Shown piece after piece: positions 1 through 64,000 of a stretch of DNA of 64,000 nucleotides (positions within the stretch are counted from its first letter, which is position 1; every line of letters starts with the position of its first letter). Where the stretch lies: contig SVTT01000005.1 of the NCBI GenBank assembly GCA_015063625.1, positions 44,979-108,978 on the forward strand. The letters are read 5' to 3'. The position numbers and the translations under genes were made by a program. This stretch comes from Oscillospiraceae bacterium (lineage in GTDB: Bacteria; Bacillota; Clostridia; Oscillospirales; CAG-272). The notes below the pieces were generated by a model. The model did not search any database, had not been told where the DNA came from, and saw nothing but the letters and a program-made list of their open reading frames with translations.

Positions 1-845
1 CCGGCGTCACCGTGAATGATCGAAGCACCGGGGAAGAGCGCGCACAGCTCGTTGCAGACCTCTGCCTTTTTCTCAATGACCTTGACCTTGATGCCGGTGT
101 GGCGCAGGATCTCGCACAGGTAGTGCGTGGTGTCACCGCCGCCCGCAACCATAACATCCTTGACCGAGTGAGTCTTGTAGTTGATCTTTCCGAAGAACTC
201 ACCCGCGCTGCGAGGAGATGCGATCAGCGAAATGACATCCTTGCCCTCAAACACGAGATTGCCCTTGGCGATGTAGGCGTTTTCGCCGCGCTCTACGGTG
301 CAGATCAGCACGTTGCAGTGCAGCCTGGAGACCACGTCCTTGACGGCAAGCCCCACGAGAGGGCTTTGCTCGGGCAGACGGAATTTTAACAGCTCGACCT
401 GCCCTCCTGCAAAGGTGTCGATCTTCATAGCGGAGGGGAAGCGGAGCACGCGTGCGATCTCCTCGGCGGCGGCATGCTCGGGATTGATGACCATACCAAG
501 CCCCAGCTCGTCCTTGAAGTAGGCGGCATCGGTGCTGTATTCGGGGTGCTTGACACGCGCAATGGTCTGGCAATCGTGGCTCTTTTTGGCGATCAGACAG
601 CAAAGCAGATTCAGCTCATCCGAGCCGGTAACGGCGATCAGCAGATCGGCGGATGCAATGCCCGCCTCCTGTTGGATGGCATGGGTCGCACCGTTTCCCA
701 CCACCCCCATGATATCTAAGCGCGCCGAAACCTCCTTCACCGTTACGGGGGAGGAGTCAATGACTGTGATATTGTGTCCTTGCTCGTTCAATTGCTCGGC
801 AAGATTTTGCCCAACCTTTCCGCAGCCGACGATGATGATGTTCAT
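1..845 (-). CDS. trkA: Trk-type K+ uptake NAD-binding subunit TrkA (C-terminal part runs off the left edge)
   Basis: Own minus-strand translation from the ATG (plus-strand CAT 843-845): MNIIIVGCGKVGQNLAEQLNEQGHNITVIDSS... has a Rossmann GxGxxG. A second NAD-binding repeat follows (...VMVAGGGDTTHYL...). The frame is open to the window edge, so it is absent from the ORF track. The + strand ORFs listed here are antisense shadows. Confidence 0.85.
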   Translation of the reverse strand, partial: MNIIIVGCGKVGQNLAEQLNEQGHNITVIDSSPVTVKEVSARLDIMGVVGNGATHAIQQEAGIASADLLIAVTGSDELNLLCCLIAKKSHDCQTIARVKHPEYSTDAAYFKDELGLGMVINPEHAAAEEIARVLRFPSAMKIDTFAGGQVELLKFRLPEQSPLVGLAVKDVVSRLHCNVLICTVERGENAYIAKGNLVFEGKDVISLIASPRSAGEFFGKINYKTHSVKDVMVAGGGDTTHYLCEILRHTGIKVKVIEKKAEVCNELCALFPGASIIHGDA

Positions 846-950
846 GGTATCGTCTGCCTTGGGCCTTGTGATTTTCGCCATGTTTGCGCCTGTCCTTTCA
901 CCGATTCAGAGTCTTTCCTAAAAAGCAGGGACTATATTATACATAAAAAA

Positions 951-1823
951 TTATATCTTGTCAATATCCGGATCACTTTTTTCGGAGAGCATACCGTCGG
1001 TCTCGACATCGCGCTCCCCCCCTGTAAAGACGGGAATGAATTGGGAGGCGATCCTTCCCTTGCCTCTGCGCTTGACGTAAAAATAGCCGATCAGGCTGAA
1101 GATCGTCGCCCCGATGAAGTTGACGAAAAGGTCGCCCATGGTATCGAAAAGTCCCACGTCCAACACCCCGCTGAGTGTGATGATCTCACCTCCCTCGGTG
1201 GTGATGGCAGAGCCTGTGATCTCCGTGATGTGCGTCACCCGTTCGCCGAGATCGTTGGGGATGGAGACCGTGTTAACGGTGTTTAAAAAAGCATCCTTTT
1301 GCATGTCGGTGGCAAGCACGTAATCGGCAGCAAACTCAAAAAACTCCCAAAGCACGCCGATGGTCATGGAAAAGCAAAAGGCAACCAAGGCAAGGAAAAG
1401 GGGGGAAAGTGAGAGGGACACGCGCTTGCTTTTGTTGAAGATGTCAACAAGGCAAAAGCCAAAGGCGGCAAACATAAAGCCGTTAAAGGTGTGGAGCATG
1501 GTATCCCAGAAGGGGAAGTGCACGTAAAAATTGCCGATCTCGCCAAGGATCTCTGCCGCAAATACGAACAGATAGGCAAGGATCTCCAGGGTAGTGGGCA
1601 GATCCACGTGGAGATTGCGCTCGACGATCGGGGGGATCAGCAGGAGCAGCGAGGCGAGCACACCGGTAAACACGTTTTCAAAGTGACCGCTGAAAATATT
1701 TCTGATGATGATGGCAAGGATCACGGTGTGCAGGATGATATAAACGGTATACGCCTTTTTGTCCTGCCTGATCTGTGCGTAAAGCGTGGTGACACGGCGC
1801 TTTTTCTTTGGTTTTCGGGTCAT
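951..1823 (-). CDS. polytopic membrane protein, function unknown
   Basis: Start is an internal ATG (codon 211 of track ORF 951..2453) preceded by GAGGAGG. MTRKPKKKRRV is followed by several hydrophobic helices (ILHTVILAIIIRNIF, LASLLLLIPPIV, FMFAAFGFCLV, LFLALVAFCFSMTIGVLW, FVNFIGATIFSLIGYFYV). The upstream 210 codons of the track ORF overlap the cotF-like genes on the other strand and were discarded. Confidence 0.6.
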   Translation of the reverse strand: MTRKPKKKRRVTTLYAQIRQDKKAYTVYIILHTVILAIIIRNIFSGHFENVFTGVLASLLLLIPPIVERNLHVDLPTTLEILAYLFVFAAEILGEIGNFYVHFPFWDTMLHTFNGFMFAAFGFCLVDIFNKSKRVSLSLSPLFLALVAFCFSMTIGVLWEFFEFAADYVLATDMQKDAFLNTVNTVSIPNDLGERVTHITEITGSAITTEGGEIITLSGVLDVGLFDTMGDLFVNFIGATIFSLIGYFYVKRRGKGRIASQFIPVFTGGERDVETDGMLSEKSDPDIDKI

Positions 1824-1940
1824 CGATGACTGGACCTCCTCAAAAAACGTTGTGGTGTTTTCTGTATAATATGGCACATTTTGTGTCATGATAACAGCAG
1901 TGCGGAAAGAAAAAGCTCCGCCATAGAAAGGAAAACGGTC

Positions 1941-2126
1941 ATGACAAGGATTACGGAAAAGGAATTGTCGGCGCTCGGCGATCTGATGTCGCTGGAGTGC
2001 ACCCTGAAGGCAAAGTGCGAGTCGCTTGCCGAGGGCACGGGGGATCAGGCGCTTGCCGCATGCTATCGCGATACGGCGGCACGGCACGCACATCATCTTG
2101 AAGAGCTTTTTGCAAATCTGAAATAA
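1941..2126 (+). CDS. small helical protein paired with the CotF-family gene (putatively spore-coat associated)
   Basis: ATG at 1941 inside track ORF 1881..2126 gives 61 aa (MTRITEKELSALGDLMSLECTLKAKCESLAEG...HLEELFANLK). It is co-oriented with the CotF-like ORF and ends 12 nt upstream of it. Function is inferred from context only. Confidence 0.45.
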   Translation: MTRITEKELSALGDLMSLECTLKAKCESLAEGTGDQALAACYRDTAARHAHHLEELFANLK

Positions 2127-2138
2127 GGAGAAACGAGT

Positions 2139-2417
2139 ATGGCAGACATGACAGGATATACCTTCGGCGAGAAGGAGCAGATGGCGGACCTTCTCGCCTC
2201 GGAAAAGTTTTTGGCAGGCAACTATTGCAGCTTTCTTTCGGAGTGCGCCACACCCGAGGTGGTGAGCGCGCTTAGCGAGCTGCTGATGGACACGCACCGT
2301 ATGCAGCAGCGTATTTTTGTGGAAATGAACAGCAGAGGATGGTATCCCGTGACCAAGGCACAGGAGCAAAAGATCGCCGAAGCCAAGCAGAAGTTTGGTA
2401 CAAAGATCCCGAGCTGA
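2139..2417 (+). CDS. CotF-family spore coat protein
   Basis: 92 aa. EKEQMADLLASEKFLAGNYCSFLSECATPEVVSALSELLMDTHRMQQRIFVEMNSRGWYP fits the Coat F domain pattern, ending in the RGWY motif. RBS AAGGAGAAA lies upstream. Confidence 0.75.
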   Translation: MADMTGYTFGEKEQMADLLASEKFLAGNYCSFLSECATPEVVSALSELLMDTHRMQQRIFVEMNSRGWYPVTKAQEQKIAEAKQKFGTKIPS

Positions 2418-2501
2418 CCTCAAATGCTGCTGCCATCGGGGGCAAAAATGCATAGGGCTGCTGCAAAAAAGCAGCAGCCCTGTCTATGGCACATTGGTGA
2501 C

Positions 2502-2921
2502 TTACTCTTCTTCCTTCTCGGGCTCTGCATCAGCTGTGGATGCCGTTTCGTCAACGACCTGCTCGTCGCAGACCTCTTCGGCAGCTGCATCCTCGTCGCA
2601 GGCGGTATCGCTTGTCGGCTCGTCGTTTTGCACAGCGTCCTCCTCGGCGGTGACCTTTTTCAGCTCCTCCATCTGGTCAAACAGGCCGTCGATGGTGGCA
2701 ATGATCTGCAGCTTTTCCTCCTCAAGGCTCTCCCCGGTGTGCAGATCGCGGTATACGATCTCGCCAAGCAGCTCGTACTGCTCGTCAATGCGGATCTCCA
2801 GTGCCTTGATCTTCACGCTGCGGGAGGCGGAATCGGCAAGCTCGTTTGCCTTGTCGGACACTTTCTTGACTGCGCGTTTTGCTTTGGCGCACAAACGGTT
2901 GAATGTAGACATAAGGGACAT
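2502..2921 (-). CDS. hypothetical protein: coiled-coil N-terminal part with a strongly acidic C-terminal tail
   Basis: Track ORF of 139 aa, MSLMSTFNRLCAKAKRAVKKVSDKANELADSASR...IDEQYELLGEIVYRDL, then a D/E-rich tail. RBS-like GAAAGGAG lies upstream on the minus strand. The overlapping + strand ORFs are low-complexity shadows. Confidence 0.55.
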   Translation of the reverse strand: MSLMSTFNRLCAKAKRAVKKVSDKANELADSASRSVKIKALEIRIDEQYELLGEIVYRDLHTGESLEEEKLQIIATIDGLFDQMEELKKVTAEEDAVQNDEPTSDTACDEDAAAEEVCDEQVVDETASTADAEPEKEEE

Positions 2922-3016
2922 GCTCCTTTCACATGGTTCTTCCTTTTACAGTATAGCGCATTTTGCCGCAAATGTAAAGCGTTTTTCAAATTTTCAAGCA
3001 AAAAAGGAGAGAGAAT

Positions 3017-3466
3017 ATGAATATGAACGATAAAAGCTATGCCCGTTACGTCGAGGCGCGCGCGCCGCGTTCCCCGATCCTCAAAAACTGCATGTGGGCA
3101 TTTTTGGTGGGCGGCGGGATCTGTCTGTTTGCCGAGGGCGTGGGACAGATCTTACGCAGAGTGTTCGGGATGAACGAGGAAAACAGCGGTACGGCGGTGG
3201 CAGTGCTGCTGGTGTTCATCGCGGTGCTTCTCACGGCGCTCGGACTGTTTGAGCGCATTGCCAAGTTTGCGGGGGGCGGCACGCTGGTGCCCATCACGGG
3301 CTTTGCCAACGCGGTGGCATCTCCCGCCATTGATAGCCGTTCCGAGGGCTTTGTGCTTGGCGTGGGTGCCAAGATCTTTACGGTTGCCGGCCCCGTTCTG
3401 CTTTACGGTACGGCGGCAGGCACGCTTTACGGATTGATCTATTGGCTCAGCGGGATCTTTCTGTGA
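3017..3466 (+). CDS. spoVAC: stage V sporulation protein AC
   Basis: 149 aa membrane protein. ...AFLVGGGICLFAEGVGQ...GGGTLVPITGFANAVASPAIDSRSEGFVLGVGAKIFTVAGPVLLYG is the conserved SpoVAC core. RBS AAAAGGAGAGAG lies upstream. Confidence 0.85.
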   Translation: MNMNDKSYARYVEARAPRSPILKNCMWAFLVGGGICLFAEGVGQILRRVFGMNEENSGTAVAVLLVFIAVLLTALGLFERIAKFAGGGTLVPITGFANAVASPAIDSRSEGFVLGVGAKIFTVAGPVLLYGTAAGTLYGLIYWLSGIFL

Positions 3467-3537
3467 GGAATGGGGGGCGGGGCGGAAGCCCGACCTCGCC
3501 CCCTTGAAAAAATGTACCGATTCTTCGGATTTTGCTC

Positions 3538-3566
3538 TTGACAGTTCTTTCCTCTGATGCTATAAT
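3538..3566 (+). promoter_or_regulatory. sigma-A type promoter for tRNA-Gln
   Basis: TTGACA (3538-3543), a 17-nt spacer, then TATAAT (3561-3566), 10 nt before the tRNA 5' end. Confidence 0.6.
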
Positions 3567-3576
3567 ATACGGGTAT

Positions 3577-3651
3577 TGGGATGTCGCCAAGCGGTAAGGC
3601 ACCAGACTTTGACTCTGGCATTCGTAGGTTCAAATCCTGCCATCCCAGCCA
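3577..3651 (+). tRNA. tRNA-Gln (anticodon TTG), CCA encoded
   Basis: The cloverleaf was read by hand. Acceptor TGGGATG pairs with CATCCCA. The anticodon stem is CCAGA/TCTGG and the loop is CT-TTG-AC. The T-arm has GGTTCAAATCC. Overall it resembles bacterial tRNA-Gln. Confidence 0.93.
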
Positions 3652-3687
3652 AAAAACGACAATCTTCGACAGAAGGTTGTCGTTTTT
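3652..3687 (+). terminator. intrinsic terminator after tRNA-Gln
   Basis: ACGACAATCTTC-GACA-GAAGGTTGTCGT stem-loop (one G-T pair) followed by TTTTT. Confidence 0.7.
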
Positions 3688-3855
3688 ACTTTTTCACTTT
3701 TCACTCTTCACTTTTCACTAAAACCTCTTGTCGTTTTTTGGCAAGTAATAAGTAATAAGAACCTGCTTCGCAGAACCTTGATACTCGCATTGCTCGTAAT
3801 ATGTGAATAGTGAAGAAGTAAGGCAGCTTTTCGCCAAGGCGAAAAGCATTTTTTT
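3688..3855. repeat. possible degenerate member of the word/hairpin 'zipper' element family
   Basis: Four head-to-tail (T/C)TTTCAC words occupy 3691-3718. The complementary GTGAA word occurs at 3803 and 3810. Between them are GTAATAA x2 and small hairpins (CTGC-TTC-GCAG). The segment ends in a strong terminator, GCTTTTCGCC-AA-GGCGAAAAGC plus a T-run (3826-3855). Confidence 0.35.
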
Positions 3856-3915
3856 ACGAACTTGCAATCTTACCGATTTCATGCTATACTAATCACAGAA
3901 AGGCGGTGAGCATCT

Positions 3916-4344
3916 GTGAAAAAAACAAAACAAAAACATTATGCTTTTAATACCCAACTGTTTTTTGTCATCGCCCTTTTTGCCATTTTTTTGGTTTTAT
4001 CTATATGTGCTGCAATCGAACGAGAGATTGGACTTTCAATAGGCTTTGCGATTGCCACTCTGCTTCCCATCTTTGTTTTTTTAATATCACCATTGTATAC
4101 GGCTTTTTCGGATGAAGAAATCGAAATCGTTTATATAATGGGACAAAGAGAAATTATTAAGTGGAGAAACATAAGGAGCATACGTTTAAACGGAGCTTGG
4201 ATTAGCAGAGGTGGAGGATTCCCTCACTATGAGGTTGCTTACCCAACCAATGCGAAACGTGCATTTTTTGTTCGCGGAGAAATCCCCAAAACAAGAAAAA
4301 CAAAAAAATATATCAAAATGTATTATAAGAAAGATATTATATAA
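3916..4344 (+). CDS. hypothetical small membrane protein encoded in an AT-rich islet
   Basis: GTG start at 3916 with GGCGGTGA upstream, giving 142 aa. Two N-terminal hydrophobic helices (LFFVIALFAIFLVLSICAAI, IGFAIATLLPIFVFLISPL) are followed by a K/R-rich tail. A-rich codon usage is visibly unlike the neighbouring genes. A TTGCAA-17-TATACT promoter lies at 3861-3889. Confidence 0.5.
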   Translation: MKKTKQKHYAFNTQLFFVIALFAIFLVLSICAAIEREIGLSIGFAIATLLPIFVFLISPLYTAFSDEEIEIVYIMGQREIIKWRNIRSIRLNGAWISRGGGFPHYEVAYPTNAKRAFFVRGEIPKTRKTKKYIKMYYKKDII

Positions 4345-4430
4345 ATTGGTGTTGCCTACATTGGTTAGTCCCCGTGGGAGTTCGAAACCTTATTAAAGAA
4401 CGCAAAAAATATCTTTTTCGTAGCCTTTGC

Positions 4431-4640
4431 ACAGAAAAAAGCACTTGCGTGAGCAAGTGCTTTTTTCAACGAAATCCGCCTTCTGCGGAAGAAATCCACC
4501 TGCGGTGGATGAAATCGCTTCGCGATGAAATCCGACTTCGTCGGGATAGGAGAGGCGGATTTTATTTCATCTGAGGCCGTAGGCTGAAGATTTCATCCGA
4601 GCATGCGAGGATTTCATCGTGCAGAGCACGATTCCATTTT
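4431..4640 (-). repeat. zipper element, copy E (word GATGAAATC(C) / (G)GATTTCATC)
   Basis: A terminator-like hairpin comes first (ACAGAAAAAAGCACTTGC-GTGA-GCAAGTGCTTTTTT, 4431-4466). GAAATC(C) then occurs at 4471, 4491, 4511 and 4527. Its spacers are hairpins: CCGCCTTCTGCGG, CCACCTGCGGTGG, TCGCTTCGCGA, CCGACTTCGTCGG. The complementary word GATTTCATC-type occurs at 4557-4571, 4589 and 4609, with a degenerate copy at 4630. Confidence 0.6.
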
Positions 4641-4927
4641 TCTTGCCCGGCCGAATTCGAATCGGTTCCGACTCCCCCCGGAGGGAGTTTTGGTATACCG
4701 GAGAACGGATCGATAAAGAGAATGTTGAAAGCGCGGCGAGCAGCAAAAGGGCAAAGCGATAAATTTTCAACGCACCGTGCGCTCAAAGGTCACAAAAAAT
4801 TGTTGCAAAAGGCAGGGCTTTGTGTTAAAATGAGGGTGGTCGCACAGGGCCCTGCCGATTTTGAAGGGCATACTGTCGCGGCTTCGATACGATCGAAAAC
4901 AAAATTACATATCAAAGGAGAACGATC

Positions 4928-5689
4928 ATGACCGAACTGAAGGGTAAAGTTGTCATCATTACAGGAGGCGGCAGAGGCATTGGCTTCGGGCTTTCCACCG
5001 CATTTGCTAAGGCGGGTGCAGATCTTGTGATCACTGGGCGCACCGAGTCGACACTGCTTGCCGCAAAAGAGAATCTTGAGCGCGATTACGGCTGCCGCGT
5101 GCTTGCCGTCACTGCCGACGGTGCCGATGAGGCGGCGATCAAAAACGTGATCGATCAGGCGGTTGCGACCTTTGGCAGGATCGATGCGGTCATCAACAAT
5201 GCGCAGGCATCCGCCTCGGGCAAGATGCTGATTGACCACACCAGGGAGGACCTTGACCTTGCCATTTATTCGGGCATCTATGCCACCTTCTTCTATATGC
5301 GCGAGGCGTTTCCGTATCTGAAGAAGACGGGCGGCTGTGTGATCAACTTTGCCTCGGGCGCAGGACTCTTCGGCAGAATTGCACAGTCCTCGTATGCTGC
5401 GGCAAAGGAGGGCATCAGAGGTCTTTCCCGCGTGGCTGCGACCGAGTGGGCACCCGACGGCGTGCGCGTTAATGTCATTTGTCCTCTCGCGATGACCGAG
5501 GGACTGAAGAAGTTCAAGGAGGAATACCCCGAGCGCTACGAGCAGACCATCAAGGGCGTGCCGATGGGCAGATTTGCCGATCCCGAAAAGGATGTCGGTC
5601 GCGTGTGTGTCTTCCTTTGCTCGGATGAGGCATCCTACATTACAGGCGAGACCATTACGCTCCAGGGCGGCAGCGGTCTGAGACCTTGA
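4928..5689 (+). CDS. SDR-family (short-chain dehydrogenase/reductase) oxidoreductase
   Basis: 253 aa. It has the TGGGRGIG cofactor motif, NNAQ, and the catalytic YAAAK. RBS AAAGGAGAA lies upstream. Confidence 0.85.
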   Translation: MTELKGKVVIITGGGRGIGFGLSTAFAKAGADLVITGRTESTLLAAKENLERDYGCRVLAVTADGADEAAIKNVIDQAVATFGRIDAVINNAQASASGKMLIDHTREDLDLAIYSGIYATFFYMREAFPYLKKTGGCVINFASGAGLFGRIAQSSYAAAKEGIRGLSRVAATEWAPDGVRVNVICPLAMTEGLKKFKEEYPERYEQTIKGVPMGRFADPEKDVGRVCVFLCSDEASYITGETITLQGGSGLRP

Positions 5690-5705
5690 TGGGAGGCAGC
5701 TTTTC

Positions 5706-7052
5706 ATGCAATCGCAAACGCAGCATTCGCCCCAAGCGCAGCAAAAGCCCCGCGCGAACGGCTGGGCGCTTCTTCCCATCCTGGTCTTTTTGATCCTGTA
5801 TCTCGGTGTGGGCATTCTTTTTGAGTACGTGCTGAAGGAAAGCATGGGCTTTTACATCATGTCGGTCGTGGTGGCATTCATGGTTGCCCTTGTCGTGGCG
5901 TTCTGCCAGAATCGCGGTACATCCTTCGATGAAAAGATCCGTCTTTGCGCCGAGGGGGCAGGGGACAGCAATATCATCACCATGATCTTCATCTTCCTGC
6001 TCGCAGGTGCCTTTGGCGGTCTTGCCTCGGCGGCGGGCTGTGCCGACAGCACCGCGCAGCTGCTGCTTTCGGTCATCCCCTCGCGCTTTGCCGTGCTCGG
6101 CATTTTTGTCATCGCCTGCCTGATCTCGATGGCTATGGGGACCTCCTGCGGCACCATCACTGTCATGAGCGCGCTCACGCTTTCGGTTGCCAATACCACT
6201 GGCATCTCGGTGGCGCTCTGCTTCGGCGCTCTGGTCGGCGGCTCGATGTTCGGTGATAATCTCTCCTTCATTTCGGATACCACCATTGCCGCTACCAAAA
6301 CGCAGGGGTGCGAGATGAAGGATAAGTTCAGAGAGAACTTTAAGATCGCGCTTCCCGCGGCACTTGCCACGATCGTGCTTCTTCTGATCTTCGCTCTGGT
6401 GGGCGAGAGCGCCGAGATGGCGCAGTTCACCATCACCTGGCGCACCGTGGTGCAGGCATTGCCCTATTTTTCCATTCTGATCGCCGCCATGCTCGGCGTT
6501 CAGGTCTTCCTGGTGCTGCTTGGCGGCATTGTGTTGACCGCGCTGGTAGGCTTTGCGACCTCCACGCTCGCGCCCGTTGCCATGCTCTCCTCGATGGGAA
6601 GCGGCGTGTCGGGCATGTACGAGACCGTGCTGGTCGCGCTTTTGGTGGCGTGCCTCGGGTCCCTGGTCAAGGCAAACGGCGGCTTTGAGGCGATCCTTGC
6701 CTTTGTCAGAAAGCATTTCCGCGGTGAAAAGGGCGGGCAGCTCGGCATCGCACTGCTTTCCTCGGCAATGGATGTTGCCACCGCCAATAACACGGTTGCC
6801 ATCGTGATGGCGGCGCCCATCGCCACCGAGGTGAGAGAGGAGTACGATATCTCGCCCCGTAAGACGGCATCCCTGCTGGATATCTTTACCTGTATCTTCC
6901 AGGGCATCATCCCCTACGGTGCACAGATGCTTTATGCCTCTGCTGCCGCAGGCATTGCCGCCGTGAAGATCATTCCCTATATGTTCTATCCGTATTTCCT
7001 CGCCGTCAGTGCCGTTCTCTTCATTCTGCTTGGCAAAAAGAAGACGGCGTGA
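5706..7052 (+). CDS. nhaC: Na+/H+ antiporter NhaC-family membrane transporter
   Basis: 448 aa, about 11-12 TM. ...IITMIFIFLLAGAFGGL...GGSMFGDNLSFISDTTIAATKTQG... is typical of the NhaC C-terminal domain family. The gene is 16 nt downstream of the SDR gene. Confidence 0.8.
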   Translation: MQSQTQHSPQAQQKPRANGWALLPILVFLILYLGVGILFEYVLKESMGFYIMSVVVAFMVALVVAFCQNRGTSFDEKIRLCAEGAGDSNIITMIFIFLLAGAFGGLASAAGCADSTAQLLLSVIPSRFAVLGIFVIACLISMAMGTSCGTITVMSALTLSVANTTGISVALCFGALVGGSMFGDNLSFISDTTIAATKTQGCEMKDKFRENFKIALPAALATIVLLLIFALVGESAEMAQFTITWRTVVQALPYFSILIAAMLGVQVFLVLLGGIVLTALVGFATSTLAPVAMLSSMGSGVSGMYETVLVALLVACLGSLVKANGGFEAILAFVRKHFRGEKGGQLGIALLSSAMDVATANNTVAIVMAAPIATEVREEYDISPRKTASLLDIFTCIFQGIIPYGAQMLYASAAAGIAAVKIIPYMFYPYFLAVSAVLFILLGKKKTA

Positions 7053-7093
7053 CGGTGCGATCGCCTTGGAGAGCAGGCTCTCTTTGACGATGC

Positions 7094-7133
7094 AAAGGGA
7101 GTGAGCACGCAAGCTGCGTGCTCACTCCCTTTT
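7094..7133. terminator. bidirectional intrinsic terminator between convergent nhaC and araC-type genes
   Basis: AAAGGGAGTGAGCACGC-AAGCT-GCGTGCTCACTCCCTTTT, a 14-bp GC-rich stem flanked by A and T runs. Confidence 0.7.
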
Positions 7134-7156
7134 GATATGCAGACAACGTGCTTTTG

Positions 7157-7999
7157 TCAACCGATCCCGTGTGATTTGCATCGGGTGTCCCGCCACACCG
7201 ACGGCGGTATGCCGCATTGCCGCTTAAAGACCTTTGAAAAATGCTCCGAGCAACTGAAGCCGCATTGCTCGGCGATCACCCCGGTCGGCAATGACGTTTC
7301 GCAAAGCAGACGCCTGGCGGCACAAAGACGGCGCTCGGTCAGATAGTGAAAGATCGTATCCCCATAGCGCTTGCGGAAATGCTCGGTCAGCGTGACCGTG
7401 CTGCAATGGAAGTGGAGCGACAGCGAGGAAAGGCTGACACGGTGTGCAAAATTGCGGTCAAGCCATTCCTTGGTAAGTGCCGCAAGATGCTCTCCCTCCT
7501 CGGGCAGCAAAAATCGCTCGGCAATATGCGTGGCAAGCAGACCAAGCAGGCGTCGGGCGGCAAGCAGCTCGTCCTCTTCCTTACGGCAGAGTGCGCTGAC
7601 CGCCTCTCCGATCTCATCCCTGCGCTCCTCGCCGAGCAGGGAAAGGGCAGTGCGCAGGGCGGCTCCCTCATGCTCCTTGCCCTTGCGAAGCACCTGACCC
7701 GCAAAGAGATAGCCCCTGACGGTGCCCGATTCCACAATGGGGACCAGTGCCTCGGGGATGCCGAAGGGACAATCGAAATAAAGGGGCTCACGGCTTGTTT
7801 TTACGCGCTCAAAGGCAGAGAGGTCTGAGCGAAAGCAGACGGCATAGCCCTCGCCCTTACGCTGGATCGCCGTGCAGAAGGGGACGGGGGGTGCGCCGCA
7901 GTCGGCAATGCATTGCAGCTGTGTGTTGTAAAGCGAAACGCGGATGCCCGACAGTAAATAGAAATCCTTCAGCAGTCCCTTGATCAGTGTCAGCTCCAT
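7157..7999 (-). CDS. AraC-family transcriptional regulator with N-terminal PocR-like sensor domain
   Basis: ATG at 7999 (codon 21 of the track ORF) is preceded by GGAGGA. The N-terminal part, LLKDFYLLSGIRVSLYN...CPFGIPEALVPI...GYLFAGQV, is PocR-like. The C-terminal part is an AraC double HTH (...SLSSLSLHFHCSTVTLTEHFRKRYG...IAEQCGFSCSEHFSKVFKRQCGIPPSVWR). Confidence 0.8.
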   Translation of the reverse strand: MELTLIKGLLKDFYLLSGIRVSLYNTQLQCIADCGAPPVPFCTAIQRKGEGYAVCFRSDLSAFERVKTSREPLYFDCPFGIPEALVPIVESGTVRGYLFAGQVLRKGKEHEGAALRTALSLLGEERRDEIGEAVSALCRKEEDELLAARRLLGLLATHIAERFLLPEEGEHLAALTKEWLDRNFAHRVSLSSLSLHFHCSTVTLTEHFRKRYGDTIFHYLTERRLCAARRLLCETSLPTGVIAEQCGFSCSEHFSKVFKRQCGIPPSVWRDTRCKSHGIG

Positions 8000-8180
8000 G
8001 CCATCCTCCGGTTTGGTGATTTCATAAAACATTATAAGAAAAGGCGGCGTAAATGTCAATATTTCTGTTATTTTTTATCGATTCGACAAATTGTTTTATG
8101 AAAGAGGCATAGAGAAAGCAAGCGTGCCTTGCTATAATAAAGACAACGTCGGATCGTTTTGATCCATCAAGGAGGAGCTT

Positions 8181-9239
8181 ATGGCAGGAAGAAGCTTGAA
8201 AACAGGCGTTGCCTATCACGGCAACCGCATGCCCTCGCACGTCCGTGCGGATATGGCGGAGATCGCGCGCGCAGATATGGACATCGTGGTACATATGCTC
8301 TCACACACCGACTGGGAGCGCCATAAGACGGTGATGAAGGATATCTTTGCCATCACCGAGGACGCGGGCATGGAGGTTTGGGTGGATAACTGGGGCATCG
8401 GCGGAGCACCCGGTGACAAGTCGCATTTCCTTTCCTATCATCCCGATGCACATATGTACAACAGCGACGGTACCATTCATCCTTATCAGGTCTGTCTGAA
8501 TAGCCCAGAATACCGCAAGTTCGTAAAGGAATGGCTGGATACCGTGGCGGAGATCGGGGGAAAGACGGTGTTTTGGGACGAGCCCTTTTTTCCCACGCCC
8601 AAGCCGAGCTATCCGGGTGAGGCGGTGGTCTTTACCTGCCGCTGTCCCCGCTGTCAAAGGCTTTATTTCGAGCGTTACGGAAAGGAGATGCCGACGGGGC
8701 TTTGCGCCGAGGTGGATGAATTCCGTTCGGCAACGCTGCTTGACTATTTCGGCGAGATCACGGCATACGCCGCCTCGCTCGGGCTTTATAACGCCGTTTG
8801 CGTGATGCTCAAGCCCCATTACGGCATCAGCCTCGATACGTTGGATCGGATCTGCAGTCTGCCCCATTTGCATAACGTGGGCTGTGATCCCTATTGGTAC
8901 AGTCACGGCGAGCCGGTCGATCCCTATGAGTTCGTCTATGAAAAAACAAGGAAGAATATGGAGATCGCGCGGGACTATCATAAGGACCATAACGTCTGGA
9001 TCCAGACCTATCATGTTCCGCGCGGCAGGGAGGAGGAGATCATTGAGGCGACCGCCGCCGCATACGATGCGGGCGCACGCACCCTGCTTGCATGGGGCTT
9101 CCGCGGCAGTGAATCCAACGACTACCGCGCCGAGAATCCCGAGCGGACCTGGCAGATGACCGTGGAGGCGATGCGTCGTATCCGCTCGGTCGAGCGTGAC
9201 CGCATCTGGGAGGAAAATCGAAAAAAATATATGCACTGA
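8181..9239 (+). CDS. hypothetical enzyme, possibly a TIM-barrel glycoside-hydrolase-like protein
   Basis: 352 aa with RBS AAGGAGGAG. The alternating beta/alpha-like pattern carries conserved acidic and aromatic residues (VWVDNWG, FWDEPFF, VWIQTY, LLAWGF). A CRCPRC cysteine cluster is present. I cannot place it in a named family, so the call is tentative. Confidence 0.45.
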   Translation: MAGRSLKTGVAYHGNRMPSHVRADMAEIARADMDIVVHMLSHTDWERHKTVMKDIFAITEDAGMEVWVDNWGIGGAPGDKSHFLSYHPDAHMYNSDGTIHPYQVCLNSPEYRKFVKEWLDTVAEIGGKTVFWDEPFFPTPKPSYPGEAVVFTCRCPRCQRLYFERYGKEMPTGLCAEVDEFRSATLLDYFGEITAYAASLGLYNAVCVMLKPHYGISLDTLDRICSLPHLHNVGCDPYWYSHGEPVDPYEFVYEKTRKNMEIARDYHKDHNVWIQTYHVPRGREEEIIEATAAAYDAGARTLLAWGFRGSESNDYRAENPERTWQMTVEAMRRIRSVERDRIWEENRKKYMH

Positions 9240-9269
9240 GGATCTCATGTGTAAAAAAGAGGTTTTGAT

Positions 9270-10151
9270 ATGATCAATGCATTGTCGGTCGGCATGATGG
9301 TACTGCTTTATACCATGCAATCACTTCTTTGCAAGAAGTATTCGGATCACTATCCGGGCGATCCAGAGATGGCGTCCCCCGTGTTTACGGTGGTCAGTGG
9401 GATGTTTGTGGTCCTGGTTGCCTTTTTCGTGTCGGGCTTTTCGTTTTCCTTTTCGTCGGTCACGGTCCTGCTCGGTGTGATCAACGCCGTAGCGCTCTTC
9501 GGCTACAACCGCTTCATCATTGAGGCGGCGCAAAGCGGTCCTTACTCGGTGTTGATGGTTTTTTCGATTGCGGGCGGCATCGTGATCCCCACCGCCGTTG
9601 CCCATCTGCTTTTTCAAGAATCACTCTCAATTCTTAAGATTCTTGCCCTGCTCGTTGTCTTTCTGGCTGTCTGGCTCATTTCCCGCAAGCAGGGTGAGGC
9701 AAGACCCAAAAGCGGCAAATTTTTTGTCACCTGCCTTCTTCTCGGCATCTGCAACGGTACGTACGGCTGCCTGCTTGACGTACAGCAGCGCCTCACGGGT
9801 GTAGAGGAAAAGGATGAGATGGTGGCGATCACCTATGGCGTTGCCGTCCTGCTTTCTTTTGTCGTGCTCGCAATCAAGCAGAAAAGGAGGATCGCTGCCA
9901 CCATGCGGCAGACGGGACGCTCGGCACTTTATCTTGCCGCGTGCTCGCTCGCCGTGGCGGCTGCCATCAATCTGCTCGTTTACATCATACCGCTTGTCGA
10001 CCTGACGGTGCTTTATACCCTTGACAATTCCGGCACGATGCTGCTGAGCGTCATTGCCTCGGTCATCTTTTTCCGCGAAAGGCTGTCAAGGACCAACGTG
10101 ATCGGGTGTGTGACCATGGCGGCTGCTTTGGTTGCGGTGGCGCTTCTTTGA
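9270..10151 (+). CDS. DMT-superfamily (EamA-like) 10-TM transporter
   Basis: 293 aa made of two ~140-aa hydrophobic halves of 5 TM each, which is typical of drug/metabolite transporter duplication. It lies directly downstream of the hydrolase-like gene. Confidence 0.6.
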   Translation: MINALSVGMMVLLYTMQSLLCKKYSDHYPGDPEMASPVFTVVSGMFVVLVAFFVSGFSFSFSSVTVLLGVINAVALFGYNRFIIEAAQSGPYSVLMVFSIAGGIVIPTAVAHLLFQESLSILKILALLVVFLAVWLISRKQGEARPKSGKFFVTCLLLGICNGTYGCLLDVQQRLTGVEEKDEMVAITYGVAVLLSFVVLAIKQKRRIAATMRQTGRSALYLAACSLAVAAAINLLVYIIPLVDLTVLYTLDNSGTMLLSVIASVIFFRERLSRTNVIGCVTMAAALVAVALL

Positions 10152-10254
10152 CAAAATTCCTTCTCCCCCCTTTACAATTGAGATGAAAGAGGTTATAATA
10201 ATATATTAGAGTACCGCGCGGCGTCAGCCGTTGTCGTTTTTGCAGGGAGGATCT

Positions 10255-12138
10255 ATGAAGGGGAGGACACTGTGGCTTCAAAAGGATGACAAGGGGTATC
10301 TGACCCCCACGCTCCTGACCGCCACGCTTTTCGGCGTGCTGGTGTGTGCGCTGGTCGCAGGCATTTTTGCCAATAAAAGCATGCCGCCCGCCGAGGGCTG
10401 GTATTCCTATTATGCCTATCTCATCAATGAGCAGGGCGCCGTTCCTTATGTGGATTTCGAGCTGCTCTTTCCCCCGCTTTATACCTATCTGATCGCGGTG
10501 TTCACCCGTGTGTTCGGCTATAGCATCATTGCCCTGCGCATCCTCGGCGTGGTGCTCTTTGCCGCGACCGGCGCGGTGGCTGTGCTGATTTTTGATCAGC
10601 TGACCGACAACCGTCGCTTTGCCATGCTGGCAGGTCCCCTCGCGGCGCTGGTGCTGCAAAGCGAGGTCGTGCAGGTCTTTTACGATTATATCCGCGTGAT
10701 GGATCTTCACGTCTATCTTTCGGTCTATTTCTTTCTGCGCTATTTTGCCCGTCTTGATCGGGGAGAGGAGCGTCGGTATCGCTTGGTGGACAAGCATGTC
10801 CTGCTCGGTGCGGTGTTTGCCGTTCTTGCCAGCATGTATAAGCAGAGCAGTGGACTTTTCTTCCTGCTTTTCTGCTATGCGGTCTTCCTGTTTTTGTTCA
10901 TTCTTCCCTCCCGTAAAAGGGAATATCTCCGTCACCTGCTCACGCTGCTCGGCACCACGGTGGTGCTTTACGGCACAATGCTCCTGCTCCTTGCCTCCAA
11001 GGGGGCGCTTGACGAATATTTCTATTACAACTTCAGTGCCTCGGTTTCGGCGAAGGGTGGCAGCCTGTTTGATCTGCTGTTCGGCTGGATCCTCCGTGAC
11101 GGAAAGCATCTTCTCACAGGCTCGATCGTGGCGGTGCTTTTCTTCGCCGCAGTCTTCGTGCTTTCGCATTATGCAAAGCGCTTCGAGGATACGGAAAACA
11201 AGCCCCGTTCCCACCGTTATTGGGCAATTCTGATCGGCTCGACCGTGCTGGTCGCGGGCGGTGTGATCACGCTGGGTATTCGCGTGCTGCTGCGGAACAA
11301 CTGGTACTTTTTCCGGACCTGGAAGCTGATGGCGGTACTGGTGATACTTGCGCTGGTTTTCGGGTCGCTTGCCTTCGGCATGATCCTCCGTCGCCGTCTG
11401 ACTCCTGTGCCCGACGGCTCTCGCTACCGTTATTTTTTCCTCTCGGGTTCTGCCTTTGTGCTGGCGTTTGCCGTCTGTACCTCGGGCGGCGTGACCGAGA
11501 GCCAATCGGCGCTCGGCTATCCGCTGATCGCGGCGATCCTGCTGCCGCACCTGACCTTCCGCCGTCGCGAGATCGCAGCGTGTGCGCTCTCGGTCGTGAT
11601 GCTCTTTGAGGCGGGTATTGCATGGGGGAGAAAATCGATCTGTATGTATACCTGGTGGGGGCTTGACGTCGGTGCGATCTGGGAACAGACCGAGGGGACC
11701 GACGTGCCGCTTCTGAAGGGGCTTCGCATGAAAAAGGAATATGCCCAAATGTATGAGGCGGTCTACCGTGACGTGACTGCGTTCACAACACCCGAGGATC
11801 CGATCTTCGTCTTTCCGCATATGCCGATCCTGTATCTGATGACCGAGCGCGATAAGGCGACCGATACCGCCATTCAGTGGTTTGATGTTTCCACCGATGC
11901 GGCTGTGATCGCCGATATCGACCGACTGAAGGAGCATCCTCCGAAGATGATGGTGCTCAGCACCGTGGGGGATTACGCCGTCGCCTCACACGAATCCTCC
12001 TTCAGAGGAGGAGAGCAGAGCGGGCTTGGCGCTATGCGCGATTTTCTGCCCGAATTCCGCGCCGAGCAAGGATACCGATTGCTCGGGTCTTATCAGGTCA
12101 GTGCGGATTATACCGTCACGGTCTGGATTCTTCCTTAA
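10255..12138 (+). CDS. large polytopic membrane protein, possibly a GT-C (ArnT/PMT-like) glycosyltransferase
   Basis: ATG at 10255 (codon 9 of the track ORF) follows GGGAGGA. It has about 12 TM helices. An acidic motif lies in the first external loop (PYVDFELLFPPLY). A soluble C-terminal domain of ~150 aa follows. The family assignment comes from architecture only. Confidence 0.45.
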   Translation: MKGRTLWLQKDDKGYLTPTLLTATLFGVLVCALVAGIFANKSMPPAEGWYSYYAYLINEQGAVPYVDFELLFPPLYTYLIAVFTRVFGYSIIALRILGVVLFAATGAVAVLIFDQLTDNRRFAMLAGPLAALVLQSEVVQVFYDYIRVMDLHVYLSVYFFLRYFARLDRGEERRYRLVDKHVLLGAVFAVLASMYKQSSGLFFLLFCYAVFLFLFILPSRKREYLRHLLTLLGTTVVLYGTMLLLLASKGALDEYFYYNFSASVSAKGGSLFDLLFGWILRDGKHLLTGSIVAVLFFAAVFVLSHYAKRFEDTENKPRSHRYWAILIGSTVLVAGGVITLGIRVLLRNNWYFFRTWKLMAVLVILALVFGSLAFGMILRRRLTPVPDGSRYRYFFLSGSAFVLAFAVCTSGGVTESQSALGYPLIAAILLPHLTFRRREIAACALSVVMLFEAGIAWGRKSICMYTWWGLDVGAIWEQTEGTDVPLLKGLRMKKEYAQMYEAVYRDVTAFTTPEDPIFVFPHMPILYLMTERDKATDTAIQWFDVSTDAAVIADIDRLKEHPPKMMVLSTVGDYAVASHESSFRGGEQSGLGAMRDFLPEFRAEQGYRLLGSYQVSADYTVTVWILP

Positions 12139-12145
12139 AATAAAC

Positions 12146-12190
12146 GGGGTGCGTTTGACAAAAGTGTCAGATGCACCCCTTGCTTTATTA
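12146..12190 (+). terminator. intrinsic terminator
   Basis: GGGGTGCGTTTGACA-AAAG-TGTCAGATGCACCCC followed by TTGCTTTATT. Confidence 0.65.
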
Positions 12191-12228
12191 TACAGAATGA
12201 CAAAAATGAGAAAAAGTTACAAAAGGTG

Positions 12229-12257
12229 TTGACAAATGCTTCAAATGGTGGTATGAT
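12229..12257 (+). promoter_or_regulatory. sigma-A type promoter of the amino-acid ABC operon
   Basis: TTGACA (12229-12234), a 17-nt spacer ending in TGG, then TATGAT (12252-12257). Confidence 0.55.
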
Positions 12258-12315
12258 AGTCGCGTGCTTTAGTCAAGTAAAGTGATAAAGCAAATTCAAA
12301 AATTGGAGAAATAAC

Positions 12316-13167
12316 ATGAAAAAGATTCTGACTCTCGCGCTTGCACTGCTGATGATCGTCGGCTGTGTCGCCACCTTTGCCTCCTGCGGCAAGAAGTCCG
12401 ACTGGGAGAAGGTGGAAAAGAACGGTAAGTTCATCTGCGGCATCACCATTTACGCTCCTATGAACTATTATGATGCAAACGGTGACCTGGTTGCCGACGA
12501 CAGCGGCGATCTCATCGGCTTTGATACCGAGCTTGCCAGACTGGTTGCCCAGAAGCTGGGTGTTGACGTGGAATTCCAGGTGATCGACTGGGGCAATAAG
12601 TATGCCGAGCTTCAGGCAGGCACCATCGACTGCATCTGGAACGGCTTTACCTCCAACTCTAAGGATTCCGACGGCATCGAGCGCTCGGAGAAGGTCGACT
12701 TTACTTATGCGTACCTTGATAACAAGCAGTGCGTGGTCGTTAAGACCGACCGCCTTGGTGAGTTCACCTCTGCCGCTTCGCTTTCGGGCAAGAAGGCAGG
12801 TGCCGAGAACGGCAGTGCGGGTGAGTCCTACGCCCAGAGCGCAGGCGCGACCATCGAGGCTGCAAAGTCCTCCCAGCTTGCTGTGTTTACCGACCTGAAC
12901 GCCAACACCGTTGATTTCATCGTGGTGGATAAGCTGCTTGCCGATGAGGTCGTGGGCAAGGGCGATTATGCCAACCTTTCGATCGTCAGTGCCATTGACA
13001 TCGACCCCGAGGTCTACTCTATCGGTTGCCGCAAGAACAGCGACCTTGATGAGAAGATCAACGAGGCGCTCGTTGAGCTGCTTAACGAGGGTAAGGTCGA
13101 GGAGCTCGCCGCTAAGTACGGCGTTCGCGTAACCGACTCCTTCATGGCAAAAAAGACTGCACAGTAA
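12316..13167 (+). CDS. amino-acid ABC transporter substrate-binding lipoprotein
   Basis: 283 aa. It has a signal peptide with lipobox (TFASCG). The polar amino-acid binding-protein family 3 pattern is present (GFDTELARLVAQKLGVDVEFQVIDWGNKYAELQAGTIDCIWNGFT). Confidence 0.85.
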   Translation: MKKILTLALALLMIVGCVATFASCGKKSDWEKVEKNGKFICGITIYAPMNYYDANGDLVADDSGDLIGFDTELARLVAQKLGVDVEFQVIDWGNKYAELQAGTIDCIWNGFTSNSKDSDGIERSEKVDFTYAYLDNKQCVVVKTDRLGEFTSAASLSGKKAGAENGSAGESYAQSAGATIEAAKSSQLAVFTDLNANTVDFIVVDKLLADEVVGKGDYANLSIVSAIDIDPEVYSIGCRKNSDLDEKINEALVELLNEGKVEELAAKYGVRVTDSFMAKKTAQ

Positions 13168-13176
13168 GGATCTGTA

Positions 13177-13824
13177 ATGAGGCTGTTTTTAGAAGTCACC
13201 CTAAGTCTTCTCAAGGGATTTGGAACGACGTGTTCTATTTTTGGGCTAACACTTGTGTTAGCCCTTCCTTTGGGTTTGCTCATTTCCTTCGGAACGATGT
13301 CGAAATTCCGCCCCGTCAAGGCGGTATTTAAGACCTTTGTCTGGATCATCCGCGGCGTGCCGCTGATGCTTCAGCTCTTCGTGGTGTTTTATGTACCGGG
13401 CTTCTTATTCGGCACACCCATCACCAGCCGATTTTCGGCGACCATTATTGCCTTCGTCATCAATTATGCCTGCTATTTTTCGGAGATCTACCGTGCGGGC
13501 ATCGAGGCGATCCCCACGGGGCAGACCGAGGCGGGCGAGGTGCTTGGCATGACGAAGTGGCAGATCTTTCGCAAGGTCATCTTTATGCAGGTCGTCAAGC
13601 GCATCATTCCCCCGATGGGTAATGAGATCATTACACTGGTCAAGGATACCGCCCTTGCCCGTGTGATCGCCGTGACTGAGATCATCTGGCGTGCCGAGCA
13701 GTTTACCAGCCGTGCACTCATCTGGCCTCTCTTTTACACGGCAGTTTTCTATCTCGCCTTTGTGGGTGCGCTGACCCTTCTTTTCGGCTATGCGGAAAAG
13801 AAATTAAGCTATTATAAGGTGTAG
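13177..13824 (+). CDS. amino-acid ABC transporter permease (His/Glu/Gln/Arg type)
   Basis: 215 aa, 5 TM. It has the EAA-loop-like motif [29 protein letters not shown]. Confidence 0.85.
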
Positions 13825-13825
13825 T

Positions 13826-14620
13826 ATGAGCTTTTTAACGGTTAAAAATATCAACAAATCCTTTGGCGATACCGTGGTGCTGCGCGGTATCGATTTCACA
13901 CTCGAGAAGGGTGAGGTCGTCAGCATCATCGGCTCCTCGGGCAGCGGAAAAACAACGCTGCTCCGTTGCCTGAACTTTCTTGAGATCGCCGATGAGGGCG
14001 AGATCACGGTGGGTGACGAGGTCATATTTAAGGCGGAAAAGGGGCTTCTTTTCAGTGATAAGGAGCTGCGCGAGAAGCGCTCCCGCTTCGGACTTGTTTT
14101 TCAGTCCTTCCACCTGTTTCCTCAGTATACGGCATTCGAAAATCTGATGCTGGCACCCACGCTGCGGCTTGACGAGCGTGCCAAAAAGGAGAAAATGCCC
14201 GTCGCAGAGAAGCGCGCCGAGCTGGATCGCATCCGCGACGAGGCGAAAAAGCTGCTTGCGCAGGTCGGACTTGCCGAGAAGGCGGATTTTTATCCTTGCC
14301 AGCTTTCGGGCGGTCAGCAGCAGCGTGTTGCCATTGCGAGAGCACTCATGCTCTCTCCCGACATCCTTTGCTTTGACGAGCCCACCTCGGCACTTGATCC
14401 TGAGCTGACGGGAGAGGTGCTGCGCGTGATCAAGTCGCTCAAGAATTCGGAGCGCACCATGATCATCGTGACGCACGAGATGGAGTTTGCCCGTAACGTT
14501 TCCGACCACGTGATCTTCATGGCGGATGGCGTCATCGAGGAGGAGGGAACCCCCGAGGAGGTCTTCGGCAATCCGAAGAGTGAGAAGACGAAGGCTTTTC
14601 TTTCCCCGAAGGACGCATGA
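13826..14620 (+). CDS. amino-acid ABC transporter ATP-binding protein
   Basis: 264 aa with Walker [10 protein letters not shown], signature [15 protein letters not shown], Walker [13 protein letters not shown] and an H-loop (VTHEM). It carries a ~20-aa charged insertion ([26 protein letters not shown]). Confidence 0.9.
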
Positions 14621-14626
14621 GTGGCT

Positions 14627-14930
14627 CGCCCAATCAGCGGCGCGATGCGGCGTTGCGCCTCGACTCGCGGTGCTCGGCGTAGGTAACTACGCCGTCGCCC
14701 CCCTCGCTCGGTGCGCCTTGCCTCGCTTGCGTCTTGAACGAGCGGGGAAGCTTGTACTTCGCCCAATCAGCGGCGCGATGCGGCGTTGCGCCTCGACTCG
14801 CGGTGCTCGGCGTAGGTAACTACGCCGTCGCCCCCTCGCTCGGTGCGCCTTGCCTCGCTTGCGTCTTGAACGAGCGGGGAAGCTTGTACTTCGCCCAATC
14901 AGCGGCGCGATGCGGCGTTGCGCCTCGACT
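14627..14930. repeat. GC-rich tandem repeat, 132-133-bp unit x ~2.3
   Basis: CGCCCAATCAGCGGCGCGATGCGGCGTTGCGCCTCGACT starts at 14627, 14760 and 14892. The copies are near-identical apart from one C-run length difference. The array begins 6 nt after the ABC ATPase stop codon. Confidence 0.9.
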
Positions 14931-14950
14931 TTCTTCTGCTGTGCCATAAC

Positions 14951-15003
14951 AAAAAGCAAAACAGGAGCAGATGGCTTTTGCCTTCTGCTCCTGTTTTGCT
15001 TTC
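14951..15003. terminator. bidirectional terminator between the ABC operon and convergent recG
   Basis: AAAAAGCAAAACAGGAGCAGA ... TCTGCTCCTGTTTTGCTTTC, a ~17-bp stem with A and T flanks. Confidence 0.7.
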
Positions 15004-15175
15004 GATAAATTGGTGTTGTCGCATATCAACAGGCTGTGTCATGAATTCTTGTTTTACACCCCTTGTGAATTGCACCCGATGGTCGCAGGCGATCCGTGGG
15101 GGCTACCTTCTGTTCGCGTTGCCGCAGGGCTGTAATTCACTGCGTCACATTGTCCCGTGATATCGCATATGCCGA

Positions 15176-17314
15176 TCAGCTGATGGTGTCGGTGTCAAGA
15201 GTAAACATCCGATCCACGGTGGTGCGAAGCAGAGGATGCGCGGCAAGCTCGGGATCGGCGTCGACCAGTGCCCGTGCACGGGAGAATGCGGTGGTCAGAA
15301 GTCCCGTATCGTCGCACAATGCCGCAAGACGGAACCGTACGCCTCCACTCTGCCTTATGGCGTCGTTGCCCGTGCCGGAAAGAAAATCACCCGGCCCGCG
15401 GAGTGCAAGATCCTTTTCTGCGATGGCAAAGCCGTCATAGGTGGTGCGCATGGTATCAAGGCGCCTTGCCGCAGTGGAATCTCCCTCGCGGTCGGTATCC
15501 GAAACCAGGATACAGTAGGATTTCCGCGTTCCGCGTCCGACGCGTCCGCGGAGCTGATGGAGCTGGGAAAGCCCGAAGCGCTCGGCGTTTTCCACGATCA
15601 TCAGATTGGCATTCGGTACATTCACACCCACCTCGATCACGGTGGTGGAAACAAGGACCTGGATCTCGCCTGCCGCAAAGCGCTGCATGATCTCCTCCTT
15701 CTGGCGGCTCTTCATCGAGCCGTGCACGAAGGCGACGGATAGCTCGGGCAGTGCCTCGCAAAGCTCGTCAGCATACTGTACCGCCGCCTTTAAGGGGGGA
15801 CGGTCGTCGGCAAGGGGGGCTTCCTCGCCGATCTCGGCAAGCAGGATCTCGTCGATCTCGGCGTCGCGCTCCTCGACGGCAGGGCAGACCACGTAGACCT
15901 GACCGCCTTCAAGACAGCATTTACGGATAAAGGCATTCAGACGTGCGCGATAGCTCTCGTTCACCACAAAGGTATCAACGCGCTGCCTGCCCGCGGGCAT
16001 CTCGTCGATGCGTGAGAGATCAAGATCTCCCCAAAGCGCCAGTGCGAGGGAACGGGGAATCGGCGTGGCGCTCATGACCAACATATGAGCGTGCTCATTC
16101 TTCTCCGAGAGGGTAGCGCGCTGTCTGACGCCGAAGCGGTGCTGCTCGTCTGTCACGATGATGCCGGGGGCGGCAAATTCCACCCCGTCAGAGAGAAGCG
16201 CCTGGGTGCCGATCACGATCGGAAGTCGCTTTTTTTCGTCACTCTGTGCAAGCGCCGCGCGTATACTTCGCTTTTGTGCCGCCGTTGTCGCGCCGATCAG
16301 AAGCGCCGTATCGATGCCCATGGCACCAAAGATGGGGGCAAGATCCTCGTAGTGCTGTCTGGCAAGGATCTCGGTGGGCGCCATCAGTGCCGCCTGTCTG
16401 CCGTTTTTGACGGCGATCAGCATGGCGGCTGCGGCGCAGACCGTCTTGCCGCAGCCCACGTCCCCCACGACGATGCGGCTCATCGGCGCGGTCTTTGCCA
16501 TATCGTTGCGGATCTCATCGATCACGCGCTCCTGTGCGCCCGTCAGACGGTAGGGAAGCGCGGACAGCAGATCACTGATGTCGCCGTCGGTGCAAGCCGG
16601 TGCGCCCTCGCGCTTGGCAGATCGCTTGGAGAGCGAAAGCCCCAGCGCAAAGATGAAGAATTCGTCAAAGATCAGACGCCGCTTGGCTGCAGCAAGAGCG
16701 CGGTAATCGGTGGGCTGATGGATATTACGCAGAGCAAATCCAAGGGTCGCAAGGCGCTCCTCCTCGCGGATCGCGTCGGGCAGCGGGTCCGCAAGCAGCG
16801 CGGCGGCAGAGAGCACACTTTCCACGTTTCCCGTAACCTGCTTGGACGTCAGACCTGCCGACAGACGGTAGACGGGCAGCAGATCGGGCAAGGGCTTGTT
16901 TTCCTCAAACGGCTCGGATTCGGGAGAGGTCATGACGTATTTTTTGCCCTTTTTCTGCACCTTGCCCCAAAAGCGGAAGGTTGATCCGAGCAGAAATCGG
17001 TTTTTGAGGTAATCCTGATTGAAAAAGGTGATCTCGCAAACGCCGCTTTCGTCAAAGGCGCGGAATTTCAAAAGCGACATCCTGCCTCTGATGCGGGTGC
17101 TGCGAGGCTCGGTGCCCACCGTCAGCACCAGTGCGGTTCGCGAATTTTCGGGTGCCTCGGAGAGAAGATGGACGTCGCCCCTGTTCTCGTAGGAGCGCGG
17201 AAAATGATACAGCAGATCGCCGAGCGTTTTGATGCCGAGCTTGCCGTATACGTTGATTTTGGCAGGACCGACGCCGTAAAGCCTGCCGATCCCGTCCTGA
17301 AGTTGCTCTGCCAT
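15176..17314 (-). CDS. recG: ATP-dependent DNA helicase RecG
   Basis: ATG at 17314 (codon 19 of the track ORF) follows GGGAGG. The N-terminal wedge/OB region is present. Helicase motifs are GDVGCGKT, TDEQHRFGV, MSATPIPR and QLRGRVGRG. Length 712 aa. Confidence 0.92.
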   Translation of the reverse strand: MAEQLQDGIGRLYGVGPAKINVYGKLGIKTLGDLLYHFPRSYENRGDVHLLSEAPENSRTALVLTVGTEPRSTRIRGRMSLLKFRAFDESGVCEITFFNQDYLKNRFLLGSTFRFWGKVQKKGKKYVMTSPESEPFEENKPLPDLLPVYRLSAGLTSKQVTGNVESVLSAAALLADPLPDAIREEERLATLGFALRNIHQPTDYRALAAAKRRLIFDEFFIFALGLSLSKRSAKREGAPACTDGDISDLLSALPYRLTGAQERVIDEIRNDMAKTAPMSRIVVGDVGCGKTVCAAAAMLIAVKNGRQAALMAPTEILARQHYEDLAPIFGAMGIDTALLIGATTAAQKRSIRAALAQSDEKKRLPIVIGTQALLSDGVEFAAPGIIVTDEQHRFGVRQRATLSEKNEHAHMLVMSATPIPRSLALALWGDLDLSRIDEMPAGRQRVDTFVVNESYRARLNAFIRKCCLEGGQVYVVCPAVEERDAEIDEILLAEIGEEAPLADDRPPLKAAVQYADELCEALPELSVAFVHGSMKSRQKEEIMQRFAAGEIQVLVSTTVIEVGVNVPNANLMIVENAERFGLSQLHQLRGRVGRGTRKSYCILVSDTDREGDSTAARRLDTMRTTYDGFAIAEKDLALRGPGDFLSGTGNDAIRQSGGVRFRLAALCDDTGLLTTAFSRARALVDADPELAAHPLLRTTVDRMFTLDTDTIS

Positions 17315-17439
17315 AGCCGCCTCCCAAAACAGTGTTGAAGTGTTATACACCATTATAGCAAACATCACTTCTTTTTGTCAAGAAAGCAGACGCGTGCCGC
17401 GGCGCTTTTCAAAAAAAATGGGCATTGTCGGTTTTTCTC

Positions 17440-17468
17440 TTGACAGGCTTCAAAATTTAGGTTATAAT
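17440..17468 (+). promoter_or_regulatory. sigma-A type promoter of the LRR lipoprotein gene
   Basis: TTGACA (17440-17445), a 17-nt spacer, then TATAAT (17463-17468). Confidence 0.55.
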
Positions 17469-17522
17469 ATCCATATAATGAATTCGTGTGGCATGCTTGC
17501 CGCACAGGCGGAGGAACCTTAC

Positions 17523-18311
17523 ATGAAAAGAATCTTAGCGCTGATGATGGCACTTTTGCTTGCCTGCTCGCTCCTTGCCTGCTCCAAGGATAAGGATGGA
17601 GAAGATGAGGACGATGTGGATCTGACCGTTTCGACAGGTGATCAGTATTATGATGCCGGCGGCGAGTACGGTGACCGCTTTATGTATGAGATCGTCAACG
17701 GTGATGAGATCGCGATCACGGGTTTCTCTGCAAGCTATATTCCCCATGCGATCACCATTCCCTCTGTGATCAGTGACAGAAGCGTGACCACCATTGCAAA
17801 GAGCGCGTTTTATCAGATGTCCAACATCACCTCTGTGGTGATTCCCGAGGGTGTTGTCGTGATTGAGGATACCGCGTTTGCAGGCTGTGCTCAGTTGACC
17901 TCGGTCACGCTGCCCTCCACGCTGGGGACCATTGGCTCGGGCGCCTTCGCAGGCTGCACCGGCATTACCGCCATTTCGCTTCCCTCGGGGCTTACCGAGA
18001 TTGCCGATAAGGCTTTCTTCGGCTGTGTCAAGCTCGCGGCGATCGCTCTGCCCGAGGGTGTGACCGAGATCGGTGCACAAACCTTTATGAACTGTGAGGA
18101 GCTGGAAACCGTCACAAGCAGTGCCGATATCACCAAGATCGGTGATTACGCCTTCTTCGGTTGCGGCGCTCTTAATGCCATGCCCTTCCCCTCCTCGCTT
18201 GAGGAGATCGGCGATTACGCCTTCACCAACTGCGGCAACCTTACCAAGCCCACGCTCGATGAGAGCGTCGTGGTCGGTCTGAATGCCTTCTACGTCAATC
18301 TCGCAGCATGA
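17523..18311 (+). CDS. surface lipoprotein with BspA-type leucine-rich repeats
   Basis: ATG at 17523 (codon 62 of the track ORF). Signal peptide and lipobox LLACS are present. Repeated ~23-aa units follow (IPEGVVVIEDTAFAGCAQLTSVTLPSTLGTIGSGAFAGCTGITAISLPSGLTEIADKAFFGC...). Confidence 0.75.
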   Translation: MKRILALMMALLLACSLLACSKDKDGEDEDDVDLTVSTGDQYYDAGGEYGDRFMYEIVNGDEIAITGFSASYIPHAITIPSVISDRSVTTIAKSAFYQMSNITSVVIPEGVVVIEDTAFAGCAQLTSVTLPSTLGTIGSGAFAGCTGITAISLPSGLTEIADKAFFGCVKLAAIALPEGVTEIGAQTFMNCEELETVTSSADITKIGDYAFFGCGALNAMPFPSSLEEIGDYAFTNCGNLTKPTLDESVVVGLNAFYVNLAA

Positions 18312-18325
18312 TCTGCTGATTCGGG

Positions 18326-18361
18326 AAAGCCCCGTGTGCCGTCGGCACGCGGGGCTTTTTG
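18326..18361. terminator. bidirectional terminator
   Basis: AAAGCCCCGTGTGCC-GTC-GGCACGCGGGGCTTTTT between convergent genes. Confidence 0.7.
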
Positions 18362-18368
18362 TCTTGCA

Positions 18369-19466
18369 CTACAAAAAACTGCCGCCGCAAAGCGTTTGGA
18401 TGCCGCAGAGCACCAGACATGTGTCTGCCGTCTCGGTCAGCGCAAGGAGCGTTTTTCGGTCACAATATCTCGGATCTGCCGCGAGGATGCGATAGTGCTG
18501 TGCAAGAAAGGGAATGATCGCGTTGCCAAAGCTGTCCTTGATGATAAGAAGCGTGGGTCTGCTGTCCTCCTCTTCCCGTGTGATCTCAACGATGGCGGCG
18601 TTTCCTCCGAGAAATACGGCATAGCCGTCGTTGCCGCATGCCTTTTCAAGGTCGTAGACGCCGCGAAAGGAAACGGCTTGTCCGTCGCGCTTGAGGCAAA
18701 GCTCCGTATCAAGCGCGTGCCGCAGAAGTGTGATCCGATCGGGCGGAGCCGTCGGTATGCCCGCCGCCGCATAGCTGGTACCGTAAAAGCTTTCGCTGAC
18801 CGTTACGGCGTGAAATTCCTCCCGCGGTATGGGCGTGTAGCCGAGCATTTCCCCAAGAGCGCAGTAGACCGAAAAGGCGCCGCTTGCCGTCAGATGGTGA
18901 TCGGTGCAAAACCAATCATTCTCGCCCGTCAGCCCCTCAAAAAGGTGCGCGTCGGGTAAGGCGACTTGCAGGGTCCGATAGATTTCCTGCTCACGGGTTC
19001 CCTTATAATGCGCGGGCAGAACCTGGGCGCGCCCCTCGATGCGTCTGGGGATCACGCCCACGTGACATGCCTGTCCCGTTGCCCTCTTTGATAACAGCTT
19101 TTGCAGTGCGCGCAGATTCTTTTGGTATGCGGCGTCCTTCACCTCGGTGTGCCGTGCAAGGCTTCGGTCCCTGCAAAAAATCACCCCATTGACCTCTCTT
19201 TTGCCGAGAGCAAGCTCGGTGAGTGCGGCAAGCGACCGCAGTCCGTTCCGGGCGGGAAAGCGCTCGGTGGCATAGTGATCCAGCCGAGTGGCAAGCGCAC
19301 CGCTTTTGAGTGCGTCAAGCGTGAAGGTGGGTTTGTCCTCCAGCAGGCGGTTTTCGCGTGCCGAAAAACGGGGGGCGGGGAAGAGGAGGATCGCCAATGC
19401 TCCCGCGAGCAGCAGGGCGGATATGCAAAAAAGCAAAGCTGTGTCCCGCTTTGCGTGCTGTTCCAT
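18369..19466 (-). CDS. DHHW-family / AlgX-AlgJ-like membrane-anchored protein (putative SGNH-type acyl-transfer accessory protein)
   Basis: ATG at 19466 (codon 32 of the track ORF). It has an N-terminal anchor helix (LLFCISALLLAGALAILLF). The motif TDHHLT sits at the position of the family's DHHW signature. The C-terminal part has IKDSFGNAIIPFL. Confidence 0.65.
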   Translation of the reverse strand: MEQHAKRDTALLFCISALLLAGALAILLFPAPRFSARENRLLEDKPTFTLDALKSGALATRLDHYATERFPARNGLRSLAALTELALGKREVNGVIFCRDRSLARHTEVKDAAYQKNLRALQKLLSKRATGQACHVGVIPRRIEGRAQVLPAHYKGTREQEIYRTLQVALPDAHLFEGLTGENDWFCTDHHLTASGAFSVYCALGEMLGYTPIPREEFHAVTVSESFYGTSYAAAGIPTAPPDRITLLRHALDTELCLKRDGQAVSFRGVYDLEKACGNDGYAVFLGGNAAIVEITREEEDSRPTLLIIKDSFGNAIIPFLAQHYRILAADPRYCDRKTLLALTETADTCLVLCGIQTLCGGSFL

Positions 19467-19529
19467 GAGAAAGACTCCTTTCCACGTTTTTTCAACCATA
19501 GATTTTGCAAGCGGAAACGCATCTATACC

Positions 19530-19575
19530 AAACAAAAGAAGGCAATGCGCCGCGCGCATTGCCTTCTTTGTTGTT
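19530..19575 (-). terminator. intrinsic terminator after pnp
   Basis: Minus strand reads AAAGAAGGCAATGCGC-GCG-GCGCATTGCCTTCTTTTGTTT. Confidence 0.65.
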
Positions 19576-19590
19576 AAAACCGATCAAGGA

Positions 19591-21714
19591 TCAGTCAATG
19601 GCGTCCTTCATCGAGAATTCCATGCGGCCCTTCTTCTGATCGAAGCCCATGTACTTGACCTTCACGATGTCGCCCATCTTGAGCACGTCCTCCACCTTGT
19701 CGATACGGGTCTTGGCGATCTTGGAGATGTGGACCATGCACTCCTTGCCGGGGGCATACTCCACGAATGCACCGAAGTCCTTGATGCCCGTGACCTTACC
19801 GGTAAACACCGTGCCGACCTCGGGATCGTAGGCGATGGAAGCGATGGCAGCTCTTGCCTTCTCGGCGCTGTCGCCGTTCACGGCAGCGATGTGAATGGTG
19901 CCGTCATCCTCAATGTCGATCTTGGCACCCGACTCTGCGGTGATCTTCTGGATCACGGCGCCGCCCTTGCCGATGACCTCGCGGATCTTGTCGGGGTCGA
20001 TCTTCATGGTGGTCATCTTGGGTGCGTAGCGAGAAACCTCCTTGCGGGGAGCAGGGATTGCCTTCAGCAGGACCTCGTCGATGATATAATCGCGGCCCTT
20101 GTGGGTCATGGCGAGTGCAGCACGGATGATCTCGGGCGTCAAACCGTCAACCTTCAGATCCATCTGGATCGAGGTGATGCCCTTATGAGTGCCCGCGACC
20201 TTGAAGTCCATGTCGCCGTAGAAGTCCTCAAGACCCTGAATGTCCATCATGACGTCCCAGGAGCCGTCCTCTGCGGTGATCAGACCGCAGGAGATGCCTG
20301 CAACGGGAGCCTTGATCGGGACACCTGCATCCATCAGAGCAAGGGTGGAGCCACAGACAGAGCCCTGAGAGGTCGAGCCGTTGGAGGAAACGACATCCGA
20401 AACCAGACGGATCGCATAGGGGAACTCGTCCTCGGAGGGGAGCACGGGGATAAGCGAGCGCTCTGCCAGTGCACCGTGACCGATCTCGCGGCGGCCGGGG
20501 CTACGGGTGGACTTTGCCTCGCCGGTCGAGAAGCCGGGCATGTTGTAGTGATGCATATAGCGCTTGCTGGTCTCACTGTCGATGCCGTCAAGCATCTGAG
20601 CCTCGCCGAGCGTGCCGAGCGTGGCGGCAGTCAGCACCTGGGTCTGACCGCGGGTGAAAAGGCCCGTGCCGTGTACGCGGGGCAGAAGACCGACCTCTGC
20701 ACCGAGGGGACGGATCTCGTCCATGCGGCGACCGTCAACACGCTTCTTGTCAACCAGCAGCCAGCGGCGAACGATCTTCTTCTGCATCTTATAAAGGAGC
20801 TCCTCCATCTGACCCTGCAGATCGGGGTACTTCTCGGAGAACTTCTCCACGATGGCGTCGTAAATGGGAGCTACGCGTGCGTCGCGCACGTTCTTGTCGT
20901 CGGTGTCAAGCGCCACCATCAGATCCTTCTCGCAGAAAGCAAAGATCTCGTCAAACATGTCGTGATCCAGCTCGCAGGAGGGATAGGCGAACTTGGGCTT
21001 GCCGATCTCATCAACGATGGCATTGATAAAGACGAGCAGGTCCTTGATCTCGCGGTGAGCGAGCATAATGGCGTCATACATCGTGTCGTCATCCACCTCG
21101 TTGGCACCTGCCTCGATCATGACGACCTTCTTGGTGGAGGCGGCAACAGTCAGCTGAAGATCGCTCTTCTGCTGCTCCTCATAGGTGGGGTTGATGACCA
21201 GCTTGCCGTCCACAAGACCGACAAGTGCGCCGCCGATCGGGCCGTTCCACGGAATATCCGAGATGGAAAGGGCGATCGAGGCACCGATCATTGCGGTGAT
21301 CTCGGGAGAGCAGTCGGGGTCGACCGACATGACGGTCAGGGTGAGCGCCACGTCGTTGCGCAGATCCTTGGGGAAGAGGGGACGGATGGGACGGTCGATC
21401 ACGCGAGAGGTGAGGACAGCCTTCTCCGAGGGCTTACCCTCGCGCTTGAGGTAACCGCCGGGGATCTTACCTGCCGCATACATTCTTTCGTCGTAGTCGA
21501 CCGAAAGAGGCAGGAAGTCGATGCCGTCACGGGGACGGACAGAGGCGGTGGCACAGCAAAGGATCGCGGTTTCACCGTAGCGAACGAGGCAGGAGCCGTT
21601 TGCAAGGCCTGCCATTTTTCCGGTTTCCACTACCAGCGGACGGCCCGCAAGCGTGTAACGGAAGGTCTTGTAGTTTTTAAACACCATAGGGGTGCTTACT
21701 GCATGCTCGGACAT
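19591..21714 (-). CDS. pnp: polyribonucleotide nucleotidyltransferase (PNPase)
   Basis: 707 aa. It has two RNase PH-like domains, then KH (IGKGGAVIQKI) and S1 (GTVFTGKVTGIKDFGAFVEY) domains. It lies downstream of rpsO, as in most bacteria. Confidence 0.95.
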   Translation of the reverse strand: MSEHAVSTPMVFKNYKTFRYTLAGRPLVVETGKMAGLANGSCLVRYGETAILCCATASVRPRDGIDFLPLSVDYDERMYAAGKIPGGYLKREGKPSEKAVLTSRVIDRPIRPLFPKDLRNDVALTLTVMSVDPDCSPEITAMIGASIALSISDIPWNGPIGGALVGLVDGKLVINPTYEEQQKSDLQLTVAASTKKVVMIEAGANEVDDDTMYDAIMLAHREIKDLLVFINAIVDEIGKPKFAYPSCELDHDMFDEIFAFCEKDLMVALDTDDKNVRDARVAPIYDAIVEKFSEKYPDLQGQMEELLYKMQKKIVRRWLLVDKKRVDGRRMDEIRPLGAEVGLLPRVHGTGLFTRGQTQVLTAATLGTLGEAQMLDGIDSETSKRYMHHYNMPGFSTGEAKSTRSPGRREIGHGALAERSLIPVLPSEDEFPYAIRLVSDVVSSNGSTSQGSVCGSTLALMDAGVPIKAPVAGISCGLITAEDGSWDVMMDIQGLEDFYGDMDFKVAGTHKGITSIQMDLKVDGLTPEIIRAALAMTHKGRDYIIDEVLLKAIPAPRKEVSRYAPKMTTMKIDPDKIREVIGKGGAVIQKITAESGAKIDIEDDGTIHIAAVNGDSAEKARAAIASIAYDPEVGTVFTGKVTGIKDFGAFVEYAPGKECMVHISKIAKTRIDKVEDVLKMGDIVKVKYMGFDQKKGRMEFSMKDAID

Positions 21715-21881
21715 TATTGTTTCCTCCGTGTTTTTATATTTTCACCCGCAGAGGTTTAACAATTAGATACGCGTCCCTCGCCGAGAGGCGCATATTTAAC
21801 TGCTAAGCCGTACTGCGGGAGAATGTCGGGAACGAAAAGGGGGAGCGGAGAGGGCGGAGCCCATCCCCACTCCCGTCTGCA

Positions 21882-22145
21882 TTACTTGCGCAGGTTCAGC
21901 TTCTCGATGATCGCACGGTAACGGGCGATATCGTTCTTCTGAAGATAACCGAGAAGGTTTCTTCTGTGACCGATCATTTTCAGCATGCCGCGGCGGCTGT
22001 GATGGTCCTTGTGGTTTGCCTTGAGGTGCTCGGTCAGAGCGTTGATGCGATGGGTAAGGATCGCGATCTGAACCTCAGGGGAGCCGGTGTCACCCTCGTG
22101 GGTCTTGTACTGCTCGATAATGGCTTGTTTTTCGTCTTTCAGCAT
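21882..22145 (-). CDS. rpsO: 30S ribosomal protein S15
   Basis: 87 aa; ...[53 protein letters not shown].... Confidence 0.95.
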
Positions 22146-22320
22146 GGTCTTTTCACCTTTCTTTTACTATGCGTCAACTCAGCGGAGGGCTGGTGAAAAC
22201 CGCAGATGCGGACTTGATCCCGCCACCGGGTAGACGTCATGCCCGAGTATTATAGCATATTTACCCAACCGTGTAAAGAGGTTTTATGAAAAAAATATTT
22301 AATAAATTATGAAGAACGGA

Positions 22321-22674
22321 TCATTTTTTTCCGGAAAGCAAGCCGAGCGAACCGGCGGCAATGAGCAGAAAGCCGAACAGACGGCGCAGGATCGCCTGTG
22401 GGAGCAGGGGCGCAAGAAATCCGCCGAGCAGACTGCCAAGCACTCCCGTGGGCAGGAGCAGCAGTACGGCGCCCCAGAGGGGGGGCGTGCGGAAGAGGTG
22501 CACCGGCAGTGCCACGCCCGAGGAGCAAAGAAAAAAGATCAGGTTCATCCCCTGTGCCGTGATCTGCGGCATACCCTCTATAAGAGTCAGCCAGGTGACA
22601 AGCAGTCCCGCACTGCCGACACCCAGCCCCGAGAGGATGGCGATGAAAAAGCTGACGATCGGAAGCAAGAGCAT
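22321..22674 (-). CDS. TauE/SafE-family anion exporter, C-terminal half-size subunit
   Basis: 117 aa, 4 TM. It directly follows the other half-size gene with a 1-nt gap. The split TauE arrangement is common in sporeformers. Confidence 0.65.
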   Translation of the reverse strand: MLLLPIVSFFIAILSGLGVGSAGLLVTWLTLIEGMPQITAQGMNLIFFLCSSGVALPVHLFRTPPLWGAVLLLLPTGVLGSLLGGFLAPLLPQAILRRLFGFLLIAAGSLGLLSGKK

Positions 22675-22675
22675 A

Positions 22676-23050
22676 TTACACCGCCAGCAAAATGCCCGAG
22701 ATCAGCACGACCGCAGCGAAGATACGGTTGAGCACGCGTGGTGCCATGCGGGAGAGGAGCATGGCACCCACGAGTCCTCCTGCGAGGGCGGGAAATACAA
22801 GGGGAAGCACGGATGCGTCAAGCAGGTGTCCACCCTTGGCGTATTGCCATGCGGAGAGTGCCGAAAGCGGAAGCATGACGGCGAGAGCGGTGGGGTAAAA
22901 AGCACGCCCGTTTGCCACCTTTTTTGAAAAAATGCCACGCAGCGCGTAGACGATGAGGATACCGCCGCCGGCACCGAGCAGACCGTTCAGAAGTCCCGCG
23001 CCAAGCCCCGTGGCAAGCAGGGGAAGGCATCTGTTTTGATAGCGTTTCAT
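22676..23050 (-). CDS. TauE/SafE-family anion exporter, N-terminal half-size subunit
   Basis: 124 aa. A glycine-rich first helix (LLATGLGAGLLNGLLGAGGGILIV) is typical of TauE/SafE. Confidence 0.65.
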   Translation of the reverse strand: MKRYQNRCLPLLATGLGAGLLNGLLGAGGGILIVYALRGIFSKKVANGRAFYPTALAVMLPLSALSAWQYAKGGHLLDASVLPLVFPALAGGLVGAMLLSRMAPRVLNRIFAAVVLISGILLAV

Positions 23051-23235
23051 GAAAGTTCTCCCGAAAAAGCTTCGTTATATCAGTTTTTGCATTAAAATCA
23101 GTCCTTGTAATAAAGAAATAAAAGTGTTATAATATATATTGGATTTTTGGATTTTCGCTGCAAACACGGCAAAAATAGTATAGACAGAACGCACGGGGCA
23201 TCATACGGTGCGCCACGGTGCGTTTTTTGGAAAGG

Positions 23236-26200
23236 ATGGCAAAAATGCGGGAAAAGGATAAGCAGCGTGCTCGCGAAAAGGAGCGCGTGACCCGCCGCGG
23301 CGTGACTGCCGTTCCCGATCGCAGAGATCGGGAGCGCGTGCGCAACGCCTCTCGGCGTATGCATGAGTTTGACGACTATATGAATGACGCCCCCGAGGAC
23401 TCCCGTCGCAAGGAGCAGGAAAGGGGAGCTCCGCGCGAGGGACATGAGCCCGAGAGAGGATCCGGAGCTGAGGAAAAACGCCCTGCGCAGGGCGAGGTGC
23501 GTCGCGCCGAGGGTCGCCGTGAGAATGCCAAAAGGGTGCTGGAGCCCACCGCTGAAAAGGCACCCGTGAGTGAGGGGAATCCCGAGCGTTTTCTGCACCA
23601 GATCGTACCTTACGTGATGTTCTGGGTGGCGCTGTTTGCCGGTGTCAGCTTTTTGCTTCGCGATATTTTCAATATGGACGGCTCGGCAGGAGCCTTCGGC
23701 ACGTGGCTTGCCAACGTGCTTTGCGGTCTGCTCGGCGTCGCGGCATATCTTTTGCCTGCCATGCTTGTGGCGCTTTCACTGAAGTGGCGTCGCTTCGTCA
23801 AGGAGGGGCAGCTGGCAAAGCGTCTGATGCTTTCGTTTGCCTTCATGCTGCTGCTCTCCTCGATCATCCACGTGTTCACCGACCCCGATAACGTGCGCAA
23901 GGTCACCGCGCTCAGTGTGCTTTATGCAGGTGGTATCGCCGGAAGCGGCGGCGGTGTGCTCGGCGGCTTTTTCGGGGAATGGATCGGCTTTTTTCTGCGC
24001 AAGATCGGCACGGGACTCCTGATGATCCCACTGCTACTGATCGTGAGCATCTATCTGGTGGGACTGACACCCGAGGAGCTCTGGCAGCGTGCCGAGAGCA
24101 AATGGAGGATCATGAAGCAGCAGCGGCGCGAGAGCCGTTTGCAAAAGGAGGAGCGTGCGAGCGTCAAGCACGCCGAAAAGGAGGAAGAGCGCGCACTGCG
24201 CGAGCAGGAAAAGGAAGAAAAGCAGGAGCGTCGGGAGCAGGAAAAGAAGGAGGGGAAGGACTCCTCCGAATGGCGTGAGCCAAGACCTCTCAAGCGCTCG
24301 GGCGGAACCATGTATCGCTTCCGCGAGGATGAGCCCGACGTGGATGCCGAGCCGCCCCGACATAAGCCGCGTGAGGACCGTGACGAGGAGGTGGAGGCGC
24401 CCGAGGAGCCCCGTGAGGAGCGTACCGAACCTCGCCGCAGAAGTAACATCGATGCCGCCTTCGGTGGCGGTGTTGAGGATTACGGCAGGGATGAGCCGAT
24501 GACCGCACCCACGGGTAGCGGCAATGAGCTATTGGATATTCCCGATGACGAGCCCGAGATCACCGAGCCGAGCGAGGGTGCGAGGGCAATTTTAGACCAG
24601 GCGGGTCAGGGAGGCAACCCGGGCGACCGCATTGAAACCATTCTCAACGATATGTTTGCTACCCCGGCACCCACACCTTCGCCGCAGACGCCCAAGGAGG
24701 ACAACGCCAATTATTACGCGCCCTTTGCGCTACCTGTCCGTCCCGAGCCAAGACGCGATAAAGGGGATGCTGCAGCAGCCTCGCGTATTGTGATCACTCC
24801 CAAGGACCGGAGCGTGGCTCCTGCGGAGCCGACGGGCGAGCGCTACGGCACTGTGCCCCCCTCGGCTGTCGATGCGCCGCGTGGAGAGGAACGGCTGGGA
24901 AGCCCCGCTTCTCAGGGCGGCACCTATCAGCCCGCGGCTCGTCCCGCACCCCGTGATGAGTATGCATACGGGGAGAGAAAAAAGCCAAACGACCCTGCGG
25001 CGTACCGCTGGGATGTTCCCGCACGCCATGATGACACACCTGCGGCAGCCGAGCCGCGCTACGGCGTGACTCCTTCCACCGAGCAACCCTACCGTACGCC
25101 TGCGGCAGCCGAGCCGCGCTACGGCAGTGCCACTCCCACTGAGCAGCCCTACCGTACGCCTGCGGCAGCCGAGCCCTGCTATGGCAGTACCACTCCCACC
25201 GAGCAACCCTACCGTACGCCTGCGGCAGCCGAGCCGCGCTATGGCAGTACCACTCCCACCGAGCAGCCCTACCGTACGCCTGCGGCAGCCGAGCCGCGCT
25301 ACGGCGTGACTCCTTCCACCGAGCAGCCCTACCGTACACCTGCGGCAGCCGAGCCCCGCTATGGCGTGACTCCTCCCGCCGCAAGACCCGACGGAGATCA
25401 CACCTTCGGCTTTGCCGAGGATCCTCTTGACGGTGTTTCGGAGGTGTCGGATGTCACTGTCACGCGCGATGCACCGCAGCAACCCTACGACGACCCCGAT
25501 GTCGATACCTTCAGCGAGTTTCTTGGTGAGCTGGAGGATGACCTTGACGGGGAGGGCAACGTTTCCGAGATCGTCACACCCACGCCTGCCGTGCGTGCGA
25601 CCTACGAGCCTGTGCCTCCCCTGTCCGCGCAGACACCCTCGCGTACCGCGACCCCCTTTGCGCCGCGCGGCGAGGAGGAAGCACCTCGCTTCGCCGCTCC
25701 CACAGAGCAGCCCCGTCGCACCCCTGCGGAGGGCACGCCCCGTTATGAGAGACCTGTCCCCGCAGAGCCTGCGCGTGCCCCTGAGGCACCCCGTTACGGC
25801 ACTGCCGTTCCCGTTCTGTCCCGTACCGAGCCCGTAGAGGATAAGCCCCCCGTGCAGCCTCCTGTGATCGAGGAATATAAGTTCCCTCCGATCACTCTGC
25901 TCAACGAGGATAAAAACGAGAAGAACCGTGATTTCTATGAGGAGATCGAGGACACCAAGGAGGTTCTCCGCAGCACGCTTGCCAGCTTTAACATTCACAT
26001 TCAGGATGAGGTGGCATGCTCGCACGGACCTTCGATCACGCGCTATGAGCTTCGCCCCGTCGCGGGAACCAGCGTGCGCTCGGTAACCAACCGTATCGAC
26101 GATATCTCGCTGAATCTGGCAGCGTCGGTGCGTATCGAGGCGCCCATTCCGGGCAAGCCCGCGATCGGCATCGAGGTACCCAACAAGGTGCGGGAAACCG

Positions 26201-27396
26201 TTTATATGCGCACCATGCTGGAGTCCGAGACCTTCAAGCGATCAACCAAGCCCTTTGAGGTGCCTCTCGGTCTTGATGTCGGCGGCGGGGTACGCCTTTG
26301 CGACATCACCGCCATGCCCCACCTGCTGGTAGCGGGTACGACCGGCTCGGGTAAATCGGTTTGTATCAATTCGATCCTGGTCAGCCTGCTGTACAAGACC
26401 TCGCCCGAGGATCTGCGGCTGATCCTGATCGACCCGAAGCAGATCGAATTTGCGCCCTACGAGCATATTCCGCATCTGTATATGCCCATCGTCACCGATA
26501 TGCAGCGTGCCGCAGGCGCACTTGCCTGTGCGGTGCAGGAGATGGAGCGTCGCTTCTCGCTCATTAAGGATGTGGGTGTACGCGACATCAAGGCGTATAA
26601 CGAGGCGGTGAAGAATGACCCTGACCGTGAGCACCTGCCCCGCATCATCATCGTGATCGACGAGTTTGCCGATCTCAAGATGAGCTGCACCAATAACGAT
26701 CCCGAAAACTTTACCTGTCGTATCGCCCAGAAGGCACGTGCCGCAGGCATCCATCTGATCATCGGTACGCAGCGCCCCTCGGTGGACGTCATTACGGGTA
26801 AGCTGAAGACCAATATCGCATCCCGTATCGCGTTTATGGTCAAGCAGCAGGTCGATTCCCGTACCATTCTGGACGTCAACGGTGCAGAGTCGCTGACGGG
26901 TAAGGGTGATATGCTGTATATGCCTGCCAATTCGCAGGATAAGCAGCCCTGCCGCATTCAGGGCGCCTTCGTTTCGGACGGGGAGCTTGAGCGCGTGGTA
27001 TCCTACGTGCGCGACCATAATCCGCCCGTGCAGTATAACCGCGAGTTCATGAACCAGATCGAGATCGAGATGGCAAAGGCGGCAAATACGGGTCGTAAGA
27101 ACGGTGAGGACATTGAGGAGGAGGATGCCGATGGCAGCGAGGATCCGAAGTTCCTTGAGGCTGTCGAGCTGGCGGTCGAAACGCAGAAGATCGCGACCTC
27201 GCTTCTTCAGCGTCGCCTTGGTGTAGGCTACGGACGTGCCGCTAAGATCATTGACCGTATGGAGGATCTCGGGCTGGTCAGTGCCCCCGACGGCAATAAG
27301 GCGCGTAAGGTGCTTCCCGCCGCGCAAGGATATCTCAATCATATGGCGGCAGAGGGGGATGAGGGTGACGTCGACGATTTCGGCGATTATACCTGA
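23236..27396 (+). CDS. ftsK: DNA translocase FtsK/SpoIIIE with a very long low-complexity linker
   Basis: The N-terminus is charged, followed by 4 TM helices and a ~650-aa P/E/A/R-rich linker. The motor has Walker A GTTGSGKSV and Walker B IIIVIDEFADL, and the gamma wHTH is LLQRRLGVGYGRAAKIIDRMEDLG. The start is uncertain between ATG 23218, 23236 and 23245. Confidence 0.9.
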   Translation: MAKMREKDKQRAREKERVTRRGVTAVPDRRDRERVRNASRRMHEFDDYMNDAPEDSRRKEQERGAPREGHEPERGSGAEEKRPAQGEVRRAEGRRENAKRVLEPTAEKAPVSEGNPERFLHQIVPYVMFWVALFAGVSFLLRDIFNMDGSAGAFGTWLANVLCGLLGVAAYLLPAMLVALSLKWRRFVKEGQLAKRLMLSFAFMLLLSSIIHVFTDPDNVRKVTALSVLYAGGIAGSGGGVLGGFFGEWIGFFLRKIGTGLLMIPLLLIVSIYLVGLTPEELWQRAESKWRIMKQQRRESRLQKEERASVKHAEKEEERALREQEKEEKQERREQEKKEGKDSSEWREPRPLKRSGGTMYRFREDEPDVDAEPPRHKPREDRDEEVEAPEEPREERTEPRRRSNIDAAFGGGVEDYGRDEPMTAPTGSGNELLDIPDDEPEITEPSEGARAILDQAGQGGNPGDRIETILNDMFATPAPTPSPQTPKEDNANYYAPFALPVRPEPRRDKGDAAAASRIVITPKDRSVAPAEPTGERYGTVPPSAVDAPRGEERLGSPASQGGTYQPAARPAPRDEYAYGERKKPNDPAAYRWDVPARHDDTPAAAEPRYGVTPSTEQPYRTPAAAEPRYGSATPTEQPYRTPAAAEPCYGSTTPTEQPYRTPAAAEPRYGSTTPTEQPYRTPAAAEPRYGVTPSTEQPYRTPAAAEPRYGVTPPAARPDGDHTFGFAEDPLDGVSEVSDVTVTRDAPQQPYDDPDVDTFSEFLGELEDDLDGEGNVSEIVTPTPAVRATYEPVPPLSAQTPSRTATPFAPRGEEEAPRFAAPTEQPRRTPAEGTPRYERPVPAEPARAPEAPRYGTAVPVLSRTEPVEDKPPVQPPVIEEYKFPPITLLNEDKNEKNRDFYEEIEDTKEVLRSTLASFNIHIQDEVACSHGPSITRYELRPVAGTSVRSVTNRIDDISLNLAASVRIEAPIPGKPAIGIEVPNKVRETVYMRTMLESETFKRSTKPFEVPLGLDVGGGVRLCDITAMPHLLVAGTTGSGKSVCINSILVSLLYKTSPEDLRLILIDPKQIEFAPYEHIPHLYMPIVTDMQRAAGALACAVQEMERRFSLIKDVGVRDIKAYNEAVKNDPDREHLPRIIIVIDEFADLKMSCTNNDPENFTCRIAQKARAAGIHLIIGTQRPSVDVITGKLKTNIASRIAFMVKQQVDSRTILDVNGAESLTGKGDMLYMPANSQDKQPCRIQGAFVSDGELERVVSYVRDHNPPVQYNREFMNQIEIEMAKAANTGRKNGEDIEEEDADGSEDPKFLEAVELAVETQKIATSLLQRRLGVGYGRAAKIIDRMEDLGLVSAPDGNKARKVLPAAQGYLNHMAAEGDEGDVDDFGDYT
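25036..25380 (+). repeat. in-frame 60-bp tandem repeat (x ~5.7) inside ftsK
   Basis: The unit is ACNCCTGCGGCAGCCGAGCCNNGCTAYGGC...GAGCARCCCTACCGT, encoding TPAAAEPRYG(V/S)(T/A)(P/T)(S/P)TEQPYR. Copies start at 25036, 25096, 25156, 25216, 25276 and 25336. Confidence 0.9.
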
Positions 27397-27416
27397 CCTC
27401 AGAAGCCGTTTGAAAG

Positions 27417-27817
27417 AAAAAAGCACTTGTGGCATAGCGTGATGTCCTTAACGGACAAATCACGCTAACTAAGTTTGCCCTTGCGGGCAAGTGAAGTTTA
27501 CTTCGTAAGTGAAGTTATCCTGCGGATAGTGAAGTTTTGCCTTCGGCAAAGTGGGCAAACTTAACTTCACTGCGAGCTTTGGTGAGCAACTTCACTGTGT
27601 ATCACACAACTTCACTTTTGCGGCAGCAAAAACTTCACTGACAGAAAAAGAGCAAACATACAAGATTTTTGTCTTGCGTGTTTGCTCTTTCTGTTTGTGA
27701 TATGGGTTTGGGCTTAGCCCATAGAGTATTTGACTAGTCAAATGCGATGCTCGCACTTAGCGGTATTTTTCAATTTCTCCGCTAAGGACATCGCCCAATA
27801 GCCGCAAGTGCTTTTTT
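27417..27817. repeat. ~39-bp imperfect inverted repeat (split terminator stem) bracketing a ~325-bp hairpin-rich segment
   Basis: The left arm is AAAAAAGCACTTGTGGCATAGCGTGATGTCCTTAACGG (27417-27454). The right arm is CCGCTAAGGACATCGCCCAATAGCCGCAAGTGCTTTTTT (27779-27817). The outer 17 bp differ at one base and match the stem of the intact terminator at 4435-4466. Confidence 0.7.
27437..27694 (+). repeat. zipper element, copy A (word GTGAAGTT / AACTTCAC)
   Basis: GTGAAGTT occurs at 27491, 27509 and 27529. AACTTCAC occurs at 27563, 27588, 27608 and 27631. Every spacer is self-complementary. The central hairpin is TTTGCC-TTCG-GGCAAA. Capping hairpins lie at 27437-27465 and 27641-27694. Confidence 0.75.
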
Positions 27818-27884
27818 CAGGTCACAGGGTCACCCGCAGTCCCCCTGTATAAAAAAGGAAAAAAGTGTCTATTCTCATTTTTGA

Positions 27885-27928
27885 GGGGCGCGAAAGATCC
27901 CCCGAGAGCGCGATGCTCTCGGGGGATC
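27885..27928 (-). terminator. terminator hairpin after RNase P RNA
   Basis: Minus strand reads GATCCCCCGAGAGC-ATCGC-GCTCTCGGGGGATC followed by TTTCG. The 14-bp stem is perfect but the T-run is weak. Confidence 0.55.
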
Positions 27929-28285
27929 TGAACCTTGCCGATAAGCCGGGTTCTGTCGTGAACGGCCATCTATCTGCGCCCTGCGTCGCCGCAGGGCTTC
28001 GGGATCGCTCCCGTGCCACCCGGGGGAATACGTCGGGCAAACATCCCCCATACGGTGTTGCTTCGGATAGGGTTTACAGCAAACCTATGTTACCATAGGA
28101 GTGGGTGAGCTCTTACCTCGCCTTTCCATCCTTACCCCTCTCTGAAAGGGGCGGTTTATTTCTGTTGCACTTTCCCGGCAGTCGCCTGCGGCTGACGTTA
28201 TCAGCTATCCTGCCCTTTGAAGCCCGGACTTTCCTCACGGTAATACCTTTCGGCAACATACCGCGCGGCCGTTTGGTAAGGTTAC
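27929..28285 (-). ncRNA. rnpB: RNase P RNA, bacterial type A
   Basis: The minus strand contains GAGGAAAGTCCGGGC, AGTGCAACAGAAATAAACCGCC, GGTAAGGATGGAAAGGCGAGGTAAGAGCTCACC and AGATAGATGGCCGTTCACGACAGAACCCGGCTTATCGG. P1 pairs AACCTTACC with GGCAAGGTT. A TATAAT lies at 28292-28297 (minus). Ends are approximate. Confidence 0.93.
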
Positions 28286-28340
28286 GGGCACATTATAGCA
28301 TGCGAAGGGCGATTTGTCAAGTGAAAAGAAGGAGAGGAAT

Positions 28341-29156
28341 ATGGATGCACTGTTCGTCTATTTCATTCGGCTGTGGTTTTCCTTTTCGGGGGTGTTCGTC
28401 ATGATGGGGCTTCTCGGCGAGGGGGTCAACCGTCTTTTCTGCCGCGCCGCGGGGATGAGAGAGGGACGCCGCTTTGCACTTTTGTCCTTTGCGCTCTATA
28501 CGCCGCTAAGGGAGCTCGGTCACCTGGTGGCGGCAGTGATATTCGGACACCGTGTGGGGGATTATTGCCTGCTGAATCTCTATGACCCAAAGGGTGAGCT
28601 TGGATTTGTCGAGCATTCCTACCGCCCTCATAGCCTGATCGCTAACCTTGGAAATTATTTTTTTGCCCTGATGCCCCTTTTGTTTTCGCTGTTTTCCGTG
28701 TTCTTGCTGCTCTGCGGCTTTTTTCGCGGGGAGGCAGGGGAGCTGCTTTCGTCGGTGCGCACGCATTCGGTGTCGGGTGCGGGGATCCTTGCTTATGCAA
28801 GGGAGGCGCTCACGCTGCTTGGCTCCCTGCTGCGTTTTCGCCTTTCGGATTTCTTTCGGCGAAGCCTTGGGTTGCTATTGCTTCTTCTCCTCTCACCCGG
28901 GGTCTATCTCTCGTTTGCGGAGCTGAAGGATGCACTGTGCGGCTTTTCGATATTTTTATTCGGCGTTTTGCTTTTCGCTTTTCTGAGCGAGGCGCGCTTT
29001 GGAAAGGAGGGAAGCCCGCTGACGGTTTTTTGCTCCTTTCTGGTCGGCATAACGCTCTCTCTTTTCTTCCTATCCTTTCTGCTTGCGGTGTCAAGCAGCC
29101 TCCTTGTCGCACTTGCCGCTTTGGCATCGCGTGGCTTGCGGGGATCTCAAAAATAA
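28341..29156 (+). CDS. hypothetical polytopic membrane protein
   Basis: ATG at 28341 (codon 10 of the track ORF) follows AAGGAGAGG; about 7 TM. It contains LRELGHLVAAVIFGH, which resembles a degenerate HExxH membrane-zincin motif with R in place of the first H. Confidence 0.5.
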   Translation: MDALFVYFIRLWFSFSGVFVMMGLLGEGVNRLFCRAAGMREGRRFALLSFALYTPLRELGHLVAAVIFGHRVGDYCLLNLYDPKGELGFVEHSYRPHSLIANLGNYFFALMPLLFSLFSVFLLLCGFFRGEAGELLSSVRTHSVSGAGILAYAREALTLLGSLLRFRLSDFFRRSLGLLLLLLLSPGVYLSFAELKDALCGFSIFLFGVLLFAFLSEARFGKEGSPLTVFCSFLVGITLSLFFLSFLLAVSSSLLVALAALASRGLRGSQK

Positions 29157-29251
29157 TTTTCGACAGGACTTGCAAAAACGGCTTTTTCGCGGTATAATAA
29201 GGTATCTGGGTTTGGTTTCGATTTCGTTGCTTCCAAGAAAAGGAGAGCCTT

Positions 29252-29896
29252 ATGCAAAAACTGATGAAAAATTGGATCTTCACGCTGATCACCTGCATCC
29301 TGCTGGCACTGCTTGCCGTGATCATGCTGTTGGGCGCCTTTGAGGTTGACGGCTTCACGCTTGCCCGTGATCTGCTGCACCTTCTCGTCGCCGTGATCCT
29401 GTCGCTCTACATTATTTTCGCACTGATCCCCATGGTCGTTCAATACCGCGGCAAGGTCAAAATGTTTGTTGTTGCCGAGATTGCGATCCTCATTCTCACC
29501 GTGATCGGACAGGCGTGCGTGCAGTTCGTCAACATCCCGATCCTCTCGGGGCTTCAGGCGTGCTCCGTGCTCGGACTTGCCATCTGGCTTCGCGGCGTGG
29601 TGGAAACCGTGCATGCGTATCTTCTGCGGGGCACCGAAAGCAAGAAGAAGATCCCACTTTGGGGGCTTTGCTGCTATATCGGTCTGAGTGCCTTCGGCAT
29701 GTGGCAGATCGCAAGACCCACCATTGCCGATAAGCATTTTCTGTTCGCCATCGGTGCGATCAGCTTGATCATGGCAGCCATCTTCGGTTACGCCACCGCG
29801 CAGAACCGCAAGGGCAAGGGCGAGGGCAAGAAGGTAAAGAAGAAAAAGAAAGAAGAGAAGGAAGAGAAAGAGCCCGAGCAGAAGCAGGAGGCTTGA
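29252..29896 (+). CDS. hypothetical membrane protein with K/E-rich C-terminal tail
   Basis: 214 aa, 6 TM. The tail is NRKGKGEGKKVKKKKKEEKEEKEPEQKQEA. RBS AAAGGAGAG lies upstream, and a TTGCAA-17-TATAAT promoter lies at 29170-29198. Confidence 0.55.
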   Translation: MQKLMKNWIFTLITCILLALLAVIMLLGAFEVDGFTLARDLLHLLVAVILSLYIIFALIPMVVQYRGKVKMFVVAEIAILILTVIGQACVQFVNIPILSGLQACSVLGLAIWLRGVVETVHAYLLRGTESKKKIPLWGLCCYIGLSAFGMWQIARPTIADKHFLFAIGAISLIMAAIFGYATAQNRKGKGEGKKVKKKKKEEKEEKEPEQKQEA

Positions 29897-29912
29897 TCTC
29901 AAGGAGAACAGA

Positions 29913-30635
29913 GTGAAAGAACCCAAGGCGCTCTGTGCGCAACCAAAAAACACCTATGTGCGAGCGTGCGCCCGTGACAGCCTGCCGAGGCGCTTTTGCA
30001 AGCGCCTCGGCGACGTCCTGCTTGCCCTTCCTCTTACGGTGTTTTTTGCCCCGTTAATGCTTGTTTTGACCGTCTTGATCTTTTTAAAGGATCCGGGAAA
30101 TCCCTTTTTCGTGCAGACGCGCACGGGCAGGAATGGCAAGCCCATCAAAATTCTCAAATTCCGTACCATGCGTCGGCATTCCGATGCACTGGAAACCATG
30201 CTGACGCCAGAGGAGCTGGCGTTGTATCGGCAGGAATATAAGCTGAATGACGATCCTCGCCTGCTCGGATACCGCAAGTCGGGCGACGGCAGACGGTGCT
30301 TTGGCGCGATCCTGCGCCGCACCTCGGTCGATGAGCTGCCTCAGATCCTCTTTAATGTGCTGCTTTGCGGCAATATGTCCATGGTCGGTCCCCGTCCCAT
30401 TCTCAGTGAGGAGCTGGAAAAGCATTATAGCCCCGAGGAGCAGCAGCTCTTTTTGTCGGCGAAGCCGGGACTTACCGGTTACTGGCAGGCGTATGCTCGC
30501 AATACCGCCTGCTATACCGACGGCAGACGGCAGGAGATGGAGCTTTATTATGCCGAGCACCGTAGCGCTTGGTTGGATATCCGCATCCTTTTCCGTACCG
30601 TTGTGGCGGTATTTTCAAAGGTGGGTGCGAAATAG
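29913..30635 (+). CDS. undecaprenyl-phosphate sugar phosphotransferase (bacterial sugar transferase family, WbaP/EpsL-like small form)
   Basis: GTG start follows GGAGAA. It has one TM helix, then PFFVQTRTGRNGKPIKILKFRTMR...DELPQILFNVLLCGNMSMVGPRP...KPGLTGYWQ. Confidence 0.85.
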   Translation: MKEPKALCAQPKNTYVRACARDSLPRRFCKRLGDVLLALPLTVFFAPLMLVLTVLIFLKDPGNPFFVQTRTGRNGKPIKILKFRTMRRHSDALETMLTPEELALYRQEYKLNDDPRLLGYRKSGDGRRCFGAILRRTSVDELPQILFNVLLCGNMSMVGPRPILSEELEKHYSPEEQQLFLSAKPGLTGYWQAYARNTACYTDGRRQEMELYYAEHRSAWLDIRILFRTVVAVFSKVGAK

Positions 30636-30702
30636 TTGCATCTGAACAAAGAGGGGAGCTGCCGCGTTTTTGCAGACTTAAAACACAAGATACAAAAGAA
30701 GA

Positions 30703-30748
30703 AGAAACCGCCTATGCGATCAAAAATGATTGCATAGGCGGTTTTTTT
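30703..30748. terminator. bidirectional terminator
   Basis: AAACCGCCTATGC...GCATAGGCGGTTTTTTT between convergent genes. Confidence 0.7.
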
Positions 30749-30866
30749 GGTGGAAATTAAAACAAATTTCGGCTTTTGTGTGCGCGTTTTCGGGCGCGAC
30801 CCCGACACGATAGCGTCGGGATCACGCCTGTTGCATCTCGGTGCGACAGCCCCTTGCTTTACTCGG

Positions 30867-32567
30867 TCAGGAGCCGAATTCCCAATCGGTCAGCTGATAG
30901 ATGCGCTCGGTTTCGGTTTCCTTGAAGCTTGCACAGAGCGTGTCGCCCACGGCGATCAGCATGAGCGCCTCGTCGTCGGCAACGCGCATTTTAAACACAC
31001 AGGCCCTTTCGTTGTAGTCGGCGGTGATGTAAAGCAGGCTTTCGCCGCCCGTGGTAATGATGCGCAGATCGCTGACCGCAAGGTCTGCCGTCAGCGTGGG
31101 CGCAGGCGCGGGCAGAGCGCCCTCGTCGATCATGCCCTCCTGCAACAGGAGCTGCTTGTAGTCTGCCATTGCCTCCTCTTGGGTCGTTCCCGTGGCGACG
31201 ATGCTGTATTTTTCCACGTTGACAAGCGCGTAAAGCTTGACAAGTCCGCCCGCATCCTTGAGGACCATGATGTAGGTGGCGCGTCCCGAGATATTGACCA
31301 GTGCAGGGAAGGATGCAATGTATTCCTTTTCCTGAACCTCGCCCTCGGCAGCCGCCATGGCGGAGTGCTCCTCGGCACCGATAACGGGGAAGAACTTGTA
31401 TTCGCCCGTGCGTGCGTTGGAGAGGATAAAGCCGATGTTGCTCTTGTCACTGTTGACGGAGGTCACACCCGTGTAGTACCACACGTCATCCTCGATGACC
31501 ACGTAGCCGAAATCGTCGGTGGTCTGCTTGCAGTCCTTGTTGCCGATGATGCTGTTGATGTAGCCGCCCGACAAAAGGCCCTTCCAGTCGTATTTTTCGC
31601 AGGCAAGATAGCCGTCATAGACGCCGTCGATCCATGCGGGGGTTTCGGCAACCGCATAGATCTCAGATTCACCGTTGACGGGATTAAAGAGGATGACCTC
31701 GCTCACGTCCTCGGCACCGAAGATGAGAACGCGAGGGCGGTAGCAGGGCACGACAAACATGGGATCGCCCTCGTCATTGACCTCAAAGCGAGGCTCGCCG
31801 AGGATCTTGGTGGGGTAGGAGAAGCGGAGCTTTCTCATCAGATCGTCCCCGAAAAAGCCGCTTTGCACATAACGGAGCGCCTTGTCAAGCTCCTGATAGG
31901 TCGCTGTGTTGTTGACAGGGTCGACCATCACGTAGCCGGGAATGCCGTTTGCGCGGTTGCCGATCCACTTAAAAAAGCCCGCATATTCAAGGTTTGACAC
32001 CTTTTTGGGGGTGCGCTGATAGTTGATCTGGTTGTAGGTGTCCGATACCTCATACTGTGACACAACGTGAGAAAGCGAGCCGAGGGTGCGGCTGCCGATG
32101 ATCCTTGCCGTATCGGTATCCATGAGTGCAATGTTGGTAATGCGCTCGGTCTCAGGCATGTCGTCCGAAAAATTTCCCTCGGTCACCGAGATCACGTCGG
32201 CGTAGGAGCGTGCGTTAAAAACGGCGGATGAGAAAATGCTGCCCACGATCAGGACAAAAAGCATGAGCGCAGCGGGCAAGAGAGGAAGCAGATGCGATTT
32301 CTTCATCGGGACGTGATATGCGCTCTTTGTCTTGAGGCGTACGTGGTTGCCTGCCTTGATTCGCTCAACAAGCGTCTTTGTGCCGTTGCCAAGCAACAGC
32401 AGGGGCAGGGCACCGAGCAAGGAAAGAAAGAGCAAATAGCCCCAGAACGCTTTGCTTTGCGGATTCATGGGTGGAAGAGCGATGTAATAGGTGAGAAAGG
32501 CGATCAGTGCCATCACCGTATACGCCACGCTGTACTTAAGGATTTTTTGCTTTTTGACGGTATCCAT
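30867..32567 (-). CDS. conserved-looking hypothetical protein, N-terminally membrane-anchored (3 TM) with a large extracytoplasmic domain
   Basis: 566 aa track ORF with RBS AAAGGAGG. TM helices lie at the N-terminus, followed by a ~450-aa soluble region. I could recognise no motif. Confidence 0.6.
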   Translation of the reverse strand: MDTVKKQKILKYSVAYTVMALIAFLTYYIALPPMNPQSKAFWGYLLFLSLLGALPLLLLGNGTKTLVERIKAGNHVRLKTKSAYHVPMKKSHLLPLLPAALMLFVLIVGSIFSSAVFNARSYADVISVTEGNFSDDMPETERITNIALMDTDTARIIGSRTLGSLSHVVSQYEVSDTYNQINYQRTPKKVSNLEYAGFFKWIGNRANGIPGYVMVDPVNNTATYQELDKALRYVQSGFFGDDLMRKLRFSYPTKILGEPRFEVNDEGDPMFVVPCYRPRVLIFGAEDVSEVILFNPVNGESEIYAVAETPAWIDGVYDGYLACEKYDWKGLLSGGYINSIIGNKDCKQTTDDFGYVVIEDDVWYYTGVTSVNSDKSNIGFILSNARTGEYKFFPVIGAEEHSAMAAAEGEVQEKEYIASFPALVNISGRATYIMVLKDAGGLVKLYALVNVEKYSIVATGTTQEEAMADYKQLLLQEGMIDEGALPAPAPTLTADLAVSDLRIITTGGESLLYITADYNERACVFKMRVADDEALMLIAVGDTLCASFKETETERIYQLTDWEFGS

Positions 32568-32663
32568 AAAGGACCTCCTTTGGCTGTAAAGCTTATCAGC
32601 TTGATTTCCTCTTGTCTATTATTATAGCGAGAGGCGGCGAATTTGTCAATGAAAAAGCACCCC

Positions 32664-32955
32664 TTGGGCGACCTACGGTAAAGCAGGTCGCCCAACTAAG
32701 TTTGCCCATTCGGGCAAGTGAAGTTTACTGCGTAAGTGAAGTTATCCTGCGGATAGTGAAGTTTTGCCTTCGGCAAAGTGGGCAAACTTAACTTCACTTG
32801 TGCGAAGCACAAACATCACTGCAAAGCAACTTCACTTTCACGTTAGTGAAAACTTCACCTATTACCTCCCGAAAAACGCAAATGTAACACACCATACTTG
32901 CAGAGCAAGAAGTGTGAAAAGGAGTACAGGCAAAATGCCCGTACTCCTTTTTGTT
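32664..32955 (+). repeat. zipper element, copy B
   Basis: GTGAAGTT occurs at 32718, 32736 and 32756. AACTTCAC occurs at 32790, 32828 and 32851, and AACATCAC at 32812. The left ~100 nt are almost identical to copy A. The capping hairpins are TTGGGCGACCT..AGGTCGCCCAA (32664-32695) and AAAAGGAGTAC..GTACTCCTTTT (32917-32951). Confidence 0.75.
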
Positions 32956-33142
32956 GTATTGGCGGTTGCCAAAACCTGCTTTATCGCAGGTCGCCGTTGC
33001 GTGGGGCTTTTGGTGTCCTGTGTTTCCGAATCGCTTTTGAGCGCTCTGCCCTTCGGGAATATTTGATCGCAATGCACCGTGCGCGAAAAAAGACCGCCCT
33101 GCCGATATTCGGCAGGGCGGTCTGCTGTAAAATGCGCTCGGA

Positions 33143-35767
33143 TCAGTCCTTGAGGGCTGCCTGAGCAGCGGCAAGGCGTGCGATCGGAACACGGAAGGGA
33201 GAGCAGGAAACGTAGGTGAGACCAACCTTGTGGCAGAACTCCACGGAGGAGGGGTCGCCGCCGTGCTCGCCGCAGATACCAAGCTTGATGTCGGGACGGG
33301 TCTTGCGGCCGAGGGTCGCAGCCATCTCAACCAGCTTGCCAACACCGGTCTGGTCGAGCTTCGCAAAGGGATCGTTCTCGTAGATCTTGGTGTCGTAGTA
33401 AGCGTCGAGGAACTTGCCGGCATCATCACGGGAGAAGCCGAAGGTCATCTGGGTAAGGTCGTTGGTGCCGAAGGAGAAGAACTCTGCCTCCTTGGCGATC
33501 TCGTCAGCGGTGAGAGCTGCACGGGGAATCTCGATCATGGTGCCGACCTTGTACTTGAGGTCAGAGCCTGCTGCCTTGATCTCGGCATCGGCGGTGGTCA
33601 CAACTGCCTTCTTGACGAAAGCAAGCTCCTTGATCTCGCCGACCAGAGGGATCATGATCTCGGGGACGATCTCCCAATCGGGATGAGCCTTCTTGACGTT
33701 CAGAGCAGCGCGGATGACTGCCTTGGTCTGCATCACGGCGATCTCGGGGTAGGTGACAGCGAGGCGGCAGCCACGGTGACCCATCATGGGGTTGAACTCG
33801 TGCAGGCCTGCGATGATGTTCTTGACCTCAGCAACTGTCTTGCCGGTGTTCTTGGCGAGCAGAGCGATGTCAGCCTCCTCGGTGGGAACAAACTCGTGCA
33901 GAGGCGGATCAAGGAAGCGGATGGTAACGGGGTTGCCCTCGAGAGCCTCGTAGAGAGCCTCAAAGTCGCCCTGCTGCATGGGAAGGATCTTGGCAAGAGC
34001 CTTCTCGCGACCCTCAACGGTGTCGGAGCAGATCATCTCGCGGATGGCGGCGATACGGTCAGCCTCAAAGAACATGTGCTCGGTGCGGCAAAGGCCGATG
34101 CCCTCAGCGCCAAGCTCACGAGCCTTCTTTGCATCGGTGGGCGTGTCGGCATTGGTGCGGACCTGAAGCTTGCGGTACTTGTCAGCCCAGCCCATGATGA
34201 TGCCGAAGTTGCCGGAGATCTCGGCATCAACGGTGGGAATGATACCGTCGTAGATCTTACCGGTGGAGCCGTCGATCGAGATATAGTCGCCCTCGGTGAA
34301 GGTCTTGCCTGCGAGGGTGAACTTCTTGTTTTCCTCATCCATTGCGATCTCGCCGCAACCGGAAACGCAGCACTTACCCATGCCGCGTGCAACGACTGCT
34401 GCATGAGAGGTCATACCGCCGCGAACGGTGAGAATGCCCTGTGCAGCCTTCATGCCGGTGATGTCCTCGGGAGAGGTCTCAAGACGGACGAGAATGACCT
34501 TCTTGCCTGCCTGGTTCCAAGCGTCGGCGTCGTCAGCGGTGAAGACGACCTGACCGCAAGCGGCACCGGGAGAAGCGCCAAGGCCCTTGCCCATGGGGGT
34601 AGCAGCCTTGAGAGCCTTGGTGTCGAACTGGGGATGGAGCAGGGTGTCGAGATTACGGGGGTCGATCATGAGAACGGCCTCCTGCTCGGTCTTGTGGCCC
34701 TCGGCAACGAGGTCAACGGCGATCTGGAGAGCAGCCTGTGCGGTGCGCTTGCCGTTACGGGTCTGGAGCATATAGAGCTTGCCGTGCTCAACGGTGAACT
34801 CCATGTCCTGCATATCGTGGTAGTGGTTCTCGAGGATGCCGCAGACCTTGACGAACTGTGCATAGGCCTCGGGGAACTTTTCAGCCATCTGTGCGATGGG
34901 CATCGGCGTACGAACGCCTGCCACAACGTCCTCACCCTGTGCGTTGGTAAGGAACTCGCCCATCATCTTCTTCTCGCCGGTGGCGGGGTCGCGGGTGAAG
35001 GCAACACCGGTGCCGCAGTCGTCACCCATGTTACCGAATGCCATTGCCTGCACGTTGACGGCAGTACCCCAGCTGTAGGGAATGTCGTTGTCGCGGCGGT
35101 AAACGTTTGCACGGGGGTTGTCCCAGGAACGGAACACTGCCTTGATGGCGCCCATCAGCTGGACCTTGGGATCGGTGGGGAAGTCCTCGCCGATCTTGGA
35201 TTTGTACTCGGCCTTGAACTGCTCTGCAAGCTCCTTGAGGTCGGCAGCGGTGAGGTCCACGTCCTGCTCGACACCCTTTTCTTCCTTCATCTTGTCGATG
35301 AGCTCCTCGAAGTACTTCTTGCCGACCTCCATGACGACGTCGGAATACATCTGGATAAAGCGGCGGTAGCAGTCCCAAGCCCAGCGTGCGTTGCCGGATT
35401 TTTCAGCCATCACGTTGACGACCTCTTCGTTCAGACCGAGGTTGAGGATGGTATCCATCATGCCGGGCATGGATGCGCGTGCGCCCGAGCGGACCGAAAC
35501 GAGAAGGGGATTCTCAAGGTCACCGAACTTCTTGCCGGTGATCTCCTCCATCTTAACGATGTATTCGTTGATCTCTGCCTGAATACCGTCGTTGATCTGT
35601 CTGCCGTCCTCATAGTACTGAGTGCATGCCTCGGTGCTGATGGTGAAGCCCTGGGGAACGGGAAGACCGATGTTGGTCATTTCAGCAAGGTTTGCACCCT
35701 TACCGCCCAGAAGCTCACGCATGTTGGCATTGCCTTCGGTAAACAAGTAGCAATACTTCTTTGCCAT
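33143..35767 (-). CDS. ppdK: pyruvate, phosphate dikinase
   Basis: ATG at 35767 inside track ORF 33143..36121, giving 874 aa. MAKKYCYLFTEGNANMRELLGGKGANLAEM is the N-terminus. The phospho-His loop is GGMTSHAAVVARGMG, and the C-terminal PEP-utilising motif is ICGEHGGDP. Confidence 0.95.
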   Translation of the reverse strand: MAKKYCYLFTEGNANMRELLGGKGANLAEMTNIGLPVPQGFTISTEACTQYYEDGRQINDGIQAEINEYIVKMEEITGKKFGDLENPLLVSVRSGARASMPGMMDTILNLGLNEEVVNVMAEKSGNARWAWDCYRRFIQMYSDVVMEVGKKYFEELIDKMKEEKGVEQDVDLTAADLKELAEQFKAEYKSKIGEDFPTDPKVQLMGAIKAVFRSWDNPRANVYRRDNDIPYSWGTAVNVQAMAFGNMGDDCGTGVAFTRDPATGEKKMMGEFLTNAQGEDVVAGVRTPMPIAQMAEKFPEAYAQFVKVCGILENHYHDMQDMEFTVEHGKLYMLQTRNGKRTAQAALQIAVDLVAEGHKTEQEAVLMIDPRNLDTLLHPQFDTKALKAATPMGKGLGASPGAACGQVVFTADDADAWNQAGKKVILVRLETSPEDITGMKAAQGILTVRGGMTSHAAVVARGMGKCCVSGCGEIAMDEENKKFTLAGKTFTEGDYISIDGSTGKIYDGIIPTVDAEISGNFGIIMGWADKYRKLQVRTNADTPTDAKKARELGAEGIGLCRTEHMFFEADRIAAIREMICSDTVEGREKALAKILPMQQGDFEALYEALEGNPVTIRFLDPPLHEFVPTEEADIALLAKNTGKTVAEVKNIIAGLHEFNPMMGHRGCRLAVTYPEIAVMQTKAVIRAALNVKKAHPDWEIVPEIMIPLVGEIKELAFVKKAVVTTADAEIKAAGSDLKYKVGTMIEIPRAALTADEIAKEAEFFSFGTNDLTQMTFGFSRDDAGKFLDAYYDTKIYENDPFAKLDQTGVGKLVEMAATLGRKTRPDIKLGICGEHGGDPSSVEFCHKVGLTYVSCSPFRVPIARLAAAQAALKD

Positions 35768-35984
35768 GTGTAAAAACCTCCAAAAATATATAAGATAAAC
35801 AAAAATGAAGCGACGTGTGCGGGACAAGATCACGGGAGCCTGTCCTCTCCTGCACACAGCGCTAATTATTATAACATAAATATGCAAAAAGAGCAAGAAC
35901 TTTATGCCGAAATGTTTCCTTGTTTGTGCGTAAACTTTTTTTGAATACTGATATTTTTTTATCAAACTTTGCGACAAAAAGCAT

Positions 35985-36013
35985 TTGACAAACAAGGGGG
36001 CATCATGTATAAT
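35985..36013 (+). promoter_or_regulatory. sigma-A type promoter of pth-mfd
   Basis: TTGACA (35985-35990), a 17-nt spacer, then TATAAT (36008-36013). Confidence 0.55.
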
Positions 36014-36114
36014 AATAAGCGGTGACGGGCACCGTGCCCGTCGGTGTGAACGAATTTCGTCGGCGCGTGCATTCGCGGCGGCGTTTCTGTGCTGTATTCT
36101 GAAAGTGAGGCGCC

Positions 36115-36756
36115 ATGGCAAGCATTTTTGATCTCTTTAAAAAAATCGAGGGTGAAAGGGCAACGCCCGCAGGCCCCCCTGCCTATCTGCTGGTGGGGCT
36201 CGGCAATCCCGGGGACAAGTATACCTACACCCGACACAACGTGGGCTTTCTTGCACTGGACAGCCTTGCCGAGCTCTACGGTGTCCGTATTGACCGTGCC
36301 CGCTTTAAGGCGATGGTGGGGGAGGCAACGCTGGAGGGACACCGCGTGCTTTTGATGAAGCCCCAGACCTTTATGAATCTTTCCGGAACTGCCGTGCGCG
36401 AGGCGGCGTCCTTTTACAACATCCCCCCCGAGCACATTATCGTGATCTATGATGACGTCAATCTCGACGTCGCACGGCTTCGGGTGCGGGGCAAGGGGAG
36501 CGACGGGGGGCACAACGGCATCAAGAGCATCGTTGCCGAGCTCGGGTCGGATGCCTTTCCCCGTATCCGCATCGGTGTGGGTAAAAAGCCCCATCCCGAC
36601 TACGATCTTGCCGATTGGGTGCTCTCCGAGCTGCACCGCGAGGAAAGGGAGCTGCTGGCAAAGACGGTGCCCACCGTCCGCGAGGGCGTTTCGCTGCTGC
36701 TGAAGGGAGAGCTTTCTGCGGCAATGAGCCGCTGTAACGGAGCACTGCCATGCTGA
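36115..36756 (+). CDS. pth: peptidyl-tRNA hydrolase
   Basis: 213 aa with LLVGLGNPGDKYTYTRHNVGF, QTFMNLSG and GSDGGHNGIKS. It has a ~20-aa N-terminal extension relative to the core. Confidence 0.92.
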   Translation: MASIFDLFKKIEGERATPAGPPAYLLVGLGNPGDKYTYTRHNVGFLALDSLAELYGVRIDRARFKAMVGEATLEGHRVLLMKPQTFMNLSGTAVREAASFYNIPPEHIIVIYDDVNLDVARLRVRGKGSDGGHNGIKSIVAELGSDAFPRIRIGVGKKPHPDYDLADWVLSELHREERELLAKTVPTVREGVSLLLKGELSAAMSRCNGALPC

Positions 36757-39700
36757 GTGTTGAGGCACTGCGCCTTGACGGGGAATACCGTCAGCTCTGC
36801 GCGGATGCGTGCGCCGCGCTCGGCACGCGATCCTTGCCCTTTGCCGTCTGCGGCCTTTGCGACGGCGCCGCCGATGCCATGCTGGCGGCGCTCCTCGAGG
36901 ATACGGCAGGAGCGCGTCGCTCTGCGGCGCTGCTGCTCTTGCCCGAGGAGAAGGAATGCGTGCGGTTGCAGAAATATCTGACCGCATGTGGGCTGCGTGC
37001 CGCCTTTTTCACGGCACGTGACCTGACCTTTTACAATATTACGGCTTCGCATGAGTACGAATATGAGCGCCTTGGCGTGCTTTGGGGACTTATGGGAGGC
37101 GATTTTGACGTGGTGCTGACCACGCCCGATGCAGCGCTTGGCTTTACGGTGTCAAGAGAACGGCTGAAGAAGGCGACACTGACGGTGGACACCGCATCAA
37201 GACTGGAGCCTGCCGAGCTTTCTTCGGCGCTTGTTGCCGCAGGCTACGTCCGTGTCGATCTTGTGGAGGGTGCGGGGCAGTTTGCCCTGCGCGGCGGCAT
37301 CATCGACGTCTTTCCTCCCAATCTGCGCGCTCTGACGACGGATGGGCAGCTGATCACGGCTCCCGCGCCCCTGCGTATTGAGCTTTTCGGGGACGAGGTG
37401 GACCGTATGGGGCTCTTTGACGTGGAGAACCAGCGACTTCATACGGGCGTGGTAAGCTGTGAGCTGCCCCCTGCCCGTGAGGTGCTGATCGACGCCGAGG
37501 TGCGCGAGGCTTTGAAGCGTGCGGTGCGCGAGCAGCTTTCGAGATGCCAAAGCAGGGAAGCGAGTGAGGAGCTCCAAAAGGAGCTTGCCGAGCTTGATGT
37601 GGGCATCGATGTGCGCTTTGCCGATAAATATCTTTCGCTGATCGACCCCGCACGAGAGTGCCTGCTTTCCTATTTTACCCCCAAAACGGTGGCGATTTTG
37701 CGCGGAACCAACGCCATTCGCGACCGCCTGAAGGCAGCGATCTGGCACCGTGACGAGAGCGTGAAGGAGCTGGTTGAGGGGGGGACGGTGCACCCTCGCT
37801 ATGCAGAGTACGGACATCCCGCGTCGGTGCTTGAGAGCTTCCTTGACGGGGCGCTGACGCTTCACGTCGATTCGATCGCCGAGGGGCTTTCGGGAAAGCG
37901 CCTCGGTGGGCTTTACAGCTTTCGCAGCAAGCATACGGTGGCATACGGGGATCAGCTTTCGCTCCTGGAGGAGGATCTGCAAAGCTACGTTGCCACGGGA
38001 AGGCGCATCGTCATTGCCGCTGAGAGCGAGGTGTCTGCCAGGGGTATCCTTTCCTATCTCGGGGATCGGGGCTATCTCGTGACCCCTGCCGAGAGTGGCT
38101 CGGATCTCCCACAAGAGGGAGAGATCGCAGTGGTGGCGAAGGAGCCAACCCTCGGCTTTGAGCTTGCGGGTGCGGGGATCGTGGTGCTCTCGCTTGCCGA
38201 GGAGGGGCGTGTCGGCGGTCTTTCGATGACGGGGCGCGTGCGTACCGCGAAAAAGAAAAAGGATGCGCGACGTGCCGTGCTTTCCTATGCCGATCTGCAG
38301 GTTGGCGATCTCGTGGTACACGAATCCCACGGCATCGGCAGATATATGGGACTTGAAACACTGACCATCGACGGAGTGACCCGTGATTACGTCAGCATTC
38401 AGTATGCGGGCTCGGATAAACTCTTTTTGCCCTGCGACCGTCTTGACGCCGTGTCGAAATATATCGGTGCACACGCCGACGACGGCATGGTCAAGCTCTC
38501 GCGCTTTGGGGGCGGAGAATGGAAAAAGGCGAAGGCTCGCGCCAAGGCGGCGGTCAAGGATATGGCAAAGGATCTCATACGCCTGTATGCCGAGCGCGAG
38601 CGCCGACCGGGCTTTGCCTTTCCGCCCGACGATGCCGATCAGCAGGATTTTGAGGCGGCATTTGATTATACCGAAACCGAGGGGCAGATCGCGGCGGCGG
38701 ATGAGATCAAGGAGGATATGATGCGTGCCGCCCCCATGGATCGCTTGCTTTGCGGTGATGTAGGCTTCGGAAAGACCGAGGTGGCACTGCGCGCCGCTTA
38801 TAAGGCGGTGCTCGCGGGCAAGCAGGTCGCGATCCTTGTGCCCACCACCATTCTGGCATTGCAGCATTTTCAGACCATCCAGTCCCGTATGCGCGCCTTT
38901 GCGGTCAGCGTGGATATGCTCTCGCGCTTCCGTACAGCAAAGCAGCAGCAGGAAACGCTGCGCCGCCTGGCACGGGGCGATATTGATATCATCGTGGGCA
39001 CGCACCGCCTTGTTTCCAAGGACGTGAGGTTCCGCGATCTTGGGTTGCTCATTGTGGACGAGGAGCAGCGCTTCGGCGTGGCGCAAAAGGAAAAGCTCAA
39101 AAGCCTTGCGGGCAACGTCGACGTGCTGACCCTGACGGCAACGCCCATTCCGCGCACACTCAATATGGCAATGAGTGGCATCCGAGACATTTCGGTTCTG
39201 GACGAGGCGCCGGGTGACCGCCTGCCCGTGCAGACCTACGTGCTGGAGGATGATCCCCTCATCATCCATGAGGCGATCCGCAGAGAGCTGCGGCGGGGCG
39301 GTCAGGTCTTTTATCTGCACAACGCGGTCGAGGATATCCACGCCACAGCGGCAAGGCTGTCGGCGGCGATCCCCGAGGCGTCGATCACCGTGGCACACGG
39401 ACAGATGGATAAGGATGCACTGGAGCGCATCTGGCGTGATATGATCGAGGGTAAGATCGACATCCTGGTCAGCACCACCATCATCGAAACCGGCATCGAC
39501 GTGCCCAACGCCAATACGCTCATTGTGGATCACGCACACCGTCTGGGGCTTTCCCAGCTGCATCAGATCCGCGGCAGGGTGGGACGCTCTCCCCGCCGCG
39601 CCTATGCCTACTTCACCTATCCCGCGGGGCGGGCGCTCGGTGACGTCCAGCGCAAGCGCCTTGAGGCGATCCGTGAGTTTGCGGAGTTCGGTGCGGGCTT

Positions 39701-40304
39701 CCGCATCGCGCTGCGCGATCTTGAGCTGCGCGGCGCGGGCAATCTGCTCGGTGCGGAGCAGCACGGGCATCTTGATGCGGTGGGCTACGATCTGTATATC
39801 AAGCTGCTCAATGAGGCGGTTCTGGAGGAACGGGGAGAGGCGGTCAAGGAAAGGACCGAGTGTGTGGTCACGCTCTCCTATGATGCCTGCCTGCCCGAGC
39901 GCTACGTGGCCTCCTCCTCACAGCGCATGGCGCTTTACAAGCGCATCTCGCTCATTGCAAGCGAGGAGGATCGCACAGATATGACCGACGAGCTGTTGGA
40001 TCGCTACGGAGATCTGCCGCGTGCCGCCGAGAATCTGCTTTCGGTGGCGCTGGTTCGCTCGCTTGCCGAGCGCGCGGGCATCACGCAGATCAGGCAGGAC
40101 GGCAGGGAGATCGCCATTCATGCGCCCGATTTCGATATCGATGCGTGGATGGAGGTCGCCGCCCTATACAGCGGAAAGCTGCGGATGATGATGTCTGCCA
40201 CACCCTATATCCGCTACCGCCCCGCCTCGCAGGGGGCGGCGCTTGAGGAGCTGAAGCGGATTCTTTTGCTGCTCCTTGATAAGAAAGGGGTAGACAAAGC
40301 GTAA
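36750..40304 (+). CDS. mfd: transcription-repair coupling factor
   Basis: 1184 aa. The N-terminus is UvrB-like, followed by a CarD-like RID domain (VHESHGIGRY). Helicase motifs are GDVGFGKTEVA and DEEQRFGV, and a TRCF C-terminal domain is present. It overlaps the pth stop by 7 nt. Confidence 0.95.
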   Translation: MLSVEALRLDGEYRQLCADACAALGTRSLPFAVCGLCDGAADAMLAALLEDTAGARRSAALLLLPEEKECVRLQKYLTACGLRAAFFTARDLTFYNITASHEYEYERLGVLWGLMGGDFDVVLTTPDAALGFTVSRERLKKATLTVDTASRLEPAELSSALVAAGYVRVDLVEGAGQFALRGGIIDVFPPNLRALTTDGQLITAPAPLRIELFGDEVDRMGLFDVENQRLHTGVVSCELPPAREVLIDAEVREALKRAVREQLSRCQSREASEELQKELAELDVGIDVRFADKYLSLIDPARECLLSYFTPKTVAILRGTNAIRDRLKAAIWHRDESVKELVEGGTVHPRYAEYGHPASVLESFLDGALTLHVDSIAEGLSGKRLGGLYSFRSKHTVAYGDQLSLLEEDLQSYVATGRRIVIAAESEVSARGILSYLGDRGYLVTPAESGSDLPQEGEIAVVAKEPTLGFELAGAGIVVLSLAEEGRVGGLSMTGRVRTAKKKKDARRAVLSYADLQVGDLVVHESHGIGRYMGLETLTIDGVTRDYVSIQYAGSDKLFLPCDRLDAVSKYIGAHADDGMVKLSRFGGGEWKKAKARAKAAVKDMAKDLIRLYAERERRPGFAFPPDDADQQDFEAAFDYTETEGQIAAADEIKEDMMRAAPMDRLLCGDVGFGKTEVALRAAYKAVLAGKQVAILVPTTILALQHFQTIQSRMRAFAVSVDMLSRFRTAKQQQETLRRLARGDIDIIVGTHRLVSKDVRFRDLGLLIVDEEQRFGVAQKEKLKSLAGNVDVLTLTATPIPRTLNMAMSGIRDISVLDEAPGDRLPVQTYVLEDDPLIIHEAIRRELRRGGQVFYLHNAVEDIHATAARLSAAIPEASITVAHGQMDKDALERIWRDMIEGKIDILVSTTIIETGIDVPNANTLIVDHAHRLGLSQLHQIRGRVGRSPRRAYAYFTYPAGRALGDVQRKRLEAIREFAEFGAGFRIALRDLELRGAGNLLGAEQHGHLDAVGYDLYIKLLNEAVLEERGEAVKERTECVVTLSYDACLPERYVASSSQRMALYKRISLIASEEDRTDMTDELLDRYGDLPRAAENLLSVALVRSLAERAGITQIRQDGREIAIHAPDFDIDAWMEVAALYSGKLRMMMSATPYIRYRPASQGAALEELKRILLLLLDKKGVDKA

Positions 40305-40369
40305 AAAATGCGTTATACTTTAAGCATGGCGCTTCTGTGTACAATCGAAAAAAGGATCGAAAACCGAAC

Positions 40370-41653
40370 ATGAAAAAAACATTTTGCGCGCTGCTTGCGC
40401 TTCTGCTCACGCTCACCGTGCTTCTCTCGGGCTGTGCCACGAGAGGTGAGACTCTCCTGAAGGCGGGGGGAGAGGAGATCTCGGTCGACGTGTTTCAGCT
40501 CTATCTCTCCCGCTTCAAGGGCTCGCTTGCCACGGCAGGCTACGACGTCGATTCGGAGAGCTTCTGGAAGACCTATATCGGCACTGACAACACCACCACC
40601 TCCGAGTACTATACGAAGCAGGTCTTTGAGGGGCTGCGTCACATTGCTGCGGCAATGATCATTTACGACGAGCTGGGGCTTTCGCTTGACAAGGACACCG
40701 AGCAGTCGATCGAGGATTGGATCGATGCGCTGATCGAGGAGATGGGAGAGGGCTCCAAGAGCCATCTCAATTCCATCCTGTTCCCCTACGGTGCCAACGT
40801 CACCACCCTGCGCGATGCCGCGCTCATTGAGGCAAAGCTTTCAGCGCTCAAGGTGTATCTTTACGGCGAGGGGGGATCTCTGATCGGTGATACCGCCATC
40901 GAATCCTATTACCAGCAGACCTATTATCGCGGCTACCAGATGCAGCTTGCCAACTATTATTATGACCGCGAGAAGGATGACGACGGGCTGACGGTGTTCT
41001 ATACCGATGAGGAATTTAAGCACATTGCCTACGATACCGACGGAGAGGGCGTGACCAAAAGCGGCACGAAGGACAAATTCGGCGATGACGTCTACGTGCG
41101 CACGGTGGACGAAAAGGAGGTCGTCGCCTACGACACCGAAAAGGGCTTCCCCAAATACAAATACGATTCTAACGGCGAGATGATCGTCAAGCAGTACACC
41201 GAGGCGGAGATGGCGCTGCGTCTTGAGCGCGCCGAGGAGATCGCCGAGCAGTGCATCGATAACGAGGCACTGTTCCTGCAGTGCATGAAGGATTATTCGG
41301 ATAACAGCAGGTTCAATGAAACTTACGCCCCTAACGGGATGTATTTTTCGGTTGGCTCGTATACGACCGATGCGATCTTTACCACCTTTTCCAATGAGCT
41401 TGCCAAGCTGGAGATCGGTCAGCTTGCCGTGCTGAATTCCGATTCCGGCTACTACATCCTGATGCGTGCGGAGCTGGATAAGGGTGCGTGGCAAAACGAG
41501 GCGAACAGTCGCTGGTTCTCTACGCTGCGCGGTCTTACGCTGGAGTATATGCTGCAGCAGCGTACCGCCGAGTATCTTGACCGCGTCGAGGTGAACGAGG
41601 AGCTGCTTGCCACGGTGAATATCACCATGGTCGGCAAAAATTTTTACTATTGA
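40370..41653 (+). CDS. PrsA/SurA-like foldase lipoprotein (SurA-N-like region plus a degenerate parvulin-type segment)
   Basis: ATG at 40370 (codon 12 of the track ORF). The lipobox is LLSGC. The C-terminal part, FSNELAKLEIGQLAVLNSDSGYYILMRAE, resembles the parvulin G-(Y/H)-H-I-I region. The position after mfd is typical for prsA-like genes in Clostridia. Confidence 0.6.
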   Translation: MKKTFCALLALLLTLTVLLSGCATRGETLLKAGGEEISVDVFQLYLSRFKGSLATAGYDVDSESFWKTYIGTDNTTTSEYYTKQVFEGLRHIAAAMIIYDELGLSLDKDTEQSIEDWIDALIEEMGEGSKSHLNSILFPYGANVTTLRDAALIEAKLSALKVYLYGEGGSLIGDTAIESYYQQTYYRGYQMQLANYYYDREKDDDGLTVFYTDEEFKHIAYDTDGEGVTKSGTKDKFGDDVYVRTVDEKEVVAYDTEKGFPKYKYDSNGEMIVKQYTEAEMALRLERAEEIAEQCIDNEALFLQCMKDYSDNSRFNETYAPNGMYFSVGSYTTDAIFTTFSNELAKLEIGQLAVLNSDSGYYILMRAELDKGAWQNEANSRWFSTLRGLTLEYMLQQRTAEYLDRVEVNEELLATVNITMVGKNFYY

Positions 41654-41664
41654 TCAAGCGGGGC

Positions 41665-41693
41665 TTGACAAGCCTTTGCCTTTGTGCTACACT
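41665..41693 (+). promoter_or_regulatory. sigma-A type promoter driving the TPP riboswitch
   Basis: TTGACA (41665-41670), a 17-nt spacer, then TACACT (41688-41693). Confidence 0.5.
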
Positions 41694-41699
41694 GTAAAA

Positions 41700-41810
41700 A
41701 ACCGCATAGAAATCGGGGGTGCTGCCAAACAGGGCGGCTGAGATGGGCAATGCCCAAACCCTTAAACCTGATACGGATAATGCCGGCGTAGGGAAGAGAT
41801 CGAGTATTCT
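41700..41810 (+). ncRNA. TPP (THI-box) riboswitch aptamer
   Basis: CGGGGGTGCTGCC...GGCGGCTGAGA...AACCCTTAAACCTGATACGGATAATGCCGGCGTAGGGAAG matches the THI element consensus (GGGGTGC / CTGAGA / ACCCTTTGAACCTGATCTGGATAATGCCAGCGTAGGGAA). Confidence 0.9.
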
Positions 41811-41846
41811 GTTACCGCACGGAGATTTTCGTGCGGTAATTTTATA
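41811..41846 (+). terminator. riboswitch expression-platform terminator
   Basis: TTACCGCACG-GAGATTTT-CGTGCGGTAA followed by TTTTAT, 18 nt before the thiT RBS. Confidence 0.7.
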
Positions 41847-41863
41847 TTCGAGGAGGATCTTTT

Positions 41864-42691
41864 ATGCAACATTCAACAAAGACCAAGGCACTGGTGGAGA
41901 GTGCACTGCTCGTCGCCTTTGCCACCGTTCTCTCGGTCCTGCCCGTGGCACAGCTGCCCTACGGTGGCTCGATCACGGTGGCATCCATGCTTCCCATTGT
42001 GATCATCTCTTACCGTAACGGTGTTGGAATGGGACTGGGTGCGGGGCTTGTATTCGGTGTGATCCAGCAGCTGCTGGGTCTGAACAATCTTACCTATTTT
42101 ACCACGTGGCAGTCGATCGTCGCCATCATTTTGCTGGATTATCTGGTGGCGTTTGCCGTCACAGGGCTTGGCGGTATCTTCCGCAGGGGGTTGAAGAGCC
42201 AGCCGCTTGCGCTTTGCGCGGGTGCCCTTCTTGTGTCGGTGCTGCGCTATGCCTGCCACGTGATCTCGGGTGCCACCGTCTGGGCGGGGCTTTCGATCCC
42301 CACCACTGCGGCACTCGCCTATTCCTTGATCTACAACGCCACGTATATGGTGCCGGAAGCAGTCGTTCTGCTGCTGGCGGCGGGCTATCTCGGCTCGGTG
42401 CTTGACTTTCGGGGGGAGCAGCTCGGGCGTATGGTGCGCTCGGAGAAGAAGACGCTCCGTCCTGCGCATATCGGGGGCAGTCTTGCGGGACTGCTTGCCG
42501 TCGGTGCGGTGGCGTTTGACACCGTGATGATCTTTTCGCACATGCAGGATCCCGAAAGCGGAGAATTCGCCGTGGCAGGGCTGCTTGCTGAGCCCTTTGC
42601 CGAAAGCTTCTGGCTGCCCGTCGTCATCGCTACCGCCGCGGCGGCGGTGCTGGCAGCGATCTCGGTGCTGCTGCTTCGTCCGCGCCGGTGA
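41864..42691 (+). CDS. thiT: ECF-type thiamine transporter S component ThiT with a C-terminal ~90-aa two-helix extension
   Basis: It lies downstream of the TPP riboswitch. The N-terminal ~185 aa have the six-helix ThiT pattern (LVESALLVAFATVLS...GGSITVASMLPIVIISYRNG...YACHVISGATVWA...YSLIYNATYMVPE). The total of 275 aa is longer than typical ThiT. Confidence 0.75.
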   Translation: MQHSTKTKALVESALLVAFATVLSVLPVAQLPYGGSITVASMLPIVIISYRNGVGMGLGAGLVFGVIQQLLGLNNLTYFTTWQSIVAIILLDYLVAFAVTGLGGIFRRGLKSQPLALCAGALLVSVLRYACHVISGATVWAGLSIPTTAALAYSLIYNATYMVPEAVVLLLAAGYLGSVLDFRGEQLGRMVRSEKKTLRPAHIGGSLAGLLAVGAVAFDTVMIFSHMQDPESGEFAVAGLLAEPFAESFWLPVVIATAAAAVLAAISVLLLRPRR

Positions 42692-42764
42692 TTCTTTCAT
42701 CGTCCTCTCTTGTCCCTGGCAAAGTGCAAGCATCGCATTTGACCCAACAAATGCAAATGGGCTA

Positions 42765-43217
42765 GGCAAGAGGGAGTGATCTGAACCCGCCCAAAAGCCC
42801 TGATTCCGATAGGGGGCGGCGCCTTCGACGACCCGTTTTTCGGCACCCTCGCGGCACGTTCGGATACGATCAAACCGGTAGGGGTCGGCGCCTTCGACGA
42901 CCCGTCTTTCGGCGCCCTCGGCGACTCATTCTTGGTTGCCGTTCGTTTGTAACGGGCTGCCGTGGGCGTTAGCCCCTACCATGTATGATATCACCCGAGC
43001 TTCGAGGGAACAGATTTTTGCGGCAGCATGGGCGGACATCTGCCACCAAAATCATCTTAAAATCAAGGCTTTGAGGGTCATCCGAGTTTTGAGAGAGCAA
43101 ATGTTTGCAGACGCAAGGGAAATTCTTGCAGTCATATGCGGATATGACAAGGGAATTCCCCGATGCGGATGCGGATATCTGCCTCTCAAAACCGAGTTCA
43201 GATCACTCCCTCTTGCC
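42765..43217. mobile_element. MITE copy 1 (453 bp) with 17-bp terminal inverted repeats, flanked by TA
   Basis: The TIRs are GGCAAGAGGGAGTGATC (42765-42781) and GATCACTCCCTCTTGCC (43201-43217), a perfect pair. TA lies at 42763-42764 and 43218-43219. There is no ORF of its own. Confidence 0.7.
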
Positions 43218-43219
43218 TA

Positions 43220-43493
43220 GGCAAGAGGGAGTGATCCAAACCCGCCCAAAAGCCCTGATTTTCAGCGCTTTCGGCGGCAAGTGCGCTTGTAAAGTCCGCA
43301 CTTGACTTCGCGCCCTTGCCACCAAAATCATCTTAAAATCAAGGCTTTGAGGGTCATTCGAGTTTTGAGAGAGCAAATATTTGCAGACGCAAGGGAAATT
43401 CTTGCAGTCATATACGGATATGACAAGGGAATTCCCCGATGCGGATGCGGATATCTGCCTCTCAAAACCGAGTTCAGATCGCTCCCTCTTGTC
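43220..43493. mobile_element. MITE copy 2 (274 bp), same family, abutting copy 1
   Basis: The TIRs are GGCAAGAGGGAGTGATC (43220-43236) and GATCGCTCCCTCTTGTC (43477-43493). TA flanks lie at 43218-43219 and 43494-43495. The 176-bp core 43318-43493 matches 43042-43217 with 5 substitutions. Confidence 0.7.
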
Positions 43494-43539
43494 TAAATTC
43501 CCTAAAGCTCTGCTTCACTTCGGGGATCCCTACGCAAGC

Positions 43540-43796
43540 ACAGAGAGCAGACACGCAAGACGCTTCGTCTTGCGTGTCTGCTCTTCTGTTAGTGATGTTT
43601 TTGCTATCGCAAAAGTGATGTTATTCGCTTCGCTCATCATGATGTTGCTCGCCAAGGCTCGCAGTGATGTGATGTTTGCCCACTGTGCCGAAGGCACAAC
43701 ATCATTCACGCAGTGAACATCACAAGGCGAAGCCGACATCACTTGCCCATAAGGGCAAACATCGTTTCGCGTGATACTCCGTTAAGAGTATCACGC
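43540..43796 (-). repeat. zipper element, copy D (word GTGATGTT / AACATCAC)
   Basis: Hairpin B is ACAGAGAGCAGACACGCAAGAC-GCTT-CGTCTTGCGTGTCTGCTCTTCTGT (43540-43589). GTGATGTT-type words lie at 43592, 43615, 43639 and 43664. AACATCA(C/T) lies at 43698, 43716 and 43735. Hairpin A is GCGTGATACTC..GAGTATCACGC (43769-43796). Confidence 0.75.
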
Positions 43797-43895
43797 TGTG
43801 CCGTCGGGTCTTTTTATGCTTTTCCCGATCGCTTTTTCTTGACAGAGCGCACAATTTGTGATATCATAATATGAGTTATAAGAAAGGCTGATGCT

Positions 43896-45242
43896 ATGAA
43901 GATCGGATTTGTTTCCCTCGGCTGTCCCAAAAACCAGCTGGATACCGAGGTCATGCTGCACGAGCTGGTCAGTGCGGGCTATGAGATCACGCCCGACGAA
44001 ACCGAGGCGGACGTGGTGGTCATCAACACCTGTGCCTTCATCGAAAGCGCAAAAAAAGAGGCGATCGACAATATTCTGGACGTTGCCTGGCTCAAAAAGC
44101 ACCGTTCGCTGAAGGGGATCGTGGTCACGGGCTGCCTTGCCGAGCGATACCGCGAGGAGATCCTTGCGGAGCTGCCCGAGGTGGATGCACTGCTCGGTGT
44201 GGGCAGCATCCATCATATCGTGGAGGCGGTGGAGAGCATTGCCGCACGCAAAAAGAACAAAAAAACACCCAAGTATACCTCCTTTGAGGATAAAAATACG
44301 GTGGCACTCGGCGGTGACCGCGTGCTGACCACCCCCGAGTATTACTCTTACTTAAAGATCGCCGAGGGCTGTGACAACCGCTGTACCTACTGTGCGATCC
44401 CCTCGATCAGAGGCAGATTTCGCTCCCGTCCGATGGATGAGCTGGTCGAGGAGGCAAAGCAGCTTGAGGCGCTTGGCGTGAAGGAGCTGAACATCGTGGC
44501 GCAGGATACCACGCGCTACGGCAAGGACCTTTACGGGGAATACAAGCTTCATGAGCTCTTGCATCGCATCACCGAGGCAACCTCGATTCCCTGGATCCGT
44601 CTGCTTTATTGCTATCCCGATAAGATCACCGACGAGCTGATCGCCGAGATCAGGGATAACGACCGCATCGTCAAATATATCGATCTGCCCCTTCAGCACA
44701 TCAGTGACCGCATGCTGAAGGCAATGAACCGCCACGGCGATGGCGCCATGATCCGAGGGGTCATCGAAAAGCTGCGCCGCGAGGTCAAGGATATTACCAT
44801 CCGTACCACCTTCATCGTGGGCTTCCCCGGCGAGAGCGAGGCTGATTTTGAGGAGCTTTGCACCTTTGTTGACAGCGCGCGCTTTGAGCATATGGGCGTC
44901 TTTACCTACTCGCCCGAGGAGGGAACGCCTGCCGCAGAGATGACGGATCAGATCGACGAGCAGGTCAAGCAGGATCGCATGGACATCCTCATGAAGCAGC
45001 AAATGGCACTGAACGCTACCGAAAACGGGAAAAAGGTGGGCAGCACGGTGCGTGTGCTGGTCGAGGACTTTGACCCCGTCAGCGAGGCGCATTTCGGCAG
45101 ATCGGCTGCCGATGCCCCCGATATTGACGGCAAGGTATATTTCAAGGCAGCCCGTCGCATTGCCCCGGGCAGTATGATCGATGTTAAAATCAGAGAAGTG
45201 GTGGATTACGATCTTTACGGTCGCGCCATTCTCTCCAAGTGA
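43896..45242 (+). CDS. rimO: ribosomal protein S12 methylthiotransferase RimO
   Basis: 448 aa. It has the MTTase N-domain (MKIGFVSLGCPKNQLDTE...VVINTCAFI), a radical-SAM CDNRCTYCAIP motif and a C-terminal TRAM domain. Confidence 0.9.
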   Translation: MKIGFVSLGCPKNQLDTEVMLHELVSAGYEITPDETEADVVVINTCAFIESAKKEAIDNILDVAWLKKHRSLKGIVVTGCLAERYREEILAELPEVDALLGVGSIHHIVEAVESIAARKKNKKTPKYTSFEDKNTVALGGDRVLTTPEYYSYLKIAEGCDNRCTYCAIPSIRGRFRSRPMDELVEEAKQLEALGVKELNIVAQDTTRYGKDLYGEYKLHELLHRITEATSIPWIRLLYCYPDKITDELIAEIRDNDRIVKYIDLPLQHISDRMLKAMNRHGDGAMIRGVIEKLRREVKDITIRTTFIVGFPGESEADFEELCTFVDSARFEHMGVFTYSPEEGTPAAEMTDQIDEQVKQDRMDILMKQQMALNATENGKKVGSTVRVLVEDFDPVSEAHFGRSAADAPDIDGKVYFKAARRIAPGSMIDVKIREVVDYDLYGRAILSK

Positions 45243-45256
45243 TAAGGAGAACTGTG

Positions 45257-45904
45257 ATGAGTAAAATGAATCTTCCCAATCGCCTCACCATGCTTCGTCT
45301 GGCACTGGTGCCCGTTGTGATGGTGCTGCTCCTGCTGCCCGCCTCGATCATCCGCTGGGAGATCGCTTACGGCGTGGGTGTGGTGCTGTTTGCACTGACG
45401 GCACTGACCGATATGCTGGACGGAAAGATCGCACGTGCGCGCAATCTTATTACCAACTTCGGTAAGTTTATGGATCCCGTTGCCGATAAATTCATGGTCA
45501 TCGGTACGCTGATGGCACTGCTGTTCCGTATGCTGCGTCCCGATATCTACGGACTTTCGTACAGCAGCACCTTCACGGTGGTGTTTTTCGTCGCGGTGGT
45601 CATGATCATCTTCCGTGAGCTTGCCATCACCTCGCTGCGCCTGGTGCTGGTCAACAGCACGGGTCAGGTGGTTGCCGCCAAAATGCTCGGCAAGATCAAG
45701 ACCGTGTCGCAGATCCTTTGCATCTGTGCGCTGATGATCGAGCCTCTTGTCGACCGTCTGATCTGCCACTTCGCGCCCAATTACTTTTTTGCAAGCGTCT
45801 ATCCGCTTTCCTGGCTGTTGGTTGCCGTCATGCTGGTCTTTACGGTCTGGTCGGGTGCCGACTATATCAAGGGCGGCTGGAGATCGATCGCCACCGATTG
45901 GTAA
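45257..45904 (+). CDS. pgsA: CDP-diacylglycerol--glycerol-3-phosphate 3-phosphatidyltransferase
   Basis: ATG at 45257 follows AAGGAGAA. The CDP-alcohol phosphatidyltransferase motif DMLDGKIARARNLITNFGKFMDPVADK is present. Confidence 0.88.
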   Translation: MSKMNLPNRLTMLRLALVPVVMVLLLLPASIIRWEIAYGVGVVLFALTALTDMLDGKIARARNLITNFGKFMDPVADKFMVIGTLMALLFRMLRPDIYGLSYSSTFTVVFFVAVVMIIFRELAITSLRLVLVNSTGQVVAAKMLGKIKTVSQILCICALMIEPLVDRLICHFAPNYFFASVYPLSWLLVAVMLVFTVWSGADYIKGGWRSIATDW

Positions 45905-45916
45905 TTGCTCGCAGAC

Positions 45917-45966
45917 AAAAGGACCGCTTTTGCACCCCGTTTGGGGGCAAAAGCGGTTCTTTTATT
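45917..45966. terminator. bidirectional terminator
   Basis: AAAAGGACCGCTTTTGCACCCC-GTTT-GGGGGCAAAAGCGGTTCTTTTATT between convergent pgsA and the asparaginase gene. Confidence 0.7.
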
Positions 45967-45969
45967 GCA

Positions 45970-46956
45970 TTACGCCATATCTCCGCCAAGCGGAAGGGGA
46001 AGGATCTCGTATGGATCAAGCCCTGCGCCCACGGTAAGTGCCAGCTTCATGTAGGCGGCGATGGGGGACATACGGGGCAGCGGCGTCAGACCAAGCTCTC
46101 CAAAGGGGGCGGCGCTCTCATAGGTCGCCTCGCCCGTGATCCCCACAAGAAAGACGGGGATGCCCGCTGCCCTTGTGCGGTGGGCAAAAGCGGCAAGGGG
46201 CGCCCATGCGGTGGGAAGCGTGCCGCTGTGGTAGGTCTCGATCAGTACGGCGGCGGTTCGGCTGTCTGCGACAGGAAGCTGCATGCCGGGATGTGCTCTT
46301 AAAAAGAGCACACGCTGCTCGGCGCTGCAGAGCCCCTCGGGGGAGAGGGGGAGAATGGCGTCGGCTTTTTCGGTGTGGCAAAGAGGGGTGAGAGCCCCTT
46401 GCTGCCACAATGCCACTGCGCCGTCAAGTGAATAGACCTCGTCGGTGGGGGAAAGATGTGAAAAAAGGCGGGAGGCGCGGTGGATGACGCAGGGAGAGCC
46501 GCTGTTTCGGTAGCTGACGTAAACGCCCCTCGCGTCGGGCGTGGCACGGAGGAAGTCGATGGCGGCGCGCAGATTGGTCACGCCGTTTGCGCGCGGATCC
46601 GAGAGGATATAGTTGCTGGAAACCAGTACGACGGGGACTCTGCATAGCCCCAGAATATAGGAAAGAGCCGTGGCGGTATAGGGTAGGGTGTCAGTACCGT
46701 GCGTGACGATCAGGGCATCCGCGTGCGCGCTTTCCTGCCTGATCGAATCGGCAAGGCTCTTGAGATGAGAAAGGGTAAGATTCTCACTCAGAATGCGGTA
46801 GGGCTCGGCGGTGTGAAAGTCGGTTCGGTCACCGCTTTGCTCGCGGTATAGGGCAAGCAGCTCGCGCACGGCGCTCTCCTCGGTGCCGATGCCGCTTTCG
46901 CGGCGTACGCTGCCGATGGTTCCACCGGTGAAAATGATGCGGATATTCAAGCGCAC
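45970..46956 (-). CDS. ansA: L-asparaginase (type I-like)
   Basis: GTG at 46956 (codon 17 of the track ORF) follows AAAGGAGG. It has IRIIFTGGTIGS (catalytic Thr) and VTHGTDTLPYTA. Confidence 0.8.
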   Translation of the reverse strand: MRLNIRIIFTGGTIGSVRRESGIGTEESAVRELLALYREQSGDRTDFHTAEPYRILSENLTLSHLKSLADSIRQESAHADALIVTHGTDTLPYTATALSYILGLCRVPVVLVSSNYILSDPRANGVTNLRAAIDFLRATPDARGVYVSYRNSGSPCVIHRASRLFSHLSPTDEVYSLDGAVALWQQGALTPLCHTEKADAILPLSPEGLCSAEQRVLFLRAHPGMQLPVADSRTAAVLIETYHSGTLPTAWAPLAAFAHRTRAAGIPVFLVGITGEATYESAAPFGELGLTPLPRMSPIAAYMKLALTVGAGLDPYEILPLPLGGDMA

Positions 46957-47025
46957 ATCGCCTCCTTTACTGTTGACAGCTTTGCCCGTGTGCCGCTGCG
47001 GCACACGGGCAAAAGATATTTTACA

Positions 47026-48027
47026 TTATTTTACCTGTACGAAGCCGAGCTTTCTCTGTACCTTCGACAGGGTCTTGCGTGCGTAGTAGGCAGCCTCCTC
47101 GGCGCCCCTTTTCATCTGTGCTTCAAGCCCTGCCTTGTCGGCAAGCAGCTCCTTGAAGCGTTGCTGAACGGGTGCCAGTGCGTCGGCGCAGACCTCACCC
47201 ACGGCAAGCTTGAAGTCGCCGTAGCCGCGACCGTCAAATTCACGCTCGATCTCCTCGACGGTCTTGCCCGTAAAGCAGGAATAGATGGTGATGAGATTGT
47301 TGATGCCGTCCTTACCCTCGGCGAAGCGCACGACGGTGTCGGAGTCGGTCACGGCGCGGCGGAATTTGCGGATGACGGTGTCGCGGTCGTCAAGGATGTA
47401 GACCACGGCATTTTGATTCTCGTCTGACTTGCTCATTTTTTTGGTGGGCTCCGCAAGCGACATGATCTTTTTGCCCTGCTTCGAGATCATGGGCTCGGGC
47501 ACGGTAAAGGTGTCGGGGTAGATCTGATTGAAGCGCTCTGCAATGTTGCGGCAAAGCTCCACGTGCTGCTTCTGGTCGATGCCAACGGGCACGACGTCGG
47601 TCTGGTACAGCAGGATGTCTGCCGCCATCAGCGTGGGGTAGGTGAAAAGACCCGCATTGACGTTGTCGGCATGGCGCGCGCTCTTGTCTTTGAACTGGGT
47701 CATACGGGAGAGCTCACCGAACATGGTGTAGCAGTTGAGGATCCAGCCGAGCTCGGCGTGTGCGGGCACGTGCGATTGCACGTAGAGCGTGTTTTTTTCA
47801 GGGTCAAGACCGCACGCCATGTAAAGGGCAAGTGTTTCGTAGGTGCGGCGGCGGAGCTCGGCGGGCACCTGCCGTACGGTGATGGCATGCTGATCCACCA
47901 CGCAGTAAAAGCACTTGTAGGCGTCACTGTATGCGGAAAAGTTTTTTATGGCACCAAGGTAGTTGCCGATGGTCAGGTTGCCGCTGGGCTGGACGCCCGA
48001 GAAGCAGATTTTACGGTCGTTGATCAT
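47026..48027 (-). CDS. trpS: tryptophan--tRNA ligase
   Basis: 333 aa. SGVQPSGNLTIGNYLGA is the HIGH-type region, and KMSKS is present (KKMSKSDEN). Confidence 0.93.
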   Translation of the reverse strand: MINDRKICFSGVQPSGNLTIGNYLGAIKNFSAYSDAYKCFYCVVDQHAITVRQVPAELRRRTYETLALYMACGLDPEKNTLYVQSHVPAHAELGWILNCYTMFGELSRMTQFKDKSARHADNVNAGLFTYPTLMAADILLYQTDVVPVGIDQKQHVELCRNIAERFNQIYPDTFTVPEPMISKQGKKIMSLAEPTKKMSKSDENQNAVVYILDDRDTVIRKFRRAVTDSDTVVRFAEGKDGINNLITIYSCFTGKTVEEIEREFDGRGYGDFKLAVGEVCADALAPVQQRFKELLADKAGLEAQMKRGAEEAAYYARKTLSKVQRKLGFVQVK

Positions 48028-48038
48028 GTCGGTTCCTT

Positions 48039-49250
48039 TCAGTGGATGAATTCTCGTGCAGCCTCGCCAAGGCGCTTGACGCCTTCCACGATCTGCTCGT
48101 CCGAGGGGGTGGAATAGTTAAGACGGAAGGAAAGCGAGGGTGCGTCGGTGTCGCAGTTGAAGGTGGTGCCGGGCACGACCGCAACCTTCTTTTCAAGCGC
48201 CTTTTTCACAAAGGCACTCATGTCCGAGCCCTCGGGCAGCGTGCACCAGATGAAAAGACCTCCCTCGGGTCTGGTGAATTTGACCGAGGAGGGGAGCTCT
48301 CTTTCAAGCTCGCCGAGCATCAGCTCACATTTATGTCTGTAGAGCGCACGGATGGCTTGGATGTGACCGTCAAGATCGCTCTTTGTCATAAAGCGGTGGC
48401 AGAGCATCTGGAAAAAGATGTTGGTGTGCACGTCCTCGCTCTGCTTTGCCACCACCATTTTGGTGGCAATGGGCTCGGGCGCGACCACAAAGCCTACGCG
48501 CATGCCTGCCGAAAGGATCTTCGAGAAGGAGGAGCAGTAGATGACAAGTCCCCCGTCGTCCATGCTCTTGATGGTGGGGAGCTCCTCACCTGCAAAGCGC
48601 AGCTCCCCATAGGGGTTATCCTCGAGGATGGGAAGGGAATGGCGCTTGGCGATCTCGTAGATGCGGCGGCGCTTTTTCTCGCTCGTGGTGATGCCGGAGG
48701 GGTTGTGGAAGGTGGGGATGAGGTAGATCATTTTTGCGCGGGGATTCTCGCTGATCACGCGCTCCAGATCATCGGGATCAATGCCGTCCTCCTCCATCTC
48801 CACGCCCACGGTCACGGCGCCGCAGGAGCGAAAGGCGTTGAGCGCACCGATGAAGCTGGGGTTCTCGCAGATCACCACGTCCCCCTCGTTGCAAAGCGCC
48901 TTGCAGGCAAGCTCAATGCCCTGCTGGCCGCCCGAAACGATGACCGTCATGTCATCAAAGGTGTCGCCCGCCGCAAGTGATCTTCCGATGCCGAAGATCT
49001 CCTTCTGGCGCTTGGCAACCGCCTCGCGCAAGGGGGGGAAGCCGTCGGTGATGTTGTATTGAAGCGCGGCAGTCGCGCATTCTGCAAAAATGTCGGCGGA
49101 GTGTGCCGCCAGCTCCTCGACGGGAAAGGACTCTGCCGCAGGGTTTCCTGCCGCAAAGGAGATGATGGTGGGGTCGGTCAGGCTCTTGAAGATCTCGCGA
49201 ATGGCAGAGGGCTTCAGTGCCGCCAGCTTGTCCGAAAATTGATAATTCAT
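48039..49250 (-). CDS. PLP-dependent aminotransferase, class I/II fold
   Basis: ATG at 49250 (codon 23 of the track ORF). It has LKPSAIREIF...ISFAAGNP, and SSFSKILSAGMRVG carries the PLP lysine. It is 11 nt upstream of trpS on the same strand. Confidence 0.8.
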   Translation of the reverse strand: MNYQFSDKLAALKPSAIREIFKSLTDPTIISFAAGNPAAESFPVEELAAHSADIFAECATAALQYNITDGFPPLREAVAKRQKEIFGIGRSLAAGDTFDDMTVIVSGGQQGIELACKALCNEGDVVICENPSFIGALNAFRSCGAVTVGVEMEEDGIDPDDLERVISENPRAKMIYLIPTFHNPSGITTSEKKRRRIYEIAKRHSLPILEDNPYGELRFAGEELPTIKSMDDGGLVIYCSSFSKILSAGMRVGFVVAPEPIATKMVVAKQSEDVHTNIFFQMLCHRFMTKSDLDGHIQAIRALYRHKCELMLGELERELPSSVKFTRPEGGLFIWCTLPEGSDMSAFVKKALEKKVAVVPGTTFNCDTDAPSLSFRLNYSTPSDEQIVEGVKRLGEAAREFIH

Positions 49251-49332
49251 ATCCACGTACCTCTGAGAACAGATAAACAGATAACATATTGTATCATATA
49301 TCGCGCGCGAATGCAAGGGCTTGCGGCAAAAG

Positions 49333-50067
49333 TCAATGAGATTTTTTGTATTGCATGGGCGTGTAGCCGGTTCGCTTCTTGAAGACGCGGGAGAGATAAT
49401 TGGAGTCGCCGAAGCCGGTCAGCTCGGCGATCTCGTTCAGGCTGTGCGTGCCTGCTAAGATCAGCTTCTTCGCTTCGCTCACGCGCAGCTCCAGCAGGTA
49501 GTCGATGATCGAGCGCCCCATCTCCTTTTTAAACACCGTATCGCAGTATACGGGGGAGAAAAAGGTCAGCCTTCCGATCTCTTCAAGCGTGATCCGTTCC
49601 CCCAAATGCTCACCAAGAAAGGAGAGGATCTGCTCGGTGAGGGGAGAGTGCTTGCGGCGCGTCGCCTCCCTCAGCAGCAGCAGGATGGCGTGGAGCACAG
49701 GGGCACTGATCTCCTCGCCTGCCGCAGGGCGGCTGCGTCGGATCGTATCAAGCGTGGAGATGAGCAGCTTGATCTCGCGGTCAACGGTGCCGCGCATCAC
49801 GGCGGGCAGGGAAAGATCTCCGTTGACGTAAAAATTAAAGCTGACGTAGTCGGTGCGACAGTCGGCGGGACAGCGCTCGCGCAGATCGCCCGGTACAAAG
49901 AGGATGGCGTCCCCCGCAAGAAGGGTGACGTCTCGCCCGTTCAGACGGTAGTGAAACTCCCCTTCCAAAACAAGCGTCAGGTCAAAAAACTGAATCGCCT
50001 TGGCGCGGATGGGGGGAGGCTGAATTTCTTTGTTGTGTCGCAGATAAAAAACCGAGATTTCGTTCAT
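49333..50067 (-). CDS. AraC-family transcriptional regulator (cupin sensor plus HTH)
   Basis: ATG at 50067 (codon 57 of the track ORF). The cupin-like N-terminus is FDLTLVLEGEFHYRLNGRDVTLLAGDAILFVPGD. The C-terminal HTH is IAELTGFGDSNYLSRVFKKRTGYTPMQYK. It is divergent from the sugar-isomerase genes. Confidence 0.8.
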   Translation of the reverse strand: MNEISVFYLRHNKEIQPPPIRAKAIQFFDLTLVLEGEFHYRLNGRDVTLLAGDAILFVPGDLRERCPADCRTDYVSFNFYVNGDLSLPAVMRGTVDREIKLLISTLDTIRRSRPAAGEEISAPVLHAILLLLREATRRKHSPLTEQILSFLGEHLGERITLEEIGRLTFFSPVYCDTVFKKEMGRSIIDYLLELRVSEAKKLILAGTHSLNEIAELTGFGDSNYLSRVFKKRTGYTPMQYKKSH

Positions 50068-50183
50068 GTTAAGATCGTCCTGTTTTCTTTGTGTTGGAAT
50101 AAGATATTGCATTGATATCGATGCCGATCGTGCTAAAATAATAGTAGCACAACCCGAAAAGCAAGTCAAGAGGAGGAAAGAAA

Positions 50184-51056
50184 ATGATTCGCCTTTGTGC
50201 CTTTGCCGATGAGGCGGGAAGGTCGCTTTCTGCACAGCTGGATGCCCTTCATGCGCACGGTATCTCTTTGCTGGAGCTTCGCAGCATTGACGGTAAGGAT
50301 ATTGCCGATTTTACCGACGCTGAGGCGTACCGCTACAAGGAAATATTGGATGAAAACCGTATCGCGGTCCACTCGCTCGGCTCTCCCCTTGGCAAGGTGG
50401 AGATTGCCGATGCGCAAAAGCATATGGAGGCCGTGCGGCGCGTCTGTGAGCTTGCCCGTATCTTTGACACCGATAAGATCCGCGTGTTCAGCTTTTTTGG
50501 GGCGTATGGGGAGGCGGAACGCGTCAAGGAGCATCTGCGGAGGATGGTCGGGATCGCAAGCGAGTACGGCGTGCGCCTGTATCACGAAAATGAAAAGAAG
50601 GTGTACGGCGACACGGGCGACCGCGTGTTGGAGCTGATGCGCGATGTACAGGGACTCGGGTTCGTGTTCGATCCTGCCAATTACATTCAGTGCGGCGAGC
50701 CGGTGGCACCCCTTCTCGACTGCCTTTTCGATCGCACAGACTATTTTCACATCAAGGACGTTTGCGTCGCTACGGATGAGCTCGTGCCTGCGGGAGAGGG
50801 GGACGGAGAAATTCCCCTGCTCATCGATCGCATTGCCGCCTCGGGACGCGATGCCGTTCTAACGCTCGAGCCGCACCTGAAGATCTTTGACGGATATGCC
50901 GCCATTGATGACAGTCAAATGAATCACAGGTTCCGCTATCCCACAAATGAAGCAAGCTTTGCGGCAGCAGTCAATGCGCTGAAGGCGCTTTTGCTGGAGG
51001 CGGGTTACGCCGCGCAAGCACAAAAAGATCACACGGTAGGATGGGTAAAACGGTGA
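50184..51056 (+). CDS. sugar phosphate isomerase/epimerase (xylose-isomerase-like TIM barrel)
   Basis: 290 aa with the motifs RVFSFF, YHENEKKVYGDT, FDPANY, HIKD and LEPHL. Confidence 0.75.
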   Translation: MIRLCAFADEAGRSLSAQLDALHAHGISLLELRSIDGKDIADFTDAEAYRYKEILDENRIAVHSLGSPLGKVEIADAQKHMEAVRRVCELARIFDTDKIRVFSFFGAYGEAERVKEHLRRMVGIASEYGVRLYHENEKKVYGDTGDRVLELMRDVQGLGFVFDPANYIQCGEPVAPLLDCLFDRTDYFHIKDVCVATDELVPAGEGDGEIPLLIDRIAASGRDAVLTLEPHLKIFDGYAAIDDSQMNHRFRYPTNEASFAAAVNALKALLLEAGYAAQAQKDHTVGWVKR

Positions 51057-51814
51057 AATTTGGATTAAATCTGTTTTCGCTGCGCAAGCAGATCGCCACG
51101 AAGGAGGCGTTTTACGCCACAGCCTGCCGCCTTGCCGACATGGGGTATGATTATCTGCAATTTTCGGGTGAACCCTTTGATCCCGAGACGATCGAGGAGG
51201 TCAGCCGCCGTGCGGGACTCCCCGTGCTGCTGACGCACGTTCCCCTTGACCGGATCCTGCACGATACGAAGGCACTGGTTGCCGAGCACGCCGTGTTCGG
51301 CTGCGCTCGGGTGGGGCTTGGCAGTATGCCCTTCAAGAATCTGCCCGAGCAGGAGATGCTTGACAATATTGTAACGCTTCGCACCGCGACCGAGCGCTTG
51401 CGCGAGGAGGGCGCAGCCTTCTTTTATCACAACCATCAGCACGAGTTCATCAAGCTTTCAAGCGGCAAAACCGTTTTTGATGCGCTGATCGAGGAGATCC
51501 CCGCGCTCAATTTCACGCTGGATACCCATTGGCTCCAGCTGGGCGGCGTGTCGATCCTTGAATATATCGAACGGTGCAAGGGGCGCATTGAGTGTGTTCA
51601 CTTAAAGGATTATCTCCCCACCTTTCCCGATGGGAAATTCAAGCCGAAATTCGCGCCCGTCGGCGACGGCAACATCAACTGGCACGACGTTATTCCGAAA
51701 TTCCTTGCGTCGGGCACGCGCTATTTCTTCGTTGAGCAGGACGATGCCACCGATGCCGAGGATCCCTTTGCCGAGGTCGGACGCAGCATCAGATACCTGA
51801 AGGAGCATTTTTAA
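51041..51814 (+). CDS. sugar phosphate isomerase/epimerase (xylose-isomerase-like TIM barrel), second paralogue
   Basis: 257 aa with the motifs YHNHQHEF, LDTHWL, VHLKD and FVEQD. It overlaps the upstream gene by 16 nt. Confidence 0.75.
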   Translation: MGKTVKFGLNLFSLRKQIATKEAFYATACRLADMGYDYLQFSGEPFDPETIEEVSRRAGLPVLLTHVPLDRILHDTKALVAEHAVFGCARVGLGSMPFKNLPEQEMLDNIVTLRTATERLREEGAAFFYHNHQHEFIKLSSGKTVFDALIEEIPALNFTLDTHWLQLGGVSILEYIERCKGRIECVHLKDYLPTFPDGKFKPKFAPVGDGNINWHDVIPKFLASGTRYFFVEQDDATDAEDPFAEVGRSIRYLKEHF

Positions 51815-51835
51815 AGAAAAAAGAGGAGAGATTTT

Positions 51836-52834
51836 ATGAAAACAGTCAGATACGGTGTGATAGGCCTTGGTAACCAGGGCAAAAAATACATCGAAAGCTA
51901 TTTTATGAAGGACATGGTGCCCGATGCAAGCCTTGTCGCCGTATGCGACACCGATCCCGCCGCCGTAAAGGGGGTGGTGGAAGCGCTTGGCTTTGAGGGG
52001 GCCGTCTTTTCGGATTACCGCGAGATGATCGACAGCGGCATGGTCGATGCCGTCATGATCGAAACACCGCATTACGATCACCCCGAGATGACCGTATATG
52101 GTCTTACACACGGTGTGCACGTGCTCTGCGAGAAGCCGCTTTGTATCAAGGAGGAGGATATTGATCGCATCCTTGCGGCAGAAGGGGCGTCAGACGCCAT
52201 GCTGGGTGTCTGCCATCAGAATCGGTACAATCCTGCCAACCTGTTTGTCAAGCAATATCTGCAGGAGCACGGCGTGCGCGCTGCGCACGGCACCGTGGCA
52301 TGGCACAGAGATGCCGCCTAATACGCCGCAGGCGCGTGGCGCGGCAAATGGGGGACCGAGGGGGGCGGCGTGATGATCAATCAAGCGCTGCATACGCTTG
52401 ATCTGCTTTGCTGGCTTCTTGGAATGGGTGAGCGCGTGCGCGCCACACTTTCCAACCTGACACTGAGGGGTGTCATCGAGGTGGAGGACACCGCCTTTGC
52501 TGCCTTCAAGGCTCACGTGCCCTATACCTTTTTTGCCACCAATGCGGCGGGTGCAAGCCTGCCCGTGGAGATCAGCCTTCGCATGGAGGGCGGAACGCAT
52601 CTTCTTCTGCTCCCCTTGTCGGTGCAGATCGACGGTGAGGTGGTGTTTCGGGATGAGGATAGCGGCGAGGTGGTCAAGGCGTGCTACGGTGTGAGCCACG
52701 TCCGCCTGATCCGTGATTTTCACCGTGCTGCGGCAAACGGTACGCACTTTCCCATCGACGGCAAGGAGGCGGCAAAGGTCGTCCGTATGATCCTTGCCAT
52801 GTATCGGAGCAGGGGTGAGGAGATCGAGGTGTGA
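51836..52834 (+). pseudogene. Gfo/Idh/MocA-family oxidoreductase interrupted by one in-frame TAA
   Basis: Track ORFs 51836..52321 and 52370..52834 are in the same frame. Read through, the sequence is ...GTVAWHRDAA*YAAGAWRGKWGTEGGGVMINQALHTLDLL.... The N-terminus is a Rossmann fold (VRYGVIGLGNQGKKY) and EKPL is present. The stop at 52319-52321 sits where I expect a Tyr codon (TAY). Confidence 0.75.
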
Positions 52835-52849
52835 TCCAAAGCGCATAAA

Positions 52850-52892
52850 GCGGTGGACCGCGTGCCGATTCGGCACGCGGTCTGCTTTTATT
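52850..52892 (+). terminator. intrinsic terminator
   Basis: GACCGCGTGCC-GATT-CGGCACGCGGTC followed by TGCTTTTATT. Confidence 0.65.
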
Positions 52893-52967
52893 GCCGCCAT
52901 TCTCCACTTTACAAATGACACACGGTGTGCTACAATGAGGTAACACTCTAAAAAAGGAGATGGATGG

Positions 52968-54290
52968 ATGTCACGCCTGTTCGGAAAAAGACACTGGCTG
53001 ATCCTGCTGCTCTTCGGTCTTGTGGGGCAGATCGCATGGTCGGTCGAAAATATGTATTTCAATCTCTTTGTGTTTGAAACCATCGCGCCCGATCTCGATA
53101 CCGTCACTCTGATGGTGCAGTGCTCGGGCGTGGTCGCGACCCTGGTCACGCTGGTGGCAGGCACGCTTTCGGATAAGCTCGGAAACCGTCGTGCGCTGAT
53201 CTCGTGGGGGTATCTCATCTGGGGTGTCACGGTGGCTTTTTTCGGCATGATCAGCACGGAGCGCGTGGCTGCAATGACGGGCACGGTGGGGGCAAGAGCA
53301 CTCGGCATCACGCTTGGTCTGGTGGTGGTTGCCGACTGCGTAATGACGGTGTTCGGCTCTACTGCCAACGATGCTGCGTTTAACGCTTGGGTCACCGACA
53401 ATACCGAGGAGGCATATCGCGGAAAGGTGGAGAGCGTGCTTTCGGTGCTTCCTCTGATCGCCATGCTGATCGTGGCGGGCGGATTCGGCATGCTGGTGGA
53501 GGGCATCGGCTACCGCGGTCTTTTCCTTCTGCTCGGCGTCTTCATTTCGCTTTGCGGTGCGGTGGGCATTCGGCTGATCAAGGATCGCGAAACGCTGGTC
53601 AAAAGCGGCACGCTGCTCGATATGAGCTTTGGCTTTCGCCCCTGTGTGATCCGCGAAAACCCCGCCTTTTATCTCACGCTCTGCATCATCGGCGTTTACG
53701 GCGTTGCCTGCCAGATCTTTATGCCCTATCTCATCATTTACATGAAAACCTATCTCGGCTTCACTACGGTCGAATACAGCGTGGTGTTCGGTGCCGCCAT
53801 CGTGCTCGGCGCGATCGTGAATGTATTCCTTGGCGGTGTCAGCGACCGCATGGACAAAACCGGTCTTCTGTATGCCGCAACGGGTGTGATGGCAATCGGG
53901 CTTTTCGGGATGTTTCTTGCAAAGGAGGGGAGTAAGACCCTTCTGCTTCTGCTGTTCGGGCTCGCGGGCTTTGTGATGATCACGGGATATATTCTGGTGT
54001 CGGCGCTCTGCGGCGCCTTGGTGCGCGACTATACACCCGAGGCTGCGGCGGGCAAGCTTCAGGGTGTTCGTATGATCTTTGCGGTGTTGATCCCGATGGT
54101 GGTGGGCCCCATGATCGGTAACGCCATCAACAGGGCGGCGGCGATCCCGCTTCCCGATCTCGGCAGTGCCGATACCATGACCACACAGTACATCCCCGCC
54201 CCCGCCATCTTCTTGGTGGGTGCGGCAGTCACGCTTTTGATGCTTGTGTTGATCCCGTTTCTCCGTCGGGTCACGCGAAAGGAGAGCTGA
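52968..54290 (+). CDS. MFS-type sugar/glycoside transporter
   Basis: 440 aa, 12 TM. The N-terminus, WLILLLFGLVGQIAWSVENMYFNLFVF, resembles the GPH/MFS glycoside transporter type. A TTTACA-17-TACAAT promoter lies at 52908-52936. Confidence 0.7.
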   Translation: MSRLFGKRHWLILLLFGLVGQIAWSVENMYFNLFVFETIAPDLDTVTLMVQCSGVVATLVTLVAGTLSDKLGNRRALISWGYLIWGVTVAFFGMISTERVAAMTGTVGARALGITLGLVVVADCVMTVFGSTANDAAFNAWVTDNTEEAYRGKVESVLSVLPLIAMLIVAGGFGMLVEGIGYRGLFLLLGVFISLCGAVGIRLIKDRETLVKSGTLLDMSFGFRPCVIRENPAFYLTLCIIGVYGVACQIFMPYLIIYMKTYLGFTTVEYSVVFGAAIVLGAIVNVFLGGVSDRMDKTGLLYAATGVMAIGLFGMFLAKEGSKTLLLLLFGLAGFVMITGYILVSALCGALVRDYTPEAAAGKLQGVRMIFAVLIPMVVGPMIGNAINRAAAIPLPDLGSADTMTTQYIPAPAIFLVGAAVTLLMLVLIPFLRRVTRKES

Positions 54291-54293
54291 GCC

Positions 54294-56030
54294 ATGCATT
54301 TGTCGACCGATTATTTGATCAAGGATATCCCACACAGCGAGCATCCCATGCCCCAGGCAATGCGCGAGAACTGGCTTTGCCTCAATGGCATATGGAAGCT
54401 TAAGAAGCATAACGGGGCGGGAAAATGCGTATTTGAGGGTGAGGTTCTCGTGCCATTTTCGCCCGAGACTCTCAATAGCGGCGTGCCCGAGGGCTTTGTG
54501 CTTTACGCGGGCGAAACGCTCCTGTACGAGCGCTCCTTCGTGCTGGACAAGCGTCTGCTCGGCGGCAGGACGGTGTTGCATTTCGGCGCGGTGGACAGCG
54601 AGTGCGAGGTCTTTTTTAACGGCGAGCGCGTGGGAGCGCACAAGGGGGGCTTTACCGCCTTTTCCTTTGACGTGACGGCGCTTGCCAAAAAGGGAGAGAA
54701 CAAGGTCCTGCTGACTGTCAGGGACGAGGCGCTGCGCACCGGCATGGGCAGAGGCAAGCAGAGTGAGCGCCGCGGCGGTATCTGGTACACGCCGCAAAGC
54801 GGCATCTGGCAGACGGTTTGGATCGAGAGCATGCCGAAAACGCCCATCGAGGGCCTGCGGATCACTCCCGATGCCGAGAAAAAGGAGGTTCTTGTCGAGG
54901 CGCACAGCGGCGGGCTTTTGCAGACCGTGACCGTGCTTGACGAGGGCAAGGAGATCCTCTCGATGCGTTTTGCCGAGTCGGTCACGCTTCGCTACGATTT
55001 CACCCTTTGGTCCCCCGAATGCCCCAAGCTTTACGATATGGTGATCACCAACGAGGCAGGGGATAGCGTTCGCTCCTATTTCGGCGTGCGTTCCTTCGGG
55101 ATCGTCAGGGACGGTATGGGAAAACAGCGCCTTTCACTCAACGGCAAGCCCTATTTCTTCAGCGGCGTTCTCGATCAGGGCTACTGGTCTGACGGAATGC
55201 TGACCTATCCGACCGACGAGGCGGCGTATGAGGAGCTTTTCCTCTTGAAGCAGATGGGCTTTAATATGGTGAGAAAGCACATCAAGCTGGAGCCGATGCG
55301 TTGGTACTACCACTGTGACCGCCTGGGTCTGGTGGTCTGGCAGGATTTTGTCAACGGCGGCGGGAATTACCGCTTTACGCACGTGGCGGCATTCCCCTTT
55401 CTCGGCTTTCATCACAGGGATGACGATTACGCCTATTTCGCACGCGAGGATCAAGCGGGAAGAGAAGCGTTTGAGCGCGAGGCGGAGGAAACGGTAGATC
55501 AGCTTTATAACACGGTTTCGGTCGGTCTTTGGGTTCCCTTCAACGAGGGCTGGGGGCAGTTTGACTCGGCGCGCATCACTGCATGGCTCCGTCAAAAGGA
55601 CCCCACCCGTGTCATTGATTCGGTCAGCGGCTGGCACGACCAGGGGGTGGAGAAGACCGCGCTCAGGAGTCTTCATACCTATTACACTCCTTTGCGTGTG
55701 CCGAAGGATCCGCGCCCTGTGGTGCTCAGCGAATTCGGGGGCTATTCGATGAAGGTGTCGGGGCACGTGTTTGACCCCGACAAGGAATTTGGTTATAAGA
55801 GGTTTAAAGCACAAGGCGCGCTGGTCGCGGCGCTCGACGAGCTGTATCTTGAAAAGCTGCTTCCCCTGATCGGCAAAGGACTTTCGGCATCGGTCTATAC
55901 GCAGGTCTCGGACGTGGAGGAGGAGATCAACGGGCTTGTTACCTATGACAGAAAGGTGGTCAAGGTGCCCGTGGCAGCCATGCGACGGTTGAACGACGCT
56001 TTGCTTGAGGAAGCGAAAAAAATTCAGTAA
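54294..56030 (+). CDS. glycoside hydrolase family 2 enzyme (beta-galactosidase/glucuronidase-like)
   Basis: 578 aa. The sugar-binding N-domain has VFFNGERVGAHKGGFTAFSFDVT. It also has GIWQTVWIES. The TIM barrel has GFNMVRKHIKLEP..WYYHCDRLGLVVWQDF and NEGWGQ. Confidence 0.85.
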   Translation: MHLSTDYLIKDIPHSEHPMPQAMRENWLCLNGIWKLKKHNGAGKCVFEGEVLVPFSPETLNSGVPEGFVLYAGETLLYERSFVLDKRLLGGRTVLHFGAVDSECEVFFNGERVGAHKGGFTAFSFDVTALAKKGENKVLLTVRDEALRTGMGRGKQSERRGGIWYTPQSGIWQTVWIESMPKTPIEGLRITPDAEKKEVLVEAHSGGLLQTVTVLDEGKEILSMRFAESVTLRYDFTLWSPECPKLYDMVITNEAGDSVRSYFGVRSFGIVRDGMGKQRLSLNGKPYFFSGVLDQGYWSDGMLTYPTDEAAYEELFLLKQMGFNMVRKHIKLEPMRWYYHCDRLGLVVWQDFVNGGGNYRFTHVAAFPFLGFHHRDDDYAYFAREDQAGREAFEREAEETVDQLYNTVSVGLWVPFNEGWGQFDSARITAWLRQKDPTRVIDSVSGWHDQGVEKTALRSLHTYYTPLRVPKDPRPVVLSEFGGYSMKVSGHVFDPDKEFGYKRFKAQGALVAALDELYLEKLLPLIGKGLSASVYTQVSDVEEEINGLVTYDRKVVKVPVAAMRRLNDALLEEAKKIQ

Positions 56031-56034
56031 AAGG

Positions 56035-56076
56035 AAAGCCCCGTTGCGGCAAATGCCGCAACGGGGCGTGTTTTTT
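56035..56076 (+). terminator. bidirectional terminator
   Basis: GCCCCGTTGCGGC-AAAT-GCCGCAACGGGGC followed by GTGTTTTTT. Confidence 0.7.
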
Positions 56077-57050
56077 CAGTTGGATCTCGGTGGGGCAGTG
56101 GTCTTGCGTATCATCAGTTTTCCCGCAACGGCGATCTGACGGAGCACCGTGTAATGCCGCTTTTCCATCTTTTCCTTGAGAAGATCCCATGCGATCTCCA
56201 TCGCCTCGGTGGTGCCGAAGGAGATCGAGGTGAGGGGCTTTTCCATATAGGAGGAGGCGGTGATGTCGTCCATGCCGATCACCGATATGTCGTCGGGCAC
56301 CCGCAAGCCCCTGTCGCCGAAGTGCTTGATGGCGCCTGCGGCAATGTAGTCGTAGGCGGCAATGACGGCGGTGGTCTCGGGCGCGGCGGCAAGCAGACGT
56401 GACGCACCCTCCTCGCCCGCCTTTTCAAAGCGGCTGCTTGAAACGATCATCGCCTTCTCGTCCACGGGAAGCCCACAGCGCGCCATTGCGCGGCGGAAGG
56501 CCACCTCCTTGGTGTCGGTCAGTGACTCGCCGATAAAGCCGATATGGTGATGACCGAGCGAGGCAAGATGGGAAACGGCGTCAAGGATGGATGACTCTGT
56601 GTCAACGTAAACGTGATCCACGTGCAGATTGCGGTTGCCGAGCAGTGAAACAATGGGGATGTCAAAACCCTTTTTCGGAGGTGTCTCCAGCCCAAATACG
56701 AGAATGCCGTCGACCGCGAGGTAGGAGGCATAGTATTCCAGCAGCTCGTTGCGTGCCGTTCGGGAAAAACGGTCGGTGGAGATCAGCGCAAGACCGCCGT
56801 CGCGCTCGATCATGCTCTGCAGGCGCTCGATGGCGGAGGCGTAAAAGTCGCTTCGCAGCTCGGGGCAGATCAGCGCAACGATCTTCTTTTGATATTTCTC
56901 CCTGTGGTACTTCAGATAGCAGCCCTGCTCCTTGGCGATCCGCAGGATCTCCTCCTTGGTTTCCTTACTCACGTCGGGTGCGTCGTGGAAGGCCTTGGAT
57001 ACCGTGGACACCGAATAGTTTGTCAGCCTGGCAAGCTCGCGCAGCGTCAT
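56076..57050 (-). CDS. LacI-family transcriptional regulator
   Basis: 324 aa. The N-terminal HTH is MTLRELARLTNYSVSTVSKAF, followed by a periplasmic-binding-protein-like sugar-binding core. Confidence 0.88.
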   Translation of the reverse strand: MTLRELARLTNYSVSTVSKAFHDAPDVSKETKEEILRIAKEQGCYLKYHREKYQKKIVALICPELRSDFYASAIERLQSMIERDGGLALISTDRFSRTARNELLEYYASYLAVDGILVFGLETPPKKGFDIPIVSLLGNRNLHVDHVYVDTESSILDAVSHLASLGHHHIGFIGESLTDTKEVAFRRAMARCGLPVDEKAMIVSSSRFEKAGEEGASRLLAAAPETTAVIAAYDYIAAGAIKHFGDRGLRVPDDISVIGMDDITASSYMEKPLTSISFGTTEAMEIAWDLLKEKMEKRHYTVLRQIAVAGKLMIRKTTAPPRSN

Positions 57051-57310
57051 GTCGCTTCTCCTTTCACAGTGTGTGAGGATGCACGCTTATTTTAGCATGA
57101 AAACGGTCGAAAATCAAGTGATTCGAAAAAAATTCGTTCCATGTTTCGCTGCCCCTGAGTGCGTGTTCACAAAAAGCGAGGATTCGGGAGGATTTTGAAG
57201 GATTCGGGAGAATGAGAGAGTTTTTTTGGCTTTAAATCGGAAAAACCCCGTTCTTTTCGGGCAGATTGCGCGAGATTTCGCCTATTTGCGATTTTTTTAT
57301 GAGAAAACTA

Positions 57311-57339
57311 TTGCAATTTTTTTCTGTTTCTGCTACAAT
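57311..57339 (+). promoter_or_regulatory. sigma-A type promoter of potABCD
   Basis: TTGCAA (57311-57316), a 17-nt spacer, then TACAAT (57334-57339). Confidence 0.5.
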
Positions 57340-57428
57340 ATCGCTTGTGATACAGGGCGTGGCTCGGCGGGCTCTTTCTTCCGCGGTGTCCCCCTCCCAT
57401 CTTTGCCTTCAAGGAGTATTTATGCGGA

Positions 57429-58565
57429 ATGAAAAACAAGCTGATCGAACTGAGGTCCATCAGTAAATCTTTTGATGGTGAGCAGGTGCTTTGCGGCATC
57501 GATCTCGACATTCATGACAAAGAATTTATCACCCTGCTCGGCCCCTCGGGCTGCGGCAAGACCACCACGCTTCGCATCATCGGCGGCTTTGAAACGCCCG
57601 ACGGGGGAGATGTGTTTTTTGACGGCAAGCGCATCAACGACGTCCCCCCCTATCAGCGTCAGGTCAATACCGTGTTTCAGAAATATGCGCTTTTCCCCCA
57701 TCTCAACGTTTACGACAACGTGGCGTTCGGGCTTCGCCTGCAGAAGGTCAAGGAGGAGGAGATCCTCGAGCGCGTGCGCGAGATGCTCGCGATGACGGGA
57801 CTTCGCGGCTTTGAGAACCGCCGCACGACCACCCTGTCGGGCGGTCAGCAGCAGCGTGTTGCCATCGCGCGTGCGCTGATCAACCGTCCGCGCGTTCTGC
57901 TGCTTGATGAGCCCCTCGGTGCACTGGATCTGAAGCTGCGCAAGGACATGCAAAATGAGCTCAAGCGCATTCAGCACGCCACGGGCATTACCTTTATTTA
58001 CGTCACGCATGACCAGGAGGAGGCGCTCTCCATGTCGGATACCGTTGTTGTTATGGCAAACGGTAAGATCCAGCAGATCGGCTCCCCCACCGATATTTAC
58101 AACGAGCCGGTCAATGCCTTTGTTGCCGACTTTATCGGTGAATCCAACATCATCGATGGCATCATGCTTTCCGATCGCAGGGCTCGCTTCGCGGGGCACA
58201 CCTTCGAGTGCGTTGACAGCGGCTTTTCGCCCAACGAGTCGGTGGATATCGTCATCCGTCCCGAGGACGTGGACGTGGTGCCGGTGGAGAAGGGCATGCT
58301 CGCGGGCAAGGTCACCTCTGTCACCTTCAAGGGCGATTATTACGAGATCATCGTGGACGTGTGCGGCTTCAAATGGATGATCGAAACCTCGGATTACGTT
58401 GCTCCCGAGGCAAAGATCGGTATTCATATCGAGCCCGATGCCATCCACGTGATGAAGAAGTCCGAGTATTCGGGCATGTTCGGCGACTACTCCACCTTCT
58501 CGGAGGAGATGGATCATCTCTCGGATCCCGATGCCGAGGTGGAGAGCGAGGAGGGCGAGGAATGA
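57429..58565 (+). CDS. potA: spermidine/putrescine ABC transporter ATP-binding protein
   Basis: 378 aa with Walker [25 protein letters not shown] and [13 protein letters not shown]-terminal TOBE-like regulatory domain is present. Confidence 0.9.
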
Positions 58566-59389
58566 AGCAGAAGCGCTCGCTTTTGGAACGGGCGGCTGCC
58601 GTTCCCCATATGCTTTGGGCAGTGCTGTTTATCATCGGCCCGCTTTTGTTCGTCCTCTATTTTGCTTTTACCGATACCAAGGGAGAATTCTCGTTTTCCA
58701 ATATCGAGCTGCTCTCCTCGTATTCGCACATCTTTTTTTTGTCGATCTGCTTTTCGCTGGTGGCGACCGCGTTTTGCCTGTTGATCGGCTATCCGCTTGC
58801 CTTCGTGATGTCGCGCGCCAAGCCATCCACGCAAAAGCTGCTTACCGTTCTTTTGATGCTGCCGATGTGGATCAGCCTGCTCATCCGTACCTATTCGCTG
58901 ATGACGCTGCTTGATAACGGAGGACTGGTCAATTCCTTGCTCACCTCGATGGGGCTTGCCCCCGTGACCATCGTTGGCACGGGAGGTGCGGTCATTCTGG
59001 GCATGATCTATGATTTTCTGCCTTATATGGTGCTGCCCATTTACACCTCCATGAGCAAGCTGGACGGGCGCTATCTGGAGGCGGCGGCGGATCTCGGCTG
59101 TAACGGCTTTCAGACGCTGTTTCGCGTGATACTGCCCCTGACGGTGCCGGGCATCGTGTCGGGCGTCACTATGGTTTTTGTGCCCTCGATCTCTACCTTC
59201 TATATTTCGCAAAAGCTGGGCGGCGGTAACTTTGACCTGATCGGCGATACCATTGAGCGTCAGTTTAAGTTTACCTCAACCTATCACGTCGGTGCGGCGC
59301 TCTCTTTGGTGATGATGATCCTGATCCTCATCTCGATCGCCGTCATGAACCGATTTTCGGATTCTGATGGGGAGGACATGCCGATATGA
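58562..59389 (+). CDS. potB: spermidine/putrescine ABC transporter permease
   Basis: ATG at 58562 (codon 68 of the track ORF) overlaps the potA stop (ATGA). It has 6 TM and the EAA loop [26 protein letters not shown]. Confidence 0.88.
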
Positions 59390-60192
59390 AGATCCTTTCC
59401 CGTACTTATATGTGGGTGGTGTTCGCTCTGCTCTATGCCCCCATCCTGGTCCTTGTGATCTTTTCCTTCAATGACGGTGGCTCGCTTGCGTCGTACACGG
59501 GCTTTTCCTTCCGTTGGTACGGAGAGCTGTTTCATGACAGCGTGGCATTGCAGTCGCTGAAGAATTCGCTTTTTCTTGCCGTGTCCTCGTCCCTGCTTGC
59601 CACGCTGATCGGCACCTTTGCGGCGCTCGGGCTTGACCGCATGCGCAACCGCTATGTCAAGGGCGCCGTGAATGCCGTGACCAATATCCCCATGATGAAT
59701 CCCGATATCGTCACGGGCGTTTCGCTGATGCTGCTCTTTGTGGCGGTGGGCGGTATACTGGGGCTCTCGGAGATCCTTGGCAGATGGACCATGCTGATGG
59801 CGCACACGACCTTCAGCCTGCCTTACGTGATCCTGTCGGTCCTGCCCCGATTCCGTCAGTTTGACAGGACGTTGCGTGAGGCGGCACTCGATCTTGGCTG
59901 TACCCCCTGGCAGAGCTTTTATAAGGTAGAGCTGCCCGCGATCCTACCGGGCGTGTTCTCGGGGCTTGTGATGGCGTTCACGCTCTCGCTTGACGATTTC
60001 GTGATCAGCCATTTTGTCAGCTCGCCCGATTTCCAGACCCTGCCTCTTTACATCTATAACCAGACTGCGCACAATGTCAAGTACAGCATGTACGCGCTTT
60101 GTACGCTCATCATCTTCACCATCCTCGCGCTGCTCCTGGTCATCAACTTTGCGGGGAGCATCGGCAAGCGCAGAAAGGAGGGGGCAAAATGA
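59386..60192 (+). CDS. potC: spermidine/putrescine ABC transporter permease
   Basis: 268 aa with the EAA loop REAALDLGCTPWQSFYKVELPAILPG. It overlaps the potB stop. Confidence 0.88.
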   Translation: MKILSRTYMWVVFALLYAPILVLVIFSFNDGGSLASYTGFSFRWYGELFHDSVALQSLKNSLFLAVSSSLLATLIGTFAALGLDRMRNRYVKGAVNAVTNIPMMNPDIVTGVSLMLLFVAVGGILGLSEILGRWTMLMAHTTFSLPYVILSVLPRFRQFDRTLREAALDLGCTPWQSFYKVELPAILPGVFSGLVMAFTLSLDDFVISHFVSSPDFQTLPLYIYNQTAHNVKYSMYALCTLIIFTILALLLVINFAGSIGKRRKEGAK

Positions 60193-61427
60193 AAAAAACC
60201 GTGACCGTATGCCTGCTTCTTGCGTTGCTTCTGATGCTCATCCCCCAGCTTGCATCCTGCAAAAAAGGGGGAGTCACCACCCTTTACGTTTATAACTGGG
60301 GAGAGTATATCTCGGATGGCTCGGAGGGCACAATGGATGTCAATGCCGCCTTTGAGGAATGGTATTTCGACACCTATGGCGAGCGCGTCGAGGTCAATTA
60401 TTCCACCTATTCCTCCAATGAGGATATGTATGCCAAGCTGAGCAGCGGTGCGTCGGAGTACGACATCGTCATTCCGTCCGATTACATGATCGCCCGTATG
60501 ATCGAGGAGGAGCTATTAAGACCGCTTGATTTCTCCAACATCCCCAATTCGGTATATATCGACCTTGAGGCGATGTTTGGCGCCGAGGCGCCCTATTACG
60601 ATCCCACGCAGTCCTATTCGGTTCCGTACACCTACGGCACCATCGGCATCATTTATAATAAGACCATGGTGGACGAGGCGGATCTCGGCTCTTGGGATAT
60701 CATGTGGAACGAGAAGTATACGGGCAACATTCTGCAATTCAACAACTCGCGTGACGCCTTTGCCACCGCACTGTTCAAGCTTGGCTACAGTGTCAATACT
60801 GACAGCGAGGCGGAGTGGCAGGAGGCGCTGGCGCTGCTCAAGTCGCAAAAGCCCATTGTGCAGGGCTACGTCATGGATGAGATCTTCAATAAGATGGAGA
60901 ACGGCTCTGCCGCCATCGCGCCCTATTATGCGGGAGATTTCTTCACCATGTACGGGGATAATGAGGATCTCGGCTTCTTCTATCCAAGCGAGGGGACCAA
61001 CGTGTTTGTGGATGCCATGTGCATTCCCACCACCAGTAAGAACCCCGAGATCGCAGAGCGTTATATCAACTTCATGCTTTCAAAGGAGGCGGCGATCGCC
61101 AATGCGGAGTATATGTGCTACGCCTCTCCGAACCGACTTGTCACCGAGGATGCCGACTACCGCGCCGCGATGGAGGAGCTTCATCCCGACGCGATGGAGA
61201 TCCTTTACGGCACAGGAGAGATGAGGCTGGAGTTCTATGAAAATCTGCCCGAGCAGAAGCTGATGATGCTCAGTCATCTTTGGGAGGACCTGAAGATCGA
61301 AAGCCCCATCAATACCTCCATCATCGTGATGGCAGGCGTGATCGCAGGAGGGCTGTGCACTGCCTTCGTGTTCTTTGCGATACGCCGCTATCGCCGAAAA
61401 AAGCTGCTTGTAAGGCTGTGGCAATAA
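60189..61427 (+). CDS. potD: spermidine/putrescine-binding lipoprotein with an extra C-terminal TM helix
   Basis: ATG at 60189 (codon 31 of the track ORF). The lipobox is QLASC. The PotD-like core has LYVYNWGEYI and DIVIPSDYMI. The C-terminal hydrophobic segment is IIVMAGVIAGGLCTAFVFFAI, followed by RRYRRKK. Confidence 0.85.
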   Translation: MKKTVTVCLLLALLLMLIPQLASCKKGGVTTLYVYNWGEYISDGSEGTMDVNAAFEEWYFDTYGERVEVNYSTYSSNEDMYAKLSSGASEYDIVIPSDYMIARMIEEELLRPLDFSNIPNSVYIDLEAMFGAEAPYYDPTQSYSVPYTYGTIGIIYNKTMVDEADLGSWDIMWNEKYTGNILQFNNSRDAFATALFKLGYSVNTDSEAEWQEALALLKSQKPIVQGYVMDEIFNKMENGSAAIAPYYAGDFFTMYGDNEDLGFFYPSEGTNVFVDAMCIPTTSKNPEIAERYINFMLSKEAAIANAEYMCYASPNRLVTEDADYRAAMEELHPDAMEILYGTGEMRLEFYENLPEQKLMMLSHLWEDLKIESPINTSIIVMAGVIAGGLCTAFVFFAIRRYRRKKLLVRLWQ

Positions 61428-61473
61428 AAACGACCCCGTTCGGGCAAAGGATCAGCCCGAACGGGGTCTTTTC
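61426..61473 (+). terminator. intrinsic terminator after potD
   Basis: GACCCCGTTCGGGC-AAAGGATCA-GCCCGAACGGGGTC followed by TTTTC. Confidence 0.7.
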
Positions 61474-61501
61474 ATAAAGCAGGTTTTACAACCGCAAAAA
61501 C

Positions 61502-61794
61502 AAAAGGAGTACGAACATTTGTTTGTACTCTTTTTCACACGCCTTGCCTGCAAGGTATAGTGTGTTACATTATACTTTTGTTTTTTGGGTGGTAAAAGGT
61601 GAAGTTTTCGCTATCGCGAAAGTGAAGTTGCTATGCAGTGAAGTTTGTGCTGCGCACAAGTGAAGTTAAGTTTGCCCACTTTGCCGAAGGCAAAACTTCA
61701 CTATCCGCAGGATAACTTCACTTACGCAGTAAACTTCACTTGCCCCTTGGGGCAAACTTAGTTGGGGCACCTGCAATATCGCAGGTGTCCCAAC
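61502..61794 (-). repeat. zipper element, copy C (inverted orientation)
   Basis: On the plus strand, GTGAAGTT occurs at 61599, 61622, 61638 and 61660, and AACTTCAC at 61694, 61714 and 61732. Its reverse complement aligns with copy B at roughly 85-90% by eye. The capping hairpins lie at 61502-61535 and 61761-61794. Confidence 0.75.
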
Positions 61795-61803
61795 GGGGTT
61801 CCT

Positions 61804-62361
61804 TCATTTCAAAAACTGCCTGGCAAAAAGAGAGGCGGTCAGAACGGTCAGCGCAAGATTTTGACCGAAGCGCAGAAGCATGCAGGAGGATAGGGCGAAC
61901 AGGAGGAGCAGCGTGAGGTAGGTGGTCACGGAAAGGATCTCTTCAGCGACCGTGATCCCAAAGAGGCGCGCCAGCAGGCAGTAAAGGATGCGTCCTCCGT
62001 CAAAGCCGGCAATGGGTGCACTGTTAAACAGTGCAAATGAGAGCGTGGCGGTGAGGACAAGACGGGCAAAGGGGAACGCATGGGGCAGTAGAAGCAGCCC
62101 GAGCAGGAGGGAAAAGGCGGGGCCTGCCGCCGCCAGCAGCAGCTCTGCACGGTAGGATGGGATCTGGGCGGCGGGATAGATCCTTGCGCCAAAGAGATCC
62201 AATTCAATGGAGCGTAGGCGGATCGAGAGCAGCCTTGCCGCCAGTAGATGACCGCACTCATGGAATAGGGCGGCAAGCGTTGCGGCAAGGAAGAGCTGCT
62301 TTTGCGTGATCGCCATGACAGCGTAAAATAAAACGGTTTCGGGAGAAATTCTGATCTTCAT
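61804..62361 (-). CDS. M50-family (site-2 protease type) membrane metalloprotease, short form
   Basis: ATG at 62361 inside track ORF 61804..62703, giving 185 aa. The HExxH motif is within ALFHECGHLLAA. The second motif, NSAPIAGFDGG, is the NxxPxxxxDG type. It has 5 TM. The rest of the track ORF is antisense to tRNA-Leu. Confidence 0.75.
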   Translation of the reverse strand: MKIRISPETVLFYAVMAITQKQLFLAATLAALFHECGHLLAARLLSIRLRSIELDLFGARIYPAAQIPSYRAELLLAAAGPAFSLLLGLLLLPHAFPFARLVLTATLSFALFNSAPIAGFDGGRILYCLLARLFGITVAEEILSVTTYLTLLLLFALSSCMLLRFGQNLALTVLTASLFARQFLK

Positions 62362-62527
62362 AGGCACCCCTTTCCTGATACGGCATATTCTATGCGGTAT
62401 CGGCATGTCCCGAAAACCGATTTTTTTGGGGAGGTGCTTTGCTGACCTGTCGCGATAAGATCTTTCGTGGGGTGAGAGCCTCGTGGCGGTGCGATAAAAA
62501 AACTTCCAAAAACTTTTCAAAAAGGGC

Positions 62528-62556
62528 TTGACAATCCACCCCTTGTTCGGTATAAT
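62528..62556 (+). promoter_or_regulatory. sigma-A type promoter for tRNA-Leu
   Basis: TTGACA (62528-62533), a 17-nt spacer, then TATAAT (62551-62556). Confidence 0.6.
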
Positions 62557-62570
62557 AATAACGTTGCCAT

Positions 62571-62655
62571 GCGAGAGTGGCGGAACTGGCAGACGCGCAC
62601 GTTTGAGGGGCGTGTGATTTCCATCGTACGGGTTCAAGTCCCGTCTCTCGCACCA
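62571..62655 (+). tRNA. tRNA-Leu (anticodon GAG), class II with long variable arm, CCA encoded
   Basis: Acceptor GCGAGAG pairs with CTCTCGC. The anticodon stem is CACGT/GCGTG with loop TT-GAG-GG. The variable arm is TGATTTCCATCGTAC and the T-arm is ACGGG-TTCAAGT-CCCGT. Length 85 nt. Confidence 0.92.
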
Positions 62656-63102
62656 ACAAAGAAAAGGGCACCCAATTGGGTGTCCTTTTCTTTGTTGGTA
62701 CAAGGGCTCGCGGATGCGAGCCCTTGCCGCCTTCGCTTGCCTTCCTTCTTATACCGTACGAAACGGCGGCAGAGAAGAACGCCGATTATTGCAGGGCAAA
62801 ATGGCGGCGTTACCGCCAAGGCGTTCTTCAGACGTGCAGGGCAAAGCCCTGCTAAGTGGTTCAACGTCCCGTCTCTCGCACCAACAAAGAAAAGGGCACC
62901 CGATCGGGTGCCCTTTTCTTTGTTGGTACAAGGGCTCGCGGATGCGAGCCCTTGCCGCCTTCGCTTGCCTTCCTTCTTATACCGTACGAAACGGCGGCAG
63001 AGAAGAACGCCGTTTTTTGCTTGCAAAATGATAGCGTTCAGCCGTCAAGGCGTTCTTCAGACGTGCAGGGCAAAGCCCTGCTAAGTGGTTCAACGTCCCG
63101 TC
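62631..63102 (+). repeat. tandem duplication (227-229-bp unit x 2 plus 16 nt) that begins inside the tRNA-Leu T-arm
   Basis: GGTTCAA(C)GTCCCGTC occurs at 62631, 62858 and 63087. The following TCTCTCGCACCAACAAAGAAAAGGGCACCC... is repeated at 62646 and 62874. The two units are near-identical except for one internal ~35-nt segment. Confidence 0.9.
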
Positions 63103-63134
63103 AAGGCCTCCCGGTCGGGTGAGGCTTCTTTTTT
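63103..63134 (+). terminator. intrinsic terminator closing the tRNA-Leu/repeat locus
   Basis: AAGGCCTC-CCGGTCGGGT-GAGGCTTC followed by TTTTTT. Confidence 0.65.
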
Positions 63135-63319
63135 GCCGATGCTCTAAACGGGATAGCCTTGAAGGCAAGTCCTTCCATGCTTCGGGCTGAAAAATGCGTT
63201 GCGTTCACAAGATGTTAATCGTTTCTTCACATCCCCTTGACAGATTCACCTGTTCGTGGTATAATGAAACAAACCGAGGGTTAGGTTTGTTAAAATTTGA
63301 ACCGGAAAGGAGAACGATT

Positions 63320-64000
63320 ATGAAGAAAATCATATCGCTTTTGTTGGTCGTATGCTGCCTGCTTCTTTGCCTTACATCCTGCGCAAATCCCGAAACGCTT
63401 GTAACAGAAGCAATGGCAAATACACAGGCCCTTGATGCTTACGAGGCTGAGCTGAAAATGGATATCACAATGACCGTCGGGGATGAGGAAATTGAGATGC
63501 CCATTGTTATGGATATGAAGATCAAGGGCGCTACCACCGATCATCCTGTCGTTTATATGAAGTCAACGGTCGAGATGATGGGCGAGAAGGTTGAGAGCGA
63601 GATCTATATGGACAGCGAGTGGGTATATATGCTCCAGGATGGCGTCGGCTATAAGATGAGCGTTGACGATGCGGGCGAGGACGGTGACGTGTCCGATACT
63701 CTTGACGATATGTTCCAGGATATGCCGGAATCGGTATACGAGGATGTGAAGGCGGTCAAGAACGGTGACGGCTCCAAGACGGTTTCTCTCAGCATTCCCG
63801 ACAGTATGTTTGAAGAGGTCTTCAGTGAGGTCATCGAATCGATGAAAGACAGCATTGCCCAGGGCGTTCAGGTTTCCGATGTGATCGTGAGCAACGCGAA
63901 GGTGAACATTACGGTGAAGGATAAGTATATCTCTGCTTATGAGATCATGTTTGATATGGCGATGCAGATCTCGGGAGTGGGTGTTACCGCAACCGCAAAG
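63320..64000 (+). CDS. hypothetical lipoprotein (3' end beyond the window)
   Basis: Own translation from ATG 63320 after AAAGGAGAA gives MKKIISLLLVVCCLLLCLTSCANPETLVTEAMANTQALDAYEAELKMDITM..., with lipobox LTSC. The frame is open to the window edge. A TTGACA-17-TATAAT promoter lies at 63237-63265. Confidence 0.6.
   Translation, partial: MKKIISLLLVVCCLLLCLTSCANPETLVTEAMANTQALDAYEAELKMDITMTVGDEEIEMPIVMDMKIKGATTDHPVVYMKSTVEMMGEKVESEIYMDSEWVYMLQDGVGYKMSVDDAGEDGDVSDTLDDMFQDMPESVYEDVKAVKNGDGSKTVSLSIPDSMFEEVFSEVIESMKDSIAQGVQVSDVIVSNAKVNITVKDKYISAYEIMFDMAMQISGVGVTATAK

What the first reader, a model, noticed from the sequence alone, without database searches (positions are those of the whole stretch)
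4431..4640. Copy E: the same architecture built from an unrelated word, GATGAAATC(C) / (G)GATTTCATC
A terminator-like hairpin (4431-4466) comes first; its first bases, ACAGAAAAA, match the start of hairpin B in copy A. Four GAAATC(C) words follow, separated by four different small hairpins, two with TTCG loops. A short central segment precedes three to four complementary GATTTCATC-type words separated by further hairpins. Primary sequence is not alignable to copies A-D, yet the design principle is identical. Either the family is old and evolving under structural constraint, or a generating mechanism repeatedly creates such arrays.
Basis: seen in the sequence. Interest (0 to 1): 0.65.

Follow-up and report, generated by a model that had tools for sequence, protein, structure and literature searches.

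The report
Sub-threshold Gut-1 RNA element, full-length
The repeat-and-hairpin array at 4468-4638 is a slightly sub-threshold copy of a known orphan gut-bacterial RNA motif (Gut-1, Rfam RF01706), and comparing it with over 100 relatives shows the motif is really about 170 nt long, with a second half of complementary words that the published model omits.

Summary
Positions 4468-4638 (+) hold four (R)UGAAAUC-type words spaced by four hairpins, a centre, then four complementary GAUUUCAUC-type words spaced by three hairpins. A bidirectional terminator hairpin (4434-4467) precedes them. Such arrays occur five times in the window and about 0.05 times per shuffled window.

The word is not unrelated to the family. 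UGAAAU is the consensus word of Rfam Gut-1 (RF01706), which hits E at 45.8 bits against a cutoff of 50. Copies A-C are Gut-1 hits above the cutoff. A model built only from A-D finds E full-length (28.6 bits, E about 1e-5).

At least 120 loci in gut Clostridia MAGs carry the same E-type element, and sampled ones score 50-78 bits. Their hairpins covary.

Three features are not in the published 77-nt motif:
- a second half made of reverse-complement words;
- a long-range helix (4472-4481 with 4553-4562) that competes with hairpin 1;
- a usual position just after tRNA/tmRNA terminators, and in a third of cases just before a four-helix-bundle gene.

G·U and tandem G·A signatures indicate that the + strand folds. 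I read it as a structured RNA with two competing folds. Its function is still unknown.

The parts
4434..4467 (+). Bidirectional intrinsic-terminator hairpin (GA6-GCACTTGC / GTGA loop / GCAAGTGC-T6C). It abuts the element at a fixed distance (T-run, C, AAC, word 1).
   Evidence: I1: 15 bp, 100% complementary. The same junction '...GCTTTTTTCAACTAAATCC' is seen in most E-type loci. GNRA-type loops on this strand are read from the sequence.
4468..4638 (+). Full-length Gut-1-type element 'E' (171 nt): 5' domain, centre and 3' domain.
   Evidence: Rfam Gut-1 hit 4467-4536, 45.8 bits. The A-D-derived model R1 hits 4467-4639 across model positions 1-175. Aligned with 70 homologs in A1.
4468..4477 (+). 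Word 1 (AACGAAATCC; family consensus AACTAAATCC).
4475..4489 (+). Hairpin 1 (UCCGC / CUUCU / GCGGA). Its 5' arm is shared with the long-range helix, so the two are mutually exclusive.
   Evidence: A hairpin-1 3' arm is present in 65 of 84 homologs.
4472..4481 (+). 5' strand of the long-range helix 'P-long' (AAATCCGCCT).
   Evidence: I9: 10 nt, 100% complementary to 4553-4562. Covariation.
4553..4562 (+). 3' strand of P-long (AGGCGGATTT), inside the centre.
   Evidence: I9. Helix 1 is 97.6% paired, and 5 of its 11 pairs show changes on both sides. X to centre complementarity is 72 of 84, against 25 when permuted.
4491..4497 (+). Word 2 (GAAATCC, degenerate at its 5' side: aGAAATCC).
4495..4509 (+). 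Hairpin 2 (UCCACC / UGC / GGUGGA).
4508..4516 (+). Word 3 (GATGAAATC).
4514..4526 (+). Hairpin 3 (AUCGC / UUC / GCGAU).
   Evidence: The column pair 57:70 shows four Watson-Crick pair types.
4524..4533 (+). Word 4 (GATGAAATCC).
4531..4545 (+). Hairpin 4 (UCCGAC / UUC / GUCGGG, with one G·U pair).
   Evidence: Columns 80-81 pair with 93-94 and covary.
4564..4571 (+). First complementary word (ATTTCATC), directly 3' of P-long.
   Evidence: I20, I21.
4569..4591 (+). Hairpin 5 (AUCUGAGGCC / GUA / GGCUGAAGAU) with a tandem G·A / A·G internal loop.
   Evidence: The tandem GA/GA design is found 37 times in 84 homologs, with a covarying inner stem.
4589..4597 (+). Complementary word (GATTTCATC).
4595..4612 (+). 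Hairpin 6 (AUCCGAGC / GCGAGGAU; tandem G·A variant).
   Evidence: (I10).
4610..4618 (+). Complementary word (GATTTCATC).
4616..4632 (+). Hairpin 7 (AUCGUGC / AGA / GCACGAU), followed by a U-rich tail.
   Evidence: flagged as terminator-like. Helix 7 has 4 of 5 pairs with changes on both sides.
4630..4638 (+). Last complementary word, degenerate (GATTCCATT; consensus GATTTCATT).
27466..27640 (+). Paralogous family member A (word GTGAAGTT).
   Evidence: Rfam Gut-1 55.7 bits. Sequence.
32693..32860 (+). Paralogous family member B (word GTGAAGTT).
   Evidence: Rfam Gut-1 53.3 bits. Sequence.
61597..61764 (-). Paralogous family member C (word GTGAAGTT).
   Evidence: Rfam Gut-1 50.4 bits. Sequence.
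43590..43768 (-). Paralogous family member D (word GTGATGTT), sub-threshold in Rfam.
   Evidence: Rfam Gut-1 34.8 bits on the - strand. Sequence.

Best explanation
E is a divergent, slightly sub-threshold member of the Gut-1 RNA family (Rfam RF01706).

Shown:
- The natural unit of the family is a structured element of about 170 nt, not the published 77 nt.
- It is conserved in many gut Clostridia (Oscillospirales-type MAGs).
- The pairing signatures fit the + strand, which is the Rfam orientation.
- The 5' domain starts with word 1 plus the 5' arm of hairpin 1. This stretch can pair locally (hairpin 1) or with the centre (P-long, 4472-4481 with 4553-4562).
- When P-long forms, it closes a multi-branch loop. 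That loop holds hairpins 2-4, joined by short purine linkers (GAA inside GAUGAAAUC).
- The 3' domain is a string of hairpins 5-7 joined by the exact complement (UUC inside GAUUUCAUC).

Inferred:
- The element is made as RNA, as the 3' trailer or read-through of the upstream gene. In this window that gene is ORF 3916-4344. In most relatives it is a tRNA or tmRNA gene.
- The RNA switches between two folds. In one, the halves zip word-to-word into a stack of four-way junctions with hairpin 1 intact. In the other, P-long is formed and the words are exposed.
- Because every word in one element matches every complementary word, pairing can occur in several registers, or between molecules.
- What the RNA acts on is not known.
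For: Identity:
- Rfam Gut-1 aligns 4467-4536 over all 77 model positions at 45.8 bits, E = 7.9e-8.
- Of 19 related loci scanned at Rfam's gathering threshold, 11 gave 14 Gut-1 hits at 50.4-78.3 bits; 13 of the 14 lie in the orientation used here, and most coincide with the E-type element itself.
- The model built from A-D alone recovers E full-length.
- Element length and word positions are nearly constant across seven word types.

Single-strand structure:
- On 71 aligned homologs, 97.2% of cells pair, against 87.1% in shuffles and 27-43% when the partners are slid.
- There are 239 double-change cells against 62, and 0 of 500 shuffles reach the observed covariation score.
- P-long covaries: GC 52 / AU 18, CG 35 / UA 32 and CG 41 / UA 14.
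- The three nucleotides after word 1 match the centre in 72 of 84 elements, against a permuted mean of 25 and maximum of 40.

Strand:
- Internal G·U pairs outnumber A·C 26 to 9.
- Tandem GA/GA internal loops occur 37 times. The TC/TC pattern expected if the other strand folded occurs 0 times.

Against a dsDNA site array:
- Word-to-word spacing varies from 16 to 28 nt without helical phasing.

Transcription direction:
- A, C and E lie just downstream of co-directional genes, A and C with no terminator in between.
- In most of the 60 E-type loci scanned, the nearest tRNA or tmRNA gene lies a short distance upstream and points the same way.

Competing folds:
- Minimum-free-energy predictions split between P-long (26 of 72) and word-to-word pairing (40 of 72 with at least one rung).
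- RNAalifold picks P-long for E-type elements and word-to-word rungs for A-D.
Against: - E is below Rfam's curated cutoff (45.8 against 50 bits).
- No transcript evidence was available.
- In E and most E-type loci a strong terminator sits immediately upstream, with no room for a promoter. Expression on the + strand therefore needs read-through. I found no convincing promoter for either strand.
- Copies B and D have no co-directional upstream gene.
- All the terminators are bidirectional, so they do not fix the direction.
- Within E-type elements the words are invariant, so word-to-word pairing is supported only by comparison between word types, not by covariation within one alignment.
- The sequences are related, so the shuffle controls overstate significance.
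- Contiguous heptads of a similar word without hairpins (3688-3720) hint that the word itself may be a binding site.
Confidence: 0.6

Rival explanations
1. The element works as double-stranded DNA. The words would be an array of binding sites, four direct and four inverted, for a DNA-binding protein. That would make it an iteron, centromere or operator-like array, for example one controlling the adjacent promoter. The hairpin-forming spacers would be incidental.
For: - In 28 of 84 related loci the last word abuts the -35 box of a strong promoter (CATTGAAAA-17-TGTGATATAAT) for a four-helix-bundle gene.
- Contiguous heptad arrays of a similar word (TTTTCAC/CTTCAC), without hairpins, follow tRNA terminators in the window (3688-3720) and in several loci.
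- The direct-plus-inverted layout resembles arrays of transposase, ParR or omega-protein sites (from my own knowledge).
Against: - The spacers keep complementarity through compensatory changes. Double-stranded DNA has no need for that.
- Spacing between words varies from 16 to 28 bp, so helical phasing is not kept.
- Mismatches are strand-asymmetric: G·U 26 against A·C 9, and GA/GA 37 against TC/TC 0.
- Three different words coexist in one genome, and at least seven exist in the family. Each would need its own protein, yet no variable DNA-binding gene is linked.
- Two thirds of the elements, including E, lack the four-helix-bundle gene.
Confidence: 0.12
2. It is a selfish or relic repeat. It would be a MITE-like mobile element, or the leftover end of an integrative island that targets tRNA and tmRNA genes. 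Its structure would matter only for its own spread, for example as single-stranded DNA.
For: - There are five copies in 64 kb, and tandem or duplicated copies occur in L146 and L148 and in the 2010 seed alignment.
- It sits next to tRNA genes of at least 14 identities and next to tmRNA genes, which are classic integration sites.
- The flanks are modular and interchangeable. One combination is the terminator hairpin. The other is a GCGTGAT...CTTAACGG...ATCACGC hairpin paired with a long 3' hairpin.
- Two IMG/VR provirus calls end next to an E-type element.
- On the opposite strand many loops are GAA or GCA triloops closed by C-G, the stable DNA mini-hairpin type (from my own knowledge).
Against: - No terminal inverted repeats or target-site duplications are visible.
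- No transposase, integrase or phage gene recurs within 5 kb in 84 loci.
- The unit count is nearly constant and the hairpins are positionally homologous across many species. That points to long vertical persistence under selection.
- The tandem G·A and G·U bias favours the Rfam strand.
Confidence: 0.12
3. It is a small RNA transcribed from the minus strand. It would start beyond 4640 and end at the bidirectional terminator 4467-4434. In that reading the 'first half' described by the reader is the 3' half of the RNA.
For: - A structured body followed by a strong intrinsic terminator is the usual design of a small RNA, and on the minus strand the terminator is at the 3' end.
- The architecture reads the same on both strands. 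Rfam also gives a 25.8-bit minus-strand hit at 4585-4645.
- The minus strand folds almost as well as the plus strand (z = -5.7).
- Hairpin 1 tetraloops are GNRA-like (GCAA, GUAA, GAAA) on that strand, as read.
Against: - The Rfam score is 45.8 bits on the + strand and 25.8 on the - strand, and R1 hits E only on the + strand.
- G·U pairs exceed A·C, and the GA/GA loops would become C·U/U·C mismatches on the minus strand.
- Only weak promoter-like matches, 8 of 12 positions read by eye, lie beyond the last word.
Confidence: 0.1
4. It is a chance arrangement or low-complexity artefact.
For: None beyond the short length of the individual words.
Against: - 0.05 arrays per shuffled window against 5 observed.
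- 0 arrays in shuffles against 70 in related loci.
- At least 120 homologous loci were found.
Confidence: 0.01

Closest known systems
Gut-1 RNA motif (Rfam RF01706; Weinberg et al. 2010, PMC2864571)
   Same: - The first half of E has the same layout: three hairpins separated by RUGAAAU words, preceded by CAAnnAAAU.
- It is found in gut Clostridia-type sequences.
- The Rfam model aligns E end to end.
- Homologs of E pass the curated cutoff.
   Different: - E itself scores 45.8 bits, below the cutoff of 50.
- The published motif is 77 nt with three hairpins, was described only as 'human gut metagenome only', and has no function assigned.
- Not part of that description: the second half of reverse-complement words and hairpins, the P-long helix, and the link to tRNA/tmRNA terminators and to the four-helix-bundle gene.
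REP/BIME and BOX-type intergenic repeat mosaics (E. coli, Streptococcus pneumoniae); from my own knowledge
   Same: - Multi-copy, modular, hairpin-rich elements of about 100-300 nt.
- They lie in intergenic regions, often just 3' of genes.
- They are thought to act as RNA, for example by protecting transcripts.
   Different: - In REP/BIME the palindromes are the conserved part and the linkers vary. Here the linkers (words) are conserved and the palindromes vary.
- No RAYT or transposase gene is linked.
CsrB/RsmZ-type protein-sponge RNAs; from my own knowledge
   Same: A short motif is repeated many times and displayed between or on variable hairpins.
   Different: - The motif differs between Gut-1 members of a single genome.
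- It is accompanied by its own complement in the same molecule. That fits RNA-RNA pairing better than one protein partner.
Heptad or iteron DNA arrays for omega, ParR or transposase-end binding; from my own knowledge
   Same: Short words in direct and then inverted orientation over about 170 bp.
   Different: - Those arrays have fixed spacing and no need for palindromic spacers.
- Here the spacing varies from 16 to 28 nt and the spacers covary as hairpins.

Membership tests
Gut-1 RNA (Rfam RF01706) | Match to the Rfam covariance model at or above the curated gathering score of 50 bits. | tested here: inconclusive
   E scores 45.8 bits, E = 7.9e-8 in a 631-nt search, over model positions 1-77 on the + strand. 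It is absent from the gathering-threshold scan of the window. Scanning 19 related loci gave 14 Gut-1 hits in 11 of them at 50.4-78.3 bits, most on the E-type element itself.
Gut-1 RNA (Rfam RF01706) | Three consecutive hairpins separated by the conserved RUGAAAU word. | tested here: met
   hp1-hp3 with cGAAAUCC, aGAAAUCC, AUGAAAUC and AUGAAAUCC. The published consensus line reads RGUGAA..AU / RUGAnAU / RUGAAAU.
Gut-1 RNA (Rfam RF01706) | Hairpin stems supported by covariation among homologs. | tested here: met
   14 of 33 pairs have changes on both sides, 239 double-change cells against 62 in shuffles, and slid controls pair at only 27-43%.
Gut-1 RNA (Rfam RF01706) | Occurrence in gut-associated bacteria or metagenomes. 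| tested here: met
   Homologs are in MAGs from ruminant, deer, sheep, goat and faecal samples, labelled Oscillospiraceae, Acutalibacteraceae, Faecousia, Ruminiclostridium or Clostridia. The window encodes SpoVAC.
CRISPR array | Identical repeats of about 28-37 nt, unique spacers of about 30-40 nt, all in one orientation, usually with cas genes. | tested here: not met
   The words are 7-9 nt, the spacers are 9-17-nt palindromes, and the two halves are in opposite orientation. The only CRISPR-related match is a chance-level 18.7-bit hit in copy A.
dsDNA iteron or centromere-like binding-site array | Conserved centre-to-centre spacing (helical phasing) of the sites. | tested here: not met
   Spacing per slot ranges from 16 to 28 nt among 71 homologs.
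MITE / transposon-derived repeat | Terminal inverted repeats, target-site duplication and a linked or genomic transposase family. | tested here: not met
   No terminal inverted repeats or target-site duplications were seen in the flanks. No transposase or integrase recurs among neighbours in 84 loci. Presence/absence polymorphism between strains could not be tested, because every contig found was 99.9-100% identical over the aligned part.
Protein-coding gene (ORFs 4374-4574 + and 4562-4786 -) | An open frame kept among homologs, with family matches. | tested here: not met
   There is no Pfam match. Indels among homologs are not multiples of three, for example slot lengths of 16, 17 and 18.

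The most novel reading that the evidence does not exclude
Gut-1 elements could be a distinct kind of RNA architecture built on a private, self-complementary word.

- Each member repeats its own 7-9-nt word three or four times in the 5' half, and repeats the word's reverse complement three or four times in the 3' half.
- Individually covarying hairpins act as spacers.
- All words of one element stay identical, while different elements, even in one genome, use different words.
- This allows multi-register zipping into stacked four-way junctions, or pairing between molecules into multimers. The hp1/P-long competition would gate it.
- The RNA would be made from the trailers of highly transcribed stable-RNA genes.
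- It may work with the Avd-like four-helix-bundle protein that is encoded next to a third of the E-type elements.
Probability: 0.25. Interest if true: 0.75.

Novelty: new member of a known kind. Interest (0 to 1): 0.5.

Why it matters
Gut-1 has been an orphan motif since 2010, with a one-line description and no function. Placing E in that family removes the apparent puzzle of convergent design from an unrelated word.

The comparison also gives the family a fuller anatomy:
- The unit is about 170 nt, with a mirror half.
- A covarying long-range helix competes with hairpin 1.
- Strand-specific G·A and G·U signatures are present.
- The words within one element stay uniform while different elements use different words.
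- The element sits at a fixed place behind tRNA/tmRNA terminators.
- A PF05635 four-helix-bundle gene is often the next gene.

These are concrete handles for experiments on an abundant, unstudied RNA of gut Clostridia. They also suggest that the Rfam model could be extended, so that sub-threshold copies such as D and E are annotated.

Tried and rejected
- **tRNA anticodon or T-box mimic.** GUGAAA is complementary to the tRNA-Glu anticodon loop, which suggested a T-box-like function. The neighbouring tRNAs have at least 14 different identities, and tmRNA genes also occur. I treat the match as numerology.
- **CRISPR-like or type III antitoxin-like repeat arrays.** The unit sizes and orientations do not fit.
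- **Coding potential of the overlapping ORFs.** There is no family match and the frame is not conserved.
- **A generic collection scan.** GTGAWRTT x3 against viral contigs returned mostly unrelated tandem repeats, so loci L008-L127 were not used.
- **Strain-level variation or empty sites.** Looking up the neighbouring SDR protein gave only contigs 99.9-100% identical over the aligned part.
- **Promoters.** Scans and reading by eye gave nothing convincing on either strand.
- **Single-sequence folding.** It gives inconsistent structures across homologs, so I did not rely on it.
- **A mixed-type alignment.** MAFFT aligned the hairpin arms inconsistently. I used word-anchored parsing and pair counts only where the columns were consistent.
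- **Linked genes.** Neighbour clustering found only the four-helix-bundle gene. That gene is absent from the window.
- **Literature.** Nothing on Gut-1 turned up beyond the 2010 survey, and nothing linking PF05635 to it.
Full report
**What is at 4431-4640**

- A 15-bp perfect hairpin (4434-4448 and 4453-4467, GTGA loop) has an A-run before it and a T-run after it, so it is a bidirectional terminator.
- It is followed by AAC and then four words: cGAAATCC, aGAAATCC, GATGAAATC and GATGAAATC.
- The words are spaced by four small hairpins (4475-4489, 4495-4509, 4514-4526 and 4531-4545).
- After a centre of about 18 nt come ATTTCATC, GATTTCATC, GATTTCATC and GATTCCATT.
- These are spaced by three further hairpins (4569-4591, 4595-4612 and 4616-4632).

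GAU-GAA-AUC is a near-palindrome, and its outer triplets form the closing base pairs of the neighbouring hairpins. Only GAA (first half) or UUC (second half) is therefore left between hairpins.

**Is it more than chance?**

- GATGAAATC occurs five times in the window, four of them here, against 0.92 expected.
It finds exactly five arrays in the window (4471-4615, 27471-27639, 32698-32858, 43592-43763 and 61599-61759). It finds 0.05 per dinucleotide-preserving shuffle.
- In 929 kb of related loci the stricter form finds 70 arrays, and none in shuffles.

**What it is**

A gathering-threshold Rfam scan of the window finds Gut-1 RNA (RF01706) three times: 27466-27540 (+), 32693-32767 (+) and 61690-61764 (-).

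An E-value scan of 4300-4930 finds the same family at 4467-4536 on the + strand. The score is 45.8 bits against a cutoff of 50, with E = 7.9e-8, over all 77 model positions. The Rfam consensus word is GUGAAAU, so E's word is closer to the family consensus than the GUGAAGUU of A-C. The fourth copy, D (43590-43768, - strand, word GTGATGTT), is also sub-threshold at 34.8 bits.

A covariance model was built from A-D only. It finds E full-length (4467-4639, + strand, model positions 1-175) at 28.6 bits with a rough E of 8.5e-6. Apart from A-D themselves (on both strands) and one insignificant 5-bit match inside E's terminator hairpin, E is the only hit in the window. 'Unrelated word, not alignable' is therefore wrong. 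E is a divergent Gut-1 element.

**Relatives elsewhere**

Nearly all hits are gut MAGs labelled Oscillospiraceae, Acutalibacteraceae, Faecousia, Ruminiclostridium, Eubacteriales or Clostridia. Two more hits lie in IMG/VR contigs.

Oriented and aligned (A1, 71 sequences), they give a tight consensus:
[terminator ...GCTTTTTTC]AACTAAATCC-X-loop-X'-GGAAWRAAATCC-hp2-GGATGAAATC-hp3-GATGAAATCC-hp4-linker-X'-GGATTTAATTTCATC-hp5-GATTTCATC-hp6-GATTTCATC-hp7-GATTTCATT.

The window's E is an ordinary member of this set. I scanned 19 of these loci at Rfam's gathering threshold. Eleven of them gave 14 Gut-1 hits at 50.4-78.3 bits, and 13 of the 14 lie in the orientation used here.

**Beyond the published motif**

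[quoted passage not shown] Its alignment annotates nothing downstream of the third hairpin. No later paper turned up. Four features are new relative to that description.

*First, the second half.* In every array examined, the 3' half carries the exact reverse complement of that array's own word.

| Word | Reverse complement in second half |
|---|---|
| ATGAAATC | GATTTCAT |
| GTGAAGT | ACTTCAC |
| GTGATGT | ACATCAC |
| ATGATAT | ATATCAT |
| ATGAAGC | GCTTCAT |
| AGCTAAA | TTTAGCT |
| ACATCAT | ATGATGT |

In the 2010 seed, GUGAUAUU is likewise matched by AAUAUCAC. Element length (168-193 nt) and word positions are nearly the same across types. Words are uniform within an element and differ between elements, even within this one genome.

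*Second, a long-range helix.* Word 1 plus the 5' arm of hairpin 1 pairs with the centre. In E this is 4472-4481 with 4553-4562, 10 bp and perfect.
- RNAalifold prefers this helix to hairpin 1.
- Its variable positions covary: GC 52 / AU 18, CG 35 / UA 32 and CG 41 / UA 14.
- The trinucleotide after word 1 matches the centre in 72 of 84 elements, against a mean of 25 and a maximum of 40 in 2000 permutations.
- The same trinucleotide also matches the 3' arm of hairpin 1 in 65 of 84 elements. Two mutually exclusive pairings are therefore both conserved.
- The equivalent helix is visible in A-D and in the other word types.

*Third, overall structural support.* On A1, 97.2% of cells form standard pairs, against 87.1% in shuffles and 27-43% with slid partners. 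There are 239 double-change cells against 62. None of 500 shuffles reaches the observed covariation score. The sequences are related, so these controls are generous. The slid control and the number of distinct pair types (up to four Watson-Crick types at one pair) are still convincing.

*Fourth, the strand.*
- Inside hairpins, G·U pairs outnumber A·C 26 to 9.
- Hairpin 5, and a variant of hairpin 6, carry a symmetric tandem 5'-GA/5'-GA internal loop with a covarying inner stem. It occurs 37 times in 84 elements. The TC/TC pattern expected if the other strand were the folded one occurs 0 times.
- E has this design in hairpin 5 (4573-4574 opposite 4586-4587) and in hairpin 6.
- This points to the + strand, the Rfam orientation, as the functional single strand.

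**Context**

In most of the 60 E-type loci scanned for tRNAs, the nearest tRNA or tmRNA gene lies a short distance upstream on the word-1 side and points the same way. Its 3' end is followed directly by the terminator hairpin and then by word 1. The tRNAs have at least 14 different identities, and four loci have a tmRNA gene.

In the window the nearest upstream gene is ORF 3916-4344. tRNA-Gln lies 800 nt further up.

Clustering all ORFs within 5 kb of 84 elements gives a single recurrent neighbour, a gene of about 115 aa.
- It belongs to PF05635 / TIGR02436, the four-helix-bundle or '23S rRNA intervening sequence protein' family.
- By my recollection that family includes the DGR accessory protein Avd.
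- It lies directly downstream, in the same direction, in 28 of 84 loci.
- Its -35 box abuts the last word.
- The window has no such gene.
- No transposase, integrase or phage gene recurs.

Copies A and C in the window lie in the 3' untranslated region of a co-directional gene and are followed by a terminator. B and D have no co-directional upstream gene.

**How it most likely works**

Shown: the element is a conserved, single-strand-structured unit with seven hairpins, one competing long-range helix, and two sets of mutually complementary linkers. Its pairing signatures fit the + strand.

Inferred: it is made as RNA from the trailer or read-through of the upstream gene, and it alternates between two folds.
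- In one fold, P-long closes the 5' domain and leaves the words exposed.
- In the other, hairpin 1 is intact and the halves zip word-to-word into stacked four-way junctions.

Single-sequence folding is split between these options. RNAalifold picks P-long for the E-type elements and word-to-word rungs for A-D. That is what a frustrated, multi-register design would give.

All words of one element are interchangeable partners for all complementary words. Pairing in several registers, or between molecules, is therefore possible. I cannot say what the RNA acts on.

**Rivals**

- *A dsDNA binding-site array* is the most serious alternative. The last word is adjacent to a promoter in a third of the loci, and contiguous heptads of a similar word, without hairpins, follow tRNA terminators (window 3688-3720). 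Against it are the compensatory changes in the spacers, the spacing that ranges from 16 to 28 nt without phasing, the strand-asymmetric mismatches, and the coexistence of several words with no linked variable DNA-binding gene.
- *A selfish repeat or integration relic* fits the copy number, the tRNA/tmRNA neighbourhood and the interchangeable flanking modules. However, there are no terminal repeats, no duplications and no linked recombinase. The unit count is nearly constant, with homologous hairpins across species.
- *Minus-strand transcription ending at the bidirectional terminator* remains possible. Only the mismatch signatures and the model scores argue against it.
- *Chance* is excluded.

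**Verdict**

It is partly wrong: the word is the family's own consensus word, and E aligns to both the Rfam model and a model built from A-D.

E is a new, sub-threshold member of a known orphan RNA family. The added value is the full-length anatomy and context of that family. This was not in the literature I could search, and it makes the family experimentally approachable.

Noticed in passing
window 3688-3720: Directly after the terminator of tRNA-Gln (3577-3651) there are four contiguous heptads, TTTTCAC / TTTTCAC / TCTTCAC / TTTTCAC (reverse complement GTGAAAA/GTGAAGA). They resemble the complementary word of copies A-C but have no hairpin spacers. Similar heptad runs follow tRNA terminators in L140 and L206. 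One in L233 runs straight into an E-type word 1.
   Followed up: partly
window 43590-43768 (- strand): Copy D uses a third word (GTGATGTT / AACATCAC) and scores only 34.8 bits with Rfam Gut-1. Like E, it would be missed by standard annotation.
   Followed up: yes
L131-L250 (for example L148 3831-4400, L138 7412-7950): In 28 of 84 related loci a PF05635/TIGR02436 four-helix-bundle gene of about 115 aa (MAENKLADLS...QLERSGTSIGANIREAKYAHS) starts about 65 nt after the element. Its -35 box touches the last word. Variable cargo genes follow it. The window has no such gene.
   Followed up: partly
window 32861-32950 and 61500-61596 (- strand): Copies B and C share a further homologous stretch of about 100 nt, 3' of the array. 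It contains a hairpin (CACAC...CTTGCAG.GCAAG...GTGTG) and a bidirectional terminator (GGAGTAC...GTACTCC). The repeated unit there is therefore about 300 nt.
   Followed up: no
window 27439-27465 and 43769-43797; L134 3229, L203 4389: A 5' hairpin GCGTGAT..C(C/T)TTAACGG..ATCACGC with a conserved CUUAACGG loop precedes copies A and D and also some E-type elements. In several (A, D, L133, L134, L159, L166) it goes together with a long 3' hairpin (ACAGAAAAAGAG...CTCTTTCTGT). In L159 the loop is inverted. The flanking modules are interchangeable between word types.
   Followed up: partly
L173 3956-4118: One array after a tRNA terminator has ACATCAT(T) words first and AATGATGT second. This is the opposite word polarity to all the others. 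It still keeps the long-range helix (CATTTGTGCC with GGCACAAATG).
   Followed up: no
L146 1476-1707, L148 3831-5279; 2010 seed BAAZ01000130: Gut-1 elements occur as tandem or closely duplicated copies. In L148 the two copies are 1.3 kb apart, and their terminator stems differ by compensatory changes.
   Followed up: no
window 27926-28284 (-), 41705-41812 (+), 62571-62655 (+): RNase P RNA (class A), a TPP riboswitch and tRNA-Leu(GAG). Copy A lies about 290 nt from the 3' end of the RNase P RNA gene, so it too is next to a stable-RNA gene.
   Followed up: no
window 4646-4690: The 3' flank of E contains a T-arm-like palindrome (CCGAATTCGAATCGG) and a C6/G-rich hairpin (ACTCCCCCCGGAGGGAGT). A TTCGAA(T)-containing module recurs about 25-30 nt after the last word in several E-type loci (L250, L137, L144, L210, L241, L149, L176).
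   Followed up: no

What the first reader, a model, noticed from the sequence alone, without database searches (positions are those of the whole stretch)
27437..27694. Word-plus-mini-hairpin 'zipper' element: reference copy of a structured intergenic repeat family (five clear loci plus one doubtful in 64 kb)
This copy lies between ftsK and rnpB, and its architecture can be read directly. It starts with hairpin A (GCGTGAT..ATCACGC, 27437-27465), then CTAAGTTTGCCC-loop-GGGCAA. The 8-mer GTGAAGTT follows three times (27491, 27509, 27529), each followed by a different self-complementary spacer. A central hairpin TTTGCC-TTCG-GGCAAA comes next, then GGGCAAACTT, which complements the AAGTTTGCCC near the left end. 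The reverse-complement word AACTTCAC follows four times (27563, 27588, 27608, 27631), again separated by mini-hairpins. The element ends in a long terminator-like hairpin B (27641-27694). Any left word can pair with any right word, so an RNA or ssDNA could fold as a rod of stacked four-way junctions or slip between registers. Related copies lie at 32664-32955, 61502-61794 (inverted), 43540-43796, 4431-4640 and perhaps 3688-3855. All sit in 3' intergenic space beside terminators. Word identity and spacer stems differ between copies but complementarity is kept, which argues for selection on structure. I do not recognise it as BOX, RUP, REP/BIME, ERIC, Correia, CRISPR, or any riboswitch or sRNA class I know. 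Three hypotheses are possible: a non-autonomous hairpin-ended mobile element (PATE-like), a structured RNA or terminator-insulator module, or a protein-binding array.
Basis: seen in the sequence. Interest (0 to 1): 0.85.

Follow-up and report, generated by a model that had tools for sequence, protein, structure and literature searches.

The report
Gut-1 foldback repeat lodged in terminators
The "zipper" is real, but its left half is the already catalogued orphan RNA motif Gut-1, and the whole unit looks like a small non-coding mobile element that gut Clostridia carry inside their transcription-terminator hairpins.

Summary
The sequence features are all present at the stated coordinates and far exceed chance: GTGAAGTT occurs 20 times against 1.5 expected.

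- The left arm (27466-27540) is Rfam RF01706, Gut-1 RNA, at 55.7 bits against a gathering score of 50. This is an orphan motif published in 2010 with a one-sentence description. Five of the six listed loci hit it; 3688-3855 does not.
- The unit is longer than reported. It spans 27434-27800 and has 27-nt terminal inverted repeats. It sits between the two halves of a split bidirectional terminator, AAAAAAGCACTTGTGGC / GCCGCAAGTGCTTTTTT.
- The same 175-nt core recurs at 75-95% identity in at least 74 loci of uncultured gut and rumen Clostridia. The neighbouring genes are always different.

The end sequences of window copies 2 and 3 also bound 1.4-2.2-kb gene-carrying cassettes, inserted in eight different terminators. 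In other contigs the same end lies beside a DUF4368 large serine recombinase.

All seven mini-hairpins covary, but stems are about 99% Watson-Crick (6 G·U in 578 pairs) and the design is dyad-symmetric. This points to a structure kept on both strands, unlike a classical sRNA.

Best reading: a non-autonomous, terminator-targeting integrative mini-element whose cargo is a Gut-1 foldback array. The function of the array is unresolved.

The parts
27417..27433 (.). Left half of a split bidirectional intrinsic terminator (AAAAAAGCACTTGTGGC), 20 nt after the ftsK stop codon. Host sequence, interpreted as the insertion target.
   Evidence: 16 of 17 nt complementary to 27801-27817. Both RNA strands fold with this stem closing the whole insert.
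27434..27468 (+). Left terminal inverted repeat, which also forms hairpin A (ATAGCGTGATGTCCTTAACGGACAAATCACGCTAA). This is end type I.
   Evidence: Inverted repeat I1 with 27773-27799 (27 nt, 81%). The sequence is conserved in L034, L042, L044, L063, L110 and window copy 4, and is always followed by the core.
27466..27540 (+). Left arm, equal to the Rfam Gut-1 motif: L0 (CTAAGTT), hairpin H1 (TTGCCC/GGGCAA), then three GTGAAGTT words separated by hairpins H2 and H3.
   Evidence: RF01706, 55.7 bits against a gathering score of 50, E=2.6e-8. H1-H3 covary.
27536..27563 (+). Apex: hairpin H4 (TTTGCC-TTCG-GCAAA), then GGGCAAACTTA, which is complementary to 27470-27480 (long-range pairing P0, an alternative to H1).
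   Evidence: I12, 11 nt at 100%. The same relation holds with different sequences in copy 5, L036, L087, L101 and the 2010 seed BAAZ01000095.
27563..27640 (+). Right arm: four AACTTCAC words separated by hairpins H5-H7. Loops are of GNA/GNNA type and H5 has a tandem G·A.
   Evidence: Weak Gut-1 hit on the minus strand (24.2 bits). H5-H7 covary. Loop census.
27641..27694 (.). Hairpin B: a long A-tract/stem/T-rich hairpin that looks like an internal bidirectional terminator.
   Evidence: I4, 19-nt arms at 89%. A homologous hairpin lies in copy 4 at 43544-43584.
27695..27772 (+). Right-hand module, containing the GGGCTTAGCCC hairpin and the TTTGACTAGTCAAA palindrome.
   Evidence: Conserved at about 80% with L063, L027 and L002. 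A displaced fragment lies at window 42719-42767.
27773..27800 (+). Right terminal inverted repeat (ATTTCTCCGCTAAGGACATCGCCCAATA).
   Evidence: I1. Aligned with the L063 and L002 right ends.
27801..27817 (.). Right half of the split terminator (GCCGCAAGTGCTTTTTT). Host sequence.
32666..32998 (+). Copy 2, end type II: left hairpin GGGCGACCTACGGTAAAGCAGGTCGCCC, Gut-1 zipper, right module with its own terminator, right repeat AAAACCTGCTTTATCGCAGGTCGCC.
   Evidence: RF01706, 53.3 bits. Alignment A2. Ends shown.
61460..61791 (-). Copy 3, end type II, inverted orientation.
   Evidence: RF01706, 50.4 bits on the minus strand..
43540..43797 (-). Copy 4, end type I, word GTGATGTT/AACATCAC. Its right module is displaced to 42719-42767 by two nested unrelated MITE-like repeats.
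   Evidence: Gut-1 at 34.8 bits, below the gathering score..
4431..4645 (+). Copy 5, word GAAATC/GATTTC, preceded by the hairpin AAAAAAGCACTTGC-GTGA-GCAAGTGCTTTTTT.
   Evidence: Gut-1 at 45.8 bits on the plus strand and 25.8 bits on the minus strand, both below the gathering score..

Best explanation
The element at 27434-27800 is one copy of a non-autonomous integrative mini-element of gut and rumen Clostridia. It has three layers.

(1) A shell. This consists of imperfect terminal inverted repeats of about 25 nt, each itself hairpin-forming, plus an internal terminator module. For the end type of window copies 2 and 3, the joined ends would form an imperfect palindrome around a TT. Insertions lie in the loop of A-tract/T-tract intrinsic terminators. 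The same end also lies beside a DUF4368 ('multi-targeting', TndX-like) large serine recombinase gene. So the shell most likely moves by serine-recombinase site-specific recombination supplied in trans, using terminator palindromes as attB (inferred). For the end type at this locus, the same mechanism is proposed by analogy only.

(2) A cargo slot. In larger relatives it holds a promoter plus a gene (XRE, TetR-like or sigma-like proteins). In the mini-elements it holds the Gut-1 array.

(3) The Gut-1 foldback array itself. Its layout is L0-H1-(word+hairpin)x3, an apex, then (reverse-complement word+hairpin)x4. It can fold as a rod of four 8-bp rungs (L3-R1, L2-R2, L1-R3, L0-R4) with a mini-hairpin on each side of each junction. 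The design is reverse-complement symmetric and its stems are almost purely Watson-Crick, so either strand folds the same way, whether as transcript or as single-stranded DNA.

Shown:
- the anatomy of the element;
- multicopy occurrence at unrelated sites;
- the terminal repeats;
- the split terminators;
- hairpin covariation;
- shared ends with gene cassettes and with a recombinase-carrying element.

Inferred:
- that a serine recombinase moves it;
- that the foldback exists to make an insertion that can land in either orientation in a terminator structurally self-contained and harmless, or otherwise serves the element in cis.

The array's actual function is not established.
For: Identity and anatomy:
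- RF01706 hits at five loci.
- The 2010 seed sequences carry the same unmodelled right arm in their flanks.

Mobility:
- The core is found in 74 loci of different MAGs at 75-95% identity, with no flanking similarity.
- No other copy shares neighbouring genes with the window copies.
- Orthologues of a neighbouring gene in other genera lack the element.
- Terminal inverted repeats are present.
- The halves of a split terminator, with a different sequence each time, sit flush against the ends in window copy 1, L063, L084, L095, L099 and L100.
- 9 of 27 elements have a flank stem scoring at least 13, against 8.9% of shuffled controls, and 5 exceed the control maximum.

Shell with other cargo:
- Elements in nine contigs (eight distinct insertion sites), 1.36-2.18 kb long, have the same left hairpin and right module, and each site lies in a different terminator. 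L297 reads AAAAAAGCCACCCTTT|element|CCACCCTTTCGGGTGGCTTTTTT.
- The left flank ends in TT in almost all junctions.
- The cargo in most is an HTH_3 protein.

Recombinase:
- The same hairpin lies about 200 nt from a 571-aa protein with Resolvase, Recombinase, Zn_ribbon_recom and DUF4368 domains, in four contigs.
- DUF4368 recombinases form a multi-targeting transposase-like clade with core dinucleotides such as TT (PMC10083194).

Structure:
- 94.6% of cells are paired, against about 38% when the partner column is slid.
- 29 pairs change on both sides, against 14.4 in shuffles (0 of 500 shuffles reach 29).
- Counts are 572 Watson-Crick, 6 G·U and 0 A·C.
- Right-arm loops are GNA/GNNA. Left-arm loops are their complements.
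- The minimum-free-energy fold of either strand gives the nested rod, z about -12.
- The left arm has three words in 39 of 39 elements and the right arm has four in 21 of 39.
Against: - No empty site or circular junction was found. The exact-flank metagenome scan returned nothing, and the window species has no close relative in the databases (nearest 71% amino-acid identity).
- The recombinase link rests on one element family seen in four contigs, and only for end type II. For end type I, which is the type at this locus, no gene-carrying or recombinase-carrying relative was seen.
- Junction repeats vary from 2 to 11 nt (GCAC, TCAC, CCACCCTTT, CAGCCGCAC). Some copies therefore look like 8-9-bp target duplications of a DDE transposase.
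- One-armed arrays and arm chimeras exist, so arm-to-arm pairing is not obligatory.
- The core is more conserved than the ends, which is unusual for a purely selfish element and hints at a function of its own.
- The 'keeps the terminator working' idea gained no support at equilibrium: the bracket stem forms equally well with a shuffled interior.
Confidence: 0.6

Rival explanations
1. Gut-1 is a genuine trans-acting or cis-acting small RNA gene, as filed in Rfam. The two-armed form is its full structure, and the copies are paralogous sRNA genes that happen to sit near terminators.
For: - Rfam hits above the gathering score.
- Strong hairpin covariation.
- Fixed orientation of the array relative to the shell, followed by a terminator.
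- 6 G·U against 0 A·C, and recurrent tandem G·A, on the Gut-1 strand.
- The core is more conserved than its surroundings.
Against: - Only about 1% G·U, and a dyad-symmetric design.
- No promoter-like site upstream of copy 1; hairpin A abuts the array.
- Orientation relative to host genes is 3:2 in the window.
- Words differ between copies in one genome.
- The copies lie inside terminal repeats that elsewhere bound gene cassettes.
- There is no positional conservation between species.
Confidence: 0.15
2. The words are binding sites for the recombinase or an accessory protein, comparable to the subterminal repeats of IS607, Tn7, Mu or hAT ends. The two inverted arrays would assemble the synaptic complex of a very small element.
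For: - Inverted arrays of 3 and 4 words lie next to the two ends.
- There is precedent: IS607-family serine transposase binds four 9-bp subterminal repeats (PMC6188088).
- All eight words change together between copy 1 and copy 4.
Against: - Spacing is 16-20 nt in the left arm and 16-29 nt in the right arm, so it is not helically phased.
- At least three word variants coexist in one 64-kb window, with at least nine classes overall.
- Spacers are covarying hairpins, which a duplex-binding model does not need.
- Gene-carrying shells with the same ends have no arrays, yet occupy eight different sites.
- One-armed arrays exist.
Confidence: 0.1
3. It is a classical MITE moved by a DDE transposase that makes 8-9-bp target duplications. 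The recombinase neighbour is coincidental.
For: - Perfect direct repeats flank some copies: L084 CAGCCGCAC, L297 CCACCCTTT, window copy 3 ACCCCGTT.
- Terminal inverted repeats, small size and multicopy occurrence.
Against: - Four cassette copies share the identical right-end 9-mer GCACCCCTT although their left flanks differ. That is not a target duplication.
- No transposase was found next to any end.
- The joined ends form an att-like palindrome around a conserved TT.
Confidence: 0.1
4. The array has no function. It is filler whose palindromic spacers are kept perfect by mutation (template-switch correction of quasi-palindromes) and not by selection.
For: - Stems are almost purely Watson-Crick, as expected if one arm is copied from the other.
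- Random orientation relative to genes.
- Arrays expand and recombine as modules (L060, L105).
Against: - The left arm has exactly three words in 39 of 39 elements.
- Loop classes are non-random (GNA/GNNA and their complements).
- The core is 75-95% conserved across species, while the outer modules are exchanged.
- The long-range L0/a-a'/R0 complementarity is preserved in six word classes.
Confidence: 0.05

Closest known systems
Gut-1 RNA motif (Rfam RF01706; Weinberg et al. 2010, PMC2864571)
   Same: The left arm is this motif: three hairpins separated by GUGAAAU-like words. Three window copies score above the gathering threshold. The original seeds show the same flanking anatomy.
   Different: - The Rfam model covers only one arm (77 positions).
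- The publication describes it in one sentence as an sRNA candidate found only in human-gut reads.
- The held library of papers contained no description of the right arm, the terminal repeats, the terminator insertion, the multicopy and mobile nature, or the carrier taxa.
- Other word classes are not detected by the model.
Transposon-type large serine recombinase elements (Tn4451/TnpX, Tn5397/TndX; the DUF4368 'multi-targeting' clade of Durrant et al. 2022)
   Same: - For end type II, the joined ends form an imperfect palindrome around a core dinucleotide.
- There are many different target sites, and targets resemble the element's own joint.
- A DUF4368 recombinase gene lies next to the same end.
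   Different: - The copies here are 330-370-bp non-coding derivatives with no recombinase.
- Targets are intrinsic-terminator hairpins.
- No experimental or empty-site proof exists.
- The link is not shown for the end type at 27434-27800.
Bacterial MITEs and structured repeats (Correia, ERIC, RUP, BOX, REP/BIME; IS1397, which inserts in REP loops)
   Same: Small, non-coding, multicopy and intergenic, with terminal inverted repeats and a stable fold in transcripts. Insertion into the loop of a palindrome recalls IS1397 in REP units (from my own knowledge).
   Different: - No sequence relation was found.
- The interior is a two-armed array of short words and covarying mini-hairpins, not one long imperfect palindrome.
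- The word differs between copies.
- The probable enzyme is a serine recombinase, not a DDE transposase.
Foldback transposons (Drosophila FB), whose long inverted arms are built of short tandem repeats
   Same: Two inverted arms, each made of tandem short units. This is an analogy in architecture only, drawn from my own knowledge.
   Different: FB elements are eukaryotic and far larger, with no hairpin spacers. No relation is implied.

Membership tests
Rfam RF01706 Gut-1 | Covariance-model score at or above the curated gathering score (50 bits) | tested here: met
   27466-27540 scores 55.7 bits, 32693-32767 scores 53.3 and 61690-61764 (minus strand) scores 50.4. Copies 5 and 4 fall below, at 45.8 and 34.8 bits.
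Rfam RF01706 Gut-1 | Three covarying hairpins separated by a repeated GUGAAAU-like word | tested here: met
   cmscan alignment. H1-H3 show changes on both sides of pairs.
Rfam RF01706 Gut-1 | Independent sRNA gene, the Rfam type 'Gene; sRNA' (own promoter, discrete transcript) | tested here: inconclusive
   No sigma-70-like site lies upstream of copy 1 and hairpin A abuts the array. No expression data were available.
MITE (DDE-transposase derived) | Terminal inverted repeats, small size, no ORF, many copies | tested here: met
   27-nt inverted repeat at 81%. Five copies in 64 kb and 74 loci elsewhere.
MITE (DDE-transposase derived) | Target-site duplication of fixed length | tested here: inconclusive
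   Junction repeats range from 2 to 11 nt. Four cassettes share the right-end 9-mer GCACCCCTT regardless of flank.
MITE (DDE-transposase derived) | Autonomous IS with the same terminal repeats and a DDE transposase | tested here: not met
   None was seen among loci carrying the end sequence. The cargo found was XRE, TetR-like or sigma-like genes, or a serine recombinase.
Large-serine-recombinase integrative element (TndX/TnpX-like, DUF4368 clade) | Recombinase gene adjacent to an element end that has the same sequence | tested here: met
   Met for end type II only. L335, L317, L258 and L241 have the hairpin GGCGCACCTGCGATAAAGCAGGT about 200 nt from a 571-aa recombinase. Not found for end type I, the type at this locus.
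Large-serine-recombinase integrative element (TndX/TnpX-like, DUF4368 clade) | attP is an imperfect palindrome around a core dinucleotide that is repeated at both junctions | tested here: met
   End type II: 19 of 23 nt are symmetric around TT, and the left flank ends in TT in about 17 of 20 junctions. End type I was judged by eye only, around an AT/TA centre.
Large-serine-recombinase integrative element (TndX/TnpX-like, DUF4368 clade) | Empty target sites or a circular excision product | tested here: not met
   The exact-flank scan for an empty ftsK-rnpB terminator found nothing. Read-level data were not available.
PATE / IS200-IS605 derivative | No terminal inverted repeats; subterminal hairpins on one strand; insertion 3' of a fixed tetra- or pentanucleotide; Y1 TnpA partner | tested here: not met
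   Terminal inverted repeats are present and no Y1 transposase lies near any end. Strand-specific insertion was not testable.
IS607-type serine-transposase ends | Helically phased subterminal direct repeats bound by TnpA | tested here: not met
   Word spacing is 16-20 and 16-29 nt with modes of 18 and 23, against about 10-bp phasing in IS1535.
CRISPR array | Repeats of about 24-48 nt with unique spacers, and cas genes | tested here: not met
   The words are 8 nt and the spacers are palindromic. The only hit is a sub-threshold CRISPR-DR18 match, 18.7 bits against 50.

The most novel reading that the evidence does not exclude
The foldback array may be a working nucleic-acid device, not filler. 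One option is a DNA structure (a rod of stacked four-way junctions, or a cruciform) that brings attL and attR of a 350-bp element together, so that a serine recombinase can excise it. The other is an RNA that folds identically from either strand and forms a new kind of orientation-independent terminator insulator or higher-order assembly. Either way, Gut-1 would be the first structured module known to be required in cis by a terminator-targeting mini-element.
Probability: 0.15. Interest if true: 0.85.

Novelty: new variant of a known kind. Interest (0 to 1): 0.6.

Why it matters
Gut-1 has sat in Rfam since 2010 as an orphan 'sRNA' with no host and no function. This analysis places it in uncultured Oscillospiraceae, Ruminococcaceae, Christensenellaceae and Acutalibacteraceae. 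It shows that the Rfam model covers only half of a self-complementary module, and that the module rides inside small mobile shells lodged in transcription terminators. That reframes an open 'what is this RNA' question as a testable mobile-DNA question.

It also points to a family of cassettes in human-gut bacteria that use intrinsic terminators as landing sites, probably through multi-targeting large serine recombinases. That enzyme class is of current interest for genome engineering. Finally, it is a caution for comparative RNA discovery: covariation alone does not show that a motif functions as an RNA.

Tried and rejected
- Empty-site search. An exact-flank pattern for an uninterrupted ftsK-rnpB terminator in metagenome contigs gave 0 hits. 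Contigs encoding the identical 566-aa neighbouring protein all carry the same 576-nt intergenic region. The nearest homologues (about 61-70% identity over the aligned region) have different synteny and short intergenic regions, so they give no orthologous site.
- Phage and plasmid collections gave no match. In the IMG/VR scan, only one contig (L170) among the loci listed shows the two-arm signature.
- Strand test by folding energy gave almost no difference between strands. It was replaced by the pair-type census.
- Test of whether the foldback preserves the split terminator stem: at equilibrium the stem forms with probability about 0.9-1.0 for native and shuffled interiors alike, so the test is uninformative.
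- Hairpin B hits plant miRNA models (MIR156, 33 bits) in E-value mode. These were rejected as long-hairpin artefacts.
- Considered and rejected: CRISPR (words too short), riboswitch (no conserved unpaired core; variable genomic context), IS200/IS605 PATE (terminal inverted repeats are present), and a Rex/CRP-type operator (half-site spacing is wrong).
- Literature searches for terminator-targeting MITEs or non-autonomous serine-recombinase elements found no description of this element.
- Another timed out and was rerun with fewer elements and shuffles.
Full report

Yes. Reading 27200-27900 and the repeat finder reproduce every feature:
- hairpin A, arms 27435-27443 and 27459-27467;
- TAAGTTTGCCC (27470-27480), which is perfectly complementary to GGGCAAACTTA (27553-27563);
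- AGTGAAGTT at 27490, 27508 and 27528;
- AACTTCACT at 27563, 27588, 27608 and 27631;
- the long hairpin B, 27647-27665 / 27672-27690.

GTGAAGTT occurs 20 times in the window against 1.48 expected, and none of 100 shuffles reached 20. All occurrences fall in three loci. A generic detector looks for a 6-mer chain followed by a chain of its reverse complement. It recovers five elements in the window: 4470-4618 (GAAATC), 27489-27639, 32717-32858, 43592-43741 (TGATGT) and 61598-61740. The 'doubtful' locus at 3688-3855 contains hairpin-less tandem TTTTCAC heptamers and gives no Gut-1 hit even at E<=1. I do not count it as a member.

**2. It is partly a known motif.**

cmscan against Rfam 15 places RF01706 (Gut-1 RNA) on 27466-27540 at 55.7 bits (gathering score 50). 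It also places it on 32693-32767 (53.3 bits) and on 61690-61764 on the minus strand (50.4 bits). Below threshold are 4467-4536 (45.8 bits) and 43694-43767 on the minus strand (34.8 bits). The right arm hits the same model weakly on the opposite strand, at 24.2 and 25.8 bits. So the Rfam model describes one arm only.

The only paper in the held library that mentions Gut-1 is Weinberg et al. 2010. [quoted passage not shown] Its supplementary alignment includes flanks, and these show the same unmodelled anatomy. Seed BAAZ01000095 has GUGAUAUU three times, then GGCGAAUAUA, then AAUAUCAC four times with hairpins. The two-armed form is therefore general to Gut-1, but I found no description of it.

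**3. The unit is larger and has ends.**

Most come from gut and rumen Clostridia MAGs: Oscillospiraceae, Acutalibacteraceae, Christensenellaceae, Ca. Scatosoma and 'Eubacteriales'. The window itself comes from a Ruminococcaceae/Oscillospiraceae MAG.

BLAST of the window against these loci finds similarity only at the elements, at 75-95% identity, and never in flanking genes. For copy 1 the similarity runs from 27434 to 27799 (alignment with L063). The two ends are a 27-nt inverted repeat.

Immediately outside lie AAAAAAGCACTTGTGGC and GCCGCAAGTGCTTTTTT, the two halves of a bidirectional terminator between the convergent ftsK and rnpB genes. Equivalent brackets, with unrelated sequences, flank L063, L084, L095, L099 and L100. 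Nine of 27 elements have a flank-to-flank stem scoring at least 13, against 8.9% of shuffled controls, and five exceed the control maximum. None of these copies shares neighbouring genes with the window copies. The brackets are therefore independent terminators, not a covarying closing helix of one orthologous RNA.

**4. The ends form a mobile shell with exchangeable cargo.**

The 175-nt core occurs in 74 loci, but the outer modules differ. There are at least two end types:
- Type I (copies 1 and 4): AATAGCGTGAT...
- Type II (copies 2 and 3): GGCGACCTGCGATAAAGCAGGT..., with a conserved right module that carries its own terminator.

A metagenome scan with the type II repeat found elements of 1.36-2.18 kb in nine contigs (L231, L235, L240, L297, L304, L318, L325, L326, L342). 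These share the same left hairpin and right module but carry a gene where the Gut-1 array would be. In most, the gene encodes an HTH_3 protein.

Their eight distinct insertion sites are each a different A-tract/stem/T-tract terminator. Two examples:
- L297: AAAAAAGCCACCCTTT|element|CCACCCTTTCGGGTGGCTTTTTT
- L318: AAAAAATCCCCGCTT|element|...GCTTCGGCGGGGATTTTTT

The left flank ends in TT in nearly all of about 20 junctions. The joined ends would form a 2x23-nt imperfect palindrome around TT.

In L335, L317, L258 and L241 the same hairpin lies about 200 nt from the 3' end of a 571-aa protein. That protein has Resolvase, Recombinase, Zn_ribbon_recom and DUF4368 domains. Durrant et al. 2022 report that DUF4368 large serine recombinases form a multi-targeting, TndX-like transposase clade with conserved core dinucleotides such as TT.

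This makes serine-recombinase mobilisation in trans the best candidate for type II. Three caveats apply:
- Some copies show 8-11-nt perfect junction repeats that look like DDE-type duplications.
- Four cassettes keep an identical right-end 9-mer whatever the flank, which fits an att arm better.
- For type I, the type at the finding's locus, I saw only array-carrying copies. The mechanism is extended to this locus by analogy only.

**5. The array itself.**

On an alignment of 29 full-length cores, a structure made of the seven mini-hairpins plus nested word-word helices gave these results:
- 94.6% of cells are paired, against 35-43% when the partner column is slid.
- 29 pairs change on both sides, against 14.4 in shuffles (0 of 500 shuffles reach 29).
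- Every mini-hairpin covaries.
- The word-word helices are almost invariant within this class. Only copy 4 (GTGATGTT/AACATCAC) compensates in all four.

Across classes, many other words show the same layout: GCTAAATT, TCGATAT, GATATAACC, GTTATGA, GTAATC, ATGAAT, GAAATC and GUGAUAUU. Rfam's model misses most of these. That cross-class support is partly circular, because the detector required a reverse-complement partner.

An unbiased census found 130 arms, of which 71 have a partner arm. One-armed arrays are real (L031, L057, L103, L109), and so are chimeric ones. In L060, a GTGAAGT left arm is followed by about 12 ATATCAC units. The arms are therefore separable modules, and the zipper is the commonest combination of them.

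A second long-range relation is conserved with different sequences in six word classes: L0 plus the 5' arm of H1 against a central segment. In the GTGAWRTT class the left arm always has three words (39 of 39), and the right arm has four in 21 of 39. That matches a four-rung rod (L0-R4, L1-R3, L2-R2, L3-R1). This rod is the minimum-free-energy fold of either strand, with z of -12.2 and -11.7.

**6. RNA or DNA?**

Three observations point away from a classical one-strand sRNA:
- In 115 spacers from 39 distinct elements, the stems contain 572 Watson-Crick pairs, 6 G·U and 0 A·C. About 1% G·U means the complementary strand keeps the hairpins too.
- Right-arm loops on the Gut-1 strand are GNA/GNNA (GATA, GTA, GAA). 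Left-arm loops are T-N-C closed by C-G, that is C-GNA-G on the other strand. Each arm is thus the same kind of array on its own strand. From my own knowledge, d(cGNAg) mini-hairpins are unusually stable.
- In the window, the end from which the Gut-1 strand would be transcribed faces a gene's 3' end in three copies and a 5' end in two. No promoter-like site precedes the array.

A weak preference for the Gut-1 strand remains: 6 G·U against 0 A·C, plus recurrent tandem G·A in right-arm hairpins. The array's orientation within the shell is also fixed. Read-through transcription into the array from the left is therefore plausible.

The simplest reconciliation is that the family lands in either orientation in terminators, so that both strands are exposed as transcripts or single-stranded DNA and both are kept foldable. 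Mutational 'correction' of quasi-palindromes is an alternative source of the perfect stems.

**7. What it does.**

I could not establish a function for the array.
- The idea that its self-contained fold preserves the split terminator gained no support at equilibrium, because the bracket stem forms equally well with a shuffled interior. A kinetic test is needed.
- The protein-array rival has precedent in IS607. Against it stand the unphased spacing, several word variants within one window, the covarying hairpin spacers, and the fact that array-less shells have also moved.

My best statement is as follows. This is a non-autonomous, terminator-targeting integrative mini-element. Its cargo slot is filled by a Gut-1 foldback array that folds on itself from either strand. 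Mobility and the terminator target are well supported. The recombinase class is inferred, and the role of the array is open.

**8. Novelty and score.**

The left arm is already known as Rfam Gut-1.

Four points appear undescribed in the literature I could search:
- the complete two-armed architecture and its word classes;
- the both-strand conservation of the hairpins;
- the carrier taxa;
- the placement inside mobile shells that split intrinsic terminators and share ends with gene cassettes and a multi-targeting serine recombinase element.

I rate it a new variant of a known kind, with interest 0.6. It would surprise a specialist moderately, and it turns an orphan Rfam motif into a testable mobile-DNA system. 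No empty site, circle junction or expression data back it yet.

Noticed in passing
window 42762-43220 and 43217-43495 (also 42806-42920): Two adjacent copies of an unrelated MITE-like repeat with 28-nt terminal inverted repeats (CTAGGCAAGAGGGAGTGATCTGAACCCG). There is a 179-nt internal direct repeat at 97% identity, plus a 46-nt repeat pair. These copies are nested between Gut-1 copy 4 and its displaced right module (42719-42767).
   Followed up: partly
window 3688-3720: Four tandem TTTTCAC/CTTCAC heptamers without hairpins, just after a tRNA (3577-3648) and its terminator. Similar hairpin-less AUUUUCA runs lie about 250 nt downstream of one 2010 Gut-1 seed. This may be a decayed or different arm type. 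It is not a Gut-1 hit.
   Followed up: partly
L231, L235, L297, L318, L325, L342 (human-gut and other metagenome contigs): Cassettes of 1.45-1.6 kb carrying an XRE-type HTH_3 gene with its own TGGACA-17-TATAAT promoter. They are bounded by the type II ends and inserted in different intrinsic terminators. Sister cassettes carry TetR-like, sigma-like or unknown genes. This looks like a cassette system that uses terminators as landing sites.
   Followed up: partly
L335 450-2165 (minus strand); also L317, L258, L241: A 571-aa large serine recombinase (Resolvase, Recombinase, Zn_ribbon_recom, DUF4368) about 200 nt from the same terminal hairpin. It lies at the end of an element longer than 12 kb that also carries HTH, TetR-like and ABC-transporter genes. 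The other end was not reached.
   Followed up: partly
L005 2312-3306, 5743-5932, 6885-7053: A contig binned as Akkermansia sp. carries three Gut-1 hits above threshold within 1 kb, plus two zippers with the word GATATAACC. This is either a cluster outside Clostridia or a binning error.
   Followed up: no
L060 2356-2750: A chimeric element: four GTGAAGTTT units followed by about twelve CATATCACG-plus-hairpin units. It shows that arms can expand and can be mismatched.
   Followed up: no
window 4431-4466 and 27417-27433 / 27801-27817: The same 12-nt terminator arm, AAAAAGCACTTG, occurs at two unrelated loci. At 4431 it forms an intact hairpin directly in front of copy 5, and at 27417/27801 it forms the split bracket of copy 1. 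That is 4 exact occurrences (6 allowing one mismatch) against 0.5 expected. This is unexplained.
   Followed up: partly
window 27638-27697: Hairpin B gives spurious sub-threshold hits to plant microRNA precursor models (MIR156 33 bits, MIR535) in Rfam E-value mode. This is a long-hairpin artefact.
   Followed up: yes
L170 3845-4037 and 7848-8042 (IMG/VR contig): The only viral-collection contig with the two-arm signature carries two copies about 4 kb apart in the same orientation. It comes from the same sample as L123. It could be a prophage or a misclassified chromosomal fragment.
   Followed up: no

What the first reader, a model, noticed from the sequence alone, without database searches (positions are those of the whole stretch)
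27417..27817. A terminator stem split by ~365 bp: nested insertion into a hairpin loop or an inverted-repeat-bounded cassette
AAAAAAGCACTTGTGGC (27417-27433) and GCCGCAAGTGCTTTTTT (27801-27817) are complementary with one mismatch. They are essentially the two halves of the intact terminator seen at 4435-4466 (AAAAAAGCACTTGC-GTGA-GCAAGTGCTTTTTT). The complementarity continues inward imperfectly, CGTGATGTCCTTAACGG against CCGCTAAGGACATCGCCC, giving a ~39-bp inverted repeat. Between the arms lie zipper copy A and three more hairpins or palindromes. The simplest reading is that the ftsK/rnpB bidirectional terminator was the insertion target, so the elements prefer terminator loops. The alternative is an IR-flanked invertible or excisable segment adjacent to rnpB.
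Basis: partly seen in the sequence, partly recalled or inferred. Interest (0 to 1): 0.55.

Follow-up and report, generated by a model that had tools for sequence, protein, structure and literature searches.

The report
Transposon inserted into a terminator hairpin loop
The two matching half-sequences are the arms of the terminator hairpin between ftsK and the RNase P RNA gene, split at its tip by a 362-bp non-coding mobile element from a family that inserts at the tips of terminator hairpins in many gut Clostridia.

Summary

**What the ~39-45 nt inverted repeat is made of**
- The outer 18 nt (27416-27433 and 27801-27818) are the two arms of a bidirectional intrinsic terminator. It lies 20 nt after the ftsK stop codon.
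- The inner ~25 nt are the terminal inverted repeats of a 362-bp element (27436-27797). This element is flanked by a 2-bp duplication, AT.

**Evidence from the wider family**
- I defined both ends in 27 copies, taken from many uncultured gut Clostridia.
- Outer arms differ at every locus.
- Rejoined flanks fold at a mean of -17.6 kcal/mol, against -8.0 for mismatched pairs.
- In 23 of 27 copies the insertion point lies in the hairpin loop.
- In 18 of 27 copies there is a 2-nt direct repeat at the junctions.
- One copy has an exact filled/empty pair: an intact terminator in two other assemblies, and a 311-nt insertion with the duplication CA in the filled one.
- A relative with the same gene order as this window has an uninterrupted hairpin at the ftsK/rnpB site.

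**The alternative reading**
Nothing supports an invertible cassette. Five assemblies are identical in the same orientation, and no recombinase lies within 8 kb.

**The element itself**
It contains the Rfam Gut-1 motif (the "zipper") and an internal terminator-like hairpin of its own. I did not find the transposase that moves it.

The parts
27394..27396 (+). ftsK stop codon (TGA). The terminator's left arm begins 20 nt downstream.
   Evidence: ORF 23218-27396. Pfam domains FtsK_4TM, FtsK_alpha, FtsK_SpoIIIE and FtsK_gamma.
27416..27433 (.). Left arm of the split bidirectional intrinsic terminator: an A-run followed by GCACTTGTGGC.
   Evidence: Inverted repeat I4. The arm sequence is specific to this locus, unlike the element inside it.
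27434..27435 (.). Target-site duplication, copy 1 (AT). It was originally part of the terminator loop ATA.
   Evidence: AT on both sides of the element. 18 of 27 family copies show a matching 2-nt repeat, against 5.1 expected.
27436..27797 (+). 362-bp non-autonomous mobile element of the MITE type, subfamily 'type 1'. Its ends read AGCGTGATG...ACATCGCCCA.
   Evidence: Aligns end to end with 11 copies from other genomes at 82% mean identity.
27436..27466 (+). Left terminal inverted repeat, which is itself a hairpin (AGCGTGATGTCC-TTAAC-GGACAAATCACGCT).
   Evidence: Conserved with compensatory changes in the family (pairs 1-13/18-31). It pairs with the right end (I1).
27466..27540 (+). Rfam Gut-1 (RF01706) match. 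This is the 5' half of the 'zipper', which as a whole spans about 27467-27640.
   Evidence: 55.7 bits against a gathering score of 50. The words GTGAAGTT and AACTTCAC pair in the consensus fold, and the A/T swap relative to other copies is compensated.
27645..27700 (.). Internal terminator-like hairpin of the element: an A-run, a 17-19-bp stem, then TTTCTGTTTG. On the opposite strand it is followed by TTTTTCTG.
   Evidence: I5. Conserved with compensatory stem variants (pairs 237-254/264-282). The equivalent hairpin in type 2 is called terminator-like by the scan.
27728..27743 (.). Perfect 16-nt palindrome ATTTGACTAGTCAAAT inside the element. It is a conserved hairpin whose apex covaries.
   Evidence: self-match 27743-27728. 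pairs 319-326/331-338.
27773..27797 (+). Right terminal inverted repeat (…TTCTCCGCTAAGGACATCGCCCA).
   Evidence: I1. Conserved right end CTCCGCTAAGGACATCACCC across the family.
27798..27799 (.). Target-site duplication, copy 2 (AT). It is followed by A at 27800, the remainder of the original loop.
27801..27818 (.). Right arm of the split terminator: GCCGCAAGTGC followed by a T-run.
   Evidence: I4. The rejoined flanks fold into an 18-pair hairpin with loop ATA at -33.7 kcal/mol.
27926..28284 (-). rnpB (RNase P RNA, class A), convergent with ftsK. It has its own 3' hairpin at 27895-27929.
   Evidence: Rfam RF00010, 245.5 bits. I6.
32666..32997 (+). Family copy B (type 2b). It lies in a weaker A-run/T-run hairpin with arms at 32651-32665 and 32998-33013.
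61474..61791 (-). Family copy C (type 2b). Its right end is truncated by about 13 nt, and it lies next to an intact terminator at 61426-61473.
43535..43797 (-). Family copy D (type 1, with zipper word GTGATGT). Its right end is missing and replaced by other repeats, and it has no partner arm.

Best explanation
The ancestral sequence was a single bidirectional intrinsic terminator shared by the convergent ftsK and rnpB genes: GAAAAAAGCACTTGTGGC-ATA-GCCGCAAGTGCTTTTTTC. A 362-bp non-autonomous transposable element inserted at the tip of that hairpin and duplicated 2 bp of the loop (AT). This pushed the two stem halves 367 nt apart.

It also carries a rod-like 'zipper' of paired 8-nt words alternating with mini-hairpins, whose 5' half is the Rfam Gut-1 motif. 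Finally, it has an internal hairpin that looks like a bidirectional terminator.

The family as a whole targets the apex of terminator-type hairpins whose sequences are otherwise unrelated.

Shown here: the insertion, its boundaries, the 2-bp duplication and the preference for hairpin apexes.

Inferred only:
- A transposase supplied in trans makes a 2-bp staggered cut at the centre of symmetry of the target, recognising either symmetry in duplex DNA or an extruded hairpin.
- Landing in a terminator loop while carrying a replacement terminator makes insertions nearly harmless, which would explain the high copy number.
For: **Locus-specific arms.** In 58 full copies the mean inverted-repeat score between flanks is 25.9, against 18.9 and 17.3 for the direct and reverse-only controls. 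The best ~30 copies have unrelated outer arms, each with an A-run on the left and a T-run on the right.

**Rejoined flanks and duplication.** For the 27 copies with both ends defined, rejoined flanks fold at a mean of -17.6 kcal/mol, against -8.0 (sd 3.9) for permuted left/right pairs. A 2-nt direct repeat is present in 18 of 27, against 5.1 expected, and no permutation in 5000 reaches 18. Ten of the matched repeats are non-palindromic (TT, CA, CT), so they are not a by-product of the hairpin's symmetry.

**Insertion position.** The insertion point lies in the terminal hairpin loop in 23 of 27 copies.

**Exact filled/empty pair.** L021 carries the element. L128 and L129 encode the identical neighbouring protein and have an intact AAGGCACCTCCAAGGGGGTGCCTTTTTT. 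The only difference is one 311-nt gap, equal to the 309-bp element plus the CA duplication.

**A type 1 example.** L098's left junction falls in the loop of a hairpin that is intact in L135, L136 and L137.

**This site in a relative.** L124 has the gene order ftsK - rnpB - membrane protein - Bac_transf. There ftsK's stop codon is followed directly by the intact hairpin AAAAAAAGCACCCGCAAGC-TGAAT-GCTTGCGGGTGCTT. The spacer is 445 nt, against 945 nt in the window.

**Position relative to genes.** 26 of 27 copies have an ORF of at least 90 codons ending within 200 nt and facing the element; 19 of 27 have one on both sides.

**Other subfamilies.** Elements with other zipper words also sit in split terminators: L079 and L190.

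**A real multi-copy element.** The window itself holds 4 copies in 64 kb.
Against: No transposase or autonomous copy was found, so the enzymology is inferred from the 2-bp duplication alone.

No exact empty site exists for copy A itself. All 5 assemblies of this strain that cover the spacer are filled, and the metagenome scan for the rejoined hairpin found nothing. The closest relative with an intact hairpin is distant, at 42% identity in the neighbouring protein.

Nine of 27 copies lack a matching dinucleotide, and 4 of 27 are not in a loop.

Some copies show a different signature: a direct duplication of the left arm (window copy C, 14 nt; L037, 39 nt) or of whole hairpins (L014, L110). The simple model does not explain these.

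The ORF test uses stop-to-stop ORFs in a GC-rich genome and will include some spurious ORFs.
Confidence: 0.88

Rival explanations
1. The segment is an invertible or excisable cassette. The 18-45-nt inverted repeats would be recombination sites for a site-specific recombinase that flips or removes the segment next to rnpB.
For: Inverted repeats bracketing a few hundred bp are the anatomy of DNA invertons. Within the family, subfamily 2b has its two end sequences swapped relative to the zipper when compared with 2a. This shows that an internal inversion happened at least once in evolution.
Against: Five assemblies from five samples are 100% identical over 700 nt in one orientation. No recombinase or invertase domain lies within +/-8 kb (and the gene table). 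The outer arms are fully explained as halves of a pre-existing terminator. The arms differ at every locus, which no single recombinase site would do.
Confidence: 0.03
2. The whole ~400-nt unit, arms included, is a structured non-coding RNA gene: an extended Gut-1 RNA. Its long closing helix would double as its terminator, and the arms would differ between copies because of compensatory evolution.
For: The fold is extremely stable (z = -12.2) and is closed by the arms. Fifteen base pairs show compensatory changes. Gut-1 was proposed as a non-coding RNA (PMC2864571).
Against: The arms are unrelated in sequence and length between copies whose interiors are 80-95% identical, which compensatory drift cannot produce. 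Empty alleles contain the complete hairpin without the interior. No promoter-like site lies inside the element. The interior may still act as RNA, but that does not explain the arms.
Confidence: 0.05
3. The element does insert into terminator tips, but not by a classical DDE transposase. Alternatives include a single-strand-DNA hairpin-recognising enzyme of the HUH or integron-integrase type, a recombinase with a 2-bp crossover, or capture at hairpin-induced breaks.
For: The targets share architecture but not sequence, which suits recognition of a folded strand. Type 2 flanks often resemble the element's joined ends (CCC-NN-ACGG in L008 and L026). Anomalous long duplications of arms suggest replication or template-switch events. 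No transposase was found.
Against: The 2-nt flanking repeats vary in sequence (AT, TT, TA, GC, CA, CT). That fits a staggered cut plus repair better than a fixed crossover dinucleotide. From established knowledge, IS200/IS605-type and REP-associated (RAYT) mechanisms leave no duplication. The element has classical terminal inverted repeats.
Confidence: 0.1

Closest known systems
Bacterial MITEs (Correia elements of Neisseria; RUP, BOX and SPRITE of Streptococcus pneumoniae; ERIC; QMITEs of Coxiella). Review: PMC10969869.
   Same: Small (about 330-380 bp) and non-coding, with terminal inverted repeats and a short target duplication. They are intergenic, highly self-complementary and present in many copies per genome, and their transcripts fold into stable stem-loops.
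   Different: The target is the apex of intrinsic-terminator hairpins of unrelated sequence, rather than a sequence such as TA or AT-rich DNA. The duplication is 2 bp of variable sequence. The element carries a 'zipper' of covarying words and its own terminator-like hairpin. No parent insertion sequence is known. The MITE review does not list terminator-loop targeting.
Insertion sequences that target REP palindromes: IS1397/ISKpn1, and the IS110-family members ISPpu9, ISPpu10 and ISPa11 (PMC1525189, PMC12288879).
   Same: They insert into an extragenic palindrome or hairpin rather than into genes.
   Different: REPs are families of repeats related in sequence, so that targeting can be sequence-specific. 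Here every target hairpin has a different sequence. Those elements are autonomous; this one is not. IS110-type elements have no classical terminal inverted repeats (from memory, not tested here).
Bacterial class C group II introns, which home to intrinsic terminators (from established knowledge, not tested here).
   Same: A mobile element that uses terminator stem-loops as landing sites, probably because they are harmless locations.
   Different: Those introns insert just downstream of the hairpin by reverse splicing and encode a reverse transcriptase. This element sits inside the loop, has terminal inverted repeats and a 2-bp duplication, and has no intron domains or ORF.
Rfam Gut-1 RNA (RF01706; Weinberg et al. 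2010, PMC2864571).
   Same: 27466-27540 matches the model over its full length, above the curated gathering score. It shows the same three hairpins separated by GUGAAxU words.
   Different: Gut-1 was described as a free-standing candidate non-coding RNA found only in human-gut metagenomes. Here it is the 5' half of a longer paired module inside a mobile element, found in ruminant and human gut Clostridia.
Phase-variable DNA invertons.
   Same: Inverted repeats bracket a segment of a few hundred bp next to a gene.
   Different: There is no recombinase nearby and no orientation variants in assemblies. The repeats are explained as the halves of a split hairpin plus the element's own ends.

Membership tests
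Intrinsic (Rho-independent) bidirectional terminator (the outer arms, once rejoined) | A GC-rich stem with a short loop, followed by a T-run and preceded by an A-run. | tested here: met
   The rejoined flanks give an 11-bp GC-rich stem with one G.T pair, the loop ATA, A6 upstream and T6 downstream. With the A/T pairs there are 18 contiguous pairs at -33.7 kcal/mol.
Intrinsic (Rho-independent) bidirectional terminator (the outer arms, once rejoined) | Position just downstream of the 3' ends of genes. | tested here: met
   The left arm begins 20 nt after the ftsK stop codon, and rnpB converges from the other side. The relative L124 has an intact hairpin at the same place.
Intrinsic (Rho-independent) bidirectional terminator (the outer arms, once rejoined) | It actually terminates transcription. 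| not testable with these tools
   This needs Term-seq, RNA 3'-end mapping or in vitro transcription.
MITE / non-autonomous DNA transposon | Small, with no coding capacity, and many dispersed copies. | tested here: met
   362 bp. The window holds 4 copies.
MITE / non-autonomous DNA transposon | Terminal inverted repeats. | tested here: met
   27434-27460 and 27773-27799 are 81% complementary. These ends are conserved in the family.
MITE / non-autonomous DNA transposon | Target-site duplication. | tested here: met
   2 nt: AT at copy A. 18 of 27 copies match, against 5.1 expected. CA is confirmed against an empty allele.
MITE / non-autonomous DNA transposon | Presence/absence polymorphism (filled and empty sites). 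| tested here: met
   L021 is filled and L128 and L129 are empty. L098 compared with L135-L137 is a partial case. No empty allele was found for copy A itself.
MITE / non-autonomous DNA transposon | A cognate autonomous element or transposase with the same ends. | tested here: inconclusive
   None was found among 113 genome loci or in a metagenome scan using an end-sequence pattern. Whole genomes could not be searched.
Rfam Gut-1 (RF01706) | A covariance-model score at or above the curated gathering score, over the full model. | tested here: met
   55.7 bits against 50, model positions 1-77 of 77. Copies B and C also pass. Copy D, which has the word GTGATGT, does not.
DNA inverton / invertible promoter | Both orientations present in the population. 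| tested here: not met
   Five assemblies are identical in one orientation. Only assemblies were available, not reads.
DNA inverton / invertible promoter | An invertase or recombinase encoded nearby. | tested here: not met
   Pfam scan of 8 ORFs within +/-8 kb found only FtsK, Bac_transf and PPDK domains, or no domain.

The most novel reading that the evidence does not exclude
Targeting may be purely structural. An as-yet-unknown enzyme, or the element's own folded zipper strand acting as a cofactor, would recognise the tip of any terminator hairpin in extruded or single-stranded DNA. In that case Gut-1 would not be a cellular small RNA but the functional core of a 'terminator-hopping' element that swaps native terminators for its own. 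This would be a new target-selection principle for prokaryotic transposons.
Probability: 0.15. Interest if true: 0.8.

Novelty: new variant of a known kind. Interest (0 to 1): 0.55.

Why it matters
This result explains a puzzling long-range inverted repeat next to two essential genes as ordinary transposition rather than a regulatory switch.

It reassigns the orphan Rfam motif Gut-1, unexplained since 2010, to the interior of a mobile element.

It documents a widespread family in uncultured gut Clostridia and Oscillospiraceae. The family's insertion sites share architecture (the tip of a terminator hairpin) but not sequence.

The result has practical uses:
- annotating 3' untranslated regions and terminators in these genomes;
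- understanding why their assemblies break at these repeats;
- providing a natural example of structure-directed, low-harm insertion once the enzyme is found.

Tried and rejected
**Invertible cassette.** Rejected. Five assemblies are identical and there is no recombinase nearby.

**Exact empty allele of copy A.** Not found. The exact-protein look-up returned 18 contigs of the same strain. All those that cover the spacer are filled. The nearest homologues of the 271-aa neighbouring protein are at most 47% identical. The metagenome scan for the rejoined hairpin returned 0 hits.

**The hairpin at 4435-4466 as the 'intact version' of the arms.** Rejected. It shares only the A-run plus GCACTTG, and a different zipper family lies beside that hairpin rather than in it.

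**Search for the autonomous partner.**
- A scan for end-sequence motifs across all fetched loci found only the known copies, which read from either strand.
- The metagenome scan with GNGTGATNNNCTTANCGGAGNBNV returned 120 mostly chance hits and only one further MITE, L190.
- L037 looked promising but is another zipper variant with a 39-nt duplication.

**Rfam.** Below-threshold matches of the internal hairpin to plant microRNA families are chance hits to a long hairpin.

**Block-shuffle control for the split-terminator scan.** Discarded. Shuffling itself separates hairpin halves and so creates false positives.

**Literature.** Six searches found no paper on Gut-1 beyond Weinberg et al. 2010, and none describing MITEs that target terminator loops.

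Full report
**The observation.** The repeat finder reports arms at 27416-27433 and 27801-27818: 18 nt, 94% complementary, 367 nt apart. A second, inner pair lies at 27434-27460 and 27773-27799: 27 nt, 81% complementary. The single mismatch in the outer arms is a G.T wobble.

ftsK (ORF 23218-27396, Pfam FtsK domains) ends 20 nt before the left arm. rnpB lies on the opposite strand at 27926-28284 (Rfam RF00010, 245.5 bits). Between the arms, 27466-27540 matches Rfam Gut-1 (RF01706) at 55.7 bits against a gathering score of 50.

Folded as RNA, 27410-27825 gives -179.5 kcal/mol against -111.0 +/- 5.6 for shuffles (z = -12.2). The outer arms form the closing helix, and DNA parameters give the same picture.

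**A repeat family.** BLAST of the region against the window finds three more copies: B at about 32666-32997 (+), C at about 61474-61791 (-) and D at about 43535-43797 (-). A and D share one kind of left hairpin, AGCGTGAT..TTAACGG..ATCACGC. B and C share another, GGGCGACCT..AGGTCGCCC. The zipper words are GTGAAGTT/AACTTCAC in A, B and C but GTGATGT/ACATCAC in D, and both halves change together.

All come from uncultured Clostridia, Oscillospiraceae or Acutalibacteraceae genomes assembled from sheep, goat, deer, buffalo and human gut samples. Many matches sit at contig ends, as expected for a multi-copy repeat.

**What the inverted repeat is made of.** I took 58 copies with enough flanking sequence and aligned the reverse complement of each left flank to its own right flank. 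The mean score was 25.9, against 18.9 (direct) and 17.3 (reverse-only) for the controls. Copy A scored 55.

The best ~30 copies all show the same two-layer anatomy. The inner layer is conserved across the family and forms the element's terminal inverted repeats:
- type 1: AGCGTGATnCTCTTAACGGAG ... CTCCGCTAAGGACATCACCC
- type 2: ACGGCGACCTGCGATAAAGCAG ... CTGCTTTACGGTAGGTACCC

The outer layer of 8-19 nt differs at every locus. It always has an A-run on the left and a T-run on the right. CGTGATGTCCTTAACGG / CCGCTAAGGACATCGCCC belongs to the element, and AAAAAAGCACTTGTGGC / GCCGCAAGTGCTTTTTT belongs to the locus.

**Rejoining the flanks.** In 27 copies both ends could be placed by alignment to the consensus ends.
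- Rejoined flanks fold at a mean of -17.6 kcal/mol, against -8.0 (sd 3.9) when left and right flanks of different copies are paired.
- The insertion point lies in the terminal loop of the predicted hairpin in 23 of 27.
- The two bases before the element equal the two bases after it in 18 of 27, against 5.1 expected from permutation, and no permutation in 5000 reaches 18. The repeats are AT, TT, TA, GC, CA and CT. Ten of the matches are non-palindromic, so they are not a by-product of the hairpin's symmetry.
- 26 of 27 copies have an ORF of at least 90 codons ending within 200 nt and pointing at the element, and 19 of 27 have one on both sides. This fits terminators, often between convergent genes. 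Stop-to-stop ORFs in a GC-rich genome include some false ones.

For copy A the result is: element 27436-27797 (362 bp), AT at 27434-27435 and again at 27798-27799. The ancestral hairpin was GAAAAAAGCACTTGTGGC-ATA-GCCGCAAGTGCTTTTTTC, with 18 contiguous pairs including the A/T runs, at -33.7 kcal/mol.

**Filled and empty sites.** Copy L021 comes from a human-gut genome and lies just after a sugar-phosphate isomerase gene. Two other assemblies, L128 and L129, encode the identical protein. At that position they carry an intact hairpin...TTCCAAGGCACCTCCAAGGGGGTGCCTTTTTTGCACC.... L021 reads ...GGCACCTC-CA-[ACGGCGACC...GGTAGGTGCCC]-CA-AGGGGGTGCC.... The three-way alignment shows one 311-nt gap, equal to the 309-bp element plus the 2-bp duplication, and otherwise a single substitution. 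The boundaries and duplication had already been predicted.

For a type 1 copy (L098), relatives whose neighbouring protein is 97%, 86% and 79% identical carry an intact AAAAAATGCCTCGGA-GCTTTA-TCCGAGGCATTTTTT right after the same stop codon. L098's left junction is ...GCCTCGGAGCTT|AGCGTG, inside that loop. Its right flank is not orthologous, so this is only half an empty site.

For copy A, no empty allele exists in the data. All five contigs of this strain that cover the spacer are 100% identical over 700 nt. The metagenome scan for the rejoined hairpin found nothing.

The nearest relative with the same gene order (ftsK - rnpB - membrane protein - 213 aa - Bac_transf) is L124. There an uninterrupted AAAAAAAGCACCCGCAAGC-TGAAT-GCTTGCGGGTGCTT lies directly between the ftsK stop codon and the 3' end of rnpB. 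The spacer is 445 nt instead of 945 nt.

**The element's interior.** Twelve type 1 copies from different genomes align end to end at 82% mean identity. The consensus fold has 107 pairs, 15 of them with compensatory changes. The zipper words pair with their complements, and copy A's A/T swap is compensated at all three word pairs. The left hairpin, the long post-zipper hairpin and the ATTTGAC..GTCAAAT hairpin all covary.

Both types carry an internal hairpin with the shape A-run, stem, T-rich tail. In type 2 the scan calls it terminator-like, with 17 pairs. In copy A it is 27645-27700.

Elements with the same ends but other zipper words also sit in split terminators, with AT duplicated in L190. 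These are L079 (GCGATAT/ATATCGC) and L190 (GTGATATT/AATATCAC).

No promoter-like site lies inside the element.

**Mechanism.**
- Shown: a discrete element with fixed ends, a 2-bp duplication of variable sequence, and a strong preference for the apex of A-run/T-run hairpins that share no sequence.
- Inferred: mobilisation in trans by a transposase that makes a 2-bp staggered cut at the target's centre of symmetry.
- Also inferred: low cost of insertion, because the native terminator is replaced by a structure that brings the arms back together and contains its own terminator-like hairpin.

I could not identify the enzyme. From memory, IS30-family and some IS5-family transposases make 2-3-bp duplications, and IS30 favours palindromic hot spots. 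That is a lead, not a result. Mechanisms with a fixed crossover dinucleotide, or with no duplication at all, fit the variable repeats less well.

**Rivals.**
- An inverton is not supported: there is one orientation in five assemblies, no recombinase within +/-8 kb, and arms that differ at every locus.
- A large RNA gene whose closing helix covaries is excluded as an explanation of the arms by the empty alleles. The interior may still have an RNA-level role.

**Comparison with known systems.** By every testable criterion except a known parent transposase, this is a MITE. Its target choice resembles the insertion sequences that land in REP palindromes (PMC1525189). In spirit it also resembles class C group II introns, which home to terminators. 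It differs from the first in that the targets are unrelated in sequence. It differs from the second in inserting into the loop, with terminal inverted repeats and a duplication.

Gut-1 is known only as an orphan candidate non-coding RNA from human-gut metagenomes (PMC2864571). Here it is part of a mobile element. A recent MITE review does not mention terminator-loop targeting, and my searches found no such report. The library is incomplete, so prior description cannot be excluded.

**Verdict.** The inverton alternative is not supported. I rate it a new variant of a known kind, of moderate interest.

Noticed in passing
window 4468-4640: A second zipper family, with the word (T)GAAATC and its complement GATTTCA separated by mini-hairpins. 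It lies immediately beside, not inside, the intact bidirectional hairpin at 4435-4466. It did not reach the Gut-1 gathering score.
   Followed up: partly
window 61426-61810 (copy C); L037 5840-6311: Copy C lacks the last ~13 nt of its right end. It is flanked by a 14-nt direct repeat of the left arm of the neighbouring terminator (GAAGGAACCCCGTT / GAAAAGACCCCGTT), and that terminator is intact. L037 shows the same pattern with a 39-nt direct repeat that includes the end of the gene. The simple loop-insertion model does not explain this.
   Followed up: partly
L014 1424-1678; L110 4642-4756 and 936-1046: Whole terminator hairpins of 34-36 nt are present as direct duplicates flanking inserts of about 60-220 nt. 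This may be a related but distinct insertion or duplication process at terminators.
   Followed up: no
window 32666-32997 (copy B) compared with L008, L026, L047 and similar copies: In subfamily 2b (B, C, L017, L086) the two end sequences are swapped relative to the zipper when compared with subfamily 2a. B's right end read in reverse complement equals the 2a left-end consensus exactly. This implies an ancient inversion of the interior between the terminal repeats.
   Followed up: partly
window 42764-42790, 43480-43506 (-) and 27915-27935: A short motif, GGGAG(C/T)GATCTGAAC, recurs at two intergenic sites, one of which replaces the missing right end of copy D. It resembles the sequence at the 3' hairpin of rnpB (GGGGGATCTGAACC). 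In addition, 42719-42767 is 78% identical to 27712-27761 of copy A in reverse orientation.
   Followed up: no
L098 1490-2040 compared with L135-L137: Downstream of the element, L098 has a different gene (174 aa) from its relatives (phosphofructokinase), and its right arm pairs imperfectly with the left. This may be a rearrangement by recombination between two copies of the element.
   Followed up: no
window 28292-28320 (-) and 32621-32649 (-): Two perfect 12-of-12 sigma-70-type promoter matches (TTGACA, 17 nt, TATAAT). One lies directly upstream of rnpB. The other abuts the left arm of copy B, upstream of the 566-aa gene.
   Followed up: no
window 41705-41812 and 3577-3648: A TPP riboswitch (72.5 bits) and a tRNA gene. 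Neither is related to the finding.
   Followed up: no
L021 3936-3956 (-): After insertion, the element's right end (AGGTGCCCC) pairs with the right terminator arm (GGGGTGCCT) and its T-run. This recreates a 9-pair terminator-like hairpin at the junction. It may be coincidental to this target.
   Followed up: no
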